The notes: generated by a model not told the origin, from the sequence alone. 63,780 bases of DNA, filler included, from Candidatus Woesearchaeota archaeon (GCA_003650545.1; 6 parts of 6 records of this genome joined end to end with filler, not necessarily neighbours in it); one strand, 5' to 3'; shown: positions 1 to 63,780, counted from the whole stretch's first letter. Program-made: numbers and translations.

Positions 1-37
1 AAAAAATATATAAATAATTTATTTTTATTTAGATCTA

Positions 38-580
38 ATGGAAAAAGTTAAGCTTTTGGAGCAGTTGTTCGACGAGAAGCTAATTGCAATCATCAATGTT
101 TTTTTACAAGCACCAGAACGAGAGTTTTATTTAAAGGAAATCTCTCAAGCAGCTAAAGTGCCGATGGCGACAACACACAGGATTTTGCAGAAATTGAAAA
201 AAGCTAGTGTTATAAAGGAGCGTAGCATTAGTAAGTTTAAGGTTTACACACTGATGAAAAACGAGAATGCTGATTTTTTATCGACGATAATGAAACATAA
301 ACCAAAAGCAGTTGAAACATTTATACACGAAGTTATAAAAGTAGAGGATGCAATTGATAGGATTATCTTACATGGTGAAGAACGTGCTGATAGAGCTAAT
401 TTGTTATTAATCGGAGAAGATATCGATGGCGGTGTTGTTAAATCTGTTGCTGCTGATATCGAAAGCCAATTTAATTATAGGATAACCTTTATGATACTAA
501 CACAAGAGCAATACGCCCAGATGATTGATATGGGTTTATACTCGGGCAAGAAAAAGATCATATGGGAAAAGAGTAAATAA
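38..580 (+). CDS. winged-helix + degenerate nucleotidyltransferase-domain protein
   Basis: N-terminal wHTH-like segment (FYLKEISQAAKVPMATTHRILQKL); C-terminal MNT-like fold with degenerate motif (IILHG...ANLLLIG). Confidence 0.6.
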   Translation: MEKVKLLEQLFDEKLIAIINVFLQAPEREFYLKEISQAAKVPMATTHRILQKLKKASVIKERSISKFKVYTLMKNENADFLSTIMKHKPKAVETFIHEVIKVEDAIDRIILHGEERADRANLLLIGEDIDGGVVKSVAADIESQFNYRITFMILTQEQYAQMIDMGLYSGKKKIIWEKSK

Positions 581-749
581 AAAATAGATAAAATCAGATA
601 GTTAGGAATAAAATTAGATAATAAATAATCAGATAGATAGTAGGAGGAAGCAGCACTTTATAATCTTCTTAACAAATCTGAATTCATGAATTATAATTCA
701 AAAATAATAGTTAATTATAAAAGCTTGCTATCAACACCTGATGATATAT

Positions 750-921
750 GTCCCTGTAGTATAGCCTGGATACTAGCATTAAGTAGTTTTTGGCTAGCCA
801 AAAAGTACGCGAGGTTGCGGTACAAAGATACTTGTGGCTAAAACCTCGTAACCGGGGTTCAAACAGAAATCGAAAACTTTGCTCTAAAAAATTCGATTTC
901 ATGAAAATCCCCGCAGGGACA
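750..921 (+). tRNA. tRNA-Arg(GCG) with three introns (772-803 D-loop, 821-842 at 37/38, 864-907 at 59/60)
   Basis: Acceptor GTCCCTG/CAGGGAC, anticodon stem CGAGG/CCTCG, T-stem CGGGG/CCCCG. Removing three BHB-bounded inserts gives a canonical 74-nt cloverleaf with loop TT-GCG-GA and T-loop TTCAAAT. Confidence 0.88.
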
Positions 922-1225
922 TTTTCTTATTTATTTCTTATCTATTTCTTATCTTCAATCTGTTTTTTTTAATCTTTGTGAAAGAGTGTGCACTTCTTGT
1001 TTTTTTGGTTTCTTATTTTGATTGCTTTATTTTTGATGCGTCTATATTAGATATTTTTAAGGAGGATAAACTATTCCAGAATTTTTCTATTGGTTTTTTG
1101 TAGGTGGACTGCTTATTTAAATTAAAATTACCATATTCACTACTGATTGATGGTTAATCCAACCAAAGATTTATATATGAGCTCTTTATTAACTCTTAAT
1201 ATTAACTCTTAAGTATAATTAAACA

Positions 1226-2404
1226 ATGGAACTAGAAAACAAACTAATAAAATCCCTTGAAGATCTAGCAAACAATCAAATTAGCATTAGCTCTAATGAT
1301 TTTGACAGCTTAAAACTAAGCAATGATCTAAGCGAATATATTTTAGAAAGACTCAATACCCGCTTAGCTAAAATCTCAGATAGTGAAGAGGCAGACAACA
1401 CAGACCTAAGAGAATACGCATTAGACGAAGTTGTTAATTATTTTAGCTATAACAAAAATGCTATAGATAGAGCAGATAGTAGAGCAGATAGAGCCATGCG
1501 TGTGGAAGACAATCTATTAATTGTAGAATCTACAAATGGTGATGTCAGCTCAACACATTCTCTTGGTCCAGTAGCATCTTCGCTTGTTGCAAAAAAAATA
1601 CTAGAGTCATTAAAAATAGCTAAGAATTATATGCAAGCAATAACGAATAAAAAATTATCTACAATTGATCAATCAACTGGATTTTATAACAAATTTCATT
1701 ATTATGATACTTTAGCTAGGAACATTGCTGTTTGTATTAAAAAGAACACTGATCTAGGCCTTGTAATGTATGATATAGACCATTTTAAACTTTACAACAA
1801 GACATTTGGCCACCAGAAATCAGATACTATAATAAAAGAACTTTCTAAATTAATAAGCGAGAATGTTAAAGCTTCTGATTTTATAGCAAGATTTGGTGGA
1901 GAAGAATTCAATATAATACTTAATCAAGAAAATATTAATGGAGCTAGAAATGTTGCTAGAAGACTAAGAAGAATTACAGAAAACAGAAGTTCTGGTTGGA
2001 TTAAAAGCAAAAAATACAATGGTATAACAATAAGCATAGGATACACTTCTTTAGGAAATACACCAGAGGTTAGGTTAATTTATGATACTAATGAGCTTCC
2101 GTTATTGATTGATTATATTTATGCAAAAGACAACGGCGGAATTATAGAATCAACAAAACAGATAGGTAAACAAAGATTAAGATATTTAATAACAATATAC
2201 GAAGAGGCAATCTCAGCAAAGGTTCAGATTCCTGACTTTAGTTCAGGAAGTGTTGGCGAACTATTTGAGACCAACCAAAGATTTAGGAATTATGTTGCTG
2301 CGTTCTTATTACATTCAAAAGTAAATACTGCAATGAACTATGCTAAGAAGAAAAGAAACTGTATTAGGCAATATTCCAAAAAAATGTCCCTCATAAGAGA
2401 CTAA
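1226..2404 (+). CDS. GGDEF-domain protein (putative diguanylate cyclase)
   Basis: DQSTGFYN, YDIDHFK, ARFGGEEF, ITISIG and AMNYAK..RN motifs; ~90-aa insertion near the domain C-terminus. Confidence 0.85.
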   Translation: MELENKLIKSLEDLANNQISISSNDFDSLKLSNDLSEYILERLNTRLAKISDSEEADNTDLREYALDEVVNYFSYNKNAIDRADSRADRAMRVEDNLLIVESTNGDVSSTHSLGPVASSLVAKKILESLKIAKNYMQAITNKKLSTIDQSTGFYNKFHYYDTLARNIAVCIKKNTDLGLVMYDIDHFKLYNKTFGHQKSDTIIKELSKLISENVKASDFIARFGGEEFNIILNQENINGARNVARRLRRITENRSSGWIKSKKYNGITISIGYTSLGNTPEVRLIYDTNELPLLIDYIYAKDNGGIIESTKQIGKQRLRYLITIYEEAISAKVQIPDFSSGSVGELFETNQRFRNYVAAFLLHSKVNTAMNYAKKKRNCIRQYSKKMSLIRD

Positions 2405-2540
2405 TTTTTTCTAATTTTTTCTGTATGTTCATATCTGTATGTTCATATAGACTCTTTTCGAGAAATGTTTATATATCTCAAAGATATACTTCATTACTAA
2501 GCGATAATTACTGATTATTTTAGATGATTTTGGGGGGGTT

Positions 2541-3023
2541 ATGAAATCTATGCAAACTAGCAGAGATCGCATCACAGGGCTATATACATTGTCTCATGCA
2601 AAAATCACATTAGCAGATAAGTTAAAGGAGTGTGATGAACACATGAATAAGCTTTCTATGTTTTATATAGTTTTTCCGAATGCCAGCATGCTATCAGTTG
2701 ATGCGTTAGGTAAAGCAATTGGAGAATTGGAAAAAAATCACTCAGGACTTTCAATTGATTATGTTGCTTACATAGCAGGTAGTTCTTTTTTCGCGTACTT
2801 TCATCATGTTGGAAATGCTAAAAATATTCCTGCAATGTCTGTTAGATCACGCATAATCGAGGTTATCTCCAGATCAACAGATATGGAATTTGAGGTTATC
2901 GCAACCACAAGACAGCCAATGCAGAATGTTAATAAGCATGATTATGAAGCTGAGTCAGAGAAAATACTTCAATACGATCTTTCTAATAAAATTATTAATT
3001 TGATGAATAAATACTTAAAATAA
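2541..3023 (+). CDS. degenerate GGDEF-like small protein
   Basis: Starts with DRITGLYT (D-x-x-TGL motif); AYIAGSSF where GG(D/E)EF is expected. Confidence 0.4.
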   Translation: MKSMQTSRDRITGLYTLSHAKITLADKLKECDEHMNKLSMFYIVFPNASMLSVDALGKAIGELEKNHSGLSIDYVAYIAGSSFFAYFHHVGNAKNIPAMSVRSRIIEVISRSTDMEFEVIATTRQPMQNVNKHDYEAESEKILQYDLSNKIINLMNKYLK

Positions 3024-3303
3024 TGATTTTTGTACTTGAAATTATTTTTAATTTCACCTAGTAATTTAAGTCTTATTTATTCAATTTGCGCAATTGAATT
3101 TAAATAAATAATAAAAATGAAAATTAAAAAACTTTAAAAAAATCCAAAAAAAGTTTAAAATTTACTTTAAATTGAAAAATTTTACTTTAAAAAAGAAATT
3201 TTTAATCAAAATTTACTTTAAATTTTAAAAATGACTTTTCTGTCCCATAAATAAAAAATCAAACATAATATTCTTTTTAAGTTTTTAAAAATAAAAATTT
3301 AAA

Positions 3304-4215
3304 ATGATATATTCGCCAAAACAAGGAATAGAAGCTAAACTTGAACCACCTAGCTTTTACAACAATCCAAGATTTCATGCAATCAATCCAACAGTTAGTT
3401 ACTCTATAGCGCTACATAAGCACATCTTTAGCACGCCTTCATACAGTATAATAGATAAGGAGACATATACAATAGACTTAGATAGCTTAGAAAGTAAGAT
3501 AGATACAATCAAAGGGGGTTATAGTTCAGACCAATATGGTTCGAACCAATCAAATGATTATTCTAAAATCTATGAAAAGCTGATGAACAAAACAAAAAAA
3601 ACCCCTATGTTCCAACCTAAGCTTTTCCTAAAGCCGATTCGCAACAAGACTCCTTTTATTGGCAAAACTAAAGATATTCAGCATTATATCCTAGCAGCTT
3701 TTAAATATACAACAGGCTTAGACTTCCCAGATGATATTGATATCACGATCTGTGATGCATCTACCATGCAAAAGCTACATGATTGTCCTGGAATACTTGG
3801 CTTTTGTATAAACAGAAAGGGTTTTGGAATTAGTGATATCTTTGTGTTGGAAAATAATCTGGACATTCTTCTTTTAACAATAGGTCATGAGATTGGCCAT
3901 GCTCTTACATCACCTAGAAAATCGAAACAAGATGAAGAAGCCAAAGCCTTTGCTTTCTCATTAGCTTGGATTAATGCAATTAAAAAATACAATCTTGCTA
4001 ATCTTGGCCAGAATATCGAATTTGAGCCAGCAAAAAATAAACTTCATGATGTTGCTTTTAGATTTGTTATGGAGACAGTTGCACAAAAAATAGACCCTAT
4101 GTTTTTATTCACAAACCTGGCAAATGGTAATGTTAGCATTAACAAAGCATTGGAGAATAATGAGTTTGAGTTCCTTAGAAGCAGAGATGTAATCAAAGTG
4201 AAGAATTTTTATTAA
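3304..4215 (+). CDS. putative zinc metallopeptidase (HExxH)
   Basis: TIGHEIGH followed by EEAKAFAF. Confidence 0.55.
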   Translation: MIYSPKQGIEAKLEPPSFYNNPRFHAINPTVSYSIALHKHIFSTPSYSIIDKETYTIDLDSLESKIDTIKGGYSSDQYGSNQSNDYSKIYEKLMNKTKKTPMFQPKLFLKPIRNKTPFIGKTKDIQHYILAAFKYTTGLDFPDDIDITICDASTMQKLHDCPGILGFCINRKGFGISDIFVLENNLDILLLTIGHEIGHALTSPRKSKQDEEAKAFAFSLAWINAIKKYNLANLGQNIEFEPAKNKLHDVAFRFVMETVAQKIDPMFLFTNLANGNVSINKALENNEFEFLRSRDVIKVKNFY

Positions 4216-4292
4216 GCACAATTTTCTTACCAAAACATTTATATATTTCCTATTTATTCTAACTAAACAGCGTTGATTTTAAATCAACGAGG

Positions 4293-4889
4293 GTGGTTGT
4301 TATGAAGAGTGAGGATAAAAAGAAAGACATAGAAGACATAGAAGATCAACCAAAAAAAGATCATCCAAAAAAAGAAAACAACAAAAAGTCTGAAGTAGAA
4401 GAACTTAAAGATGCGCTTAAACGTATTCAGGCTGAGTTCGATAACTACAAAAAGCGTACTCTAAAAGAAGCAGAAGAACGCGAAAAGCTCGCATCTAAAA
4501 AAATAATCACAAAGCTACTGCCTATATTAGATAATTTTGAGCTTGCCTTAAAAAACAAAGCTACTGATGATCAATTTTGCAAGGGTATGGAGTTGATCTA
4601 CTCAGAATTATATTCTCTACTTGAAGCAGAAGGCCTAAAGCCTATAAAAACAGAAGGTAAGTTCGATCCTTACTATCACGAAGCCCTTTTATCAGAAGAA
4701 TCAGACAAGGAAGAAGGTACAAATCTAGAAGAATTACAGAGAGGTTATATGTTAAATGATGAAGTGATTCGCGTTGCAAAAGTCAAAGTTGCAAAAAAGA
4801 AGAAAAAAATAATGGAAAAAGAAGAAAGTGAAAGAGAAGAAAATGAAACTAAGAAAAGTAACAGAAGAAATGAAAGAGGGTATGAATGA
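4293..4889 (+). CDS. grpE: nucleotide exchange factor GrpE (start may be ATG at 4302)
   Basis: QAEFDNYKKR, LLPILDNFELA, FDPYYHEA, LQRGYMLNDEVIRVAKVKV; upstream of dnaK. Confidence 0.95.
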   Translation: MVVMKSEDKKKDIEDIEDQPKKDHPKKENNKKSEVEELKDALKRIQAEFDNYKKRTLKEAEEREKLASKKIITKLLPILDNFELALKNKATDDQFCKGMELIYSELYSLLEAEGLKPIKTEGKFDPYYHEALLSEESDKEEGTNLEELQRGYMLNDEVIRVAKVKVAKKKKKIMEKEESEREENETKKSNRRNERGYE

Positions 4890-5427
4890 TTTTCATGACT
4901 ATATCAATATATCAATACACACTCCACTTGAAACCATAAAAAAGCTCAGCGAGAATTGTAAGAAATGCGGTCATTGCTGCAGCTATGGTTCTGGTTTAAT
5001 GTTAAAAGACGACATCAAAAAACTCGCTTCATTCCTGAAAATCAGTGAAGATAAATTAAAGAAAAAATATCTCGAACCTGTCACAAGGTTTGGTGTAAGT
5101 CTGTTTAGACCAAAGTTGATAAAAACAAAAGACAAAGAGCATCTACCATATGGAAGGTGTATCTTCCTAACAGAAAATAAAGAATGTAAAATTCAAAAAG
5201 CAAAACCATTGCAATGCAAACTGACAACATGCAATAAGCATGGTACAGACATTGGTGTTTGGTTTAACTTGAATTATCTAATTGATCCAAAAAATCCAGA
5301 AACCATACGGCAATGGGACCTCTACCTTAAATCTGGTGGGAGGAATATTCCTGGCGGAAAACTTAACGAACTTATCCCTGATGAGAAGAGGCTGGAGAAG
5401 ATACTAAATTATAATATAATTAGATAA
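4828..5427 (+). CDS. YkgJ/FliB-like Cys-cluster (Fe-S or Zn) protein
   Basis: CKKCGHCC...CIFL...CKI...KPLQC pattern. Confidence 0.8.
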   Translation: MKEKKMKLRKVTEEMKEGMNDFHDYINISIHTPLETIKKLSENCKKCGHCCSYGSGLMLKDDIKKLASFLKISEDKLKKKYLEPVTRFGVSLFRPKLIKTKDKEHLPYGRCIFLTENKECKIQKAKPLQCKLTTCNKHGTDIGVWFNLNYLIDPKNPETIRQWDLYLKSGGRNIPGGKLNELIPDEKRLEKILNYNIIR

Positions 5428-5476
5428 AAATAATATAATAAGATAAAATAAAAATTAAAAATGGAGGTAAAATAAA

Positions 5477-7333
5477 ATGTCAAAGGTAATCGGAATCGAT
5501 CTTGGAACAACATTTTCAGCTGTAGCTGTAATGGAGGGTGGAAAAGCTACAATAATCCCAAATGCAGAAGGTGCTAGAACTACACCGAGTGTAGTCACAA
5601 TTAAGGATGGTGAGCGTATTGTTGGAGAAGTAGCAAGGAGACAAGCTATCACGAACCCTGAGCATACAGTACGCTCTATAAAACGTTATATGGGTTCTGC
5701 CCATAAAGTAACAATCGAAGGTAAGGAATATACACCACAGGAGATCTCTGCAATGATTCTGCAAAAATTAAAGAGAGATGCAGAAGCTTATCTTGGTCAG
5801 AAGATAACAAAAGCAGTAATAACTGTTCCAGCATATTTTGAAGATGCTCAAAGACAGGCAACTAAGGATGCAGGCAAAATCGCTGGTTTAGAAGTTCTAA
5901 GGATAATTAATGAACCAACAGCTGCGTCATTAGCATATGGTTTAGATAAAAGCAATGCGCACACAATCCTAGTTTTTGATTTTGGCGGAGGCACGTTTGA
6001 TGTGTCAATACTTGAACTAGGAGAGGGTGTTTTTGAAGTAAAGGCAACATCTGGAGACAATAAATTAGGTGGAGATGATATAGATGAAATCATAATAGAC
6101 CACTTGGCAAATAAATTCAAGAAAGAAAATAAAATTGACCTAAGAGAAGACAAAATTGCACTTCAACGTTTAAAGGAAGCTGCAGAAAAGGCTAAAATAG
6201 AACTCTCAACAGCACAGAAAACAACAATCAACTTACCATTTATAACAGCAGATCAAAATGGACCAAAGCATCTCAACTACGAGCTCACCAGAGCAGAATT
6301 TGAAAAATTAATAGACCCGATATTGGATAAGCTTAAAGGGCCTACAAAGCAAGCAATCAAGGATGCTAAATTAGATACGAAGGACATTGACAAAATAATC
6401 TTTGTCGGTGGTTCAACAAGGATTCCTATAGTACAGAAATTAGTCAAAGAAATAACAGGCAAAGAAGGCGATAAAAGTGTTAATCCTGATGAAGCAGTTG
6501 CATTAGGCGCAGCAATTCAGGCAGGAATTCTTGGAGGAGAAGTAAAAGATGTTCTATTGCTAGATGTAACACCACTTAGTCTAGGTATCGAGACATTGGG
6601 TGGAGTTGCAACAAAGCTGATTGAACGTAACACTACAATCCCAACCAAAACAAGCCAAATATTTTCCACGGCGGCTGATAACCAAACTGCTGTTTCGATA
6701 CACGTATTACAAGGAGAACGTCCAATGGCAGCAGATAACAAAACCCTTGGCCGTTTTGATCTAGTTGGTATACCTCCTGCGCCACGTGGCGTTCCGCAAA
6801 TAGAAGTAACATTTGACATTGATGCTAATGGGATAGTCAATGTTAGCGCAAAAGATCTAGGAACAGGAAAACAGCAAGCCATAACAATTACAGCAACAAC
6901 TAATCTCTCGGAAGAAGATATTGAAAGAATGCGCAAAGATGCAGAAAAATATGCAGAAGAAGATCGTAAGAAAAAAGAAGAAGTAGAAACTCTTAATCAG
7001 GCAGATGCGCTGATTTACACAACCGAGAAAACTATGAAAGACATGGAAGGCAAGGTGGATGAAGCTAAATTAAAACCAATAAAGGATGGTATTGAAGAGC
7101 TAAAAAAGCTAATGGCTGAAGAAAAGAAAGATGTCAAGAAGATAAAAGCCAAAATAGATAATATCAACAAGGTTGCGATGGAAGCAGCAACTGAATTATA
7201 TCAAAAAGCCCAGCAAGCACAAGCATCACAGCAGCAAACGAAAGAAGCAGAAAAGAAAGAAGGGAAAGAAAAAGTTGTTGATGCAGAAGTTGTTGATGAA
7301 GAAGAGAAAAAAGAAAAAAAAGAAAAGAAATAA
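5477..7333 (+). CDS. dnaK: molecular chaperone DnaK (Hsp70)
   Basis: [44 protein letters not shown]. Confidence 0.99.
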
Positions 7334-7442
7334 TTTATTTTTCATTTTTTTAATTTTAAGTCTTCCAACAAAAAAGAATTATGGATTCGCTTAAAGAGTA
7401 AAATTTTTCAATATTTAATAACATTAGATAAAGCAGAATAAA

Positions 7443-8564
7443 ATGACAAAAGACTATTACAAAATACTAGGAGTTGATAAGAACGCAAGCAAAGACGAAA
7501 TAAAAAAAGCTTATAAACGTCTAGCAAAAAAATACCATCCTGACTTAAATAAAGATCCTGGCGCTGCTGACAAATTCAAAGAGATAAACGAAGCTGCAGC
7601 AGTTTTAAGCGATGATAAAAAGAGACAACAATACGACCAATTTGGTGATGCAGATACATATAAGCGAGCATCTGGTTTTGATTTCTCAGGTTTTGACTTT
7701 GGAGGTTTTGATTTTAGAAACTTTGGTTTTGATTTTGATGAAATTTTTGATACGTTTTTCGGAGGAGGTAGAAGAGCTAGACATGGCCCAAGTCGCGGTG
7801 CAGACTTGGTCACCAAAGTCACAATCACATTAGAGGAAGCTGCTGTTGGAGTTAAGAAGACAATTTCTATTCCCCGTTTAGAAACATGCGATAGCTGCCA
7901 CGGTAGTGGTGCTGAAAAAGCATCAGATATAGTCACTTGTAATCAATGCAATGGTACAGGTGTGATAAGGAGGACACAACGCACACCATTTGGCATATTT
8001 TCAACTCAGACTACATGTAATAAATGTTATGGTGAAGGTAAGGTCACAGAGCATCTTTGTGATGTTTGTGATGGGACTGGTCGCGTGAAAAAAACTAGCA
8101 AAGTAGAGCTTAAGATTCCAGCAGGTGTTGATACAGGAACAAAGCTACGTATTAGAGGAGAAGGTGAAGCTGGCCAAAAAGGTGGTCCTAGAGGTGATCT
8201 TATAGTAATAACCGAGATTCAGCCACACAAAATCTTCGAACGTCATGGTAATGATATCTACGTTGAGGTTCCAATCTCATTCGTGCAAGCTTGCCTTGGA
8301 GATGAAATAGAAGTACCTACACTAAAAGGAAAAACTAAGCTAAAGATCCCTAAAGGAACACAGACAAACACAATTTTCCGTTTAAAAGGAAAAGGTATTC
8401 CGAACTTGCACAGTTTCGGCTCTGGTTCAGAACTTATCAAAATAATTGTAGTAACACCTGAAAAATTAACTAAAAAACAAGTAAAACTCTTGAAAGATTT
8501 TGAAAAAGAAAGTGGCGAAAAGCCAAGCAAAAAATTCATTAAAAGCCTGTTAAGAAAGAAATAG
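7443..8564 (+). CDS. dnaJ: chaperone DnaJ
   Basis: J-domain HPD, G/F-rich region, four CxxCxGxG repeats. Confidence 0.98.
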
Positions 8565-8714
8565 TTTAAAGAGAGAAACCTTGCTAAAAATCTAAAAACT
8601 ACCTCAGGCTTAGGCAGAATTATAAAATTGAAATAAAAAGAAAGTACGCGATGTAGGCAAGCACATTTGATTCAGTTTCATTAAACTATATGATTCATAA
8701 TAATCTGACTGAGC

Positions 8715-9214
8715 TCAAAAGTCTTTTTGCAGAAGACTCTGTATTTTACTTTTTAGTTCATTTGCAAATTTCTCAAAATCTTCTGTCCATTTGGCATCTT
8801 CATCTTTTGGATAAACTCTAACATCTAAATCCTGCTTTTTAATATCGATATAAATGTAAACTTGTAAATCTTTTTCTCCAGAAGCACTTATTGATTTTGG
8901 GCCGAAAGTGATATCTTTTAAACCCAATTGTTCAAAATCTTTTTTCTTTTTTAGTATTTTTTGTTCAAGATTTGTATACCTTTCCCAGATCTCATTAAAC
9001 TTAGAGATTTTTATTTTATATCTATCTGCTAATCCTTTAATTGTTGATAGATCATGTTTCCAATAAAAATCTTTTTTTTTTCTCTTAGTGATTGAATAAT
9101 TTGGGCATCTGTTATATCTTGCACTCTTGGTTTTATTTCTTCAACTATTCTAAGTGCTTCTTTTCTCATTTCTTCATACAAATTTCCAAACTCTAAAAGT
9201 TTATCTTTTATCAT
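8715..9214 (-). pseudogene. hypothetical protein (~165 aa) split by a frameshift at a T10 run (9072-9081)
   Basis: ORF 9029-9214 continues in a shifted open frame (DFYWKHDLSTIKGLADRYKIKISKF...) into ORF 8715-8927. Confidence 0.6.
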
Positions 9215-10023
9215 ATTGTTAGAATGTTTGAGAATGTTTGAACTTTATAATTCTATCGCTAGTCTGTTTACTCTAGATTTTCTCTGAGGAACATTGAATT
9301 GAAATCTTGTTTTTTTTTCATTAGAAAAAAACTAACAGCTTGGCGTGTTCAATGAGATTTGCCTTCTCTAAATATAACAAAAAATATAATAAAAACCAAA
9401 GCACTTCTTATATGCTTCGTTCTTATATATTACATACTTCTTATATGTAAGATAAGTTACAAAAAGAATTTTAAAGATACTTTGTTGGTTAAAGGATTGA
9501 TTGCTTTATCTTTCTATATATTACTTTTTATTACTTTTCTTTCTATAATTTATCTTTCTATATTATCTTTTATATATTATCTTTCTTTATATTCTTTATA
9601 ATACAACAAAGTGTATAATACAACCAACAAAGCTATTTCTATGTACACCTACCCAACAGCATCTGGGTTCATTTTCACTTCTTAATTGCTTCTGGAAATA
9701 TATGGAAATAAACAAATATTTCTTTTAAATAGAAATCTTACTATCATCAAAATTACTTAACAAGTGATTACTTAATACATTGCTGAACTACAATCTCAAT
9801 ATACTCTCAATATACAAACTTCAATATACTAATAGTAATATTAATCTCTTAATATCTAATAATATTAATTTGTGCACTATAGAATCTCGATTAAAATATT
9901 GCGATTGGACTATAGAAATATTTAAATACTAACACTTTAATTACCATTGTATAATGGTTGTAAGAATATAACAGAATATAATGATTGTAAAGAACCATTA
10001 AAGAAGGTTGTTAGAACTTCAAA

Positions 10024-10917
10024 GTGTTTATGGGGGTTGTCATGTTAAAAAATAAAACTAAACGAATACTTGCTATTGGTACAATTCTCTTGGGTTTTAC
10101 TAGCGTATTTGGCTGTGGAAATGGTGGTGGTGCTGTGACTCAGCAGGTTAGAACATACACAGATGAACAACAAGCACGCAACATATACGAAAATGATGTA
10201 AATGGTGGGATTGGTAGGTGGTCAGAGGTTCATGTTCTCGGGCATGGTGATGATATAAATAACGCAACAAATGGGTTGCTAAGACTAGCTAGCCAAAACA
10301 ATGGCGAACTTAGAACAGAAATTGCAAACATTCTTGTTCCAACAAATAATTCATATAGCGATTCATACAGAGCTGATGTGGTTACAAACTGGACATACTG
10401 GACAAATGGAACATTTAACCCGCCTCAAGACATCATAGAAATTAGAGGTGTTGCTTGTCCTGGACAAACAACATCGAATGCAAAATATGTTGCACTCTCT
10501 TTTACAAACAGCTCAAATAGTGCTGTGTTATCGTGGGTGATGAACAGTTGCAATGGACCCAATCAAACAACGAAATTATATTATGATGCTGCTGAAGCTG
10601 GTGCGTCTCAGCCTGATTTGCAGCCTCTCACAACTTCTCAGTATCATGAACTTTTATGGGCACTCTCAAATAAAGCAGCAGACGTAATCCCTAATATCTA
10701 TGCAGGGACTGAACCTGAAATTATAGGTAAATTTTTCAAAAAAAGCTCAGAGCTATCTAATCTAATACATTCTGCTGCAAGAACAATTGATGATTCTTTA
10801 GTTCCTTTACCAAACATTGAAGTTTGTAATGGACGCGATGATACAGGTGACGGCTTGGTGGACTATGTAATAAACAAAGCCGGTAAATTGGAAAACCTCT
10901 GTCACAATGAATACTGA
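10024..10917 (+). CDS. putative lipoprotein with C-terminal EVCNGRDD acidic/Cys motif
   Basis: Basic N-terminus, hydrophobic stretch, lipobox-like SVFG-C; EVCNGRDDTGDGLVD near the C-terminus. Confidence 0.6.
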   Translation: MFMGVVMLKNKTKRILAIGTILLGFTSVFGCGNGGGAVTQQVRTYTDEQQARNIYENDVNGGIGRWSEVHVLGHGDDINNATNGLLRLASQNNGELRTEIANILVPTNNSYSDSYRADVVTNWTYWTNGTFNPPQDIIEIRGVACPGQTTSNAKYVALSFTNSSNSAVLSWVMNSCNGPNQTTKLYYDAAEAGASQPDLQPLTTSQYHELLWALSNKAADVIPNIYAGTEPEIIGKFFKKSSELSNLIHSAARTIDDSLVPLPNIEVCNGRDDTGDGLVDYVINKAGKLENLCHNEY

Positions 10918-11021
10918 ATTAGTATTATAAATAAGTAGTATGATATAAAGTAAATCACAGATAACCAAAATACATATAAATAAGTCAAATTCAATAATAT
11001 TACTGGGGGAGTTCATAAATC

Positions 11022-14000
11022 ATGTATAGGAAAGAACTATTCAGCTTAATACTGTTTATTGTTCTATTTGGTGTTCTTTTGTTTTCTGCTAATGCTGTAT
11101 GCAACTATAACTTGCAGTGTGATGCTGGAGAAGATATATATACCTGTCCTACAGATTGTAATGATCAGACTATGGGTATAGATGGCTATCAAATTGGCGA
11201 TGGCATTTGTTCTCCTGAAGAAGCAATAGCGGGAAACTCTCCAGATTGTCGTTCAACTACTGAGGAGTTGCCAACAACAGAGGTTTGTAATGGTCGTGAC
11301 GACGATAACGATGGTAGCATAGACGAAGGTGGTGTTTGTCATAATGACTATACGCAGGATCCAAATGATGCAGACGGTGATGGCTTACCGGATTCACTAG
11401 ACGATGATCGTGACGGAGATGGTATTCCAAATAACCAGGATGCTTTCCCTGATGATGCAATGGAGTGGTACGATTCAGACAATGATGGTACAGGCGATAA
11501 CTCTGAAGCTGACGCTGACAACGATGGTACAGATGATTATTATGATCCTTTTCCAACAGACCCAAGCGAATGGAAAGATACTGACAATGATGGCATAGGT
11601 GATAATGAAGACGATGACGATGACAATGATGGTATTCCTGATGCTGAAGACACAAATACAAATGCTGCTCCAGAAATTACCATTTTTAGACCTATTTCAA
11701 GTTCTCCCTGTGTAGATGAGGGTGATTCTTTAATATTCTCTGTCATTGTCGATGATCCTGAAGATGATGCAATAACCTATGACTGGAAACTTGACGGAGA
11801 AACAGTATCTACGCAAAACTATTTTCGCTATGAGCCTAGTTATACAGATGCAGGCCAAAAAACGCTTGTGCTTACTGTAACCGACACAGCTGGTAATACC
11901 GATTCAGAAACTTGGACAATCACTGTGAACAATGTAAACCATGAACCAGAAATCACTAGCAAAATTCCTTTAAGTGATACACCAACCATTGGAGAGGGCA
12001 ATTCTTTAGACTTTAGTGTTGTTGTTAATGATCCAGACATAGACGATATTATAACTTATATCTGGAAGGTTAATAGTGTTCAGGTTTCAACCGCGTCAAC
12101 ATATACTCTTACAACCTCCATAGGTGACGCAGGAATAAAACTAGTCCAAGTCATTGTTTCAGATGGGACTGCGTCTGATAGCGAATTCTGGACAGTAAAT
12201 ATAACTCACACTGAACAATCTCCAACAATAGACAGCTATTACCCAACAGATCTTAATCCAAGTATTCAAGAAAACAGTTCCCTTTTATTTAATGTTACAG
12301 CAAGCGACCCGAATGGTGACATATTATCATACTCTTGGAAGTTGGATGGTGTAGAAGTATCAACAACTACATCCTACACATACACTCCTGGGTTCAACGA
12401 TGCAGGCAACCATGTATTAAATGTGACAGTTTCAGACCCATTGTTAAATTCAGCTTCTCAAGCTTGGTCTGTGAAAGTGATAAACGTTAACAGAGCACCT
12501 GAGATTGAAAGTGAAACACCTGTACAGGGCACTATAGACATAAGCGAGGGTACAAGTCAAACATTTAATGTCACAGCAACAGATCCTGATGGCGATACTT
12601 TAACCTACTCGTGGCTCCTAGAAGGCGTGCTTGTCTCAACATCACCTTACTTCACATACAGCCCAAACTATCTTTCAGCGGGAACTTATAACTTAAGCTT
12701 AACCATCAGCGATGGTGTTGATCAGGTATCACTCTCATGGACAGTTAATGTTTTGAACGTAAACCAACCATCTATAATAAATTCAACACCAACTTATTTT
12801 GCAGTAGAAGGCTCGTTATATAATTATGATGTTGACGCAACTAATCCTGACGGAGATACACTGACATTTTCGTTATTACAAACGCCGAATGGAACAGGTG
12901 TTATGACTATTAATAGTGTTACAGGTTTGATCGCATGGATTCCAACAAATGATCAAGTTGGAACTCATTATGTAACAGTTAAGGTTGATGATGGTATGGG
13001 TGGCAACGATACCCAAACATTTAACATAACTGTCTCTGACGTAAATGTTGCACCTGTATTAGATATAATTGGAAACAAAGTTATTGATGAAGACTTATTA
13101 TTGGAATTTAATATCACTGCTAGTGATGAGGACATAATTAATGGTGATTTATTAACTTTCACTTCCAATAATACCAACATCAATATAACAAAAATCAACA
13201 ACACCCTTGCTACTGCTTCATGGATACCATCTAATAGCGATGTGGGGATCCACTCAGTTACATTCTATGTGAATGATTCTTCAGGAATGAGCGACTCTGA
13301 AACAATCACCATAAAGGTTAACAATGTTAATGATGCGCCAAGTTTATCTGCAATGCCAGAAACACTTAATCTTACAGAAGATGTTGCATTTTTCTATCAG
13401 GTAAATGCAACCGATGCAGACATAATACACGGCGACTCGTTAATGTTCGACGATAACACGACTTTATTCAATATAAACCAAACGACAGGTATAATTAGCT
13501 TTACACCAAACAACTCAGATGTCGGCGTTTATTCGGTTAATATTAGTGTAGTAGATACTACAGGGTCTATTGACTCATTAGCTATCATATTTAACATCTC
13601 AAATGTAAACGATCAGCCAACCATACTTAGCACTGCACCCACAACTGCAACAGAAGGTTTATTATACGAATATGACATGATTGCTATAGATGTTGATCCA
13701 ACAGGAGACGCACTTACATATACGGTAAATGATTCTAGGCTAAATGTGAACCAAATCAATAACACATTTGCAAACATCACCTGGATACCCAATCAAACAG
13801 ATGTTGACCAAAGCCCAATCGTAATTCTGTTCAATGTCAGTGATGATAAAGGTGCTTATACTACAGAGATTGTCACTGTTGATTTAAACGGTATTAACGA
13901 TGCCCCTACTTTATCTACACCATTCAGTAACATGACGATTGCTGAAGAAAACTTTAATGATTCTATTGATCTTGACAACCATTTCAGTGATATTGATAAC

Positions 14001-14323
14001 ATAACATTGTTATACTGGGCAACAAGCAATGACTCAGCAGTACAAGTTACAATCACTACGGGTAATATAATTAATATCACAACGACAGATGACTTTAATG
14101 GAAAAGTAATAATCAACGCAACAGCTGGTGACGGACAATATAATGTGTCTGGCTACTTCATCATAACAATAACTCCTGTGAATGATGCTCCTGTTTCCTT
14201 ATTATCCTTGCCAGTGTACATGATTCCAGAATCTGGCTTTAATGATTCAGTTGATGCATCTAATTATTTCTATGATGTTGACAATGCATCATTAATATAC
14301 TACATTGCGACAAATGACACAGC
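11022..14323 (+). CDS. large secreted surface protein/adhesin (TSP3-like Ca-binding repeats, tandem cadherin/Ig-like domains); truncated at contig end
   Basis: Signal peptide, DxDxDGxxD repeats, about ten VN(D/H)AP-delimited ~90-95-aa Ig/cadherin-like units. Confidence 0.85.
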
Positions 14324-14423
14324 NNNNNNNNNNNNNNNNNNNNNNNNNNNNNNNNNNNNNNNNNNNNTTAATTAATTAANNNNNNNNNNNNNNNNNNNNN
14401 NNNNNNNNNNNNNNNNNNNNNNN
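14324..14423. other. artificial contig linker
   Basis: N-run, TTAATTAATTAA (stops in all six frames), N-run; 100 nt. Confidence 0.98.
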
Positions 14424-14692
14424 AGAATAAGCTTTATAATTTATAATTTTTTTGTTTTAATTAATTTAATAAATTTAATTTTTATTTATATTTCTTCAAT
14501 TTAATTGATCTTGGTTTTATTTATTTTTTATTAATTTTTAATAATTTTTATTTTAATATCTATTTAATTAATGCTAATTTTTTATTCTTTAGAGGTTTTT
14601 GGATTTTTTTTAGATTTAATTGTTTTTTATCTATCTTTTATTCTTAATATTAAAACCGTTTATCAAAAACAAGAAATTCAAATTTTTGTTTT

Positions 14693-16456
14693 TTATTTTC
14701 CCCTTCCTCTTTGCTCTTCATATAGTCTCTTAACTTCCGATAATGAAGAACATTCTCTGGGAGCGCGATCTTCTCTCAATCTTACAACTCTAGGAAACCT
14801 TAATGCATAACCACTAGTATAAGTTGGGCTCTTCTGAATCTCTTCATAAGCAATCTCAATCACTACATCAGGTTTTACTTCAACAGTTTTACCTTTTTCT
14901 GAAATAATGTTTTTCTTTAACAACTTTGTCATGTCGTTAAAACTTACACCTGATCCTTGCAGCTCTTTAAAGCCAGTGCCGACCTTTCCTATTGTCAAGT
15001 ATTTACCACGATCGCGACATGCTAACTTATAGCTTGTCAACCATTTGGCTCTTTTTCCTTCACCCCACTGAGCCCCAACTATAACAAGATCGAGTGTCTC
15101 CATTATTGGTTTTACTTTAACACCGTAGCCAACCCTGCTTCCTGGCTTATATGGTTTGTCCAACGCCTTTACCATCACACCCTCGTTACCAGCTGCAAGA
15201 GATCTCTTATAGAATTCGTCTGCTTCCTTCAAATTGTCTGTGACTATTTGTTTTGCTAAAACTATCTGTTTTGCTTTGGGTTCTCTTATTATTCTCTCAA
15301 GGATCTTTCTTCTATCTTTGAAAGGCATCTTTATTATACTCTCATCCTTATAATATAGAATATCAAAGATGTTTAGCTCAACTGGATAATCGCGAGACAT
15401 CTGTTCAATATCATACTTGCGCTTTATTCTTTGGGATATTCTCTGGAATGCTATATATTTCTTTGTTTTTTTATCATATCCAACCGCTTCGCAGTCAAGA
15501 ATGACATTCTTCGCTGTTATATGTTCTTTAACAAACCTAACGACATCTGGAAATTGTTTTGTTACGTTTTCCAACCGTCTTGTAAATATTGTGATTTTAG
15601 TGTCTTTTATATGGATCTGCATTCTAAAGCCATCATATTTGAACTCTAAAGCTGCAGGCTTACCTACGGTTTTAAAAGCTTCTTTCATATCCTTTACTTT
15701 TTGAAAAAGCATTACCTTGACTGGTTTTCCTAACGTAATGTCTACGGCTTTCACGGCTTTTAGACCTTTTTCCCTTACAATTTTAACAACCTTAGAAAAA
15801 TCATTTGTTTTATCATATGCTTCTTGGACTGTTTCAACATACTCATTATAGACTTTTCTTTCTTCTTCGGTTAATTCAAATTTGTCTTCTTCATCATTAT
15901 ATTTTTTATAGTAATCAAATTCTGCCCAGACTATCGCATCTCTCATCGAACCAGAACCAACACCGACACGCATCTGCTCCAGCACTGTTCTTATTATGTA
16001 ACGTGCTTCAATTGGCCTTGCACTTGTTAGCAGCTCTGCAACTAGTTTGATTTTTATGTCGACAGAGCCCGGTCCTTCGATCTTTGCTAGTTTTGTTAAA
16101 TTATCATGCACTTTTTTGGTTGTAAGTTCTTTACTAACCAGGCTAGCTTGCTTCTTTCTCTTAGTGAATTCTTCTGCAACTAAGCCAAGGTCTCCTTTTT
16201 TGTTAAATTCATTTTCGATTTCTTTAACATCACGGCCTGTTGCTATGTTTATAGCTTTTATTGCGTAACGCTCTGAAAAGCCGATTTTGGTGTCATCCCA
16301 TGCAGGGAACAGACGTCCTTGCATTAGCAACAATATTACTGGAAGTTCGTCTGTCTTTGTTTTTTTGATCAACTTTGCAATTATAAATGTTTTCTTTAGA
16401 CGTTTGGTTGTTGATTCGAGTTCTAGATAGATGTCACATAAGTTTGTATATTTCAT
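14693..16456 (-). CDS. lig: ATP-dependent DNA ligase (archaeal)
   Basis: EFKYDGFR adenylation motif, EGVMVK, DLVIVGA, LRFPR...REDR. Confidence 0.97.
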   Translation of the reverse strand: MKYTNLCDIYLELESTTKRLKKTFIIAKLIKKTKTDELPVILLLMQGRLFPAWDDTKIGFSERYAIKAINIATGRDVKEIENEFNKKGDLGLVAEEFTKRKKQASLVSKELTTKKVHDNLTKLAKIEGPGSVDIKIKLVAELLTSARPIEARYIIRTVLEQMRVGVGSGSMRDAIVWAEFDYYKKYNDEEDKFELTEEERKVYNEYVETVQEAYDKTNDFSKVVKIVREKGLKAVKAVDITLGKPVKVMLFQKVKDMKEAFKTVGKPAALEFKYDGFRMQIHIKDTKITIFTRRLENVTKQFPDVVRFVKEHITAKNVILDCEAVGYDKKTKKYIAFQRISQRIKRKYDIEQMSRDYPVELNIFDILYYKDESIIKMPFKDRRKILERIIREPKAKQIVLAKQIVTDNLKEADEFYKRSLAAGNEGVMVKALDKPYKPGSRVGYGVKVKPIMETLDLVIVGAQWGEGKRAKWLTSYKLACRDRGKYLTIGKVGTGFKELQGSGVSFNDMTKLLKKNIISEKGKTVEVKPDVVIEIAYEEIQKSPTYTSGYALRFPRVVRLREDRAPRECSSLSEVKRLYEEQRGRGK

Positions 16457-16782
16457 TCTAGCTTAAGAATCATTCGGGTATATATAGTTTATGCCTTTAT
16501 GTGTATCTAAGGTTATTATATAATTTAATGTTATATACTTTTATCATTAGTGTGCTTTTATCATTAGTTTAAATTTTATTCATTTAATGTCATTTAGTTT
16601 ACTTTGGATTAGTTTACTTTGGAGTGGTTAATCAAAAAATCAGTTTTTTATTAAAATTTTTAATTTTTTATATGTTTTTTAATTTTTTATGTCTATTTGA
16701 TTCTGTTATTTGATTCAAATTTGCTCTATTAAAACCAAGATGTGATTTTATTCGAGAGCTAAATTTCATATAATTTCATATA

Positions 16783-18870
16783 TTATGATTTCAACTTAAA
16801 AGTTTTCATGAATTCCTTATAGATTTCTTTTAATTTATAGACCATCTTGATACAATCTTGGTCATGATAGATCTTTTTGTCATATTTTGCCTTAACTTCT
16901 TGGCTTGAACAAGATTTAGACTCTATGTATCTTGATAAGTTCAAATAAGCGCTGGCAAGCTCATCACGCAAGCGATCACTTAGTTTGCCATATATACCAT
17001 CTGACTTCATCTTATTATCTTCTTCCTTGGTAAAGCCAGCAATAGCCATGATAGTTCTATTAAAATCATAGTTTTTTTCTTGTTGGATTATTTTTTCCAT
17101 CTGTTTGACACTATAATTACTTGCGATTGCAAATACAGCGAGCCTGTGCCTGCTTGTGATGTCTGTAATTCCAGCAAGTCTAACTGCAATACCATACTTA
17201 AGGTAACCTTCATGCTCAAGCTGTTTTGTTTTATCGTCTAGGGTGTGGTAAAGTAACGCACTCTTAACCTCACCAACCTTTAACCAAGGATAATCTTCAA
17301 CTAGACTGTCAATAGAATAAGAATCATCTATCTGTTGCATGGCTGTATACAAGCGGTAGATACCTTCAGCTTTTTCACCTTCGCGAACAGGTACTTTGGA
17401 GTCTTCCTCAAACTGAATCTGTCTGCATTCATCATCTGACAAATTTTCGATAAAAACAACCATCTTCTTGTTCTGTGTCCACCCATTTTTTAAGGCAACA
17501 AGTTTTGCCTTGTATCTACAATGTCCTACCACTATTCTATATTTTTTGTCGCGTTTTGTCACGATGATAGGCACAAGTTGACCAACATAAGCATAAGAAC
17601 GTGCTATAGATTCTATGTATTTTTGGTTATATCTCTTTCTGACATTTTTTGTATCAAGAAAAATCTTATCAACATTAATATCGACTGTTTTTCTTTCTTC
17701 TTCAAATAAAGAGCTCTGTTGTAAATCCTTCAGCTTGTATCTCCCCCCCATTATCTGCTGTTTGATCGGAATTTTGATTTTTTCTGTGAGAACCTCTTTA
17801 AGCTCTTCCTTAGAGTTTTCTTTTTCAATCTTTTTCCAGAGAGAATCAATCACCCCTTTAGCTCTGAAAAATAACGAATCAATAAGTTCTTCTCTGCCTG
17901 TGAATGTAAGATCAATCAAGTCAGGCCTGAAGTATTTAGCCCGAATGTAGCTAACCATAAACCTCTGTTGGTTGTTCACAATCGATAGTAAATCTTTTTT
18001 ATATTGATCATATGATGTTGTTATCTTTTGTCTGCTTAGGCAAAAGTTTTCTACTTCCCTTTGTTTTTTCTTTTGCAATGCCTTATCATGCTCGTGTAAT
18101 GTTTTGGTTACAATCTTTGCAAGATCTTTTGCATTCAATTCACGGTGTTGTGCGTTTAGGATACGTTGCAGGTTTTTGTTTGCGATTCTTCCTAACTCTA
18201 CTGCTTTTGCATAAGACAAATTGCCTGCGTTAACAGCGCTAAGAAGTTCTTGATGGAGTTGATGCAAATATAAAGCTCTTCTAATTGTATCTTTTCCCTT
18301 TTTCAGATGTTTAGCAAGCTTAGCCACAGGATACTTCATTCTAATAGCAAGAGGAATCTCCCAGTAAGATTGGTAGGCTTCCAGTTCTTCACACGGAATG
18401 CCTGCTTTCTGTGAAAGCTTATAAAACATCATCCTGTTGATCGAGTAAGCCTTATCAACATTGCTTATTGGATCTTGTGTGTTCTCTGTAAGACGGATCA
18501 TCACCTTTTGTTCGTCTGTAAGATCGTGTAAGATAATTGCGTCCATTTCTTCTATGCCTGCTATCTCACATGCAAGATAGCGACGTTCTCCGCCCAGAAG
18601 CTCGTAGTTTCCATCTGTCATTGGTGTAACTAAAACTGGGTCTATCTGGCCAAACCAAGCAATAGACTGAGCTAGCTTTTTGATGGAAGGCAAATTGTGT
18701 GTTTTGCGGTAGTTGCCTTGTGGTATAATATTTGTTCTTTTTAACTTTGTGTATTCTTTACAGATTTTGTCACCAAGACATTCATGAATATTTTTATATA
18801 CCCCATTTTTTCCTTTTTTATCTTTTTCCTTTCTCTTATTTGGATTCTTTTTTCTATTTTTCTTGTTCAT
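16783..18870 (-). CDS. protein with two ParB/Srx-like domains, each followed by a helical/HTH region
   Basis: Domain 1 GQIDPVLV...LLGGERRYLA...EN; domain 2 GQLVPIIV...VVGHCRYKA...ED. Confidence 0.8.
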   Translation of the reverse strand: MNKKNRKKNPNKRKEKDKKGKNGVYKNIHECLGDKICKEYTKLKRTNIIPQGNYRKTHNLPSIKKLAQSIAWFGQIDPVLVTPMTDGNYELLGGERRYLACEIAGIEEMDAIILHDLTDEQKVMIRLTENTQDPISNVDKAYSINRMMFYKLSQKAGIPCEELEAYQSYWEIPLAIRMKYPVAKLAKHLKKGKDTIRRALYLHQLHQELLSAVNAGNLSYAKAVELGRIANKNLQRILNAQHRELNAKDLAKIVTKTLHEHDKALQKKKQREVENFCLSRQKITTSYDQYKKDLLSIVNNQQRFMVSYIRAKYFRPDLIDLTFTGREELIDSLFFRAKGVIDSLWKKIEKENSKEELKEVLTEKIKIPIKQQIMGGRYKLKDLQQSSLFEEERKTVDINVDKIFLDTKNVRKRYNQKYIESIARSYAYVGQLVPIIVTKRDKKYRIVVGHCRYKAKLVALKNGWTQNKKMVVFIENLSDDECRQIQFEEDSKVPVREGEKAEGIYRLYTAMQQIDDSYSIDSLVEDYPWLKVGEVKSALLYHTLDDKTKQLEHEGYLKYGIAVRLAGITDITSRHRLAVFAIASNYSVKQMEKIIQQEKNYDFNRTIMAIAGFTKEEDNKMKSDGIYGKLSDRLRDELASAYLNLSRYIESKSCSSQEVKAKYDKKIYHDQDCIKMVYKLKEIYKEFMKTFKLKS

Positions 18871-18897
18871 TTTTAATCAAATTTTAAATTACAGGTC

Positions 18898-20496
18898 CTA
18901 ATGCCCTGATGGAAATAATTCACCTTGTGTTCTCCTGTATTTTTGTTCTGCTTGTTTTGATTCTTTTCTCTTTTTTGCGATCATGCGTTGATTTTTATTC
19001 GACCTTTTCGGATAATAACGCTTAAATACATTTATCTTGTGACCTTGCTTTATTATACGTTTTTCAGTAAAATAACATTGATTGCAATACACCGTATTAT
19101 CTGGAGTGTGATGGCAAATATAGAAGTTTGGATTTGATAGAAGATTGAGATAGTATGGGTGAATCGCTTTGGCCGTATATTGGCCAGATGGATTGCCTAA
19201 GCGATTAGGGAGACTAGACCACTGCCCTGTTTTGTATTTGCCCTCTTCAAGACGACTTTCAGGAAGCAACCTTAAGTCAGAATAACTATGACCTGTCACT
19301 TCGACTGCACATTCTTTAGTATAAAACCTAAATGGTGTGAACACAACCTTGTAGCCTGACTCAATCAGTTCAATTGCTCTAGAAAAATTTTTATGTTTTG
19401 CAACTTCAGGCGGCACAGAGGCATCGCCAACGATTCTAAACGAGACATCTACCCCTGCTTTTTTATACATTTCAGCCATGCTAAAACGAAACTCATTGTC
19501 ACATCCACGAGCACAAACACCTGGTTCAAGCTCGTCTTTTCCTATGCTATAAGAGAGGTTGGCTTTTGTTGCAACCAACAAACGCGCAATTTCAGAATCA
19601 AAATCAAGATGTTTTGTTATAACTAGAGGACGGTAGCCTGTTTGCAGGATACCTTCCAGGGCGTCAATGAAGTTTTCTCTTATAGAGATAGTGCCCGGAT
19701 CGCTATCTTTGCCTAAGCGAATAACTCCGTGATCCTTAAAATCATCTTCTTTTAACTTTTTCATGTGTTCTTTGAAATCTATTAACCCATTAATTATCAA
19801 TTCAGGAGATACTTTATATCTGCACATGTCAAAAGGATTGTGTTGTTTTCTTCCTGCATAACAGTACAAGCAACAGTTATTTTGATCAAATGAACCATCT
19901 GGTAGAGTGTTACTTGGGCAACTAGAGCTAAAATCTAAGTTAATATCACAAACACAATCTTCAATATATTCAGATTTGCCAATCTTCAATTTAACAGGTT
20001 TCAGATTTCTGTATTGCCTTGGTTTCATTGTTTCCCAGATAGGCAGAAGATTTAGGGCTGCATCAGAGAATATTGGTTGTTTTGACAAAGCATAGAGCAA
20101 GCGGTTGATTTCGCCATTTTTTATAACCATTCCGTCAAAGTTAAAACCCGAGTGCATTCTCATTGGAACATAAACTCTCTGAAAACTCTTGTCATCTAAG
20201 TTGACAGTGTAACATTTTAACCTGGTTAATAATCCAAAAATGTTTTTCCTGTTGGCCTTTGGTTTTTCACCATGGAAAATTATTTTCCAGTCTCTTAAAA
20301 TGCGTAAATCAATCCAACGGTCATCAACATATTTCAGTATTAATGCTAATAAGTCGTAGCAAGCAAGACTACTAAGGAAAATGTTATAGCTGTATTTGCC
20401 ATCTAATGCTCGCTTTTCTATTAAGATCTTACCATTGACCTGGTGAACTCTTGTTTCTTCACCTTCAGCCATCCATAAATCTACATTATTATCCAT
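18898..20496 (-). CDS. radical-SAM-like protein (SplB-like core) with N-terminal extension
   Basis: C-x14-CCLYCYA (expanded CxxxCxxC), IRLGKDSDP, LVITK, C-terminal CHH...CNQC. Confidence 0.65.
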   Translation of the reverse strand: MDNNVDLWMAEGEETRVHQVNGKILIEKRALDGKYSYNIFLSSLACYDLLALILKYVDDRWIDLRILRDWKIIFHGEKPKANRKNIFGLLTRLKCYTVNLDDKSFQRVYVPMRMHSGFNFDGMVIKNGEINRLLYALSKQPIFSDAALNLLPIWETMKPRQYRNLKPVKLKIGKSEYIEDCVCDINLDFSSSCPSNTLPDGSFDQNNCCLYCYAGRKQHNPFDMCRYKVSPELIINGLIDFKEHMKKLKEDDFKDHGVIRLGKDSDPGTISIRENFIDALEGILQTGYRPLVITKHLDFDSEIARLLVATKANLSYSIGKDELEPGVCARGCDNEFRFSMAEMYKKAGVDVSFRIVGDASVPPEVAKHKNFSRAIELIESGYKVVFTPFRFYTKECAVEVTGHSYSDLRLLPESRLEEGKYKTGQWSSLPNRLGNPSGQYTAKAIHPYYLNLLSNPNFYICHHTPDNTVYCNQCYFTEKRIIKQGHKINVFKRYYPKRSNKNQRMIAKKRKESKQAEQKYRRTQGELFPSGH

Positions 20497-20978
20497 CTTG
20501 GATCTTTTGTAAAATAAACTATATCAACTCTAGCCATATGAGTTAGTGTAGGTTTCATTTTTTTAGGATACACTATATCAAATGCTTGGTCAATTTCCTG
20601 GGCAACCTTTTTATTTATATCCCCAGCAAGTTCAGGATGATCTTGATCAGGATGATCTTGAAAGTTTTTAGCATAATCCCTTGGAAGAATCTTCAGTTCA
20701 CTTATGTCACGCTTTTGAATTCGGTCACATCTAAGCTGATTTCTTGTGTGGATCAAATCGTCAATTGAAACTGTTTCCCAAAGAAAAGAGTAGATATCAA
20801 TTCTACTAATATTAGATCTCTTTCCTTTATATAGGACAAAGCCATTGTAATAATAATCTTCTTTATAGAGTTCGCGAGCTAATCTTGGAAGAGCTTTTCT
20901 TGGTTCTGGGTAGGGTAGATATAACAAAACATAGGTATATCTTTTGTCTCTATATAATGAACTTGCTACATCTGGCAC
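20481..20978 (-). CDS. hypothetical protein, first gene of the radical-SAM/ParB operon
   Basis: 165-aa ORF, purine-rich RBS-like GGGGA before GTG; overlaps the next start by 16 nt. Confidence 0.6.
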   Translation of the reverse strand: MPDVASSLYRDKRYTYVLLYLPYPEPRKALPRLARELYKEDYYYNGFVLYKGKRSNISRIDIYSFLWETVSIDDLIHTRNQLRCDRIQKRDISELKILPRDYAKNFQDHPDQDHPELAGDINKKVAQEIDQAFDIVYPKKMKPTLTHMARVDIVYFTKDPRWIIM

Positions 20979-21205
20979 TATCTATTTCCCCCATTTTTAT
21001 ATTTGAAGGGATAGAATAAATAGTATTTATATTGATTTTTATTATTGACAGGATATATTGTTTGCTTACTAAAAAGTTACGAAGTCTCTTTGGAGTCACT
21101 TTGTATTATTGACTCTTCTTTTCTTTCTTTTTTTTAGCTTTTATCCTTCTTTCCCTTCTTTCAGTCTTAAAAACATTTATAAACAACCTCATCTTTGTTG
21201 TTGAA

Positions 21206-21868
21206 ATGGATATACTAGGAGTGATAAAAAACAGAAGATCTGTTAGAAAATTTCTAGATGTGCCTGTGTCATGGGACTTAATTGGATTGATAATGGAAGC
21301 TGGCAAGGCAGCACCTTCTGCTGGCAATCTGCAGCCATGGAAATTCATCGCATGCACTGACGAGTCTGTAATTAAACAAGTTGCAACAGCCTGTTTACAG
21401 CAGAACTGGATTGCAACTGCTCCTGTTGTGATTGTTGTTGTGTGTGATGCCACAACAACTAAACAACATTATGGTGTGCGGGGTGAAAAACTTTATTCAA
21501 TCCAAGGATGTGCAGCATGCATTGAAAACATGTTATTGGTTGCTCATTCTTTGGGGTTAGGTGCTTGCTGGGTTGGTGCTTTTGAGGAAATCATGCTAAG
21601 GAATGCTCTAGGAATTCCTGAAGAAGTAAGACCACAGGCTGTGATACCTATAGGCTACCCTGATGAGAAGCCACCAGAACCTGTCGAGTTTCCGTTAGAG
21701 AATCTTGTTTATCATAACAAGTTTGGTGCTGGATTCAGGGATTTGAATGTTATAACAAAACAGTATGGCGATGTTTGGCGTGATTGGGCTAAGAAAGGTA
21801 GAAAGGCCGTCCAAAAAAAGTTTGGCAAAGGTACAAAGAAATTAAAAAAATTATTTAAGAGAAAATAG
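21206..21868 (+). CDS. nitroreductase family protein
   Basis: RRSVRKF, APSAGNLQPW, ENMLLVAHSLGLGACW, IPIGYP. Confidence 0.95.
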   Translation: MDILGVIKNRRSVRKFLDVPVSWDLIGLIMEAGKAAPSAGNLQPWKFIACTDESVIKQVATACLQQNWIATAPVVIVVVCDATTTKQHYGVRGEKLYSIQGCAACIENMLLVAHSLGLGACWVGAFEEIMLRNALGIPEEVRPQAVIPIGYPDEKPPEPVEFPLENLVYHNKFGAGFRDLNVITKQYGDVWRDWAKKGRKAVQKKFGKGTKKLKKLFKRK

Positions 21869-22058
21869 TTATTGTTCTTTTAATTCAAATATATTACAAC
21901 ATCATAATGTCTTTATTCGCTCTATCATAATGTCTTTATTCGTCTTTAGCTGAACTTTCTTAATGATGCACTTAAAGGAAATAACACTGTAGATAAAATC
22001 TTTTTTTCTCTGAAACAAATGTTTTCTTAAATCTCTTAAAAGCAGCATTATTTATCTA

Positions 22059-22817
22059 TCATTTTTTTTTGAAAAGTGAATAAAGTAAAATTACTCCTAT
22101 AATAACGCCTATTATACTAAAGCCTTGCCATATTGTTAAGCCGAGCCATCGTGTATCATCTCGCCAAAAGTCTGTTATAAAACGAAACAGGCAATAGAGA
22201 AATAAGAACGATGCAAACACAATTCCTTGTTTCAGATTTATCCTTTTTTTCAACTGCTGTATATAGACAAGCGCACCAAATATTACAAAATGGTAAAAAG
22301 CAGCATATAATTGGTAAGGATGTCTACATAAGCCATCGCCAAAATCAAAGCACCATGCAACTGTTGTGATTGTTCCTACAATCTCAGCATTAGCGAAGTT
22401 GGCTATTCTGCCAATGCCAAGTGTAAGTGCTGCTGGAATTACAATTATGTCTGCTAGTTTCCAGAAGTTTAGTTTCTTTTTTCTAACATAGAGCCAACCT
22501 GCTAGTACACTCCCGATCAAGCCGCCAAAAAATGACATACCACCATGCCAGATTCTTAGCAACTCAAAAGGGTCTTTTATGAAGATACTAAGATCAGAAA
22601 ACAAAAAATGAAATATTCTTGCACCAACAAGCATACCTAGAAAGACGATTAAAATTAAAGTTTCGATTTCACCATCTTTTTTCAGACCAAGCTCTTCTTT
22701 GTATTTCCGCAGTAGAATATAAATAAGGATTACTGCTAAAGCATAAACTAATCCATAGTACCTAATTTCAATTGGGCCAAGGTTGAATAGGACAGGGTTA
22801 ATGTTATGTATGAACAT
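22059..22817 (-). CDS. lgt: prolipoprotein diacylglyceryl transferase
   Basis: IRYYGL, GARIFH, IWHGGMSFFGG, GRIANFANAE, HPYQLY, RFITDFWR; multi-pass membrane protein. Confidence 0.9.
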   Translation of the reverse strand: MFIHNINPVLFNLGPIEIRYYGLVYALAVILIYILLRKYKEELGLKKDGEIETLILIVFLGMLVGARIFHFLFSDLSIFIKDPFELLRIWHGGMSFFGGLIGSVLAGWLYVRKKKLNFWKLADIIVIPAALTLGIGRIANFANAEIVGTITTVAWCFDFGDGLCRHPYQLYAAFYHFVIFGALVYIQQLKKRINLKQGIVFASFLFLYCLFRFITDFWRDDTRWLGLTIWQGFSIIGVIIGVILLYSLFKKK

Positions 22818-22984
22818 AGGGTTCAGAGATAATTGTATATATATAAATGTTAGTGAATATAAATGTTAGTGGAAGATGCACTTGCGATTGTTTATAACTA
22901 TTTTGCAGCCTATTTTTAGCCTATTTTGTAGTTTATTCTACAAAATGAGGTGCGGTTATGGAACTGCCTAATTAAAGAAAAGAA

Positions 22985-23152
22985 TGCGGGTGACGGGATT
23001 TGAGCCCGCGACCTTTCTCCGTAATCAGATTGCTCTGAAACACTCTAGATTTCGCCTGGTTGAGTTTAATCATAGCCATAGGGCTCATCACTCAAATAAT
23101 ATGAGTATCGCTGCGTAGCACTAGCGCTCTAACCAGACTGAGCTACACCCGC
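22985..23152 (-). tRNA. tRNA(CAT), probably elongator Met, with four introns: 23107-23120 (30/31), 23051-23099 (37/38) containing nested 23053-23090, and 23015-23044 (43/44)
   Basis: Acceptor GCGGGTG/CACCCGC, D-arm GCTC/GAGC. Removing the inserts gives a 75-nt cloverleaf with CTAGA-CTCATAA-TCTAG and variable loop AGGTC; BHB-like motifs at each junction. Confidence 0.8.
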
Positions 23153-23251
23153 ATTCTATTTCAGAATACTAAGACATTTTTAAAGGTTTCTACTAGTCAT
23201 TAATCTTCTATAAAAAAACTTAAATACCTTTGTTTATAAGCTGTAATTATT

Positions 23252-24346
23252 ATGGCGTCCTATCAAGAGAAAATCAGGGAGCTTGAACAACTAATTAGTA
23301 AAACAAAGTATAATAAAAGAACGCAGCATGCTATTGGTTTGTACAAAGCCCAACTTGCAAAACTAAAAGAAAAAGAAGCTGCGAGAGGCAAAGCAATAAA
23401 AAAAGGTGAAAGTTATGCAGTTAAAAGATCAGGAGACGCAACTGTTATAATAGTTGGTTTTCCTAGTGTTGGAAAATCTACTCTACTGAATGTATTAACA
23501 GGAGCAAAATCAGCTGTTGGTTCTTATGCGTTCACAACACTAAAGTGCATACCAGGATTAATGAAATATAAACATGCTGAAATACAGATACTTGATGTTC
23601 CTGGGGTTGTGCACGGAGCTGCTTCTGGACGGGGACGTGGCAAAGAAGTTCTTGCTGTCATGAGGAACGCTGATCTAGCTATAATATTACTAGATGTTAA
23701 TTATCCAGGCCACCTTAAGGTGTTGAAAAATGAGATTAACAATGCTGGCATTAGACTTAATCAAGAGAGGCCTGATGTGAAAATAACTAAGACAGATAGA
23801 GGTGGCATCAAAATTGGCAAAACTGTTAAGATCGACCTAAGTAATAGAACTATTATTGATATCCTTAAAGAATTTAAGATAGTCAATGCAGAAATTGTGA
23901 TACGAAGTGTGATTGGTATTGACCAATTGATTGATGTTATCGAAAAAAATAAGGTATATATGCCTGCAATTATCGTATTAAATAAAATTGACACTGTTGG
24001 GCCAAATAAATTACAAAATGTAATTAAGGCAGTGAAGCCTGATATTTGCATCTCTGCTGAGAAGAACATTGGAATAAATGAACTTAAGGAAATGATTTAT
24101 CAGAAACTTAGGTTGATTCCTATTTATTGTAAACAGGTTGGCAAGAAAGCTGATTTAGATGTTCCGCTTATCTTAAAAAATGGTGCAACACTAAAAACCA
24201 TGTGTGAAAAACTGCATAAAGACTTTGTAAGCAAGTTTAAGTTTGCTAGGATATGGGGAAAGAGCGCAAAATTTCCTGGGCAGCGAAAATTAAAGCTGAA
24301 TCATAAGCTAGAAGCAGGGGATATTGTTGAGATCCATTTGGGATAG
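23252..24346 (+). CDS. DRG/Rbg-family GTPase with TGS domain
   Basis: GFPSVGKS, YAFTTL, DVPG, NKID, ARIWGKSAKFPGQ. Confidence 0.95.
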   Translation: MASYQEKIRELEQLISKTKYNKRTQHAIGLYKAQLAKLKEKEAARGKAIKKGESYAVKRSGDATVIIVGFPSVGKSTLLNVLTGAKSAVGSYAFTTLKCIPGLMKYKHAEIQILDVPGVVHGAASGRGRGKEVLAVMRNADLAIILLDVNYPGHLKVLKNEINNAGIRLNQERPDVKITKTDRGGIKIGKTVKIDLSNRTIIDILKEFKIVNAEIVIRSVIGIDQLIDVIEKNKVYMPAIIVLNKIDTVGPNKLQNVIKAVKPDICISAEKNIGINELKEMIYQKLRLIPIYCKQVGKKADLDVPLILKNGATLKTMCEKLHKDFVSKFKFARIWGKSAKFPGQRKLKLNHKLEAGDIVEIHLG

Positions 24347-25392
24347 AACGCACTAAATTTTTTCCACAATACTTTTAAATCTCCTATCTTAAAATATTTT
24401 TTTGTTTCTAGCTCATCTGCTAATTTGTAATAGCCGCGTAAGCGAACATAGTTAATAAACTCTTCTTCAGACATATCAGCATAACATAAAAAAGGATCAG
24501 GAAACAGAGCAATATTGTCCGAGAAACTCTTATTTAAAACAATATAAAGATAAAGATTTTCACGCCTCTCAATATCAAATATGTCTTCTGGATATCTGTC
24601 TATAAATAAATATAGGTTTTTTAGATTTGCAAATCTTGCGTAGAAGTTTTCATTTTTTGACGAGTCTTTTGATAATTTTTCGTAGCATCTTCCAGCATCT
24701 TCAAAACGTAAACCATTGTCTCGCAAATATTTCAGTTGTCTGAAAGAAGCCAGAGTATCGATCAGATTAAAATTAGCACCATATGTCAAGTCGATTACTC
24801 TAGATTCTTCGTAAACAAAATGAGAAACAATCACTTCAGGGATACAAACATCTTCTAGATAGAGCATTTTCTTAAATTGTGCAAAGGCTAGTATGTCTAT
24901 GCTTTCGTCAGACTCTTCGTGGGGACGGTTATAAATTTTTTCTTTGATGTTACTCAGTGCAAAAAAATATTTTGTCTCTTTCCATGCTTGTTCATGTATT
25001 GCGTCTTTGCTTATTTCTAGATTAAGATGTCTATTATAAATGAACTCAAGATTGTGTTCTCTTTGCTGGACAATTGCATTATAGATTAAGTTTTCTAGTT
25101 GAGTGTTTGAAATTGTAAAAATAGATATGTCACATTCGTTATTCTTATGTGTTTTATTTATATATTTACAAACAGGCATTGCTGGCCAGATGTTGTGCCT
25201 ATTCAGAAAATTAATATATTCTTTGTCATTAAGATTATAAAAATACGCTTTTTCACAATAGTGTTCTAGCTGTTTTTGTATTTGGCTTTGGTTAAGTTCT
25301 TCTGTGATGGCAGGCTTAAAACAAAGAGTTGCACCTAGAATAGCAGCAGCTCCTAAAAATATCCCCCCTAACTTTCTTAGCCTCTCTAGCAT
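24301..25392 (-). CDS. hypothetical exported protein
   Basis: 363-aa ORF with N-terminal hydrophobic signal; overlaps the GTPase 3' end convergently by 46 nt. Confidence 0.6.
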   Translation of the reverse strand: MLERLRKLGGIFLGAAAILGATLCFKPAITEELNQSQIQKQLEHYCEKAYFYNLNDKEYINFLNRHNIWPAMPVCKYINKTHKNNECDISIFTISNTQLENLIYNAIVQQREHNLEFIYNRHLNLEISKDAIHEQAWKETKYFFALSNIKEKIYNRPHEESDESIDILAFAQFKKMLYLEDVCIPEVIVSHFVYEESRVIDLTYGANFNLIDTLASFRQLKYLRDNGLRFEDAGRCYEKLSKDSSKNENFYARFANLKNLYLFIDRYPEDIFDIERRENLYLYIVLNKSFSDNIALFPDPFLCYADMSEEEFINYVRLRGYYKLADELETKKYFKIGDLKVLWKKFSAFYPKWISTISPASSL

Positions 25393-25719
25393 TTTGAGTG
25401 TATTGAGTGTATATACTATTATTTATATAAATTGTTAAACTGATTTACATATATTTATTAGTTTAGATAATGTATTCCAAATGAAGAATGTGGAACAGAC
25501 AACCAGACAACAGATTTAGATTAAAAGCGATTATATAAAATTAATATAAAATTTATATAAATCTAACTGCATAAGGTTCATACTGGATTTCAGAATGGAT
25601 TTAGGACAGGGACAATAGATTTATATACTAAATCTATATTATTTCATTGGACTAAAACTAGACTAACAAACTAACAAAACTAAACATCGCTTTTATAATT
25701 TAGTCTCAGAGGTTTATTC

Positions 25720-26481
25720 ATGGCAGATGTTAGAAAAGAAAAGCTTGGTGAAGATATTTCTAAAACAGTTGAAAAGGTTTGTTTAGGATTATTAAATGTC
25801 AGAGGAAAATCTGTCTTGATCAAACCAAATGTTAATAGCGATGATGTATATCCTGGTACTACTAATCCTGTTATTGTTCGCGCTTTGGTCAACTTGTGTT
25901 TCAAAAAAGGTGCTGAAAAGGTTATTGTTGGAGATAAATCTAGTATATTCTGGCCTAATTCGAAGGGAAATATGCGCAAAATAGGTCTGACAAAAGCAAT
26001 GGAGGGAAGCAAAGCAGAACTAAAGGTGTTTGACAAGTTTGTAAAAGTTGCTGTTGATGGAAAATACCTAAAAAGCTTAAGAGCAGCAAAGGATGTTTTA
26101 GATGCGGATTGTGTAATTGGTGTGCCTGTATGTCACACTCATGTATTAGCTGTAATCAGTATGTCCTTAAAGTTATGGATGGGTGCTGTAACCAGAAGAG
26201 ACAGAGTTGTGTTTCATGCAGGAAAGTTGCAGGAAAAGATTGCAGAGATGAATCTTGTATTTAAACCTATGTTTTGTTTGTTAGACGCTAGTAAAGTGAT
26301 GATTTCAGGTGGTCCTGACAAAGGTGTTGTTAGAGAAGGTAAAATGTTGTTTGCTTCCAGGAGTAGGGTTGCCTTAGATATAGAAGGCGCAAGATTTATA
26401 CAGAAACTTGGTGGTCTTAGAAATGTTGATATCGCAAATATAAAACAAATTTCATATGCAAAAGAGTTAGGAATTAAATGA
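25720..26481 (+). CDS. DUF362-domain protein
   Basis: VLIKPN, TTNPVIV, VIVGD, P-x-x-HTH, SLKLWMG, VALD motifs. Confidence 0.85.
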   Translation: MADVRKEKLGEDISKTVEKVCLGLLNVRGKSVLIKPNVNSDDVYPGTTNPVIVRALVNLCFKKGAEKVIVGDKSSIFWPNSKGNMRKIGLTKAMEGSKAELKVFDKFVKVAVDGKYLKSLRAAKDVLDADCVIGVPVCHTHVLAVISMSLKLWMGAVTRRDRVVFHAGKLQEKIAEMNLVFKPMFCLLDASKVMISGGPDKGVVREGKMLFASRSRVALDIEGARFIQKLGGLRNVDIANIKQISYAKELGIK

Positions 26482-26726
26482 TTAAGAAAGAAAAAAGATT
26501 ATAAATACTTTTTGTAAACAAAAATAAAACAGGGTTGATTTTAATACTAAATAATACTAAACTGGTTTTAATAATGATATTAAAACATTATTGCTAAAAA
26601 ATACATTAAGAAATACATAAAAAATAGACTTAAATTTAAATTTATTTTAAGAACTATTATAAAAAAAATATAAAATAAAAGGATAAATATAAGACAAGGT
26701 AGAAAATATAAATATAAAATAAGATA

Positions 26727-26826
26727 NNNNNNNNNNNNNNNNNNNNNNNNNNNNNNNNNNNNNNNNNNNNTTAATTAATTAANNNNNNNNNNNNNNNNNN
26801 NNNNNNNNNNNNNNNNNNNNNNNNNN
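26727..26826. other. artificial contig linker
   Basis: N-run/TTAATTAATTAA/N-run. Confidence 0.98.
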
Positions 26827-26828
26827 CA

Positions 26829-28866
26829 GAGCCAGAAATAGACTCCCAGACAAGGGAATTGAAAGTAGCCTCTGATAACCCGCAACTGGTAAACCCCGAA
26901 TTGGAATGAGCCAGAAATAGACTCCCAGACAAGGGAATTGAAAGGATGATGTGGACAAACTCCTCTCTCCTCCCCTTCCCACGTGAGCCAGAAATAGACT
27001 CCCAGACAAGGGAATTGAAAGGCCACAGATGCTGCAGTTGACGTCGAATTATACAATGAGGAGCCAGAAATAGACTCCCAGACAAGGGAATTGAAAGGCT
27101 GCTGAATATTCACGTTGATTTCTCCGATTTCGATTTTATGAGCCAGAAATAGACTCCCAGACAAGGGAATTGAAAGACGAAAGGTTCAGAGCAAGAGAGA
27201 GCAGAGAGTAACATCTCTCAGAGCCAGAAATAGACTCCCAGACAAGGGAATTGAAAGTTGGTATATTCTCTCATACAATGTCTGTATCTCCTCGAATGAG
27301 CCAGAAATAGACTCCCAGACAAGGGAATTGAAAGACTCTTTTGCCACAGCTTAACGAAACAAGAGCGTTAATAATGAGCCAGAAATAGACTCCCAGACAA
27401 GGGAATTGAAAGTTCTTCTTTGCCATCTCCAAAGCTAGCTCTCCAAACAGCTTGAGCCAGAAATAGACTCCCAGACAAGGGAATTGAAAGTGTGAAGCTT
27501 CAGCTCTTGCGGTTCAAAATCAGTTCCGCGGAGCCAGAAATAGACTCCCAGACAAGGGAATTGAAAGACTTTTACGCAAACCTTGTGCATGATCTTAAAA
27601 AACTGCCCGAGCCAGAAATAGACTCCCAGACAAGGGAATTGAAAGATTTTCTCTACTCCCAACATTGTAATCCATACCCAGTTCTGAGCCAGAAATAGAC
27701 TCCCAGACAAGGGAATTGAAAGTTAGCAGCTGCGTTTTGAGACCAGTCATCCTTTGCTTCTGAGCCAGAAATAGACTCCCAGACAAGGGAATTGAAAGGC
27801 TATGAACACTACTACATCAAAGAGTATAAGCCCATGAGCCAGAAATAGACTCCCAGACAAGGGAATTGAAAGCTGCGATATTCCACGCTGGAACGGTTAT
27901 GGGTATAGTTGCTGAGCCAGAAATAGACTCCCAGACAAGGGAATTGAAAGCTAAGAACATTGTTGAACTGCTCACTATTGTCGATAGTGAGAGCCAGAAA
28001 TAGACTCCCAGACAAGGGAATTGAAAGGCTCCTGCGCAATCACCATGATGAGCTACTTCTGGTCTGAGCCAGAAATAGACTCCCAGACAAGGGAATTGAA
28101 AGGGGATATTGTCCCAGAAAGGCGATGAGAAGAAGTCTGATATGAGCCAGAAATAGACTCCCAGACAAGGGAATTGAAAGATGCTCACGGATGCTGTTCC
28201 CTGCACGTTCACGTTTATGAGCCAGAAATAGACTCCCAGACAAGGGAATTGAAAGCACGGAAGTGTTGTAGTATTTCTGGTACTTTATCGTGAGCCAGAA
28301 ATAGACTCCCAGACAAGGGAATTGAAAGGACGATTCTTGCGAGCAACTCTCTGGCGAAGGCTCCGTAAGAGCCAGAAATAGACTCCCAGACAAGGGAATT
28401 GAAAGAGAAGAAGGCTCAGGACTTGCCTAACAGAGCTAGAATCAGAGCCAGAAATAGACTCCCAGACAAGGGAATTGAAAGGACTCGACGAGCTGACAAA
28501 CGAGATGCTCCTCCGCCTCAGAGCCAGAAATAGACTCCCAGACAAGGGAATTGAAAGTGATGCTGAAATAATCGCTGATGTCAAGGATGACCTAGTCAGA
28601 GCCAGAAATAGACTCCCAGACAAGGGAATTGAAAGGAACATGGGAAAACACTTGTTTTGCAAATATGGAACTCGGAGCCAGAAATAGACTCCCAGACAAG
28701 GGAATTGAAAGTAGTCGTTGAGTATGGCATTCTTACTAAGAACGTTCCTAAGAGCCAGAAATAGACTCCCAGACAAGGGAATTGAAAGAGACATTACTAA
28801 AGCTCATGGGAGCAGAAGTTATTGCCGAGGAGCCAGAAATAGACTCCCAGACAAGGGAATTGAAAG
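26829..28866 (+). CRISPR. CRISPR array: 27 copies of the 37-nt repeat GAGCCAGAAATAGACTCCCAGACAAGGGAATTGAAAG, 26 spacers of 36-44 nt; truncated at left contig end
   Basis: Repeats counted by eye. Internal TCCC/GGGA hairpin and 3' ATTGAAAG handle suggest + strand transcription and a class 1 (Cas6-processed) repeat. Confidence 0.98.
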
Positions 28867-29200
28867 AGTCAAATCTCTTACGCGAGTCTCTGTAATTCCG
28901 TGGATAAGCATATCTTATCTTGGAGCGCTTTCGGCTATACAGAATTGTCATATTTTGTTTTGAGTGATGTGTTGGGTTTCTTGGAGTTAGGATGTTGAGA
29001 GATATCCTAAAATGCGTTAGTGAGTTTGTTTAGCAGATGGAGCGAGAAGTTGAGTTATTTTTTAATTATTTCTATTTTTAGCTATGAAGTCAAAGAAAAT
29101 TTATTTTTTAAAAAGAGCAAGAAGAAAATCGTCGAGAAAACTAAAAAACTCCCAGAAAAGGAGCGAAATTCTAACAAACCAGATGATACCTCTTTAGAAG

Positions 29201-30151
29201 TCAAAGTAATTTAATGCTCTTTAAGATGAATTTAGCAGCATCAGCAACTGAAGATGGTATTTTAATTGCATTAAATTTTTGCCTAAGAAGTTTATAGCCT
29301 TCGATGCTTCTTCTTTTTTCGCTAAAGTGCTCGGGAGGGGGTTCTACTACGAAAATCTTTTTTCTATATTTCTTTGCAAAACGTACTGCATGGATCGTTC
29401 CTCCTTTTTCACCAGTTTCAATAACTATTAGGGCATCTGCAAGTGCACTAATTATTCTATCTCTTTTTATAAAAAGACTTTTTATGTAATCCCTATTAGT
29501 ATCTCGCTCATTCGGCTTTTTAAAAACTTCACTTATTATAGCTCCGTGTTTTAAGATATCTCTAACCAGTTCTTCATTCTCTCCTGGATATATTGGATCC
29601 ATCCAAGCCAAGACAGCTAATGTCGTTCCTCCCCAATTAGCACTCTCTAAAGCCCCGCAGTGTGCTTCAGTATCAATTCCTCTAGCTAATCCACTTATGA
29701 TCGTGTAAGAAGAAGCCAAGTAACTCGCTAATTCTCTTGCTGTTTTTCTTCCAAAAAATGATGCATTCCGTGTGCCTACAATGGCTAATCCATGCTTAAG
29801 TTTCTCTAGACTTAATGAACCTTTATGAAAAATAACTAGAGGAGGATCGTCTATTTCTTTTAAAGAAGAGGGGTAATTCTTGTCTATAATTTTGATCATT
29901 GACACATTATGGCTCTCTACCTCATCTAATAATTCTTCAAAAAATTTAATTATTGATGCTTCGTATTTCATGATATATTCTAATCTCGATATTTGACTAA
30001 CTTCATTCTCAGTTAATCCTAGTTTCATAGCTTTAGTCTCAGGGAACTCAAATAACTTTTCTAGAGATTCTAAGTCATTGATTATCCTCAAAAGTTTCTT
30101 GGGAGAGATAGGTTTATAATATTGGAATAATAGCCAGTAAATGTCTTCCAT
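29201..30151 (-). CDS. dprA: DprA/Smf family DNA-processing protein
   Basis: YPSSLKEIDDPP, AIVGTRNAS, ISGLARGIDTEAH, RDRIISAL..LIVIE...GGT. Confidence 0.92.
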   Translation of the reverse strand: MEDIYWLLFQYYKPISPKKLLRIINDLESLEKLFEFPETKAMKLGLTENEVSQISRLEYIMKYEASIIKFFEELLDEVESHNVSMIKIIDKNYPSSLKEIDDPPLVIFHKGSLSLEKLKHGLAIVGTRNASFFGRKTARELASYLASSYTIISGLARGIDTEAHCGALESANWGGTTLAVLAWMDPIYPGENEELVRDILKHGAIISEVFKKPNERDTNRDYIKSLFIKRDRIISALADALIVIETGEKGGTIHAVRFAKKYRKKIFVVEPPPEHFSEKRRSIEGYKLLRQKFNAIKIPSSVADAAKFILKSIKLL

Positions 30152-30201
30152 GATATGTCACCTTAACAGTTCTGAGTTAGTTCTCCTTTCCGCAATATTC
30201 A

Positions 30202-30980
30202 CTATTTCTTTTTTCTTGCAACAAAGCCAGCTACTAGTCCATATATCTCATCCGCTCCTTTTGACTTTAATTTTCTAGCGCAAGTATTTAGAGTAGCTCC
30301 TGTTGTAACAATATCATCAATAATTAGCACCTTTGCTCCTTCCACTTTCTCTAAAACTTCCTTTTTTGATGACACATCATATATCCTCGACGCAATTTCT
30401 ATACGCTCTTCAACACTCTTATTTTTAGCTTTTCAGGCTTTAATTTTATTAAAAGAGGCAATAATTCCTTATTCTTTAGAATTTCTGATGAGTCTTTTAC
30501 AAGTCTAGCTAGTAGTTCTATAGGATTTTTATTCTTATGAGTTCTTACATCCCGACGTAATTCTTTCTGATGAGCGGGTACATAAGTTATAATATTCACA
30601 TTCTTAAAAATTTCGGGGTACACGAAATCTATTAATGACGCCATAGTTAACCCTATTGGACACAAAAAACTAGAGTCAAATGTTTTATCACTAATTTTGT
30701 ATTTATCGATTAACTTAGTCACACAAGTAGGTTTTATGCGACGACTCCATGGATTATATCGTTGAATAGCTATTAGAAGATCTATTGAGCACGGCTGAAA
30801 TCTGGAAACAGTTAATTCATTAATATCTACTTCGCCTAGTCCTTCAACGTATTTACAACCTTCGTATGAGTTATATGTCTCAGAACTTTCTCGGTGTCTG
30901 ATCTCTATGTACCATTTATTCTGGCCGTACTTGTATAAGATTACTCTCCAGTCTTCCTTTTCCTTGATATTATTTACCAT
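30202..30980 (-). pseudogene. ComF-like phosphoribosyltransferase, frameshifted at a T5 run (30422-30426)
   Basis: N-part has ITYVPAH and NPIELLA. Adding one base continues into ...VLIIDDIVTTGATLNTCARKLKSKGADEIYGL*, the PRPP-binding loop, with stop at 30202. Confidence 0.8.
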
Positions 30981-31086
30981 TAAACCACCTGAGACTAGGT
31001 AGAAGTATATGACTATGGTTGATCGGATGCTCGATTGCCGTTTGTAGCTGTAATATATCCAAAACGACATTCATCGATGAATGTCG

Positions 31087-32346
31087 TTAAATAATATATT
31101 TATAATGATATCTGTTCAAATATTTATTGAAAGCTATATGTAGATTTTTGAAGATATCCCAATTTAAGAGCACAAAAAAGCCAGCTGCTGGTTCTATCAA
31201 TTTGGCTTCAGATAATCTAATCAGATACCTTAGCAATCCAAGAGAATTAGGATCTCTTGCCCTAGACATGCCAGCGTCCTTTAAATACTTTTGTAAGTTC
31301 TCTAAGGATATTCCCTTTAATTTCATTATCGCAGAATTGCTGCTAAGATGGGGATATTTTTGGCGCAATTCGCGCATATCACGGAACACATCAGGAACTA
31401 ATGGATCGGACACTGCTGGATGAGGAGCGTAAATATCTTCAACCTTACCACTATTTATCGCTCTATTTACTGCAGCAAAGAGATCAAAAGGATGCCTAGT
31501 GAATCTTCTAGTAATTTTGCTCACTAATGATCTAAAATCATCATCTATCCACTCCGCATACTCATTTTGAACTTGAGGTAATGTTATTGGCAATAAGTAG
31601 GGATTCCAAATCCACATACTTGTTAGGAGTAAACCTATCAATCTATACAGCATTTTCTCCAAAATTAACTCCTTAAATCCAAGTGATATTCTTTCCCAGA
31701 TAAGTTTATTTACAATGGGTGGAGGTACGACTAATAACTTTTTCTCCCTATCGATAAGGAAAGGTAATACTGAACATTGTAGAAGCCCAGAAGCTGATAG
31801 ATCCTTTAATTTTCGTAGTGCTAAGTCGAGAATAATAAAACAAATTTTTACTTTAACTATTCTTTCCGTATATTTTTGTCGAGTAATGTCATTTCGAGCC
31901 CTCTTTTTCCTTTCTTCTAGCCTACTTATTATAGAGGCAAAATCCAATATGAGGGGGGATTGTTTAGAAGCAGACTGAGATGATATCCTATTACTATAAT
32001 ACAATGCCAAAGCCTCACGTATTCTAGCAAGTAAAAGACTTTCGAAAGGACCCTTTGATAAAAGCCCCACAGCGTATAACCAATCTAGCAAGTATTTTGC
32101 CGTATTTTCATATATTTCTTCTGACGAAGTACATAGTATTTCTTCTAATACTGCAAGAGATAGGATGTGCTCCATACATACGTATACGTACTCTTCGTCA
32201 GTACTTACATACAGAATCTTTGCTGGAGGATAATGGTGATAGATCCTTGGTTGTTCGCCCGGTATATTCCCTTTCTCATAACTAAATAGAGGTTGACCAC
32301 AAATAGCGCAGAAGAATGTCTTGCCTCGAGGCAGATTTTCTGACAT
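31087..32346 (-). CDS. uncharacterised 419-aa protein with N-terminal Zn-finger-like motif
   Basis: CAICG...CMEH; GGTGA RBS before ATG; co-oriented upstream of PRTase-dprA. Confidence 0.7.
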   Translation of the reverse strand: MSENLPRGKTFFCAICGQPLFSYEKGNIPGEQPRIYHHYPPAKILYVSTDEEYVYVCMEHILSLAVLEEILCTSSEEIYENTAKYLLDWLYAVGLLSKGPFESLLLARIREALALYYSNRISSQSASKQSPLILDFASIISRLEERKKRARNDITRQKYTERIVKVKICFIILDLALRKLKDLSASGLLQCSVLPFLIDREKKLLVVPPPIVNKLIWERISLGFKELILEKMLYRLIGLLLTSMWIWNPYLLPITLPQVQNEYAEWIDDDFRSLVSKITRRFTRHPFDLFAAVNRAINSGKVEDIYAPHPAVSDPLVPDVFRDMRELRQKYPHLSSNSAIMKLKGISLENLQKYLKDAGMSRARDPNSLGLLRYLIRLSEAKLIEPAAGFFVLLNWDIFKNLHIAFNKYLNRYHYKYII

Positions 32347-32473
32347 TAAGGTTCACCGTGCATAGGTAGACGAGTGTTTTAATACAGTAGTTTTGGAGTA
32401 GGTATAATATTACTAACAGAGAAATAAATTAAAAATAATAAAAACATTTATTGTTAATTAGTTAGTAAAATAA

Positions 32474-33109
32474 GTGCACACTTTCTCTCATCATAGATTT
32501 TTTAGAGGCAAGGCGAAGAGTTTGGCGCCCCCGAGAATGTCTAGAGGAGAGCGAAAAATCGTAGCGATTGATTTAGATAATGTTCTTGCAGATACGCTTG
32601 GCCTTTGGTGCGAATTAGTGCAAATAAGATTTAAAAAAACGATAACAAAGGAAATGATACCCGATCCGAGACTTCGAGGATTGAGAATAGGGATCAGGAG
32701 ACCCCATCTATTAAGAATTCTAAGAGAGGTTTGGACTCACTGGGAAAGACTTCCTTTAGTCGATAAGGATGCTCCCTTAGTCATCGATCACTTACGAAAG
32801 AGGGGGTATAAAGTAATTATTCTATCTTCAAGAAGTCCAGAAGATAGAATATATGTTGAAAAATGGCTTAAACATAACAGAATTGTGGTAGATGAGCTCA
32901 AATTCCTCGGTTTTAGTACTCAAAAAAAAGATCATAAGGAAGTAGATATATTAATTGATGATGATGCTAGAGAAATTGAGGAGTTCGTCAGGATGGGGAA
33001 AGTCGGCATTCTATATACCCAACCATGGAACAAACAGATAAGCGTAAGAGCAACTTATAGAGTTTCTAGTTTTCAAGAAATAGAAGAAATTTTAGATAAA
33101 TTGATATAA
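32474..33109 (+). CDS. HAD-superfamily 5'(3')-deoxyribonucleotidase (NT5C-like); true start probably downstream
   Basis: IDLDNVLAD, ILSSR, ILIDDD, QPWN. Confidence 0.85.
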   Translation: MHTFSHHRFFRGKAKSLAPPRMSRGERKIVAIDLDNVLADTLGLWCELVQIRFKKTITKEMIPDPRLRGLRIGIRRPHLLRILREVWTHWERLPLVDKDAPLVIDHLRKRGYKVIILSSRSPEDRIYVEKWLKHNRIVVDELKFLGFSTQKKDHKEVDILIDDDAREIEEFVRMGKVGILYTQPWNKQISVRATYRVSSFQEIEEILDKLI

Positions 33110-33208
33110 TCGCGCATCTCTGATTCTCTAGTATGGCGTTTAATATTATGTTTATACTCTATCTTCTAGATCCGACTCGCTCTTTGCTTATGCAGTATCG
33201 TTTTTCTA

Positions 33209-35227
33209 TTAGATTGTTACTACTCGAGGTATTTCAGCGTCAGAAGCAACCTTAGTAACTATAATATATTTACTATGAGTCCTCGCTACTTCATTTAGTG
33301 CTTGAAGGAATTTTTGGAATCTAGTATCGTCTAAGAGTTCCCCATAGGAGTCAAGGATAAAAACTTTCCAGCTTTCTTGGAATTTAGTATTAAGGAGTAC
33401 ATAGATCGTTATCAGCGTAATTGATAGTTTTTCCGCGGTAGATAAGGATGAGTAATCAGTTAGAATGCCATCTCTAAAAATCAGGTAGGTTATTTGCCTA
33501 GTACGTGGTTCGTAATTGACTTTTATTTTGGTTATTCCTCGATAATTGAGCTGAGCTAGTAATTTATTGAGTTCTTCTTCCAGCTTCTTTACGAACTCTT
33601 CCTCCTCTTTCTTTATTTTTTCTTGCACTATAGCTATGGCTTTTTTCAGTAGAAGTGCCTCAGCATATAATAGTTTAAGATAAGACAGTAAATCTTGGTT
33701 TTTCTCTTTTATATTATTTTCTTCTCTTTGCAATACTCGCATATCTTCAAGAAGCTCTCGGAGTTCTCTCTCGATATTACCAATTTTTTCTTCAATTACG
33801 GCAAGCTCTTTCTCCGTTTTTTTATCTACAACTTCTTTTCTCCGAGCTTCCAGATGTGCTATTTCTGCGGATAATTCATGTATCTTATTCCTTATGGTCT
33901 CGTGTTTATTTTCTAACTCGCGCATTCTGGCCTCTAGTTCTCTCAAGTTTTTTGTTTTCTCGTTGATTTCTTTGCTTCTTTGTTCTATCTTTGTATTTAA
34001 CTCATCTATTTTACTTTCTAGTTCCCGTACTCTGTTCACTATCATTTCTAATTCAGCTCTCCTTTTTTCTATTTCTTCTCTTTTTTTATCAATTTCTTGT
34101 TTTTGTCTTTCTATCAATGATAATAAGTAGTTTTCGAAACTTTCCTTGGATTGAAACTTTGTTGTTATGTCTCTGGAAATAGGACACTCTCTCTTTTCTA
34201 AGTAGAATATAGGACAATAACTCTCACTCAAAGAGCTGTACATAAGTTCAGAGAACTCTTTTATCATTCTTTCAAACTGAATATAAATAATGCGTTGCAA
34301 TTGTAAGTTAGCAATCTCCTTTTCTAGTGCTATTCTAGCTTCTTCTTTTTGCTGTTTTTCTTTGTTCAGTTTAGCCAACTGTTGATTTAAATGATCTAGA
34401 ATTCCCCTTTCTTCTTCATTCAGGTTTTTAAGTACTTCTAAGTCTTTGCGAATATTTTCTATTTTCCGTTTCAAATCCCCAATTTCTTCTTCAATATCGC
34501 TTTTTTCCCTCAGCAACTCATCTTTTTTTCTTCTAAGTTGATCGATCTCTTCATCTAATTTTTTAGGTTCTTCCGGCATTTTTTCTCTTAGTTTTTTCTT
34601 CGCATCTTCGAGCTTACCTTTTTCATGCTCTTTTTCGATATATTGTTGTTTTAATTCTTCCATTTTTTCTCTTATTTTTTTCAATTCTCTTATATTTGTC
34701 TGCATTTTATCAAGCGTTTCTTCAAGCCTATCTAGAACTCCCCGTAATACGTGTTCTAGATTCTCTCTCATAACAATTAAATGGGGATATTCGAGTTCTT
34801 CTGAATAGCTTCTTAAGAGTTTAGTTAGATCATTATTAATGACAGCTGACGTCAAGAGCGTATTTTCCAAAAAGACGAACGCGTATTTCTCTATTTTTTG
34901 AGGGAATTTCTGCTCATAAGCTTCTTGAAGTATCAGACGATCTTCCTGTTTTATTGCTCTTATTCTATTGATAATATTTTTGTCCTCGAACAACTCGATC
35001 TCGATCTCTTTAAGCTCGTCATTAACAAGCGAACTGAGAACCGATTTTTTTCCTTCATCCTCACTCCAGCTTATTGCAACGTAAAGTGCCTTTAGGAGAG
35101 AGGTTTTTCCAGATCCGTTGTTGCCTTCAAGTATTGTGACACCCGGACTAAAAAGATACTCTTTTCTATCCGTGAAGGGCCCGACTCCTCTAACACTTAA
35201 TCTTAACTTCGCCATAGGGATCACCAT
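33209..35227 (-). CDS. archaeal SMC-related (Sph/Rad50-like) coiled-coil ATPase
   Basis: Walker A GNNGSGKT, long coiled coils with central CP..x..CP, signature LSTAEK, Walker B FILDS. Confidence 0.85.
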   Translation of the reverse strand: MVIPMAKLRLSVRGVGPFTDRKEYLFSPGVTILEGNNGSGKTSLLKALYVAISWSEDEGKKSVLSSLVNDELKEIEIELFEDKNIINRIRAIKQEDRLILQEAYEQKFPQKIEKYAFVFLENTLLTSAVINNDLTKLLRSYSEELEYPHLIVMRENLEHVLRGVLDRLEETLDKMQTNIRELKKIREKMEELKQQYIEKEHEKGKLEDAKKKLREKMPEEPKKLDEEIDQLRRKKDELLREKSDIEEEIGDLKRKIENIRKDLEVLKNLNEEERGILDHLNQQLAKLNKEKQQKEEARIALEKEIANLQLQRIIYIQFERMIKEFSELMYSSLSESYCPIFYLEKRECPISRDITTKFQSKESFENYLLSLIERQKQEIDKKREEIEKRRAELEMIVNRVRELESKIDELNTKIEQRSKEINEKTKNLRELEARMRELENKHETIRNKIHELSAEIAHLEARRKEVVDKKTEKELAVIEEKIGNIERELRELLEDMRVLQREENNIKEKNQDLLSYLKLLYAEALLLKKAIAIVQEKIKKEEEEFVKKLEEELNKLLAQLNYRGITKIKVNYEPRTRQITYLIFRDGILTDYSSLSTAEKLSITLITIYVLLNTKFQESWKVFILDSYGELLDDTRFQKFLQALNEVARTHSKYIIVTKVASDAEIPRVVTI

Positions 35228-35242
35228 CGATTACTTCGCTTT

Positions 35243-35497
35243 TCAAGATCTTTCAAGATCACTAATGATACCTTTTGCTAATTCATAAAAAATACTATCC
35301 AGCAGTGCTCTTTTCCCCATTTTTATTCGTGAAATGCTTTCTTTAATTTTATCCGTTAATAACTCAAGGGTGGCTTCAGACTCGATGTTTTTTTCTATTT
35401 TTTCGATATCAACATCTAAAATACTTTTGAGTTTCTCTCTGATTTTACCTATATCCTCCTCTAATGAGTCGTGCATCAAGACACCTTTACTTATCAA
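35243..35497 (-). CDS. small helical protein directly upstream of the SMC-like gene
   Basis: 76-84-aa ORF co-oriented with and abutting the SMC-like ORF. Confidence 0.55.
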   Translation of the reverse strand: MISKGVLMHDSLEEDIGKIREKLKSILDVDIEKIEKNIESEATLELLTDKIKESISRIKMGKRALLDSIFYELAKGIISDLERS

Positions 35498-35651
35498 TAA
35501 TTATTTTTGTTTAGATCAGAATGTTAATTAATATGTAGTAGATGAAGTTAGATAGGATATATTAATAACTATTATCAAAAATTAAAAAATATGACTCTCA
35601 TGTTTAATGAAATCTACCATCATTTTACAAATAGATTAGGGATGATTAGAG

Positions 35652-36503
35652 ATGATTAAGTACCCAATAGAGGGTAAAAGTAGGGGATATCTAAGAGGAG
35701 ATGAAATTAATGTCTTCGATCGCTTCGAACGCGGCTTTATTCCGGCTGGAAAATACTTTCGAGAAATAACGGATAAGATGACTAGGATTATTAGATACCA
35801 ATGGAAAGAAGAGATTCGAGATGGCTTAAAGGGATTTTTATTATTTGGACCACCCGGTACTGGGAAAACTCTATTAGCTTTTTGGACAGCATTTAAGCTT
35901 GGGATTCCAGAATCTAACGTTTTGTATGTAGACTTTGGATCATTAGGAGAGAGTCTAGTCGGGAAAATGGAGAAAATTCTCCGTAATATGTTTAACGAAT
36001 GCAAAATGAGTCCTTCAGGAACCTTCTTACTAATCTTTGACGATGCTGAAAGCATATTTTTCTCCCGTAGATTTGCAAAAGAGGCCTGGCAATATACTTT
36101 ATCATCAGTTTTCCTTCATGAATTAGATACCTTAGACACTAGCAAAGCTGCTGTAATAGTTACTACAAATATGCCTGAATTATTAGATCCAGCAATAAAA
36201 GATAGACTATTCCCAATTTTAGTACTTCCCTCCTTGGAAGATCTCAGGGAAATCGCAAAGGCACGAGCGAGAGTGTATAAGTTAGGAACAGACACTCTGG
36301 AAAAAGTTTTAAATGCGATAGAGAGACAGTACCTAAGGGGCGCAGACTTAATAAATGAACTAAAGAAAGACCCCGAAAAACTATTACTCGACGAAAGCGG
36401 AGAGACATCTAAGATGTTACGTGAAAAATATCCAAGTGTTAGATTAATTGAAAAAATTGTCATAAACGAATTTGTACAAAAGCTGTTAAAGGAGCCATTC
36501 TAA
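35652..36503 (+). CDS. single-domain AAA+ ATPase
   Basis: GPPGTGKT, LIFDDAE, TTNMPELLDPAIKDR (SRH/arginine finger). Confidence 0.9.
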   Translation: MIKYPIEGKSRGYLRGDEINVFDRFERGFIPAGKYFREITDKMTRIIRYQWKEEIRDGLKGFLLFGPPGTGKTLLAFWTAFKLGIPESNVLYVDFGSLGESLVGKMEKILRNMFNECKMSPSGTFLLIFDDAESIFFSRRFAKEAWQYTLSSVFLHELDTLDTSKAAVIVTTNMPELLDPAIKDRLFPILVLPSLEDLREIAKARARVYKLGTDTLEKVLNAIERQYLRGADLINELKKDPEKLLLDESGETSKMLREKYPSVRLIEKIVINEFVQKLLKEPF

Positions 36504-36925
36504 TGTGCCAAATAAGCTTGCTATATTTTTTCATGTCAAGTAATAAAGATATGACTAGAATTCCGAAAATTTCATTAAATGATAGAGAAAAACTAAAAGG
36601 GTCTGGGAAGCACATGACTACTAACCAGATAGATGTGAAACAAATAATAATAATCACATTTCTCAAGGATATCAAAAAAGATCGTCAAAAATTAAGGCGA
36701 AAAGTATCCGCTATACTGGGTAATTTATGTCTCGACGCCTTCGTGAGAAAAAATATATTGATGATATTACTAGTAAAGCCAATTAAGTTGGATAAATTAT
36801 TTGAGATTCGAGAGGCTTTAAACAAGTTGGGCTATATTCATGAATGTGATTATAAGTTATTTATTGCGAAAGCTTACTCTTATGATGTATGGATAAAAGA
36901 AGGAATTTATTTATGGAAAACCTAG
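36503..36925 (+). CDS. hypothetical protein following the AAA ATPase
   Basis: ORF overlapping the ATPase stop; start uncertain. Confidence 0.5.
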   Translation: MCQISLLYFFMSSNKDMTRIPKISLNDREKLKGSGKHMTTNQIDVKQIIIITFLKDIKKDRQKLRRKVSAILGNLCLDAFVRKNILMILLVKPIKLDKLFEIREALNKLGYIHECDYKLFIAKAYSYDVWIKEGIYLWKT

Positions 36926-37422
36926 TTTTATGCTCTCTAATTAGCGGTTAACTAAAATTTAATGCAACAAGCTATTAACCGATTTCCTACTACTTCTCTT
37001 ACATTCTTTGATAGTACTATCCTAGGAATCTTAATAACGATTAATCCAATTAACGCTGGAAAAATGAGCATCTGCTCAGCTTTTTCTTCCTACCGCGTAC
37101 TTACAAGGTTGTTCACTATTCTTTATTTCCAGCAAAAATAGATCGTTTGATAAACCAAACTCTTCCTCCTGATCTACAAACATTCCAGGTACATATCTCA
37201 AATAGCCCTAACTTAAAAATTTTCGAAATAATAAATGGCTTTGTTTCAAATTTACCTCTTTCTTAGCTTAGTTCTTATTCGTTAATGTTTCTTTCATAGC
37301 ATTACAGTAGAGACATTTTTGTATGCGTTCTACGAACTGGCTAAGAAAAATTTTTCATTCATCGTAGAGACTATACTTGTATAAAGAGGTAACAAAGGTA
37401 TTAAAAGACGGTAAAATGCGAA

Positions 37423-38561
37423 ATGGGAGTGCCTCGTGAAGTGGGAGTTGGGGAGGAAATACATATCGAATACTTCATATATAACGATGAGAGGAAAGAG
37501 ATAACCATACAAAAAATCAAGGAGGCAATCCCACCGAACTTCAAAGTACTAAAAATAGAAAAGGGAGATATAATCGGGAGAGACCTCATTCTAAACACTA
37601 AGCTGGGAAGAACGAGAAGCAAGACTATAGGCATAGAAGGCTACTTCGTAGAACCAGGAGAATACAAATTAAACCCAGTCTTAGAAATCGAGAATAGACC
37701 GGACGTCCCCGTGGGCGAATACCTAATCAAGGTATCAAAAGAAGGAATCGAGAAGGAGGCAACTAGGGAAGAACGCGTGATAAAGAACCTCATAACACGC
37801 TATGAGGAAGCAGGACAATGGGAGGAGCTCCAGAAATATGTGGAAGAAAAAATAATCCCGAGAATAGACCAGCTAGACATCGAGACGGCGTACAAGAGCA
37901 TAAACGCGGCAATAAAAAGCCTGAAACACTACCCGAGAGAAAAGAGAAAGAGGATAGAGAAGCTTCTGAAGTATGCGAAAGCGAAAGCGAGAATAATAAA
38001 ACCGGAGGAAATACCTAGAGAGATCTACGAGGCACTAGCAGTAATCGCGAACAAGGATCAGGAAGCGGCGGAAAAACTAGAAACACTGCTGAAATTAACA
38101 AGAAACATAAACAAGAAACTAGAAATAATAGAAAAAATTATCACAAAAACAAGTAACAAAAGACTACTGATCGAGGCAAAAAAGGAGTTAGAAAACATCC
38201 CTACAATCCCCAAAAAAAACAATTCGCACTTACAGTACTCCTTATCAACTTGGGAAGGACAGAGGAGGCAATAGAGACGGCTAGAGAAATACATGATCGG
38301 CATATCAGAGCTAAGGCCATGGCTTATATAGCCGCCAAACTAGCAGACATGGGAAAGACAGAAGAGGCAATAGAGACAATAAAAGAAGCAATAGAGACGG
38401 CTAGAGAAATACATGATCGGTACAACAGGGCTCGAACCATGGCTTATATAGCTGCCAAACTAGCAGACATGGGAAAGACAGAAGAGGCAATAGAGACAAG
38501 AAAAGAAGCAATAGAGACGGCTAGAGAAATCGGCCACAAGGATTTTCGGACCGAATATTAC
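37423..38561 (+). CDS. N-terminal beta-rich domain plus TPR-like 40-aa repeats; frameshift at A8 (38212-38219); truncated at contig end
   Basis: ORF 37423-38274 joins ORF 38250+ if the A run gains one base (KKKQFALTVLLINLGRTEEAIE); MGKTEEAIE repeats. Confidence 0.65.
38268..38530 (+). repeat. 120-bp near-perfect tandem repeat encoding TPR-like units
   Basis: GCAATAGAGACGGCTAGAGAAAT recurs at 38268, 38388 and 38508. Confidence 0.9.
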
Positions 38562-38661
38562 NNNNNNNNNNNNNNNNNNNNNNNNNNNNNNNNNNNNNNN
38601 NNNNNTTAATTAATTAANNNNNNNNNNNNNNNNNNNNNNNNNNNNNNNNNNNNNNNNNNNN
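38562..38661. other. artificial contig linker
   Basis: N-run/TTAATTAATTAA/N-run. Confidence 0.98.
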
Positions 38662-38791
38662 GCTGCGCTGTAACAGTTGGTTACAATCAGTTAAGCGATA
38701 CTGAACGATATATTTTGAATCAAGCAGAGCATCATGCTGTTGCTTGAGCACTTGGCTGGAAACCTGTGACTTTAGTCACAGGAGGAGGTCA
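38662..38791 (+). mobile_element. tnpA: 3' end of an IS200-family tnpA plus right-end hairpin
   Basis: Frame to TGA at 38745-38747 reads TVGYNQLSDTERYILNQAEHH (Y1 transposase YIxNQ motif); hairpin CCTGTGACT-TT-AGTCACAGG (38763-38782) followed by AGGAGGTCA. Confidence 0.75.
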
Positions 38792-38793
38792 TT

Positions 38794-39243
38794 TTAATTT
38801 TCTTTCAAGAACTCATCAGCATTTTTTAAGACCTCTTTCAGGTTATTAAACTTAATCTTCTTTAATGCTGTGTCCAAGCTGGCCCAGACATATCCTTCAT
38901 GCTCCTCGCTTAATTTGATCTCCTCTTTCTTTGATTCTGCTAGAACATATATAACCTCCTTATAGATAGTTTTGCCATCTCTTTTGTAAAACCAGCCTAT
39001 CTTTTTCTTAAAGCCTTCTTGAATTATTAAATCTTCTTCTTTTAACCCTGTTTCTTCCTTAACCTCGCGTAGGATTGTTTCTTGCGGATCCTCTCCTTTT
39101 TCTATATTACCTTTGGGCATACCCCAATGACCTTTAAATATTGTTCCACCACGTTCACCTGAAGGATAATGCAAGAGTAAATAGCGTATTCCCTTCATTG
39201 TTCTGCGAAAGACTATTGCACCTGCTGAATATTCAAATGGCAT
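38794..39243 (-). CDS. NUDIX hydrolase (Ap4A hydrolase-like)
   Basis: SAGAIVF, WGMPKG...REVKEETGL, LSEEH. Confidence 0.92.
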   Translation of the reverse strand: MPFEYSAGAIVFRRTMKGIRYLLLHYPSGERGGTIFKGHWGMPKGNIEKGEDPQETILREVKEETGLKEEDLIIQEGFKKKIGWFYKRDGKTIYKEVIYVLAESKKEEIKLSEEHEGYVWASLDTALKKIKFNNLKEVLKNADEFLKEN

Positions 39244-39312
39244 ACCTTCAAAATAAAGAACATACTATAAAAAACTTACTAATCTTCTACTGATAATATC
39301 TTATATCTTCTA

Positions 39313-42300
39313 CTAATCTATCTTACTATCTATTTCTTTCAAAATCTTCAGCAAGAACTTTACAACATTATCCTTCCATACTTTTGGAATGCTGCCAGAT
39401 AAAAGATTCTTCAGCCAAACAATAGTATCATACCTTGGTCTATGCTTTGGATCATCAATCAATGCCAGAATGTCAAACTGAATACTTGTTTCTATACGAA
39501 GTTTTTTAGAAATTTTCTTAAAATCTTCCATAATCTTCTGTTTCTCAATTTCTTGCTCAAGCAATTTCTTTTGCTCACTTTTTTCCCAGAACTCGTCATA
39601 GTTGAAATTTTTCTGCTTTATTTCATAAATTTTCTTTAGAACAAAATCTGCCAGACGTTGTGGCCAGTTTTTTTTAATTTCATCTATATGCTTTATTACT
39701 AAATCAAGTACAAAATCGGGAATATCTTCTTCACCTTTTATTATGCTAACAAGTTTGTCCTTAGCATTGTTTGGTATATTGACGCGAGCTAGCATACCAA
39801 TCAATTGTTCTTTCTCATGGCTGATCTGGCTTTCATTGTAGAATTCTACAATCTTTCTTCTAAAGAATTTCGTGTTGTCATCAAGCTCATGCTCAAGATG
39901 TTTGCCTTTCTTTAAGCTGATCTTTGCCATCACAGCATTATGCATTCTCTTGACGAATTCTAGCTTGTCCTCTATTTTTAAAATATCTGCATAACCCTGC
40001 ATTATTAAGTTGAAGGCAAATGGACTTGGAACATCTGTCTTTATTTCCTTAATCTTTATTTTGCCTAGTTCTATCTCCTTTAGAACGAACTTAGTGGTTT
40101 CTATATCCATCAAATCTTTAAGCACTTCTCTTCTTGCTTCTTTTAAGATTGAGAAATCGTTACTGATTCGTTTAATTGCATTCATCAACAACATGCTACT
40201 AACTTGTTGCCTTCCAACACGTTTTTGTTTTCCCATGTAACTACGTAAAATCATTAAAGAACGGGTTGCACAGTGACGAAATCTACGCTTTAGTACTTCT
40301 GATTTATCTATCGCAATGTCCATCAACATGTCAAGATTATCCGATTCAAGCATCTTGAAAGATTTAAGAACATTGAGGTTCTTACCAAACGCAAGGTAGA
40401 AACCATTGTCGTTCATACCTATTTCTACATCTTTATGATACAATCTCGAAGCAGCAAATGCGACAGCCCTGCTTAAGCAATCATTAACACGTCTCCCATA
40501 CAAAGAATGGAAGAAAACAAGCCATTTGCTCCCGTCATTATAACTCTCAATTAGAATCTTTTTATCATGAGGAATTTCTGCATATTCATATTGTTCTTTG
40601 AAGTAATTATAGAGAGCATTTGCTGCACGTTCGTCAACATATAAATACTTATGTATGAATTCAAGGATTTCTTTCTTTGTTTTATTATGTTTAAGCTTAT
40701 CTTCCATTAGACGACGAAATTTTCCAATTTCCTGACTGAGGTCAAAGCTCAAAGGTAGCATTTCACTGACCCAACGAGGAACTGTAGGGGGCCTACCAGA
40801 GCTCGCCTTAACCTGGGCTACCATGCCTCTGCTGTATTTAAATTCGTAAGTGTTGCCTCCTAATACAAATACATCTCCTGGCTTTAGTCTCTCTAAGAAC
40901 GCTTCGTCTAACTTACCAATAGTTTCATTACCTGTCTTGACTGTGACGAACGTCTCATCCGGAATTGTACCGATGTTTGTCATATAAATTGTTCTTGCCA
41001 TTTTTCCCCGTCTACCAATCATGCCCGCCTCTTCATCATACCATATCTTAGCATAAACGTGGCGATCTTCTAGACTAGCATATTTGCCTGCCAAATAATC
41101 AATAACATCATTAAAGTCTTGCTTTGATAGGTTTTGATAACAGTAGCTTTGTTTGATTAGTTTGTAAAGGTCTTTGACATTGGTCTTTTCTGCGATTGCA
41201 ATACCGTAGATGTGTTGTGAGAGAACATCTAGACAGTTTTTTGGAATGTGAATGCGATCAATCTTTTTTTCTTTTGCTGCTTTAAGCAGCACAGAACATT
41301 CAACTAAATCATCTCTGTCCATTACAATGATTCTACCTTTTGCTTTTTGATGTAATTTATGTCCTGACCTCCCAATACGTTGGAGAGCCCTTGCAACTGA
41401 CTTTGGAGAACCTAATAGAATAACTAAGTCTATATAACCTATGTCAATACCAAGTTCTAAGCTTGTTGACGACACAACAACCTTTAGTTTTCCTTTCCTT
41501 AGCTGATTCTCAATCATCAACCTGTGAGATTTTGATAATGAGCCGTGATGAGCACCAATTCGTGTACTAGAATCTCCTGCGTCTAGAGCCAGATAATTTT
41601 TAGGAAACTTTTCTTTCAGATTGTCAACAACGCGTTCTGTTGCTGCCCTTGTGTTTGTAAAGATGAGGGTTGTTTTATGTTCTTGTATTAGCTTGTTGAT
41701 TAACTCATACATTTTATGATGCATTATGTGATGAGGCGTGTTGATTAGATCCTCAACAGGGCTAATGACTTGTAAGTCTAGATCTTTTATGAATTGAACA
41801 TTGACAACTTTACAATCCCTGTTAGTTCCAACGAGATATTGTGCAACGTCTTCTAATGGCGCGATTGTAGCGCTAAGACCAACACGACAGAGATCACCCG
41901 CTAACCTTTGTAGGCGTTCCATACTTAATGATAGGTGTACACCGCGCTTGTTTTCTGCCAATGCATGCACTTCGTCAATGATCAACCACTCAACCCCCCT
42001 TAATAACTCTCTAAACTTTGGCGCATTTAGAACGATTGCTAAACTTTCAGGAGTTGTGATTAGTATATGTGGTGGTTTCTTAGTCATTTTTTGTTTCTCG
42101 TATGGTGATGTATCGCTAGTTCTAACTGCTATCCTTATGCCGAGCGGTTTGCCTGCAAGATCTTCTATTTCTTTGAGTGGGCCTTGTAGATTAACTGATA
42201 TATCTCTATTCAGTGCCTTCAGGGGTGAAACATATATGGCATAGATTTTGTCTTTTAAAATTCCTTTTTCTGCTGAATCTATTAATTCATTAAGTATAGA

Positions 42301-42498
42301 TAGAAATCCTGTCAATGTTTTGCCGCTTCCAGTCGGGGCAGATACTAGGATGTTATTTCTTTTGTGAATTTCTAAAACAGAGTATAGCTGTGGTAAAGCA
42401 AACTTTTCGAATCTAGATGTAAACCATTTTCTAACTAGGGGATGCAAAATTTTTAAAATGTCTTTTTCCTTGTCCGGTTTTGTCTTGTGTTCTACCAT
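39313..42498 (-). CDS. lhr: Lhr-family ATP-dependent helicase with C-terminal extension
   Basis: APTGSGKT, TTPESL, DEVH, GLSAT, HHGSLS, SLELGID, QRIGRSGH. Confidence 0.95.
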   Translation of the reverse strand: MVEHKTKPDKEKDILKILHPLVRKWFTSRFEKFALPQLYSVLEIHKRNNILVSAPTGSGKTLTGFLSILNELIDSAEKGILKDKIYAIYVSPLKALNRDISVNLQGPLKEIEDLAGKPLGIRIAVRTSDTSPYEKQKMTKKPPHILITTPESLAIVLNAPKFRELLRGVEWLIIDEVHALAENKRGVHLSLSMERLQRLAGDLCRVGLSATIAPLEDVAQYLVGTNRDCKVVNVQFIKDLDLQVISPVEDLINTPHHIMHHKMYELINKLIQEHKTTLIFTNTRAATERVVDNLKEKFPKNYLALDAGDSSTRIGAHHGSLSKSHRLMIENQLRKGKLKVVVSSTSLELGIDIGYIDLVILLGSPKSVARALQRIGRSGHKLHQKAKGRIIVMDRDDLVECSVLLKAAKEKKIDRIHIPKNCLDVLSQHIYGIAIAEKTNVKDLYKLIKQSYCYQNLSKQDFNDVIDYLAGKYASLEDRHVYAKIWYDEEAGMIGRRGKMARTIYMTNIGTIPDETFVTVKTGNETIGKLDEAFLERLKPGDVFVLGGNTYEFKYSRGMVAQVKASSGRPPTVPRWVSEMLPLSFDLSQEIGKFRRLMEDKLKHNKTKKEILEFIHKYLYVDERAANALYNYFKEQYEYAEIPHDKKILIESYNDGSKWLVFFHSLYGRRVNDCLSRAVAFAASRLYHKDVEIGMNDNGFYLAFGKNLNVLKSFKMLESDNLDMLMDIAIDKSEVLKRRFRHCATRSLMILRSYMGKQKRVGRQQVSSMLLMNAIKRISNDFSILKEARREVLKDLMDIETTKFVLKEIELGKIKIKEIKTDVPSPFAFNLIMQGYADILKIEDKLEFVKRMHNAVMAKISLKKGKHLEHELDDNTKFFRRKIVEFYNESQISHEKEQLIGMLARVNIPNNAKDKLVSIIKGEEDIPDFVLDLVIKHIDEIKKNWPQRLADFVLKKIYEIKQKNFNYDEFWEKSEQKKLLEQEIEKQKIMEDFKKISKKLRIETSIQFDILALIDDPKHRPRYDTIVWLKNLLSGSIPKVWKDNVVKFLLKILKEIDSKID

Positions 42499-42660
42499 TG
42501 TTTTTCAATTAAATTTTTAATTAAAATTATTAATTTCAATACTGATAATAAATATTAATACCATCTGGCTTTTATAAATTAGAAGATAGGTTGTATATAA
42601 AGTTAATGTTAAAATTAATATATTAAGGATTAGAGAGAGCTAAAGTTTCACTTCTTCTTT

Positions 42661-43326
42661 TTAGTTCTCTTTTTCTTTGTTTTCTTTTTCTTTGCCTTTG
42701 TTTTTTTGATGTAGAATCTTTATCTTTCTATGTTGTATCACACCACCAGAAACAATCGTCTGAACAGCTTGTTCAATACTTATGTCAAGTTCGATAACTT
42801 TATCCCTAGGAACATAGAGTGTGTAACCAGACATTGGAACTGGTGTTGTTGGAACAATGACACTAATCATGCTCTTATTACCAATTCGAACATACTCTTT
42901 TGTAACAAAAGCAATAGCATAAGTACCTTTTAATGGATATTCAATCAGAACAACACGCTTGAATTTATGTTTCTTCTTTGTTAAAAAGCTTTCAGTTAGC
43001 TGTTTAAATGGGTTAAAGATAACATTAAACCCTGGGATTTTCTCTATTGTAGAATCTATGCGGCTTTTCCATTTAGTTGTAAACAGTTTGATCGTTATAT
43101 AACCAAAAATCATAATAACACCAAACAAAAATACAAAGTATAGTATATAATCAAAAATAGGATTAACCTTGAATATGCTTGGTAGATACTGAAAGATATT
43201 ATTCTTGAAAATGTCAAAAAGATATTTCAAAATTAGATATGCAATGATTATAGGAAGTAATGCAAGAACGCCTGCGAAAAAATATTTTTTGAATATTTCA
43301 CCTTTTGTTTCTTTATCCTGTGTCAT
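42661..43326 (-). CDS. DUF502 membrane protein
   Basis: Two TM helices; VVLIEYP, VPTTPVPMSG, IVSGG. Confidence 0.88.
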   Translation of the reverse strand: MTQDKETKGEIFKKYFFAGVLALLPIIIAYLILKYLFDIFKNNIFQYLPSIFKVNPIFDYILYFVFLFGVIMIFGYITIKLFTTKWKSRIDSTIEKIPGFNVIFNPFKQLTESFLTKKKHKFKRVVLIEYPLKGTYAIAFVTKEYVRIGNKSMISVIVPTTPVPMSGYTLYVPRDKVIELDISIEQAVQTIVSGGVIQHRKIKILHQKNKGKEKENKEKEN

Positions 43327-43351
43327 GTTAACAAAAATAATTAAAAAGAAT

Positions 43352-44272
43352 TTATACTTTCTTTTTTTTCTTTGTCTTTTTGATCTCTTTTTCTAGTTTT
43401 AGCTTTTCTAGAAGTTCCTTGTAGCGGTTTCTGATAGTTACTTCAGTAACACCAGCAACATCTGCAACCTCTCTTTGGGTACGTTTCTCACCATGTATTA
43501 ATGCGCTAACATATAAAGCTGCAGCTGCAATACCTGTTGGACCTCTTCCAGATGTCAATTCTACTTTCTGAGCCTTGTCAAGTATCTCAACAGCTTTACT
43601 TTGCGTCTCTGCACTAAGTTTCAATGAACTAGCAAACCTAGCAATATAATCTGCAGGATTACTTGGAAGTATACTTATGCCTAGTTCTCTTGTAACAAAT
43701 CTATATGTGCGGCCGATTTCTTTCTTTTCAATACCAGAAGCTTCTGAAAGCTCATCTAATGTTCTTGGTACTTCATGGCGCCTGCAAGCAGCATATAAAG
43801 CACCTGAAACAACGCTTTCCATGCTTCTGCCTCTTACCAGACCACGCTGTACAGCTAAAGTATATATACGAGCAGCTTCCTCTTCAACAGAGCTAGGTAA
43901 CTTTAAATAAGAGCTAACTCTTTTTAGCTCTGCAAGAGCCAGTTTTAGGTTGCGCTCAATTGCAGTACTTATTCTGTACTGCCATTTTCTAAGCCTGAAA
44001 AACTTATTCCGCTCTTTACTACCTAAAGCATATAGATCTCCTTTTTGACCTACCTCTGTTCCAAGACCTTGATCATACTGAGTATAAGTCAACGGAGCAC
44101 CTGTTCTACGTTTTGATTGTGATTCAGAATCAAATTCGCGCCATTCTTGACCAAAATCAACCATTTTATCTTCAATTACAAGACCACAGTCTTTACAAAT
44201 CACTTCTCCCTTATCTTTATTCCAGAAGAGGTTGATTCCTCCACATTCAGGACATTTTTTTACATAGGTCAT
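43352..44272 (-). CDS. tfb: transcription initiation factor IIB (TFB)
   Basis: Zn ribbon CPECG...CKDCG, EWREF, two cyclin repeats, GVTEVTIRNRYKE. Confidence 0.98.
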   Translation of the reverse strand: MTYVKKCPECGGINLFWNKDKGEVICKDCGLVIEDKMVDFGQEWREFDSESQSKRRTGAPLTYTQYDQGLGTEVGQKGDLYALGSKERNKFFRLRKWQYRISTAIERNLKLALAELKRVSSYLKLPSSVEEEAARIYTLAVQRGLVRGRSMESVVSGALYAACRRHEVPRTLDELSEASGIEKKEIGRTYRFVTRELGISILPSNPADYIARFASSLKLSAETQSKAVEILDKAQKVELTSGRGPTGIAAAALYVSALIHGEKRTQREVADVAGVTEVTIRNRYKELLEKLKLEKEIKKTKKKKKV

Positions 44273-44477
44273 GATAATAGCCTCCTAGACATCACCTACC
44301 CCCGATTTTAAATTTTAATGAAAAATCACTACCTTTTATATATTAAAAACAGAACTTATATTTAAAGCTTTCTATTAGGATATTTATTTACCATATTAAA
44401 ATTTTATTTAAAATTTAATTAAAAATTAAATTTATTACCTTGCAATTTAGTTATTTAAAACTTATTACCTTAGTACA

Positions 44478-44582
44478 CATTCTTACTATATTCTTACTAC
44501 ATATTCTTACACATTCTTACTACATTCTTACTACATATTCTTACTACTTTTATTCTTACTACTTTACTATACTTTACTACAC
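44478..44582 (+). repeat. degenerate minisatellite of (AT)TCTTACTAC-like units
   Basis: Roughly nine imperfect 9-14-nt copies between tfb and the K+ channel gene. Confidence 0.8.
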
Positions 44583-44636
44583 CTTAGTATTTCAGATTAT
44601 TTATACTTAACATTAGTTATGTATCGATTTTCTTAG

Positions 44637-45590
44637 TTATGTAGTATTGATTGTGTGTTCTAGTGCTACTTTAGCTGTTTTATCTGTGATAATATTTTTA
44701 ATTTGTTTGTTAATCTGTCCATTTATACTGGCCTTCATCTTTAATATATCTCTTATCTGAGACTGAATTTTTTTGTCTTGTACAATATCAAGCTGTTTAC
44801 AAACACTGTTAGTATTATTAAGAATACTCCCTAAAGTACTAATAGCGATATTTTTGCGCCACATTATTTGTTTATCATCTAACAATGTAATTAGGTCGTA
44901 TGTTCTAATCAATGAGAGATCTATGCTATTTAGTATTAGACCTATGTCAAATTCATCATTTTTATTGAGCCTTTTCATGATTCTAACTGTGTCCATCAAA
45001 GCCACATCAAAACTAGTAAAAGTCATCCATAAATCATTGATCTCTGCTTTTGTTGCTTTTTCTGTATTAATCCTATAGTTATATTTATTGATTTCAGATC
45101 TATATAAATAAAAAGAAGATCTTAGTCTGTTAATTTGCTCTTTTTCAGACATAGAATGGATCTCTTCCAACATTTTTTCTTGTTTTACACTGACAATTTT
45201 AGAAATAATCATTCCATATATAATCAGCCCTGATATAACTTCTATTACAGATAGTAATTTTGCTATTCCTAACGGAGCAATGTCACCATATCCTAAAGAA
45301 GTAGAAGTTACAAAGCTGAAATAGATTGAATTTAACAAACCTGTTAGATCTTGAGTAATCATCTGGCCATGATAAGTAATCGAATTATTAGGTATATATG
45401 AAAGAAAATAATACGATACACCAAACACAAGTATAACATGGATCCAATAATAAAATATCTTAGTAAATGTTTGTCTCTGAAAGAATTCTGAAAATCCCAA
45501 ATTGAGCTTGCCTTTTAAATTTGAAAAGCTGTTGCTAACTTTTTGTGTAAATTTTGCTATCAAGCTTCTAGCGTATATTTCCAATTTCAT
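44637..45590 (-). CDS. two-TM potassium channel family protein
   Basis: YFSFVTSTSLGYGD pore/filter flanked by TM helices. Confidence 0.9.
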   Translation of the reverse strand: MKLEIYARSLIAKFTQKVSNSFSNLKGKLNLGFSEFFQRQTFTKIFYYWIHVILVFGVSYYFLSYIPNNSITYHGQMITQDLTGLLNSIYFSFVTSTSLGYGDIAPLGIAKLLSVIEVISGLIIYGMIISKIVSVKQEKMLEEIHSMSEKEQINRLRSSFYLYRSEINKYNYRINTEKATKAEINDLWMTFTSFDVALMDTVRIMKRLNKNDEFDIGLILNSIDLSLIRTYDLITLLDDKQIMWRKNIAISTLGSILNNTNSVCKQLDIVQDKKIQSQIRDILKMKASINGQINKQIKNIITDKTAKVALEHTINTT

Positions 45591-45783
45591 TTATTCTCAT
45601 TCAATAGATATACTTTTTAGTATACTGATATAGTGAAAATGATTTTAATATATTTAAATTTTATGTACGACATGTGCTAAACTAAAACTGCAAGAAAATT
45701 CTGTTAACTACTAAACCTAAAAAATCTTTATTTATAAAATAAATAAAAAAATATAAATAATACTAGTAAACTTAAAAAAATAT

Positions 45784-46002
45784 GCCGCGGTCGCATAACC
45801 TGGTACGCTTATCTGTTTCATCGCAAACACATCATTCACTAGATATTAAACCTAGAGTTAGGTAAATTGGTGTAAAAGGTATGTGCGAATAGAGACAAGA
45901 TACAGTGCAGGAGATTGCGTCGGCCTTGAGAGCCGATTCCGAAAGGAATTCCCGGTTCGAAAGAAGAAGCAAAAGCTTTTCACGAATATCCGGGCCGCGG
46001 CG
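45784..46002 (+). tRNA. tRNA-Ser(TGA) with a 109-nt D-loop intron (45805-45913) and a 27-nt T-loop intron (45962-45988)
   Basis: Acceptor GCCGCGG/CCGCGGC with G73, TCGGC-CTTGAGA-GCCGA, long variable arm TTCC-GAAA-GGAA; BHB helices CCTG/CAGG and TTCG/CGAA. Confidence 0.9.
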
Positions 46003-46017
46003 TAGTTACTATCCTTT

Positions 46018-46908
46018 TCAAAACAAAAGATACTTTTTATTCTCTTTGATATAATTTCTAATAAACCACTGCACAAAAATACTTTCCTCATTTTTGGTCT
46101 GCGACCTCTCCAGTGCATTATAGTAACTATTTCTGTTTGTGTAAGGAATATCAAATAACGGATATTTGTGCTTTTTCAACACAAAATTCATCATTAGCCT
46201 TGATATTCTGCCATTTCCATCGCCAAAAGGATGGATTGTTACAAACTTTAAATGCACTAGTGCCGCTAACTTTACAGGATGAATTTTAGCCCTGTTTTTA
46301 GAGTACCAGCTAAAGAAATCATTCAACAGTGGATTTATTTCAACAGGCAAAGGAGGGGTAAATTTACTGCCAGAAATTACAACTCCGTGTTTTCGGATTT
46401 TTCCAGCAGTATCTTGTTTGGTTTCATTGAATAGCTTCTTATGCCAATATAGAGCAACATTCAATGATAGTTCTTTTTTATATTCAAGCACTTCATAAAA
46501 TACTTTCATGTGGGCTTCAGCCTCCTTAATGTCTCTGAGTGGCTTTTTATTAGGGCTTATTCCTTTTTCAAGTAGATTTGCCGTTTCCCTAAGGGTAAGC
46601 TTAGAACCTTCTATCCTCTGCGTGTCATAAGTAAATCTAACCATAAAAGCTTCTGTTGCTTTTTCTCTATCTGATTTTGGCATAGACTTTATTTCTCTAG
46701 AAAAGCCAGTTTTGATTTTTTCTAATATTTCATACCATTTTTCCTTATAGATTGAGCTGATAAAATCTCTTTTGATTTCGTCAATATTCTTAGGAATTTC
46801 ATGACCAAGATACAGTTCCTTCTTTTTTACTGACTTTCCTTTTCTGAATGAGTGTTCTAGGTAATAATATTCTTTATTTCCTATTGTTTTTTTTTTAATT
46901 GTGACCAT
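46018..46908 (-). CDS. Fic-domain protein
   Basis: Canonical HPFGDGNGRISR motif; TQRIEGS. Confidence 0.93.
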   Translation of the reverse strand: MVTIKKKTIGNKEYYYLEHSFRKGKSVKKKELYLGHEIPKNIDEIKRDFISSIYKEKWYEILEKIKTGFSREIKSMPKSDREKATEAFMVRFTYDTQRIEGSKLTLRETANLLEKGISPNKKPLRDIKEAEAHMKVFYEVLEYKKELSLNVALYWHKKLFNETKQDTAGKIRKHGVVISGSKFTPPLPVEINPLLNDFFSWYSKNRAKIHPVKLAALVHLKFVTIHPFGDGNGRISRLMMNFVLKKHKYPLFDIPYTNRNSYYNALERSQTKNEESIFVQWFIRNYIKENKKYLLF

Positions 46909-47398
46909 AGTTTAATTTACCCCTACAAATATATAAATCTTTCTATTTTTTCCAAATGTAGGGGTATGGTCTTCTGTACAAGAATCTAATTGATGTTGTG
47001 TTCCTTGCATATTAAATGGAACCAACAGTTGACATCAGCATGATCAAAAGTTAGATTAAAGCCCTCTTTCTTTAATACAGTGGTATATAGTTATACATCC
47101 ATTTGAAATCTTTATGGGAGAAAATAAGTGTGTTTATTTAGAAATTGTTTTGATACTATCTGGAAAATATGTAAATAGTAGGTGGTTTGATCATTTCAAA
47201 AATAAATTAATAGTCAAAAATGAATAATTCAAGTTCAGATTTGGATAAGACAAGTGTAGAGGCATAGAAGCATATTAAGGGATTAGTAGAATTTTGTACA
47301 AGAAAATTTAGATGATCAGAATATTTTCTTGATAGGATTCAAGAAACGAATCAAATAGCTTTTTTTCTTCTAATCCTATCAAAAAGATAAACAAGTGA

Positions 47399-48238
47399 TT
47401 ACTTCATCATTCCCATTATGGAACTGATATCTATTCTACTTAGGTCTTCATCAATCACTTTCTGGCCTACTTCGACTTCGTAATCCTCTTTATAAAAAAG
47501 ACCAATCGGAATTTTATTTCCCCACTCTGAGGCTTTCATATAAGCTTTCATCTTATCAGAAAAATCATGTTTCTCATCTTCTAACTTGTAAACACGCTCC
47601 CTGAACCATGCAAAAGTGTTCTTTTTGTTAAAGCTGATACAAGGCTGCAACACATCAACCAACGCAGCGCCTTTATGCTTTATCGCCTGTACAAATAACT
47701 CAGTGAGATGAAGAACATCACCTGCAAAACCACGAGCAACAAAAGTTGCACCACTGGCTATAGCAACTGTTAAAGGGTTGAATGCACGCTCAGGATTACC
47801 ATAAGGTGTTGATTTTGTAATAAATCTATTATCTTTATCACTCGTAGGACTAGTCTGACCAGTTGTAAGACCATATATTTGATTGTTATGAACAACATAT
47901 GTTATGTCAATATTTCTTCTCATTGTATGAATGAAATGATTAGTACCCTCTGAATAACCATCACCATCTCCACCATGGGCAATAACAGTCAGCTCTGGGT
48001 TAACAAGTTTGATTGCAACTGCAAGTGGTAAAGGCCTTCCATGTAAACCATTGAATCCATAACACCTAATCCAGTAGGGCACCTTTCCAGAGCAACCTAT
48101 TCCAGAAGTTATAACAAGGTCTTTAGATTTTATACCAAGCTTAACAATTGCATTCTTCATAGCACTTAGTATACCGTAATTACCACAACCGGGACACCAT
48201 GTTGGTGTTGTTGAGGTGTTTAATTCTTCTAGTTTCAT
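47399..48238 (-). CDS. 2-oxoacid:ferredoxin oxidoreductase beta subunit (start moved to ATG 48238)
   Basis: WCPGCG, SGIGCS, LHGR, GGDGD, NNQIYGLTTGQ.SPT, QPC. Confidence 0.95.
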   Translation of the reverse strand: MKLEELNTSTTPTWCPGCGNYGILSAMKNAIVKLGIKSKDLVITSGIGCSGKVPYWIRCYGFNGLHGRPLPLAVAIKLVNPELTVIAHGGDGDGYSEGTNHFIHTMRRNIDITYVVHNNQIYGLTTGQTSPTSDKDNRFITKSTPYGNPERAFNPLTVAIASGATFVARGFAGDVLHLTELFVQAIKHKGAALVDVLQPCISFNKKNTFAWFRERVYKLEDEKHDFSDKMKAYMKASEWGNKIPIGLFYKEDYEVEVGQKVIDEDLSRIDISSIMGMMK

Positions 48239-48245
48239 TACATCT

Positions 48246-48289
48246 ACCTCAAGGATACCCAAACGTTTACGTTTGGGAGGAATTGAGGT
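48246..48289. mobile_element. IS200/IS605-type terminal hairpin (probable element end or MITE)
   Basis: ACCTCAAGGATA-CCCAAACGT-TT-ACGTTTGGG-AGGAATTGAGGT; same layout as the hairpin at 38763; ~65 bp from the contig break. Confidence 0.55.
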
Positions 48290-48354
48290 CCTCCGTTAGT
48301 TTTTTCTAGTATTTTTGGTTGATGAATGAGTGCGCAGCGGAATGGGCGCACTCA

Positions 48355-48454
48355 NNNNNNNNNNNNNNNNNNNNNNNNNNNNNNNNNNNNNNNNNNNNTT
48401 AATTAATTAANNNNNNNNNNNNNNNNNNNNNNNNNNNNNNNNNNNNNNNNNNNN
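48355..48454. other. artificial contig linker
   Basis: N-run/TTAATTAATTAA/N-run. Confidence 0.98.
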
Positions 48455-48688
48455 ACCATGTTTCTCCTTGATTTTTTGACGAGCTTCTTCTAATAACTTT
48501 GCACCAATTTCTAAGAGACTATCTCTAGTAATCATTACACCAGACAATAATATGTGGAATCGAGAGATTTCAACAACGTATATAGCTCTTACAACACCCT
48601 TGAGACTCTTAGATAAATTACATGCATACTCTAGAGCTTTCCAAGAATACTCACTACCATCATAAGCAACTAAAATCTTCTCGATCAA
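48455..48688 (-). CDS. universal stress protein (truncated at contig end)
   Basis: KILVAYDGSEYSWKALEYA. Confidence 0.9.
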
Positions 48689-49531
48689 ATTATCACCTAG
48701 TAAGAGATTTAAAAATATGTTAATATATTTTTAACGCGTAAATCAATTCTTATCTATTCTTATGATTAAGTATATTAATTTACTATCAGTTATTCTCTAC
48801 ACAAGATAGTTATAGCTATTTCAGACGTTAAGTGTCTATCTTGGTGAAATCCGTTATTGCAATCACTTACAATACGATGTGATGCTGGTGCCTTAAGTTA
48901 GTAGTTTACTCTTCATCTATGTTTATGTATATATCATTAAGGAGGAATTCTCAACTGTGTTTTTGGTAGACCCGCAGGATTTGAATCCTGGATTTGTATA
49001 TGAGAACATAGTGTTATGGAAGAATGCATATTGTTAAGTATGCATAGTATCTGAAACGATAGCTATGGCGGATATTAACAATGATATTATTTCATCTAGG
49101 AATATGCATAATAGTTTTATGAACATAATTTTACTTCAAAGATATGTGTTCTTAGTTCTTTTAATCAGCAATTTATGTCTTGCTTTTGGTATTTCCTGGT
49201 GTCCAGTCTATGTGGGAACAGCACCTATTTTAAGACTCCACGTTAGGTGATCGATGATCTCAAAAGAACTATATGAGGTAATGAGGACAATACAGGGATT
49301 CTTTACTCTAGTAATAGAGTCAGAAGAATCTATATAGCTGATACTAGGTTATAGCAACCTATCTAGAGGATTAGCTGATACTAGCCGAAGAATAGCTCTC
49401 AAAATTCAACTAACTCATAAAATGATAGCATACTCAGCATAATAGTAGTGAAGTCGTAGAAACATAATTTTAAATAGCGCAACACTACACGTTAGAAACC
49501 CGCGTCGTTTTACATGGAGTGATTGAATAGT

Positions 49532-50245
49532 TCAAGAACCATGGTTGTTATATTTAGGTTTTAGTAGATATATCAAGATTTGTTCAAGTACTTTTGCTGT
49601 TTTGAGGTCTTCTGTCTCGATGACTTTAAGTTTGAGGCTTTTCAAGTAGTTTCTAGCCTCATTAACATTACTATACTCTTCCAGGATTTTTCTACCAAAT
49701 GTATGTGGTTGTTGTGACTGTCCTAGATTACTCCAGAGGTCATGTTTTAAACGTCTATGGAGATTATTTGTTGAACCTACGTACTCTACTTGCATGTCAC
49801 TAAAGAAGACATACACTCCAGTTTTGCCCTGGTAATTGGTAGATACCTCTGTTACGCTTATGGGTTTCATAATGGGTAGCTTAGTAATGTAAGACCTAAG
49901 TTTTTCCATGAGCTCTACATATCTCTTTAGAATCATGTTACATTTTTCATTGGGATGCGTCTTTATCCTTAATCCATTACTATATATACCATGTTTCTCC
50001 GGGTCATAGAGTTCGTATCTACCATCCTCCCTTAGAAAAAGAAATCTCTCTGGTGCGTTAGACCAGTGCCTATATGCTGGAGGAAGATTAACCACGAGCC
50101 ACATTAAGTGCTACCATATAGTATCATTACTCCAGTCACCCATAGACCTAACTTTATTGAATAACTCTTCAGCTGTAACAGGGCCTCTACCTAGCTCCAA
50201 TATAGCTTTCTTAACAGCTTCACGGCAAGTAAGCTTATCCTTCAG
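49532..50245 (-). pseudogene. GIY-YIG nuclease with N-terminal helical domain, interrupted by in-frame TAG at 50111-50113
   Basis: GVYVF...YVGST..L.RRL...LE...KPKYN; frame is open from a GGGGTGA RBS/CTG at 50245 except for one TAG (TIW*HLMW). Confidence 0.7.
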
Positions 50246-50278
50246 AATATCACCCCTTAGAATCTGTTCTCAGAGTAT

Positions 50279-50536
50279 CTACCCTGACTTTTCAATCTCC
50301 TTTACTTCAAAACCTAGCTTAGTTAGGATTCTATAGGCGTCCATTGCCGTAAACGCTATCCTCGGCAACCCTGTTACCAAGCTTATAACCTGTTTAATAG
50401 GATACTTTCTACCATTAATCTCAACATAATATTTTCTCCTACCAGTAAGAGGCTCTGGCTCTACATCCTTAACAGCATTAATAATGTCCTCTTTCTCAAT
50501 ATCGAATCGCTTGCCACGAATAGTGAACACCACCAC
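50279..50536 (-). CDS. small putative DNA-binding protein
   Basis: YYVEINGRKYPIKQV...A.RIL.KLGF pattern, recalled as a domain often fused to restriction-type nucleases. Confidence 0.6.
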   Translation of the reverse strand: MVVFTIRGKRFDIEKEDIINAVKDVEPEPLTGRRKYYVEINGRKYPIKQVISLVTGLPRIAFTAMDAYRILTKLGFEVKEIEKSG

Positions 50537-50765
50537 TTAGACCACCACTTACTACTATACCTACACCATCTAATAAAGATTTCTATTAATAAATTAAAAA
50601 CAGTACTTGTGATAAAAAAGAACAATAATTCATTTAGCACTAAGTATAAGTGTTCATAACTACGTTATGTCGCATCTGAACAATTATGGCATTTTTATTT
50701 GGACACTTTGTAATACTAGGTATACTTTAGGAGATGACTCTTAAAAATGGATAATACTGAAATAA

Positions 50766-50878
50766 TAGTACTAAAGAGTACTAAAATGGTACCATTATCG
50801 TATTCTCTGGTACCATATGGTACCGAATAGTACTATAGGGGTAAGGTTTTAGTACTTCTTAGTACTATTATAGTACTG
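50766..50878. promoter_or_regulatory. helically phased array of RGTACY palindromes (putative RHH operator or iterons)
   Basis: GTAC at 50768, 778, 789, 810, 820, 830, 852, 862, 873, with GTAT at 800 and GTAA at 841 filling the phase; mean spacing 10.5 bp. Confidence 0.75.
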
Positions 50879-50879
50879 G

Positions 50880-51143
50880 ATGCAATACTTGGCTCGGAAG
50901 CAGGTGAAGTTCTACCTAGAACCCGAGCTCTATGAAAGGCTGAGAAGGCTAGCAGAGGAGCAGGGCGTTAGCGTGCCACAGCTGGTTAGGAGCCTGGTGT
51001 TGGAGTACCTGGGAGAGGCTGGGGAGGACAATCTAGCCAGGAGACTCAGAGAGCTCGAGGAGAAGTACGAACAGTTAGCTAGGGAGCTCGGCAGGGTGGA
51101 GAAGGACCTAGCATTACTTATGAAGAGGTGCTCTAAGACATGA
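50880..51143 (+). CDS. CopG/ribbon-helix-helix protein with C-terminal coiled coil
   Basis: KQVKFYLEPELYERLRRLAEEQGVSVPQLVRSLVLEYL. Confidence 0.85.
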   Translation: MQYLARKQVKFYLEPELYERLRRLAEEQGVSVPQLVRSLVLEYLGEAGEDNLARRLRELEEKYEQLARELGRVEKDLALLMKRCSKT

Positions 51144-52690
51144 GCACAGACGTAGACCCCTACTCCCTGCTTAAGTCCTATAATCCCTGGTGGAGCGATG
51201 CAGACTGGCATATGAAGGACCCCCTCCTGAAGGCGTTTGATGAATCCATTCTGGGTAAGGAGCCTAGACTTTACTATCATTTGCGTAGAATCTCCGAGCC
51301 TGGCAAGTACGGGATAATAACCATACGAGGGCCGCGCCGGGTCGGCGAGACTACTCTAATCAAGCTACTCATAAGGTACTTGTTTGTCGAGAAGAGGATA
51401 GCTCCTAGGAGTGTCTTCTATGTTTCCCTGGATTATGAGGGCTTGAAGAATGTTAAGCTCATAAGCCTGCTAGAGGCAATAGCCCATAGTAGTCGCCTCG
51501 AGAAGTACGTCTTCCTTGATGAAGCCTCCATGTATCCAGAGTGGGCTCAAGCACTCAAGAATTTATATGACATAGGCTTGTTAGAGAGAGGGAGGCTGAA
51601 GATAGTTGCTTCTGGTAGTCACTCCATGGACTTAGCTGAGGCGGCAAGCAAGCTCAGGGGGAGACAAGGAGAGCTAGCTAGACTCTTCAATGTCGGAGGG
51701 AACCTTGTCCACTTGCCGCTACGTTTCCCTGAGGTGGTTGAATCTCTAAGGAGTGAGATAGACGAATTCTTTACCAAGTACAGGTTTAGAAGGTCTAGTC
51801 GAAGGTTCCGAATACTAGAGGAGCTTGCAACTGGCAGGATACCAGAGGTACTCCAGGAAATCTATGACAATTACTTTCAGTTGCTCCAAGCGGTCTTCGA
51901 GGATTACTTGGTACACGGTGGATACCCCCGTGCTATAGATGAGTATTATAAAAATAATGTGATAGGAGAGGACTTCTACTCAGACCTAGCCGAGCTACTA
52001 GTCAAAGACTCCGAGAAGGCAGGATTAAATCCTGATAATCTGAAGAGACTCCTTGAAGCACTAACCGAGCCCATGAGGCTCTCCAGCACAGTAAACTTCA
52101 GTGAAATAGACGTAATAGGACTAGACGAAGATGCAAGACCTAAGCGTAGATTCGGGCTGAGACGCTACTTGGAGTACCTGCGCACTACTTGGGCGTTCTT
52201 CTTCTCGTATCGTGAACTGGGCAAAAGTGGAAGCTGCGAGCCTAACCCCGAGGCTGAAGTCAAGAACTATGTACTAGACCCATTCATCTACCATTCCCTC
52301 TACAGCTACCTAAGAAACATTCCAGACCCCTTCGACGTATCTAAGAAGCTGGTCTCCAAGAAAGATTTCAAGGGCCGACTAGTCGAGAGTGTTGTGGCCT
52401 CACACCTCCTACTATCCCAACAGCTATTCGAGAGAGTCCCATCAGTAGACTACGTAAAGGTACTCATGTACAGGAAGAGTCCACATAACGACAAAGAAAA
52501 GGAGACAGACTTCGTGCTCTGCATCAAAAAGAGAGGACAGAGCCACCGGTTCATAATAGAGGCAAAATACAGGAAAACACCAGCCCACATAATCCCAGAA
52601 CCAGGCAAAGTAGTCCTAACAAAGGACACCCTAAAAACCAAGAATAACATCGTATTCATACCAGTATCACTCTTCCTACTCATCTTCTAA
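51140..52690 (+). CDS. AAA_14/DUF4143-type ATPase; Walker A lysine replaced by Glu
   Basis: NPWW, GPRRVGETT (normally GKT), FLDEA, SGS, GGYP, C-terminal E.DF...IEAK. Confidence 0.85.
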   Translation: MSTDVDPYSLLKSYNPWWSDADWHMKDPLLKAFDESILGKEPRLYYHLRRISEPGKYGIITIRGPRRVGETTLIKLLIRYLFVEKRIAPRSVFYVSLDYEGLKNVKLISLLEAIAHSSRLEKYVFLDEASMYPEWAQALKNLYDIGLLERGRLKIVASGSHSMDLAEAASKLRGRQGELARLFNVGGNLVHLPLRFPEVVESLRSEIDEFFTKYRFRRSSRRFRILEELATGRIPEVLQEIYDNYFQLLQAVFEDYLVHGGYPRAIDEYYKNNVIGEDFYSDLAELLVKDSEKAGLNPDNLKRLLEALTEPMRLSSTVNFSEIDVIGLDEDARPKRRFGLRRYLEYLRTTWAFFFSYRELGKSGSCEPNPEAEVKNYVLDPFIYHSLYSYLRNIPDPFDVSKKLVSKKDFKGRLVESVVASHLLLSQQLFERVPSVDYVKVLMYRKSPHNDKEKETDFVLCIKKRGQSHRFIIEAKYRKTPAHIIPEPGKVVLTKDTLKTKNNIVFIPVSLFLLIF

Positions 52691-52827
52691 AAGGCATCTA
52701 AGGTTTCAATCGTTCGACGCATCCGCAGAAAGGAATAAGGCATCTCAAGGCTTGTATCGAAAGAATTATGATGTTTGTTCTCGATAATATTACAATAGTT
52801 GGAAAGATACGAACCAGTAGGTAACTG

Positions 52828-53298
52828 GTGTTTCGGATGAGCTTAAGTGAGGGTATTAATGATGCTGAGAAGGCTATTGCTATGTTGATAGCGTTGGTTG
52901 TTACAATAGTCGTTGCATATACAGTACTGGATGTATTAAGAGACGCATTCACTGGCACAGGGGTAGACACGAGCTACATAGAACAAAGCAGAGGTCAGAT
53001 TAATTTCTTAGTTGCCACATTTCTAATAGTAGGGGGTATAGGCGGGCTTATTACGTTTATGAAGGCAATAGACAATCCTTCATGGGGTTTTGGATACTTT
53101 ATAGGCCTAATTATTCTTGCTCCATTGGCTATAGGAGTAGTACTCATACTTGGTAATAGCATTTATGTAAAAGTTCCAAGTGATGTTTATGATGTTTCCA
53201 ATGTGTCCCCCGAGGCAATCTTAGCATTACTAGGCGTGATTATTGGACTTATAATTATGCTGGTGTATAAGGTGGTAAATGATGCGTATTCTTACTAG
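52828..53298 (+). CDS. hypothetical 4-TM membrane protein
   Basis: Four hydrophobic segments. Confidence 0.6.
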   Translation: MFRMSLSEGINDAEKAIAMLIALVVTIVVAYTVLDVLRDAFTGTGVDTSYIEQSRGQINFLVATFLIVGGIGGLITFMKAIDNPSWGFGYFIGLIILAPLAIGVVLILGNSIYVKVPSDVYDVSNVSPEAILALLGVIIGLIIMLVYKVVNDAYSY

Positions 53299-53320
53299 TT
53301 ATATAGCTTAAACATCGTTC

Positions 53321-54763
53321 TCAATTTGTAGATAGCACATTATACGCATATGGCTCGTAGAATCTTTCGCGTATTTGTATTAGTGCTTGTTTCCATGTTC
53401 CCCGCTTCTCTAGTACGGGCTGTAGGTAGTGGTTTACCATTACTTCGAATTGTTTCGGTGGTGCTCTTCCTTGGAAGATGTTTATCCATATTTCTTGGGC
53501 TCCGTGCTGTATCATCCATGAGGTGAAGAAGCTTCTTAGGTCGTATAGGCGGAACATTATTCCTGCCTTGGCCATTGCCTCGTTTATCATTGAGCGTATC
53601 TTGGACTCCTTGATTGGTATTAGTTTTTCCTCCCAGTCCTCCACAAGCTCGTCTACCGTTACTGTCTTGTCCTTTGGTGTCCATTGTCTGGCTAGGTTTC
53701 TTATTCTATCAAGGTTTTCCTCTATGTAGTGCTTCCTCCATTCCAAGTACTGGTTCTTTATGTAATTGGCTGTGGCTTCTGAGAAGAAGCTTATGTATGC
53801 TCTCTTACTCTCCGTTATCTTCGCTGGTATGACTGCCCTTGTCTCCAAGTCAATGTCTCTAAGACTGAGGTTGAAGATTTCGCCTGGTCTCAGACCTGTC
53901 TCGGCTAAGAGGATGAAGGCTAGTTTAGCTGCTGGGTTCTCGATATGTCTTGCTACTGTTTTGATGTCTTCTAGTGAGAGTGGCTCCTCCTTGTCATGTA
54001 GTATTTTTAGTGCTTTTGGTATCAATTGCCTTCTTTTGCTTGGTGTTGTGAAGCTGTTGTAGAGTATTAGGAATTTCCTTGGCTCTTTTACCCTGACAAC
54101 AACTTTTAGGAACAGCTTAAGGGCTCGGGCTATGTGGATTGCCTTGTCTATAGACTCCTCTGCCTTCTCCATTATGTAGTCGTCTAGCTTGGAGGCGTCT
54201 AGGACAAACTGGTTGTCCTTCAACGCTACCTTCAGGTAGTAGAGGCGGTCTTGTACTGTCTTCTTCCGCCTATTCTTTCTAAGGTACTCTTCAAACTTCT
54301 TGATATCTTCCTCTGTAACCCGGTATTTTCTCTCGTACTCTCCCAGGTCAACATACCTCATAACCATGTTTATAACTAGATTCCTCAGCTGGGGGTCTGC
54401 AAGACCAGCTTTAACTACTTGGATAAGGGTATGCGGCTCTACCTTCTCTAGGACATATACGCCTGTCAGTTCAGCTAATTCCTCTGCAGTCAAATACTCT
54501 AGAAGCCTCTCTAGTACTGTGTCCGATACTGGTACTTTCCTATTCTTTATCCTGTTAGCATAAGTGGGGTGAATACCTAGCTCACGGCTTCCTACACGCT
54601 TCTTCCACAAGTACATGAATATTCTGTATCTGGTCTCCTGGTCTATCTTGGATAGGTCTACTAGCTTGGGGTCAACCAACTCCAGCGACCTCAAATATGA
54701 TATTCGTAAATGGATGTAATATGTGATATGCATAGTGGATAATGATGATATGCATGATGCCAC
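53321..54763 (-). CDS. tyrosine recombinase/integrase with N-terminal HTH (true start probably near 54680)
   Basis: ETGLRPGE, YDLRSFF, FQGR, NHYL; lies just downstream of tRNA-Val. Confidence 0.9.
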   Translation of the reverse strand: MASCISSLSTMHITYYIHLRISYLRSLELVDPKLVDLSKIDQETRYRIFMYLWKKRVGSRELGIHPTYANRIKNRKVPVSDTVLERLLEYLTAEELAELTGVYVLEKVEPHTLIQVVKAGLADPQLRNLVINMVMRYVDLGEYERKYRVTEEDIKKFEEYLRKNRRKKTVQDRLYYLKVALKDNQFVLDASKLDDYIMEKAEESIDKAIHIARALKLFLKVVVRVKEPRKFLILYNSFTTPSKRRQLIPKALKILHDKEEPLSLEDIKTVARHIENPAAKLAFILLAETGLRPGEIFNLSLRDIDLETRAVIPAKITESKRAYISFFSEATANYIKNQYLEWRKHYIEENLDRIRNLARQWTPKDKTVTVDELVEDWEEKLIPIKESKIRSMINEAMAKAGIMFRLYDLRSFFTSWMIQHGAQEIWINIFQGRAPPKQFEVMVNHYLQPVLEKRGTWKQALIQIRERFYEPYAYNVLSTN

Positions 54764-54820
54764 CTAATATGAATCAAGTTCCATGATCAATATGCACTAT
54801 AAAGAACTAGTATATAAGTT

Positions 54821-54902
<82 letters not shown>

Positions 54903-55162
54903 AATTCCTCATTAGATTACCATATACTACTGAATATAAGCTCATAGTAATTTCGTGATGATACTGATTTTAAATTCTACTTACTTAATAATTCTTGAAG
55001 GATGTTATCTTGGTATGGGGTTAGAGGAGTGATTGGGTAAGTATCTTGGGTTTAAAGAATCCTATATATTTTTTCACATCTCATGTTTATGTTGTTATAA
55101 TTGTATTTTAATAATGTCTATTTTCTACTTGTGAATTTACGGGTGATCGGAGATGTCCCTTC

Positions 55163-55569
55163 ATGTTGGTCGAATTTTGGTTCATAGCGCTTATGTTAAT
55201 AAGCTTATTGCCAGTAATAGCTTATGGTGTAACTTGTATAGATCAGGAGCAGGGTTCATTTGCTTCTGCATATGCAGAAGCGTCAATAGGTTCTGCAGAT
55301 ACTTATGCATGTGGTGAAGGAGTTGCAAGATTAATATATGGATTTGCTGTTGAGGATTTAGTATATGTGGAAATCTATGTAAGACGTGATAATCCATCTG
55401 TACCTTGGGAAGATACTTATGCAAAAGGGTTACTCATGGCGAGACCGTGAGTAAATGTTGGAATAACTTAGGATTTCCACTAAATTACGTTGAGACTTAT
55501 GTAAAGAGTTTTGCTGATGGAACAACAGCATTTGCAGGTGCCTTCAGATCAGGATATTGTGCTATATAA
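55163..55569 (+). pseudogene. small secreted protein, frameshifted near 55430
   Basis: Signal peptide; shifted frame continues THGETVSKCWNNLGFP...GYCAI* to 55569. Confidence 0.5.
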
Positions 55570-55625
55570 AATTCTTCATAAATTTTTGTACTAAGATACA
55601 ATTTTTAAATTAGTGAGGGAGAATT

Positions 55626-56959
55626 GTGAAAAATAATTATTTAACAATGATGTGTTGCTTCATTATTATACTTCTTTTATTATCAGCTATTGAGATGTGT
55701 TTAATCAGTGTAAGTACTAATAATTATAAATGGTATTGGATGGAGAAGAACCGATATGCTCTCTACGAATTTAAAGTTATGGACAAATCTGAGTATTACA
55801 TCATTCCACTCAGGCATAAGTATCCAGGAATCGAGTCTAAGTACATAGTTAGTATAAAGATATAGATGGTACTAGATCTGTTCCCATAGGAGTTAATGAA
55901 ATTCGTTTTCAATGGTTAATAGAAGGTATACAAGACAATACTGCATATCTAAATATTACATTAATGTTAATTAATGTAACACTTCTTGGTAATGAAACTA
56001 AGAAGGTACTTATTGAAAGATTCGAAGAGTCTAATATATTATGGAGCATAGGAGATTTAATGGAGTTAAGTACCATTAACATAGGAGATTAAGAAACTCC
56101 TGTTTATAAATATAGATACTTAAACATTTCCAAAGTAATAGCCATAGATTTATCTAATAACTCAATGTATAGTGATAATCAATTAATTGGTGAGTGTTTC
56201 TTATGGACAAATCCAGTAAATCTCATGAATAAAAGCTCGATATTGTTATTACTAACTACAACACGTATGGGAGCTGAATCATTTGGTGCTGAAGGAGTTT
56301 CAGCATTAGCTGTATTAAATACATCAGTTACAGGTAATGAGGATTATACTCTTAGGACAGGTTATACAATACATAGAGCAAGAACAATTCTAGCTACAAT
56401 GAAGGGTGAATTACCAATAGTTAACTATGTATATAATGTTAGTTTAGATGAGTTGGCATTATTTAAGCAACAACTAAAGGGTATGAATTACCACATGGAG
56501 TTATTTGATAATGGAACTCTAGTAATACAACTCAATAAACATATAGCGGATCTCCTTCATCAAGTATCTAAATATAAATTCTGGGATGTGGAGCTAAGAT
56601 GCTCTAAAAGAAAGAGAGTTACCTTCTGCAATTACCTAATAGAGATCAACAATAAGAGGTATTTATTAGCTAAACTTGGTGCTAAAATGACATACGATAC
56701 TTATACTGGGATATTACTAAGTATGGAAGGAAATACAATATACTATAATGATATATTTGAGAATTTAGGTATTTCCAAAATAAGTCCAATGGTTAAGATG
56801 ATCATAGTTGATACTAATATACCATTGGAAAAGGAGAAGATAGGTGAAGAAGCTAAACCTCCTGATATATTTCCTAACATGCTCTTAGTAATGTTATCTA
56901 TACTCATATCTGTAGTAATAGGTGTTTTACTATACCTATATAGATTAAAGAGGACATAG
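55626..56959 (+). pseudogene. membrane-anchored exported protein disrupted by a frameshift (~55860) and in-frame TAA (56090-56092)
   Basis: The frame between the two ORFs is open apart from one TAA and is in frame with ATG 56165; N-terminal signal and C-terminal TM. Confidence 0.6.
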
Positions 56960-57493
56960 ATGTTGAAGAAACTATTAATTCTCAGCATTTTGATAGTTTT
57001 GATAATTATTGTTATGTTATTTAACTCTCATAGAGCATATATTGTTTCAAATAGATTTTCCAATCTTCAACATGATAAGTATACAGTTGAATGTAGTGCT
57101 ATATGTAATCCTATTAATACATACGTAATGCTTCTAGAAAATGACTTATTGAATATCGAGCTTAGGGTATATGGGAGGGAATTGAATTATTGGAAATTAG
57201 TTATTGAAATAAGACATGTACTTAGTAATAGATCTTATCATTATATAGATTATGGATATTCACAACCAATAAGAACGCCAATGTTTATAGCACCTATGAG
57301 AGGTCTATATCACATAAATGCAACTCTTTACTTAGAACCTACTAAGGAGATGGAGATATTAGTTGAATTAATTCTAAATACTGGGAAAAGGGATGTAGTT
57401 ATAAGTCAATTAAGTACTGCATTAGTTCTTGCATTAGTTATTTTAGTGGGGTGCATAATTACCTATGTCATTAAAATTAAGAAGATTATATGA
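56960..57493 (+). CDS. hypothetical membrane protein
   Basis: N- and C-terminal hydrophobic helices; directly abuts the previous gene. Confidence 0.6.
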   Translation: MLKKLLILSILIVLIIIVMLFNSHRAYIVSNRFSNLQHDKYTVECSAICNPINTYVMLLENDLLNIELRVYGRELNYWKLVIEIRHVLSNRSYHYIDYGYSQPIRTPMFIAPMRGLYHINATLYLEPTKEMEILVELILNTGKRDVVISQLSTALVLALVILVGCIITYVIKIKKII

Positions 57494-57965
57494 TGCTTTA
57501 CTATGGTCATTAGGGTTTTATTACAAAAGCTACATTTCTTTATCCATACTACTAATTTATTTGCTAATGAGATCTTTATTTATACCATATATAGGACCGT
57601 CAGTATCTGAAGTTAGGATTTTCTGGGGTAATGTTCCAGAAGAAGTAGTAGCTATTGCAACTTCATATAATCATCCATATTATATATTTCTAGAATGGAT
57701 TATATTGGTCATTCACATAGCTCTAATAGTTGTTACTACATTTGGTCTAGAAGAAGAACATGGCTATAAGTACTTTTGGATATTAGTTGGATTTAGAAGA
57801 ATAACTTCATTCGCTATACTATTTACATCTGTAATTATATTAACACTTACTCCCATAGTAATAGCTAGACTAGTAACTGCTATTATGATAGAGCCTAGGA
57901 TCATAAATTATCCAATACCATTGTTTATTTCCTTATTTAAATTATTAATTCATTACCTCATATTC
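57465..57965 (+). CDS. multi-TM protein, possibly ABC-2-type permease (truncated)
   Basis: Several TM segments with an EEEHG loop. Confidence 0.45.
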
Positions 57966-58065
57966 NNNNNNNNNNNNNNNNNNNNNNNNNNNNNNNNNNN
58001 NNNNNNNNNTTAATTAATTAANNNNNNNNNNNNNNNNNNNNNNNNNNNNNNNNNNNNNNNNNNNN
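57966..58065. other. artificial contig linker
   Basis: N-run/TTAATTAATTAA/N-run. Confidence 0.98.
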
Positions 58066-58086
58066 CCTTATATAACTATTCAGGAT

Positions 58087-58713
58087 ATGCCAAGTGAAGA
58101 CTATTGCAATATATATCTTAGTGAAGACTACTGTGAAAAAGACATTTGTAATTTTAGAGATTATAATATTGAATGCCAATGGTATGATAATAAATGTGTG
58201 ATGGGTTTTCTCAAAAAGGGTGAATGGAAGGATTATGATGATAGTGAAGTAAAAATTAAATTAAGAGAAGCTGCCCAAGAAAATAATATCCCCCCAGAAA
58301 TTTTATTAGGAGTAGCTTATACTGAAAGCAGTTTTAATAAGGGTGAAGTTGGCGACGGAGGAGAAAGTATCGGTTTAATGCAGATAAATTTTGATTTACA
58401 TAAGGATGAATGTAATCTTAAAAGTAAAGATGAATTACTTGATGTAAATAAAAATATTGAGTGCGGCATTAAAATATTGAAAAATAATTATTATTCCTAT
58501 TGTGATGCAGATGGAAGAAAAAGTTTTAGGAGTAAAGTTGATTATTATTGTGATAATAATCCAAGTTTAAATGAGAAATACAAATCATACTCATATGAAT
58601 CTGATTGCTGGAATATGGCATTAAGGGCGTACAATGGACTTGGTTGTGAAAAAGGGAATCCTAATTATGTAGAAGATGTTAGAAATAATATAAAGGAGCA
58701 AGGTTTTGATTAA
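58087..58713 (+). CDS. soluble lytic transglycosylase (SLT) domain protein, probably 5'-truncated
   Basis: PPEILLGVAYTESSFN (catalytic ES), GLMQI, NIECGIKIL, ALRAYNG. Confidence 0.88.
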   Translation: MPSEDYCNIYLSEDYCEKDICNFRDYNIECQWYDNKCVMGFLKKGEWKDYDDSEVKIKLREAAQENNIPPEILLGVAYTESSFNKGEVGDGGESIGLMQINFDLHKDECNLKSKDELLDVNKNIECGIKILKNNYYSYCDADGRKSFRSKVDYYCDNNPSLNEKYKSYSYESDCWNMALRAYNGLGCEKGNPNYVEDVRNNIKEQGFD

Positions 58714-58716
58714 AAA

Positions 58717-59637
58717 ATGAAATCAAAAATTATATTTCCAGCGAGCATTATTCTTATTTTATTCATATCTGGATGTGTTTCAAACCCTTTTGTGAAGCCA
58801 ACAACGCAGGATGACTTCAGAACAGGAAGGCAGGGCATATTAATGGAATTCTTAACTAATGCCCCGCCCAGCGAGACGTATGAAGATTACCCCTTTCAGA
58901 TAGGGGTTATGCTGAAGAACACTGGAGCATATGATATTAAAGATGGTTTTGTTTCTTTCACAATTGAAGAGGGTTATATGGAATTAATGAACCAGAATGA
59001 TGAAGTTGTTAGATTTAGTCTAAAGGGCAAGTCTGTTTCTCTTCCAACCGGAGACCAGCTAGTAAAGATAATAAAAGCAAAAACAAAAAAAATAGATGAG
59101 CAGAGCGAGAAACATGACTCAACAATATTAGCAAATGTATGTTATAAGTATCAAACAAAAAAAGACATTACAACCTGTATAGATACAGATATTTATAATC
59201 TAAAAAAAATGCAAAAGGTATGCATGGTTAGGGATATAACATTAACACCCCAGGGAGCCCCTGTTGCAATAACAAAGATAGAGAGCGAGATGCTTCCAGC
59301 AGAAGATGATAATTTAATAAAGCCAGCATTTAAAATCTATATAAAGAATGTTGGCAATGGAGAGGTTATTGACAAAGGAAAAATATCAGATATATGCTCT
59401 TCAGAGCCATTGGAGCATAAGGAATTAAATATAGTGGATATAAAGGTTATGCTCTCCAATGAAGAGCTTGAATGCAAGCCAAAACCATTAAAGCTAAAGG
59501 ATGATGGAGATGAGGTTAGGTGCATTCTCGAGAAAGGTGTGCCAAAGGATAGGGCAACTTATACTACCCCCTTGACAATTGAGCTAAACTATGGTTATAC
59601 CTACTCTATATCAAAAAAGATTATGATAAAAAAATAG
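58717..59637 (+). CDS. Cys-rich lipoprotein, paralogue 1
   Basis: Lipobox ISG-C; CYKYQT, QGAPVAIT, L.YGY motifs shared with the next two genes. Confidence 0.75.
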   Translation: MKSKIIFPASIILILFISGCVSNPFVKPTTQDDFRTGRQGILMEFLTNAPPSETYEDYPFQIGVMLKNTGAYDIKDGFVSFTIEEGYMELMNQNDEVVRFSLKGKSVSLPTGDQLVKIIKAKTKKIDEQSEKHDSTILANVCYKYQTKKDITTCIDTDIYNLKKMQKVCMVRDITLTPQGAPVAITKIESEMLPAEDDNLIKPAFKIYIKNVGNGEVIDKGKISDICSSEPLEHKELNIVDIKVMLSNEELECKPKPLKLKDDGDEVRCILEKGVPKDRATYTTPLTIELNYGYTYSISKKIMIKK

Positions 59638-59684
59638 GTTTCAATAGAAAGCTTTAAATACAAATCAAGGGATTATACAACAAA

Positions 59685-60635
59685 ATGAGAAAGATTATAT
59701 TAATAGTCCTTATATTCCTTTTATTCTTTAGTTTTGGATGTTCTCCAGAAACAGGAGAAACAGATGTTGATTACAGAAAAGGAACTCATGGGATTGTTAT
59801 GAATTTCATGACAGATATACCCCCGGCCACGATGTATGACAACATGCCAATTGACCTTATTGTAGAAATAAGAAACAAAGGGGCTTATCCACAGCCGAAT
59901 CCTATTACAGGATGGGCAATTAATGTAATCAGCCCAACTACAAAAGGAATTGGAACACTATATCTAAGTGGTTTTGACAATACCCTTATAATGGGTATGC
60001 CAAAACAGATGTCAATTCCCAAGCTTGAAGGAAAAAACCCTTATAATCCAGAGGGGGGTTATGATGTGGTTTCATTCAGGGGCAATATAATAAATTTTGA
60101 CAGCAGGAATATTGATAGTTACAATGCAAACTTTCTTGTTACATCATGCTATAATTATGAAACAATTGCTTCCCAGACAGTCTGTGTTGATCCAGAGCCC
60201 TATTCAACAAAGGAAAAGACAAAGGTTTGCATTATTCCTCCTAGTTACTCTTTATCAGGCGGCCAGGGTGCCCCTGTTGCTGTAACTAAAATAGAAGAAA
60301 CAGTTCTTTCAAACAAAATACAGTTCAAAATATATATAAAAAATCTTGGAGATGGCAAGATTATTGACAAGAACAGGCTTAATATTGACTGCCCATATTC
60401 ATTGGATTATACAAACCTTGATAAGGTTTATGTGAGTGGCCGTGTTTCTGGCTACAGCCTTAGCTGCAAGCCAAGAAATCCGATCACCTTAACAAAAGGG
60501 GTTGGAAGTGTTATATGCACAATTCCAAAACCAGTAATGAGTAAGTCAGCATATACTACGCCATTACAGGTTAAGCTAGAATACGGCTATTCATCATCAA
60601 TACAAAAGAGTGTTGAAATATTAAATACCCCCTAA
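59685..60635 (+). CDS. Cys-rich lipoprotein, paralogue 2
   Basis: Lipobox SFG-C; CYNYET, QGAPVAVT, LEYGY. Confidence 0.75.
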   Translation: MRKIILIVLIFLLFFSFGCSPETGETDVDYRKGTHGIVMNFMTDIPPATMYDNMPIDLIVEIRNKGAYPQPNPITGWAINVISPTTKGIGTLYLSGFDNTLIMGMPKQMSIPKLEGKNPYNPEGGYDVVSFRGNIINFDSRNIDSYNANFLVTSCYNYETIASQTVCVDPEPYSTKEKTKVCIIPPSYSLSGGQGAPVAVTKIEETVLSNKIQFKIYIKNLGDGKIIDKNRLNIDCPYSLDYTNLDKVYVSGRVSGYSLSCKPRNPITLTKGVGSVICTIPKPVMSKSAYTTPLQVKLEYGYSSSIQKSVEILNTP

Positions 60636-60690
60636 TTAACAGAAAAATTTATATAATCAAATAATGTATAAAGGATTGGAGGCTTGAAAA

Positions 60691-61614
60691 ATGAAAAGTT
60701 ATGTTAATATAATCTTAATATTTGTTTTATTGATTTTTGCATCTGGATGTGGAGAAGAAACCACCCCTTCTAAAGAGAGCCCATTTATTGGCGGAACAAC
60801 AGGCCTTTTGATAAGCTATGACAAGGATACACCTCCCGCAGAGGTCTATGATGGAGGAGATTTTGATTTTGATGTTGTTGTTAAGCTAAAGAATGAGGGT
60901 GAATACTTTATAAGCAAGGAAAAAGTTGAGGTAAGTCTTAGTGGAATTGACCCAAAGGAATTTGGATTATCTGATTCTGATTTTGTTAAGCATCCTGATG
61001 ATGATTTACAGGGCACTTACAAAGATTCTGAGGGAAATAAGATAGAAGGAACAACAACTTATGTCATATTCCCCAAGTTAAATCACCATGAAAGCTTAAT
61101 TGGAAACACCCCTTATACAATAAGGGCAGAGGTCTGTTATAATTATGCGACAAATGTTAATTCAATGCTCTGTATAAAAGAGGGACAGGTCGACAAAGAG
61201 GGAGACATCTGCAAGATTAATGAAAAGAAAGCTGTTTTTAACTCAGGTGGCCCAGTACAGGTTACAAGCTTTGAAGAAACGCCAAGGGGAAAAAACAAAT
61301 TCAACTTTAATTTTAAGATAGAACCAAGGGGAAATGGCGGAATCTATAAGAAAGACTCAAACTGCGAGCAAACAAGAGCAAATGAAAACAAGGTTTTTGT
61401 TAGTGTTGATACTGGAATGGATGGCTTAACCTGCACAGGCCTTGATGGAGGGGCTACAAGCGGCTATGTAACCTTGTATGGCGGCGAAAGAATAATAACC
61501 TGCACTCAAGAAGCTGAGACAGGAACAGATTTTGAAAAACCAGTTAACATAAAGCTGGAGTATGACTATAAAGAAGGTATATCAACAGAGGTTTTAGTAA
61601 AACACTCTACTTAA
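60691..61614 (+). CDS. Cys-rich lipoprotein, paralogue 3
   Basis: Lipobox ASG-C; CYNYAT, SGGPVQVT, LEYDY. Confidence 0.75.
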   Translation: MKSYVNIILIFVLLIFASGCGEETTPSKESPFIGGTTGLLISYDKDTPPAEVYDGGDFDFDVVVKLKNEGEYFISKEKVEVSLSGIDPKEFGLSDSDFVKHPDDDLQGTYKDSEGNKIEGTTTYVIFPKLNHHESLIGNTPYTIRAEVCYNYATNVNSMLCIKEGQVDKEGDICKINEKKAVFNSGGPVQVTSFEETPRGKNKFNFNFKIEPRGNGGIYKKDSNCEQTRANENKVFVSVDTGMDGLTCTGLDGGATSGYVTLYGGERIITCTQEAETGTDFEKPVNIKLEYDYKEGISTEVLVKHST

Positions 61615-61615
61615 T

Positions 61616-62572
61616 TTATTTTATTCCTATTAATGTAACCTGGCTTAACAGTGCCTCAAGCTGCAGGAACTCATCAGAGCCCTCAATCATCCTAAACTCT
61701 ATCTCGCCGCATTTGTCTATTAAGAACATCTTTTTTCTTGGCTCAATATCAAGGTTTAATATCTCTTTTTGAATCTGTTTTATTATATCAAGGCCAGATA
61801 ATCCATACTCAAGCATTACATCCAATAATTTATTTCTTGCATCCTTAAATTTATTTTTTAAGGCAAGGTTTAACACTTCATCTATTTCTTTTGGTCTTGC
61901 AACAGAGGCTATTGAATAGATAAGCTCTTCTGTTATTTTATTGGAAAGAGCTGCACTGCTTTGCAGGATGTTTTCCATTTTTCGGCAGTCACCATTAGTT
62001 ATATAATATAATGCCTCTTTTGCCTTTTCATCTATTTTCAATGACTCTAATGTTGAAATAGTCTCAATGATTTCTATAACATCTTTTTTAGTTAAAAGCT
62101 TAAACCTAAATATGGCGCACCTTGACTGTATTGGCTCTATGATCTTGCTGCTGTAGTTGCAGCTGAGTATAAACCTGCATGTTCTTGTATAATTCTCCAT
62201 TGTCCTTCTTAAGGCCTGCTGTGCCTCTTTTGTCAAGGCATCTGATTCGTCAAGATAAATTATCTTAAATGGAACATTGCCAATTGCCCTTGTTCTTGCA
62301 AAATCCTTTACCTTGTTTCTTATAATATCAATGCCCCTCTCGTCAGAGGCATTTAACTCCAGAACATTATCATGCCATCCTGTTCCAAATAGTTTTTTTG
62401 CTATAACCAAAGCAAGGGTTGTCTTGCCTGTTCCTGCTGGCCCAGAAAACAATAGATGGGGCATATTCTTTTGCTTAACAAATGCCCTTGCTCTTTTAAC
62501 TATCTCTTTCTGTCCCTTTACCTCAGAAAATTCTTTTGGCCTGTATTTTTCAGTCCAGATTGTGTTTTCCAT
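61616..62572 (-). CDS. rfcS: replication factor C small subunit
   Basis: WTEKYRP, GPAGTGKT, ELNASDERG, LDESD, AQQALRRTME, SRC. Confidence 0.98.
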   Translation of the reverse strand: MENTIWTEKYRPKEFSEVKGQKEIVKRARAFVKQKNMPHLLFSGPAGTGKTTLALVIAKKLFGTGWHDNVLELNASDERGIDIIRNKVKDFARTRAIGNVPFKIIYLDESDALTKEAQQALRRTMENYTRTCRFILSCNYSSKIIEPIQSRCAIFRFKLLTKKDVIEIIETISTLESLKIDEKAKEALYYITNGDCRKMENILQSSAALSNKITEELIYSIASVARPKEIDEVLNLALKNKFKDARNKLLDVMLEYGLSGLDIIKQIQKEILNLDIEPRKKMFLIDKCGEIEFRMIEGSDEFLQLEALLSQVTLIGIK

Positions 62573-62618
62573 AAAGAAAGCTAAATAAGCCTTATTTAAA
62601 TATTTATCCCTAAAAGAA

Positions 62619-62891
62619 TTATATTATATCTTCTTCTGCTATGACAATAAAATCCCCAACAGCTATCACTGCACTAAATGGAATTAGTATTTCACCTTCC
62701 TTGTTTTTTTCAAGCTCTAGCTTTTCTGTGTATGTTGTTGGATTGCCCAAGACTATATTGATAAGTTCTCCAGATCTTGTTTCAAATATTATATCACCAA
62801 TCTCACCAAAGCGTTTTCCAGTTTTGCTAACAACAGTTTTACCTATTAATTGTTTTGAGAATTTTTTATCTTCTTCAGCCATTACATCCAC
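62619..62891 (-). CDS. PRC-barrel domain protein
   Basis: LIGKTVVSKTGKRFGEIGDI...IPFSAVIAVGDFIVI. Confidence 0.9.
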   Translation of the reverse strand: MDVMAEEDKKFSKQLIGKTVVSKTGKRFGEIGDIIFETRSGELINIVLGNPTTYTEKLELEKNKEGEILIPFSAVIAVGDFIVIAEEDII

Positions 62892-63040
62892 CTGTATATG
62901 ATTTTCAATGATATCTAAGATGGTTAAGTTATATTTAAATCTTTTGGAAATGACGAGGGTTTATTTACAGTGCTAAATCCAAAAACTATTTATATAGATA
63001 AATAATCATAATATCAAGTATTTTTAAAAGAGGTGGTAAA

Positions 63041-63226
63041 ATGACATTAGAACAGGCTATTCTGTATGTTATATTGGGTATTGTGTTGGCAATAGTGTAT
63101 TCTATTAGGATTCTTGTCTTATTGGAAAGAAGAATTGCAAGAATGGATGAAAATATAGTAAGAATCACTAATAGAATTATAAGTGAAGAGAAAAAGATTG
63201 AATCTGTGCTTAAAAGGAAAAGATAA
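63041..63226 (+). CDS. small single-TM protein
   Basis: GAGGTGG RBS; TM helix then coiled coil. Confidence 0.7.
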   Translation: MTLEQAILYVILGIVLAIVYSIRILVLLERRIARMDENIVRITNRIISEEKKIESVLKRKR

Positions 63227-63238
63227 TCCTTCTAAAAA

Positions 63239-63780
63239 ATGAGTTTTAAAGAAACAGTAGATAGAATAAAGAACTTAGAGGTTCAGGGTGCAGAAAATGT
63301 TGCTATTGAAGCTGTTAAATCTCTAAAAGAAGTGGTTAAGGACTCTAAATCAAAGAACATGTCTGGAATCTTAGCAGACCTTCATCATGCAAAGAACCTT
63401 CTTTTTCTGACAAGACCAACTGAACCATGCATGAGAAATTCTCTTAATTATGTTATGCATGACCTTGACTATGATGACCCTATTGAATTAACAAAAGCCA
63501 TTTGCTTAAAGGTTGATGAAGTCATAGAACGTTTTGATAAAAATCAGAGGATAATAGCTCAGATAGGCTCTAAGAAAATTGGTAATGGAACTGTTGTATT
63601 TACCCATTGTCATTCATCAACAATACTTGAGGTTCTAAAACAGGCAAAAAAACAGAACAAAAAATTTGAAGTGCATAATACAGAAACAAGGCCATTATAC
63701 CAAGGAAGAATAACTGCAAGAGAGATAGCAAAATTAGGTATCCCGGTAACTCATTTTGTTGACGCTGCAGCAAGATTTGC
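63239..63780 (+). CDS. ribose-1,5-bisphosphate isomerase / eIF-2B family protein (runs off the window; absent from the ORF track)
   Basis: Read by hand: LEVQGAENVA, TRPTEP, FTHCHSST, TETRPLYQG. Confidence 0.9.
   Translation, partial: MSFKETVDRIKNLEVQGAENVAIEAVKSLKEVVKDSKSKNMSGILADLHHAKNLLFLTRPTEPCMRNSLNYVMHDLDYDDPIELTKAICLKVDEVIERFDKNQRIIAQIGSKKIGNGTVVFTHCHSSTILEVLKQAKKQNKKFEVHNTETRPLYQGRITAREIAKLGIPVTHFVDAAARF

Follow-up and report, generated by a model that had tools for sequence, protein, structure and literature searches.

The window analysed here, that is, the whole 63,780-nucleotide stretch of DNA from Candidatus Woesearchaeota archaeon (GCA_003650545.1), is a chain of contigs, and on one of them (G000:C36) it carries a 168-nt tRNA-Met(CAT) gene at 22985..23152 on the minus strand, consisting of four exon pieces and three introns. 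The Rfam tRNA model RF00005 matched this interval with 40.2 bits (gathering score 29); in the alignment the anticodon arm was opened by a 72-nt gap, and the variable region held ~30 surplus bases. ARAGORN missed the gene in its unspliced form, and the only tRNA that it reported in the window was an uninterrupted tRNA-Val(CAC) at 54821..54898 (-). Splicing was then performed in silico by removing 23120..23107 (14 nt), 23099..23051 (49 nt) and 23044..23015 (30 nt), and ARAGORN folded the product as a 75-nt tRNA-Met(cat) with a standard cloverleaf. This confirmed both the identity of the gene given in the original prediction and its expectation that standard finders would overlook a multi-intron tRNA-Met gene. 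All exon pieces lie on the minus strand and can be aligned with homologs. Exon 1 (23121..23152) provides positions 1-30, comprising the 5′ strand of the acceptor stem, the D arm and the start of the anticodon stem; exon 2 (23100..23106) is a 7-nt micro-exon, A31-A37, that contains the CAT anticodon; exon 3 (23045..23050) spans A38-G43; and exon 4 (22985..23014) supplies the variable region, the T arm (loop CTCAAAT), the 3′ strand of the acceptor stem and A73.

Because the spliced tRNA has a G1-C72 pair and its anticodon stem is without three consecutive G-C pairs, textbook rules identify it as an elongator rather than an initiator. Relatives L012, L020 and L021 possess tRNA-Ile(TAT) genes, which argues for Met and against Ile2. 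The flanks of the gene are complementary, as had been claimed: the leader AGAAT (23153..23157 (-)) matches A73 plus the trailer TTCT (22981..22985), lengthening the acceptor stem by 5 bp. When 10 further tRNA genes from this genome were inspected by hand, none reached three such leader/trailer pairs; the pairing could be either chance or a processing helix. Further upstream, TTTAAAAAT at 23176..23184 (-), 24-32 nt before tRNA position 1, resembles an archaeal TATA box by eye. Among sequencing runs, this DNA was traced to a single DNA run, possibly that of the source sample, and to no RNA run.

Intron 1 (14 nt; 23107..23120 (-)) lies between positions 30 and 31, and its strict BHB motif was exactly as first described. 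In a scan of all BHB placements it displayed a central helix, CGCT/AGCG, with 4/4 Watson-Crick pairs, bulges AG↓T and AT↓A, an outer helix GAG/CTC of 3 bp and an inner helix of 2 bp. By hand, 30/31 introns built on the same helices were recognized in L004, L009, L073 and L074, and position 28 forms a T:A, T-G or C:G pair. Intron 3 (30 nt; 23015..23044 (-)) was assigned to 43/44. The insertion and its GCAA-capped hairpin were borne out, but the placement is ambiguous, as 43/44, 44/45 and 45/46 all yield an identical product, and the motif is relaxed: by hand, and in agreement with the fold, its central helix pairs at 3/4 positions (39-41, with A38 mismatched), and it has an inner helix of 3 bp and no outer helix. 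Although intron 3 is missing in most homologs, 43/44 introns of the same layout were identified by hand in L010 (central helix 4/4) and L072 (3/4), together with a 44/45 version in L071. The side introns at 30/31 and 43/44 are thus shared with relatives, and we therefore regard these positions as recurrent sites with a fixed architecture.

Intron 2 (49 nt; 23051..23099 (-)) occupies the canonical 37/38 site. A DNA search of 60 relatives, all from the same order but from other families, gave matches at 70-81% identity that unexpectedly continued across the insert. A gapped-pattern scan of metagenomes for closer relatives yielded a single contig of 12,303 bases, equal in length to contig C36 itself. 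A covariance model was built from 12 aligned homologs, and its matches proved widespread in the order (151 genomes searched, three of them unpublished and used for the count only). We parsed 44 genes from 44 genomes, of which 36 were the best matches and 8 were chosen for long match length, the extra length in the latter likely reflecting additional introns. Following the sequence CTCATA, all 44 genes have the arrangement TGAG-NN-NNGA-hairpin-NNT-GA. In the gene studied here (all elements on the minus strand) this begins with TGAGTG (23089..23094) and continues with a D′-like box, ATGA (23085..23088), which would form the non-bulged strand of a K-turn and corresponds to NNGA in 44/44 genes. 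Next come a C-stem hairpin, GCC, a 4-nt loop and GGC (23075..23084), represented by a hairpin of 8-16 nt in every gene, and a C′-like box, TATGAT (23069..23074), in which a 3-nt bulge precedes GA (NNT-GA in 44/44). Among the first 36 genes the D′-like box reads ATGA in 26 and CTGA in 6, with TTGA, AAGA, GAGA and CCGA once each; the NNT bulge is GAT in 35/44 genes, and L019 has the textbook boxes CTGA and TGATGA. The hairpin stem covaries across the 44 genes (GGC/GCC, GCC/GGC, TCC/GGA, GAC/GTC, CTC/GAG and others). Tandem G-A, stem and 3-nt bulge are thus all present in sequence in 44/44 genes, as predicted for a K-turn, and judged by these elements the layout of intron 2 is that of a one-kink (C′/D′-like) K-turn in which a true stem replaces the loop.

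The TGAG preceding the D′-like box is complementary to the micro-exon. With the guide numbered upstream from the box, base 5 lies opposite C34 in 44/44 genes; base 3 pairs with C32, base 4 with U33 and base 6 with A35, and the partner of base 2 is position 31, so that here TGAGT pairs with A35-A31. In all 44 genes guide base 2 is the complement of position 31 (23 A:T, 21 G:C); these are counts of genes and not of evolutionary events, and since the relatives are not independent the covariation may represent as little as one ancestral switch. The resulting guide-target hairpin is contained in the minimum-energy fold of the precursor (-57.1 kcal/mol), which also holds the intron-1 helices. Classical box C/D guides have two kinks and form duplexes of ~10 bp; with one kink and a 5-bp duplex, intron 2 is not a box C/D RNA of that kind. 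A full box C/D RNA composed of GTGATGA (box C), which opens the 38-nt intron of the original prediction, and the CTGA of the 30-nt intron (box D) was considered and rejected: that CTGA is not a missing box D, because most homologs are without the 30-nt intron, and no CTGA stands in its place.

Intron 2 is not universal. Examination of 12 short matches of the covariance model revealed Met-like genes with no intron (L056, L066), a 32-nt intron of a different kind (L057), other CAT tRNAs that are again free of introns (L060-L062, L065) and GAT tRNAs (L058, L063, L064). The remaining two, the tRNA-Met genes of L055 (G052) and L059 (G025), carry introns of 18 and 15 nt at 37/38 that have a CTCA/TGAG central helix and no K-turn; these mini-introns have the appearance of a K-turn intron after deletion of the K-turn, or else of the form from which it arose. 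A separate observation concerns the 3′ part of intron 2 (AAC-Y-R-GG), which is complementary to the D loop CCTGGTT; in the present gene the D loop reads TCTGGTT and faces CCAGG, the complementarity spanning 23051..23064 with 23131..23140 (-). With a consensus D loop applied to all homologs, the longest run averaged 6.3, versus 4.6 in shuffles, and reached at least 7 in 19/35 genes.

In box C/D RNPs the target base that faces guide position 5, counted upstream from the box, is 2′-O-methylated, and the genome encodes fibrillarin, Nop5 and L7Ae, the proteins of such a particle. We propose that the gene probably specifies a functional elongator tRNA-Met(CAU) with three introns, the 49-nt one of which would carry a K-turn guide directed at C34. 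The K-turn might instead be real without being a methylation guide, with L7Ae shaping the precursor for EndA or the intron acting in trans. The single kink and a duplex limited to 5 bp fit such a role, and the complementarity to the D loop hints at a wider scaffolding function. Against it stand the place of C34 at N+5 in 44/44 genes and the covariation at position 31, and a C34-directed layout recurs in a tRNA-Leu(CAA) gene of the same genome. Furthermore, haloarchaea use box C/D RNPs to introduce Cm34 into their elongator tRNA-Met. Cm34 of the human elongator tRNA-Met is due to box C/D RNPs as well (PMC6601510), making this modification a known product of such particles. A K-turn without guide function is consequently unlikely.

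The gene just mentioned, tRNA-Leu(CAA) on G000:C14 (-), is heavily interrupted, with ~270 nt upstream of and including a T arm at reverse-strand position 19636. It shows a one-kink design after the anticodon (TTGAG-TG-ATGA, hairpin, AATGA) whose guide pairs with A31-A36, with C34 again at N+5. The tRNA-Phe(GAA) gene (G000:C3:73982-74101 (+)) has an anticodon-side intron with the K-turn elements TGATGA, GGC-TTA-GCC and AATGAT; here AGATCT upstream of the box is complementary to positions 36-41, and U39 would be at N+5.

According to the guide model, intron 2 would be removed as one unit, and the 37/38 splice motif was accordingly compared across genes. In the as-encoded motif, bases -6 to -3 of the intron 3′ end pair with C32-A35, the usual strand being (T/C)GGG. 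Of 36 genes, 17 have a 4/4 central helix, 13 have 3/4 and 6 have 2/4; most are thus 4/4 or 3/4, so the 37/38 introns can be read as single BHB units. The present gene belongs to the last class, since GGCG pairs only with C32 and C34, and in this respect the claim that the ends of the 49-nt insert do not form a BHB as encoded was justified. Weak helices paired at 32 and 34 only are also found in L036, L039, L050 and L053, and L029 is 2/4 at 32 and 33. The outer helix is 5 bp long. The inner helix, in register with the splice sites, consists of 1 bp, 2 mismatches and then 5 bp formed by TTGAG with CTCAA (23060..23064 (-)); an in-register inner helix occurs in 8/34 homologs, the nearest of which, L004, pairs at 8/8 positions, and the seven others retain GAG in register. 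With a 2/4 central helix and two mismatches in the inner helix, one-step cleavage at 37/38 is not assured. Other placements were set aside: shifting the 37/38 site by -1 gives the same product with a helix that is no better (by hand), and a motif made of the 5′ site at 30/31 and the 3′ site at 37/38 has a 4/4 helix, CGCT/GGCG, but no flanking helices, and its removal would delete the anticodon.

The original prediction had resolved the 49-nt insert differently, as two of four introns, one nested in the other and removed in order: EndA would first excise 38 nt at 23053..23090 and then an 11-nt canonical intron at 37/38. Several features speak for such a scheme. Besides the poor motif as encoded, the inner central helix TTTG/CAGG is 4/4 if two G-U pairs are counted with the two Watson-Crick pairs. 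In-silico removal of the 38 nt does yield CTCA/TGAG, bulged at TA↓T and AA↓A, that is, a perfect 4-bp central helix with the 5-bp anticodon stem as outer helix, and this "outer intron" resembles the real mini-introns of L055 and L059, which also have CTCA/TGAG. The inner motif, however, was weaker than claimed. It has no outer helix, its inner helix meets an A-A mismatch after a single base pair, and it fails the filter of our BHB scan, which demands a flanking helix of 2 bp or more. Nor is it conserved: a 4/4 inner central helix is peculiar to this gene, and among 35 homologs one is 3/4 and the rest are 0-2, including all five homologs that share the weak as-encoded helix, none of which has a 4/4 inner helix.

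Folding energies point in the same direction. With the inner BHB forced, the precursor has an energy of -40.0 kcal/mol, compared with -51.6 kcal/mol for the conserved intron fold, so that the nested configuration lies 11.6 kcal/mol above the latter and 17 kcal/mol above the minimum-energy fold. Forming it would require melting of the conserved K-turn and of the TTGAG/CTCAA helix, and the K-turn boxes would have to pair with CTCAAC. The GATGAG/CTCAAC inner helix cited for the 38-nt intron exists because the D′-like box plus the first base of the hairpin repeats TGAG. The outer motif does appear in silico after removal of the 38 nt, but its TGAG is already explained as the guide: the CTCA/TGAG duplex continues into position 31, with complementarity in 44/44 genes and covariation, instead of stopping at a bulge after four pairs as a BHB central helix would, and as read from these pairings the apparent outer motif is the guide-target duplex. 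Because the guide pairing covaries at position 31 and the inner BHB is 4/4 only here, two-step removal is unsupported, and the 49-nt insert behaves as one homologous unit in 44/44 genes. A literature search for nested tRNA introns in archaea brought up nothing relevant, and so gave no confirmation of the original prediction's statement that they are known mainly from Thermoproteales. Taken together, nesting appears improbable, and we retain the single K-turn guide intron as the preferred reading.

The enzyme that would cut this intron was sought in the genome, which measures 1.64 Mb at 36% GC and is 85% complete. One Pfam PF01974 match was obtained, a 176-aa ORF (G000:C6) of the single-unit kind whose best relatives of solved structure are the archaeal catalytic units of the M. 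kandleri, N. equitans (alpha) and M. jannaschii enzymes; no second EndA subunit was found in the 85% complete genome. Single-unit EndA was long held to require strict motifs. The protein is 60-72% identical to proteins from Woesearchaeota, Nanoarchaeota or Nanoarchaeia records, in keeping with the Woesearchaeota-type genome that had been supposed from the window, and a Methanosarcinales label on some of these relatives is taken to be a mislabel. The EndA gene, at 1474..2004 (-) of L001, is divergent from a 314-aa ORF at 2078..3022 (+) with an HWHGDH motif; this ORF looks like a putative RNase Z, which would place two tRNA-processing genes side by side.

Few tRNA genes could be recognized in the same genome. 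Rfam gave 11 tRNA matches at E up to 1, of which 7 were above the cut-off; ARAGORN reported 4 tRNAs, or 7 with its intron option; a tRNA-arm scan of low yield recovered 8 tRNA-like genes whose D and T arms are both intact; and ~11 tRNA-type T arms were present among 20 scan matches in 1.64 Mb. With so few intact tRNAs, the majority of the tRNA genes must either have a D or T arm that is interrupted or be unassembled. Several of the other tRNA genes that were found are long and interrupted. The original prediction had raised the question of another elongator Met gene in the bin. No second Met or initiator tRNA was detected in the genome by DNA similarity or with the covariance model, and scans for CAT anticodon arms, intact and intron-split, returned 10 and 28 matches, none of them tRNA-like; the gene studied here is the only CAT-anticodon tRNA found, and a second Met or initiator gene could be hidden by heavy interruption. 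In the course of this survey a stretch on G000:C2 (-), at reverse-strand position ~82571, was encountered that resembles 23S rRNA domain V; it seems to hold a ~50-nt insertion, possibly an rRNA intron.

According to the guide model, the precursor would adopt two folds. In the first, UGAGU pairs with A31-A35 and sets C34 against guide base 5; L7Ae would bind the single K-turn formed by the D′-like ATGA, the GC hairpin and the C′-like TATGA, and Nop5-fibrillarin would methylate C34, with Cm34 as the likely product. In the second, CUCAA would be the partner of the guide bases, which completes the inner helix at 37/38, and EndA would then excise the 49 nt at the weak 37/38 motif in one step. As the guide bases pair with either A31-A35 or CUCAA, guiding and splicing would use alternative folds. 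C32-C34 are in addition the outer helix of the 30/31 motif, and the three competing partners of the micro-exon imply sequential steps. L7Ae binding, methylation, the order of steps and the one-step cut at 37/38 are all predictions drawn from the sequence.

A variant of this scheme carries the competition further and makes the micro-exon a timing device that fixes the processing order. The three partners of C32-A35, each excluding the others, would be the D-stem strand (outer helix at 30/31), the guide, and the intron 3′ end (central helix at 37/38). In this gene the third pairing would have decayed so far that excision starts with the K-turn module as a nested intron; what is left would be a canonical intron of 11 nt, similar to the mini-introns of the two relatives. 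It seems improbable that all of this holds here, and we continue with the single guide intron removed as a unit. Finally, it is very improbable that the gene is a decaying pseudogene whose weak 37/38 and 43/44 motifs no longer allow splicing: the central helix at 37/38 is 2/4, an outer helix is absent at 43/44, and an assembly that is 85% complete could lack another Met gene, but the exon pieces are all intact and give a clean cloverleaf, the K-turn, guide and strict 30/31 motif are preserved, the weak 37/38 pattern is shared with L036, L039, L050 and L053 (and 2/4 at positions 32/33 with L029), the 43/44 layout recurs in L072, and no other CAT-anticodon tRNA was found in the genome.

Several known systems resemble parts of this arrangement. 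Intron-borne guides are classical for tRNA-Trp, and in Euryarchaeota the box C/D guide in the pre-tRNA-Trp intron reportedly methylates its own exons, C34 included, as described by Clouet d'Orval in 2001. The intron described here would likewise be a guide to its own exon, with guide pairing and splice motif predicted from the sequence to be alternative folds. The pre-tRNA-Trp intron, in contrast, contains C/D and C′/D′ motifs and two ~10-nt guides, whereas here there is one kink and 5 bp. In N. equitans, the elongator tRNA-Met has a 66-nt intron that is described as a stable C/D box-like RNA (Randau, 2012; PMC3491384). The two introns share the tRNA, the 37/38 site, a DPANN host and box C/D-type elements; in that article, the N. 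equitans intron is given one box C and one box D, and its target is unnamed (PMC3491384). Unlike it, the present intron is 49 nt long, has a single internal C′/D′-type kink around a hairpin, is flanked by two further introns and has a 5-base guide that would be aimed at its own C34.

Multi-intron tRNA genes are familiar from Thermoproteales, for which "a maximum of three introns" is quoted (Sugahara, 2008, as cited by Fujishima and Kanai, 2014; PMC4033280). The present gene is similar in having three EndA-type introns at canonical and non-canonical sites, some with relaxed motifs. It differs in belonging to a Woesearchaeota-type DPANN genome in which a single-unit EndA, and not a heterotetramer, was found. 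The closest relative of the gene, the 204-nt tRNA-Met of L004 (G002:C35, locus 1427-1630 (-)), has four apparent insertions, located by hand in the D loop, at 30/31, at 37/38 with the K-turn and in the T loop; with borders drawn in this way it exceeds the three-intron maximum quoted in PMC4033280. In DPANN, an association of alpha4 EndA carrying an extra loop with disruption of tRNA genes has been described, and it was noted that tRNA sets are incomplete (Kaneta, 2018; PMC5829648). The genome analysed here is like these in having a single 176-aa EndA and most of its tRNA genes hidden. The likeness lies in these two features. By alignment, the region that precedes the catalytic histidine has 6 residues fewer in this EndA than in the catalytic subunit of N. 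equitans.

These results indicate that a tRNA gene essential for translation can escape standard annotation in DPANN genomes. The 30/31 and 43/44 sites recur across the order with a fixed helix architecture, and they should thus be useful for intron-aware tRNA finders. The results also show how a sequence resembling a splice motif may be a methylation guide, and how a tidy "nested intron" can mislead. In the tRNA-Met gene of this archaeon, splicing signals and a predicted self-targeting guide would compete for the same seven exon bases, and the question of whether modification precedes splicing becomes directly testable.
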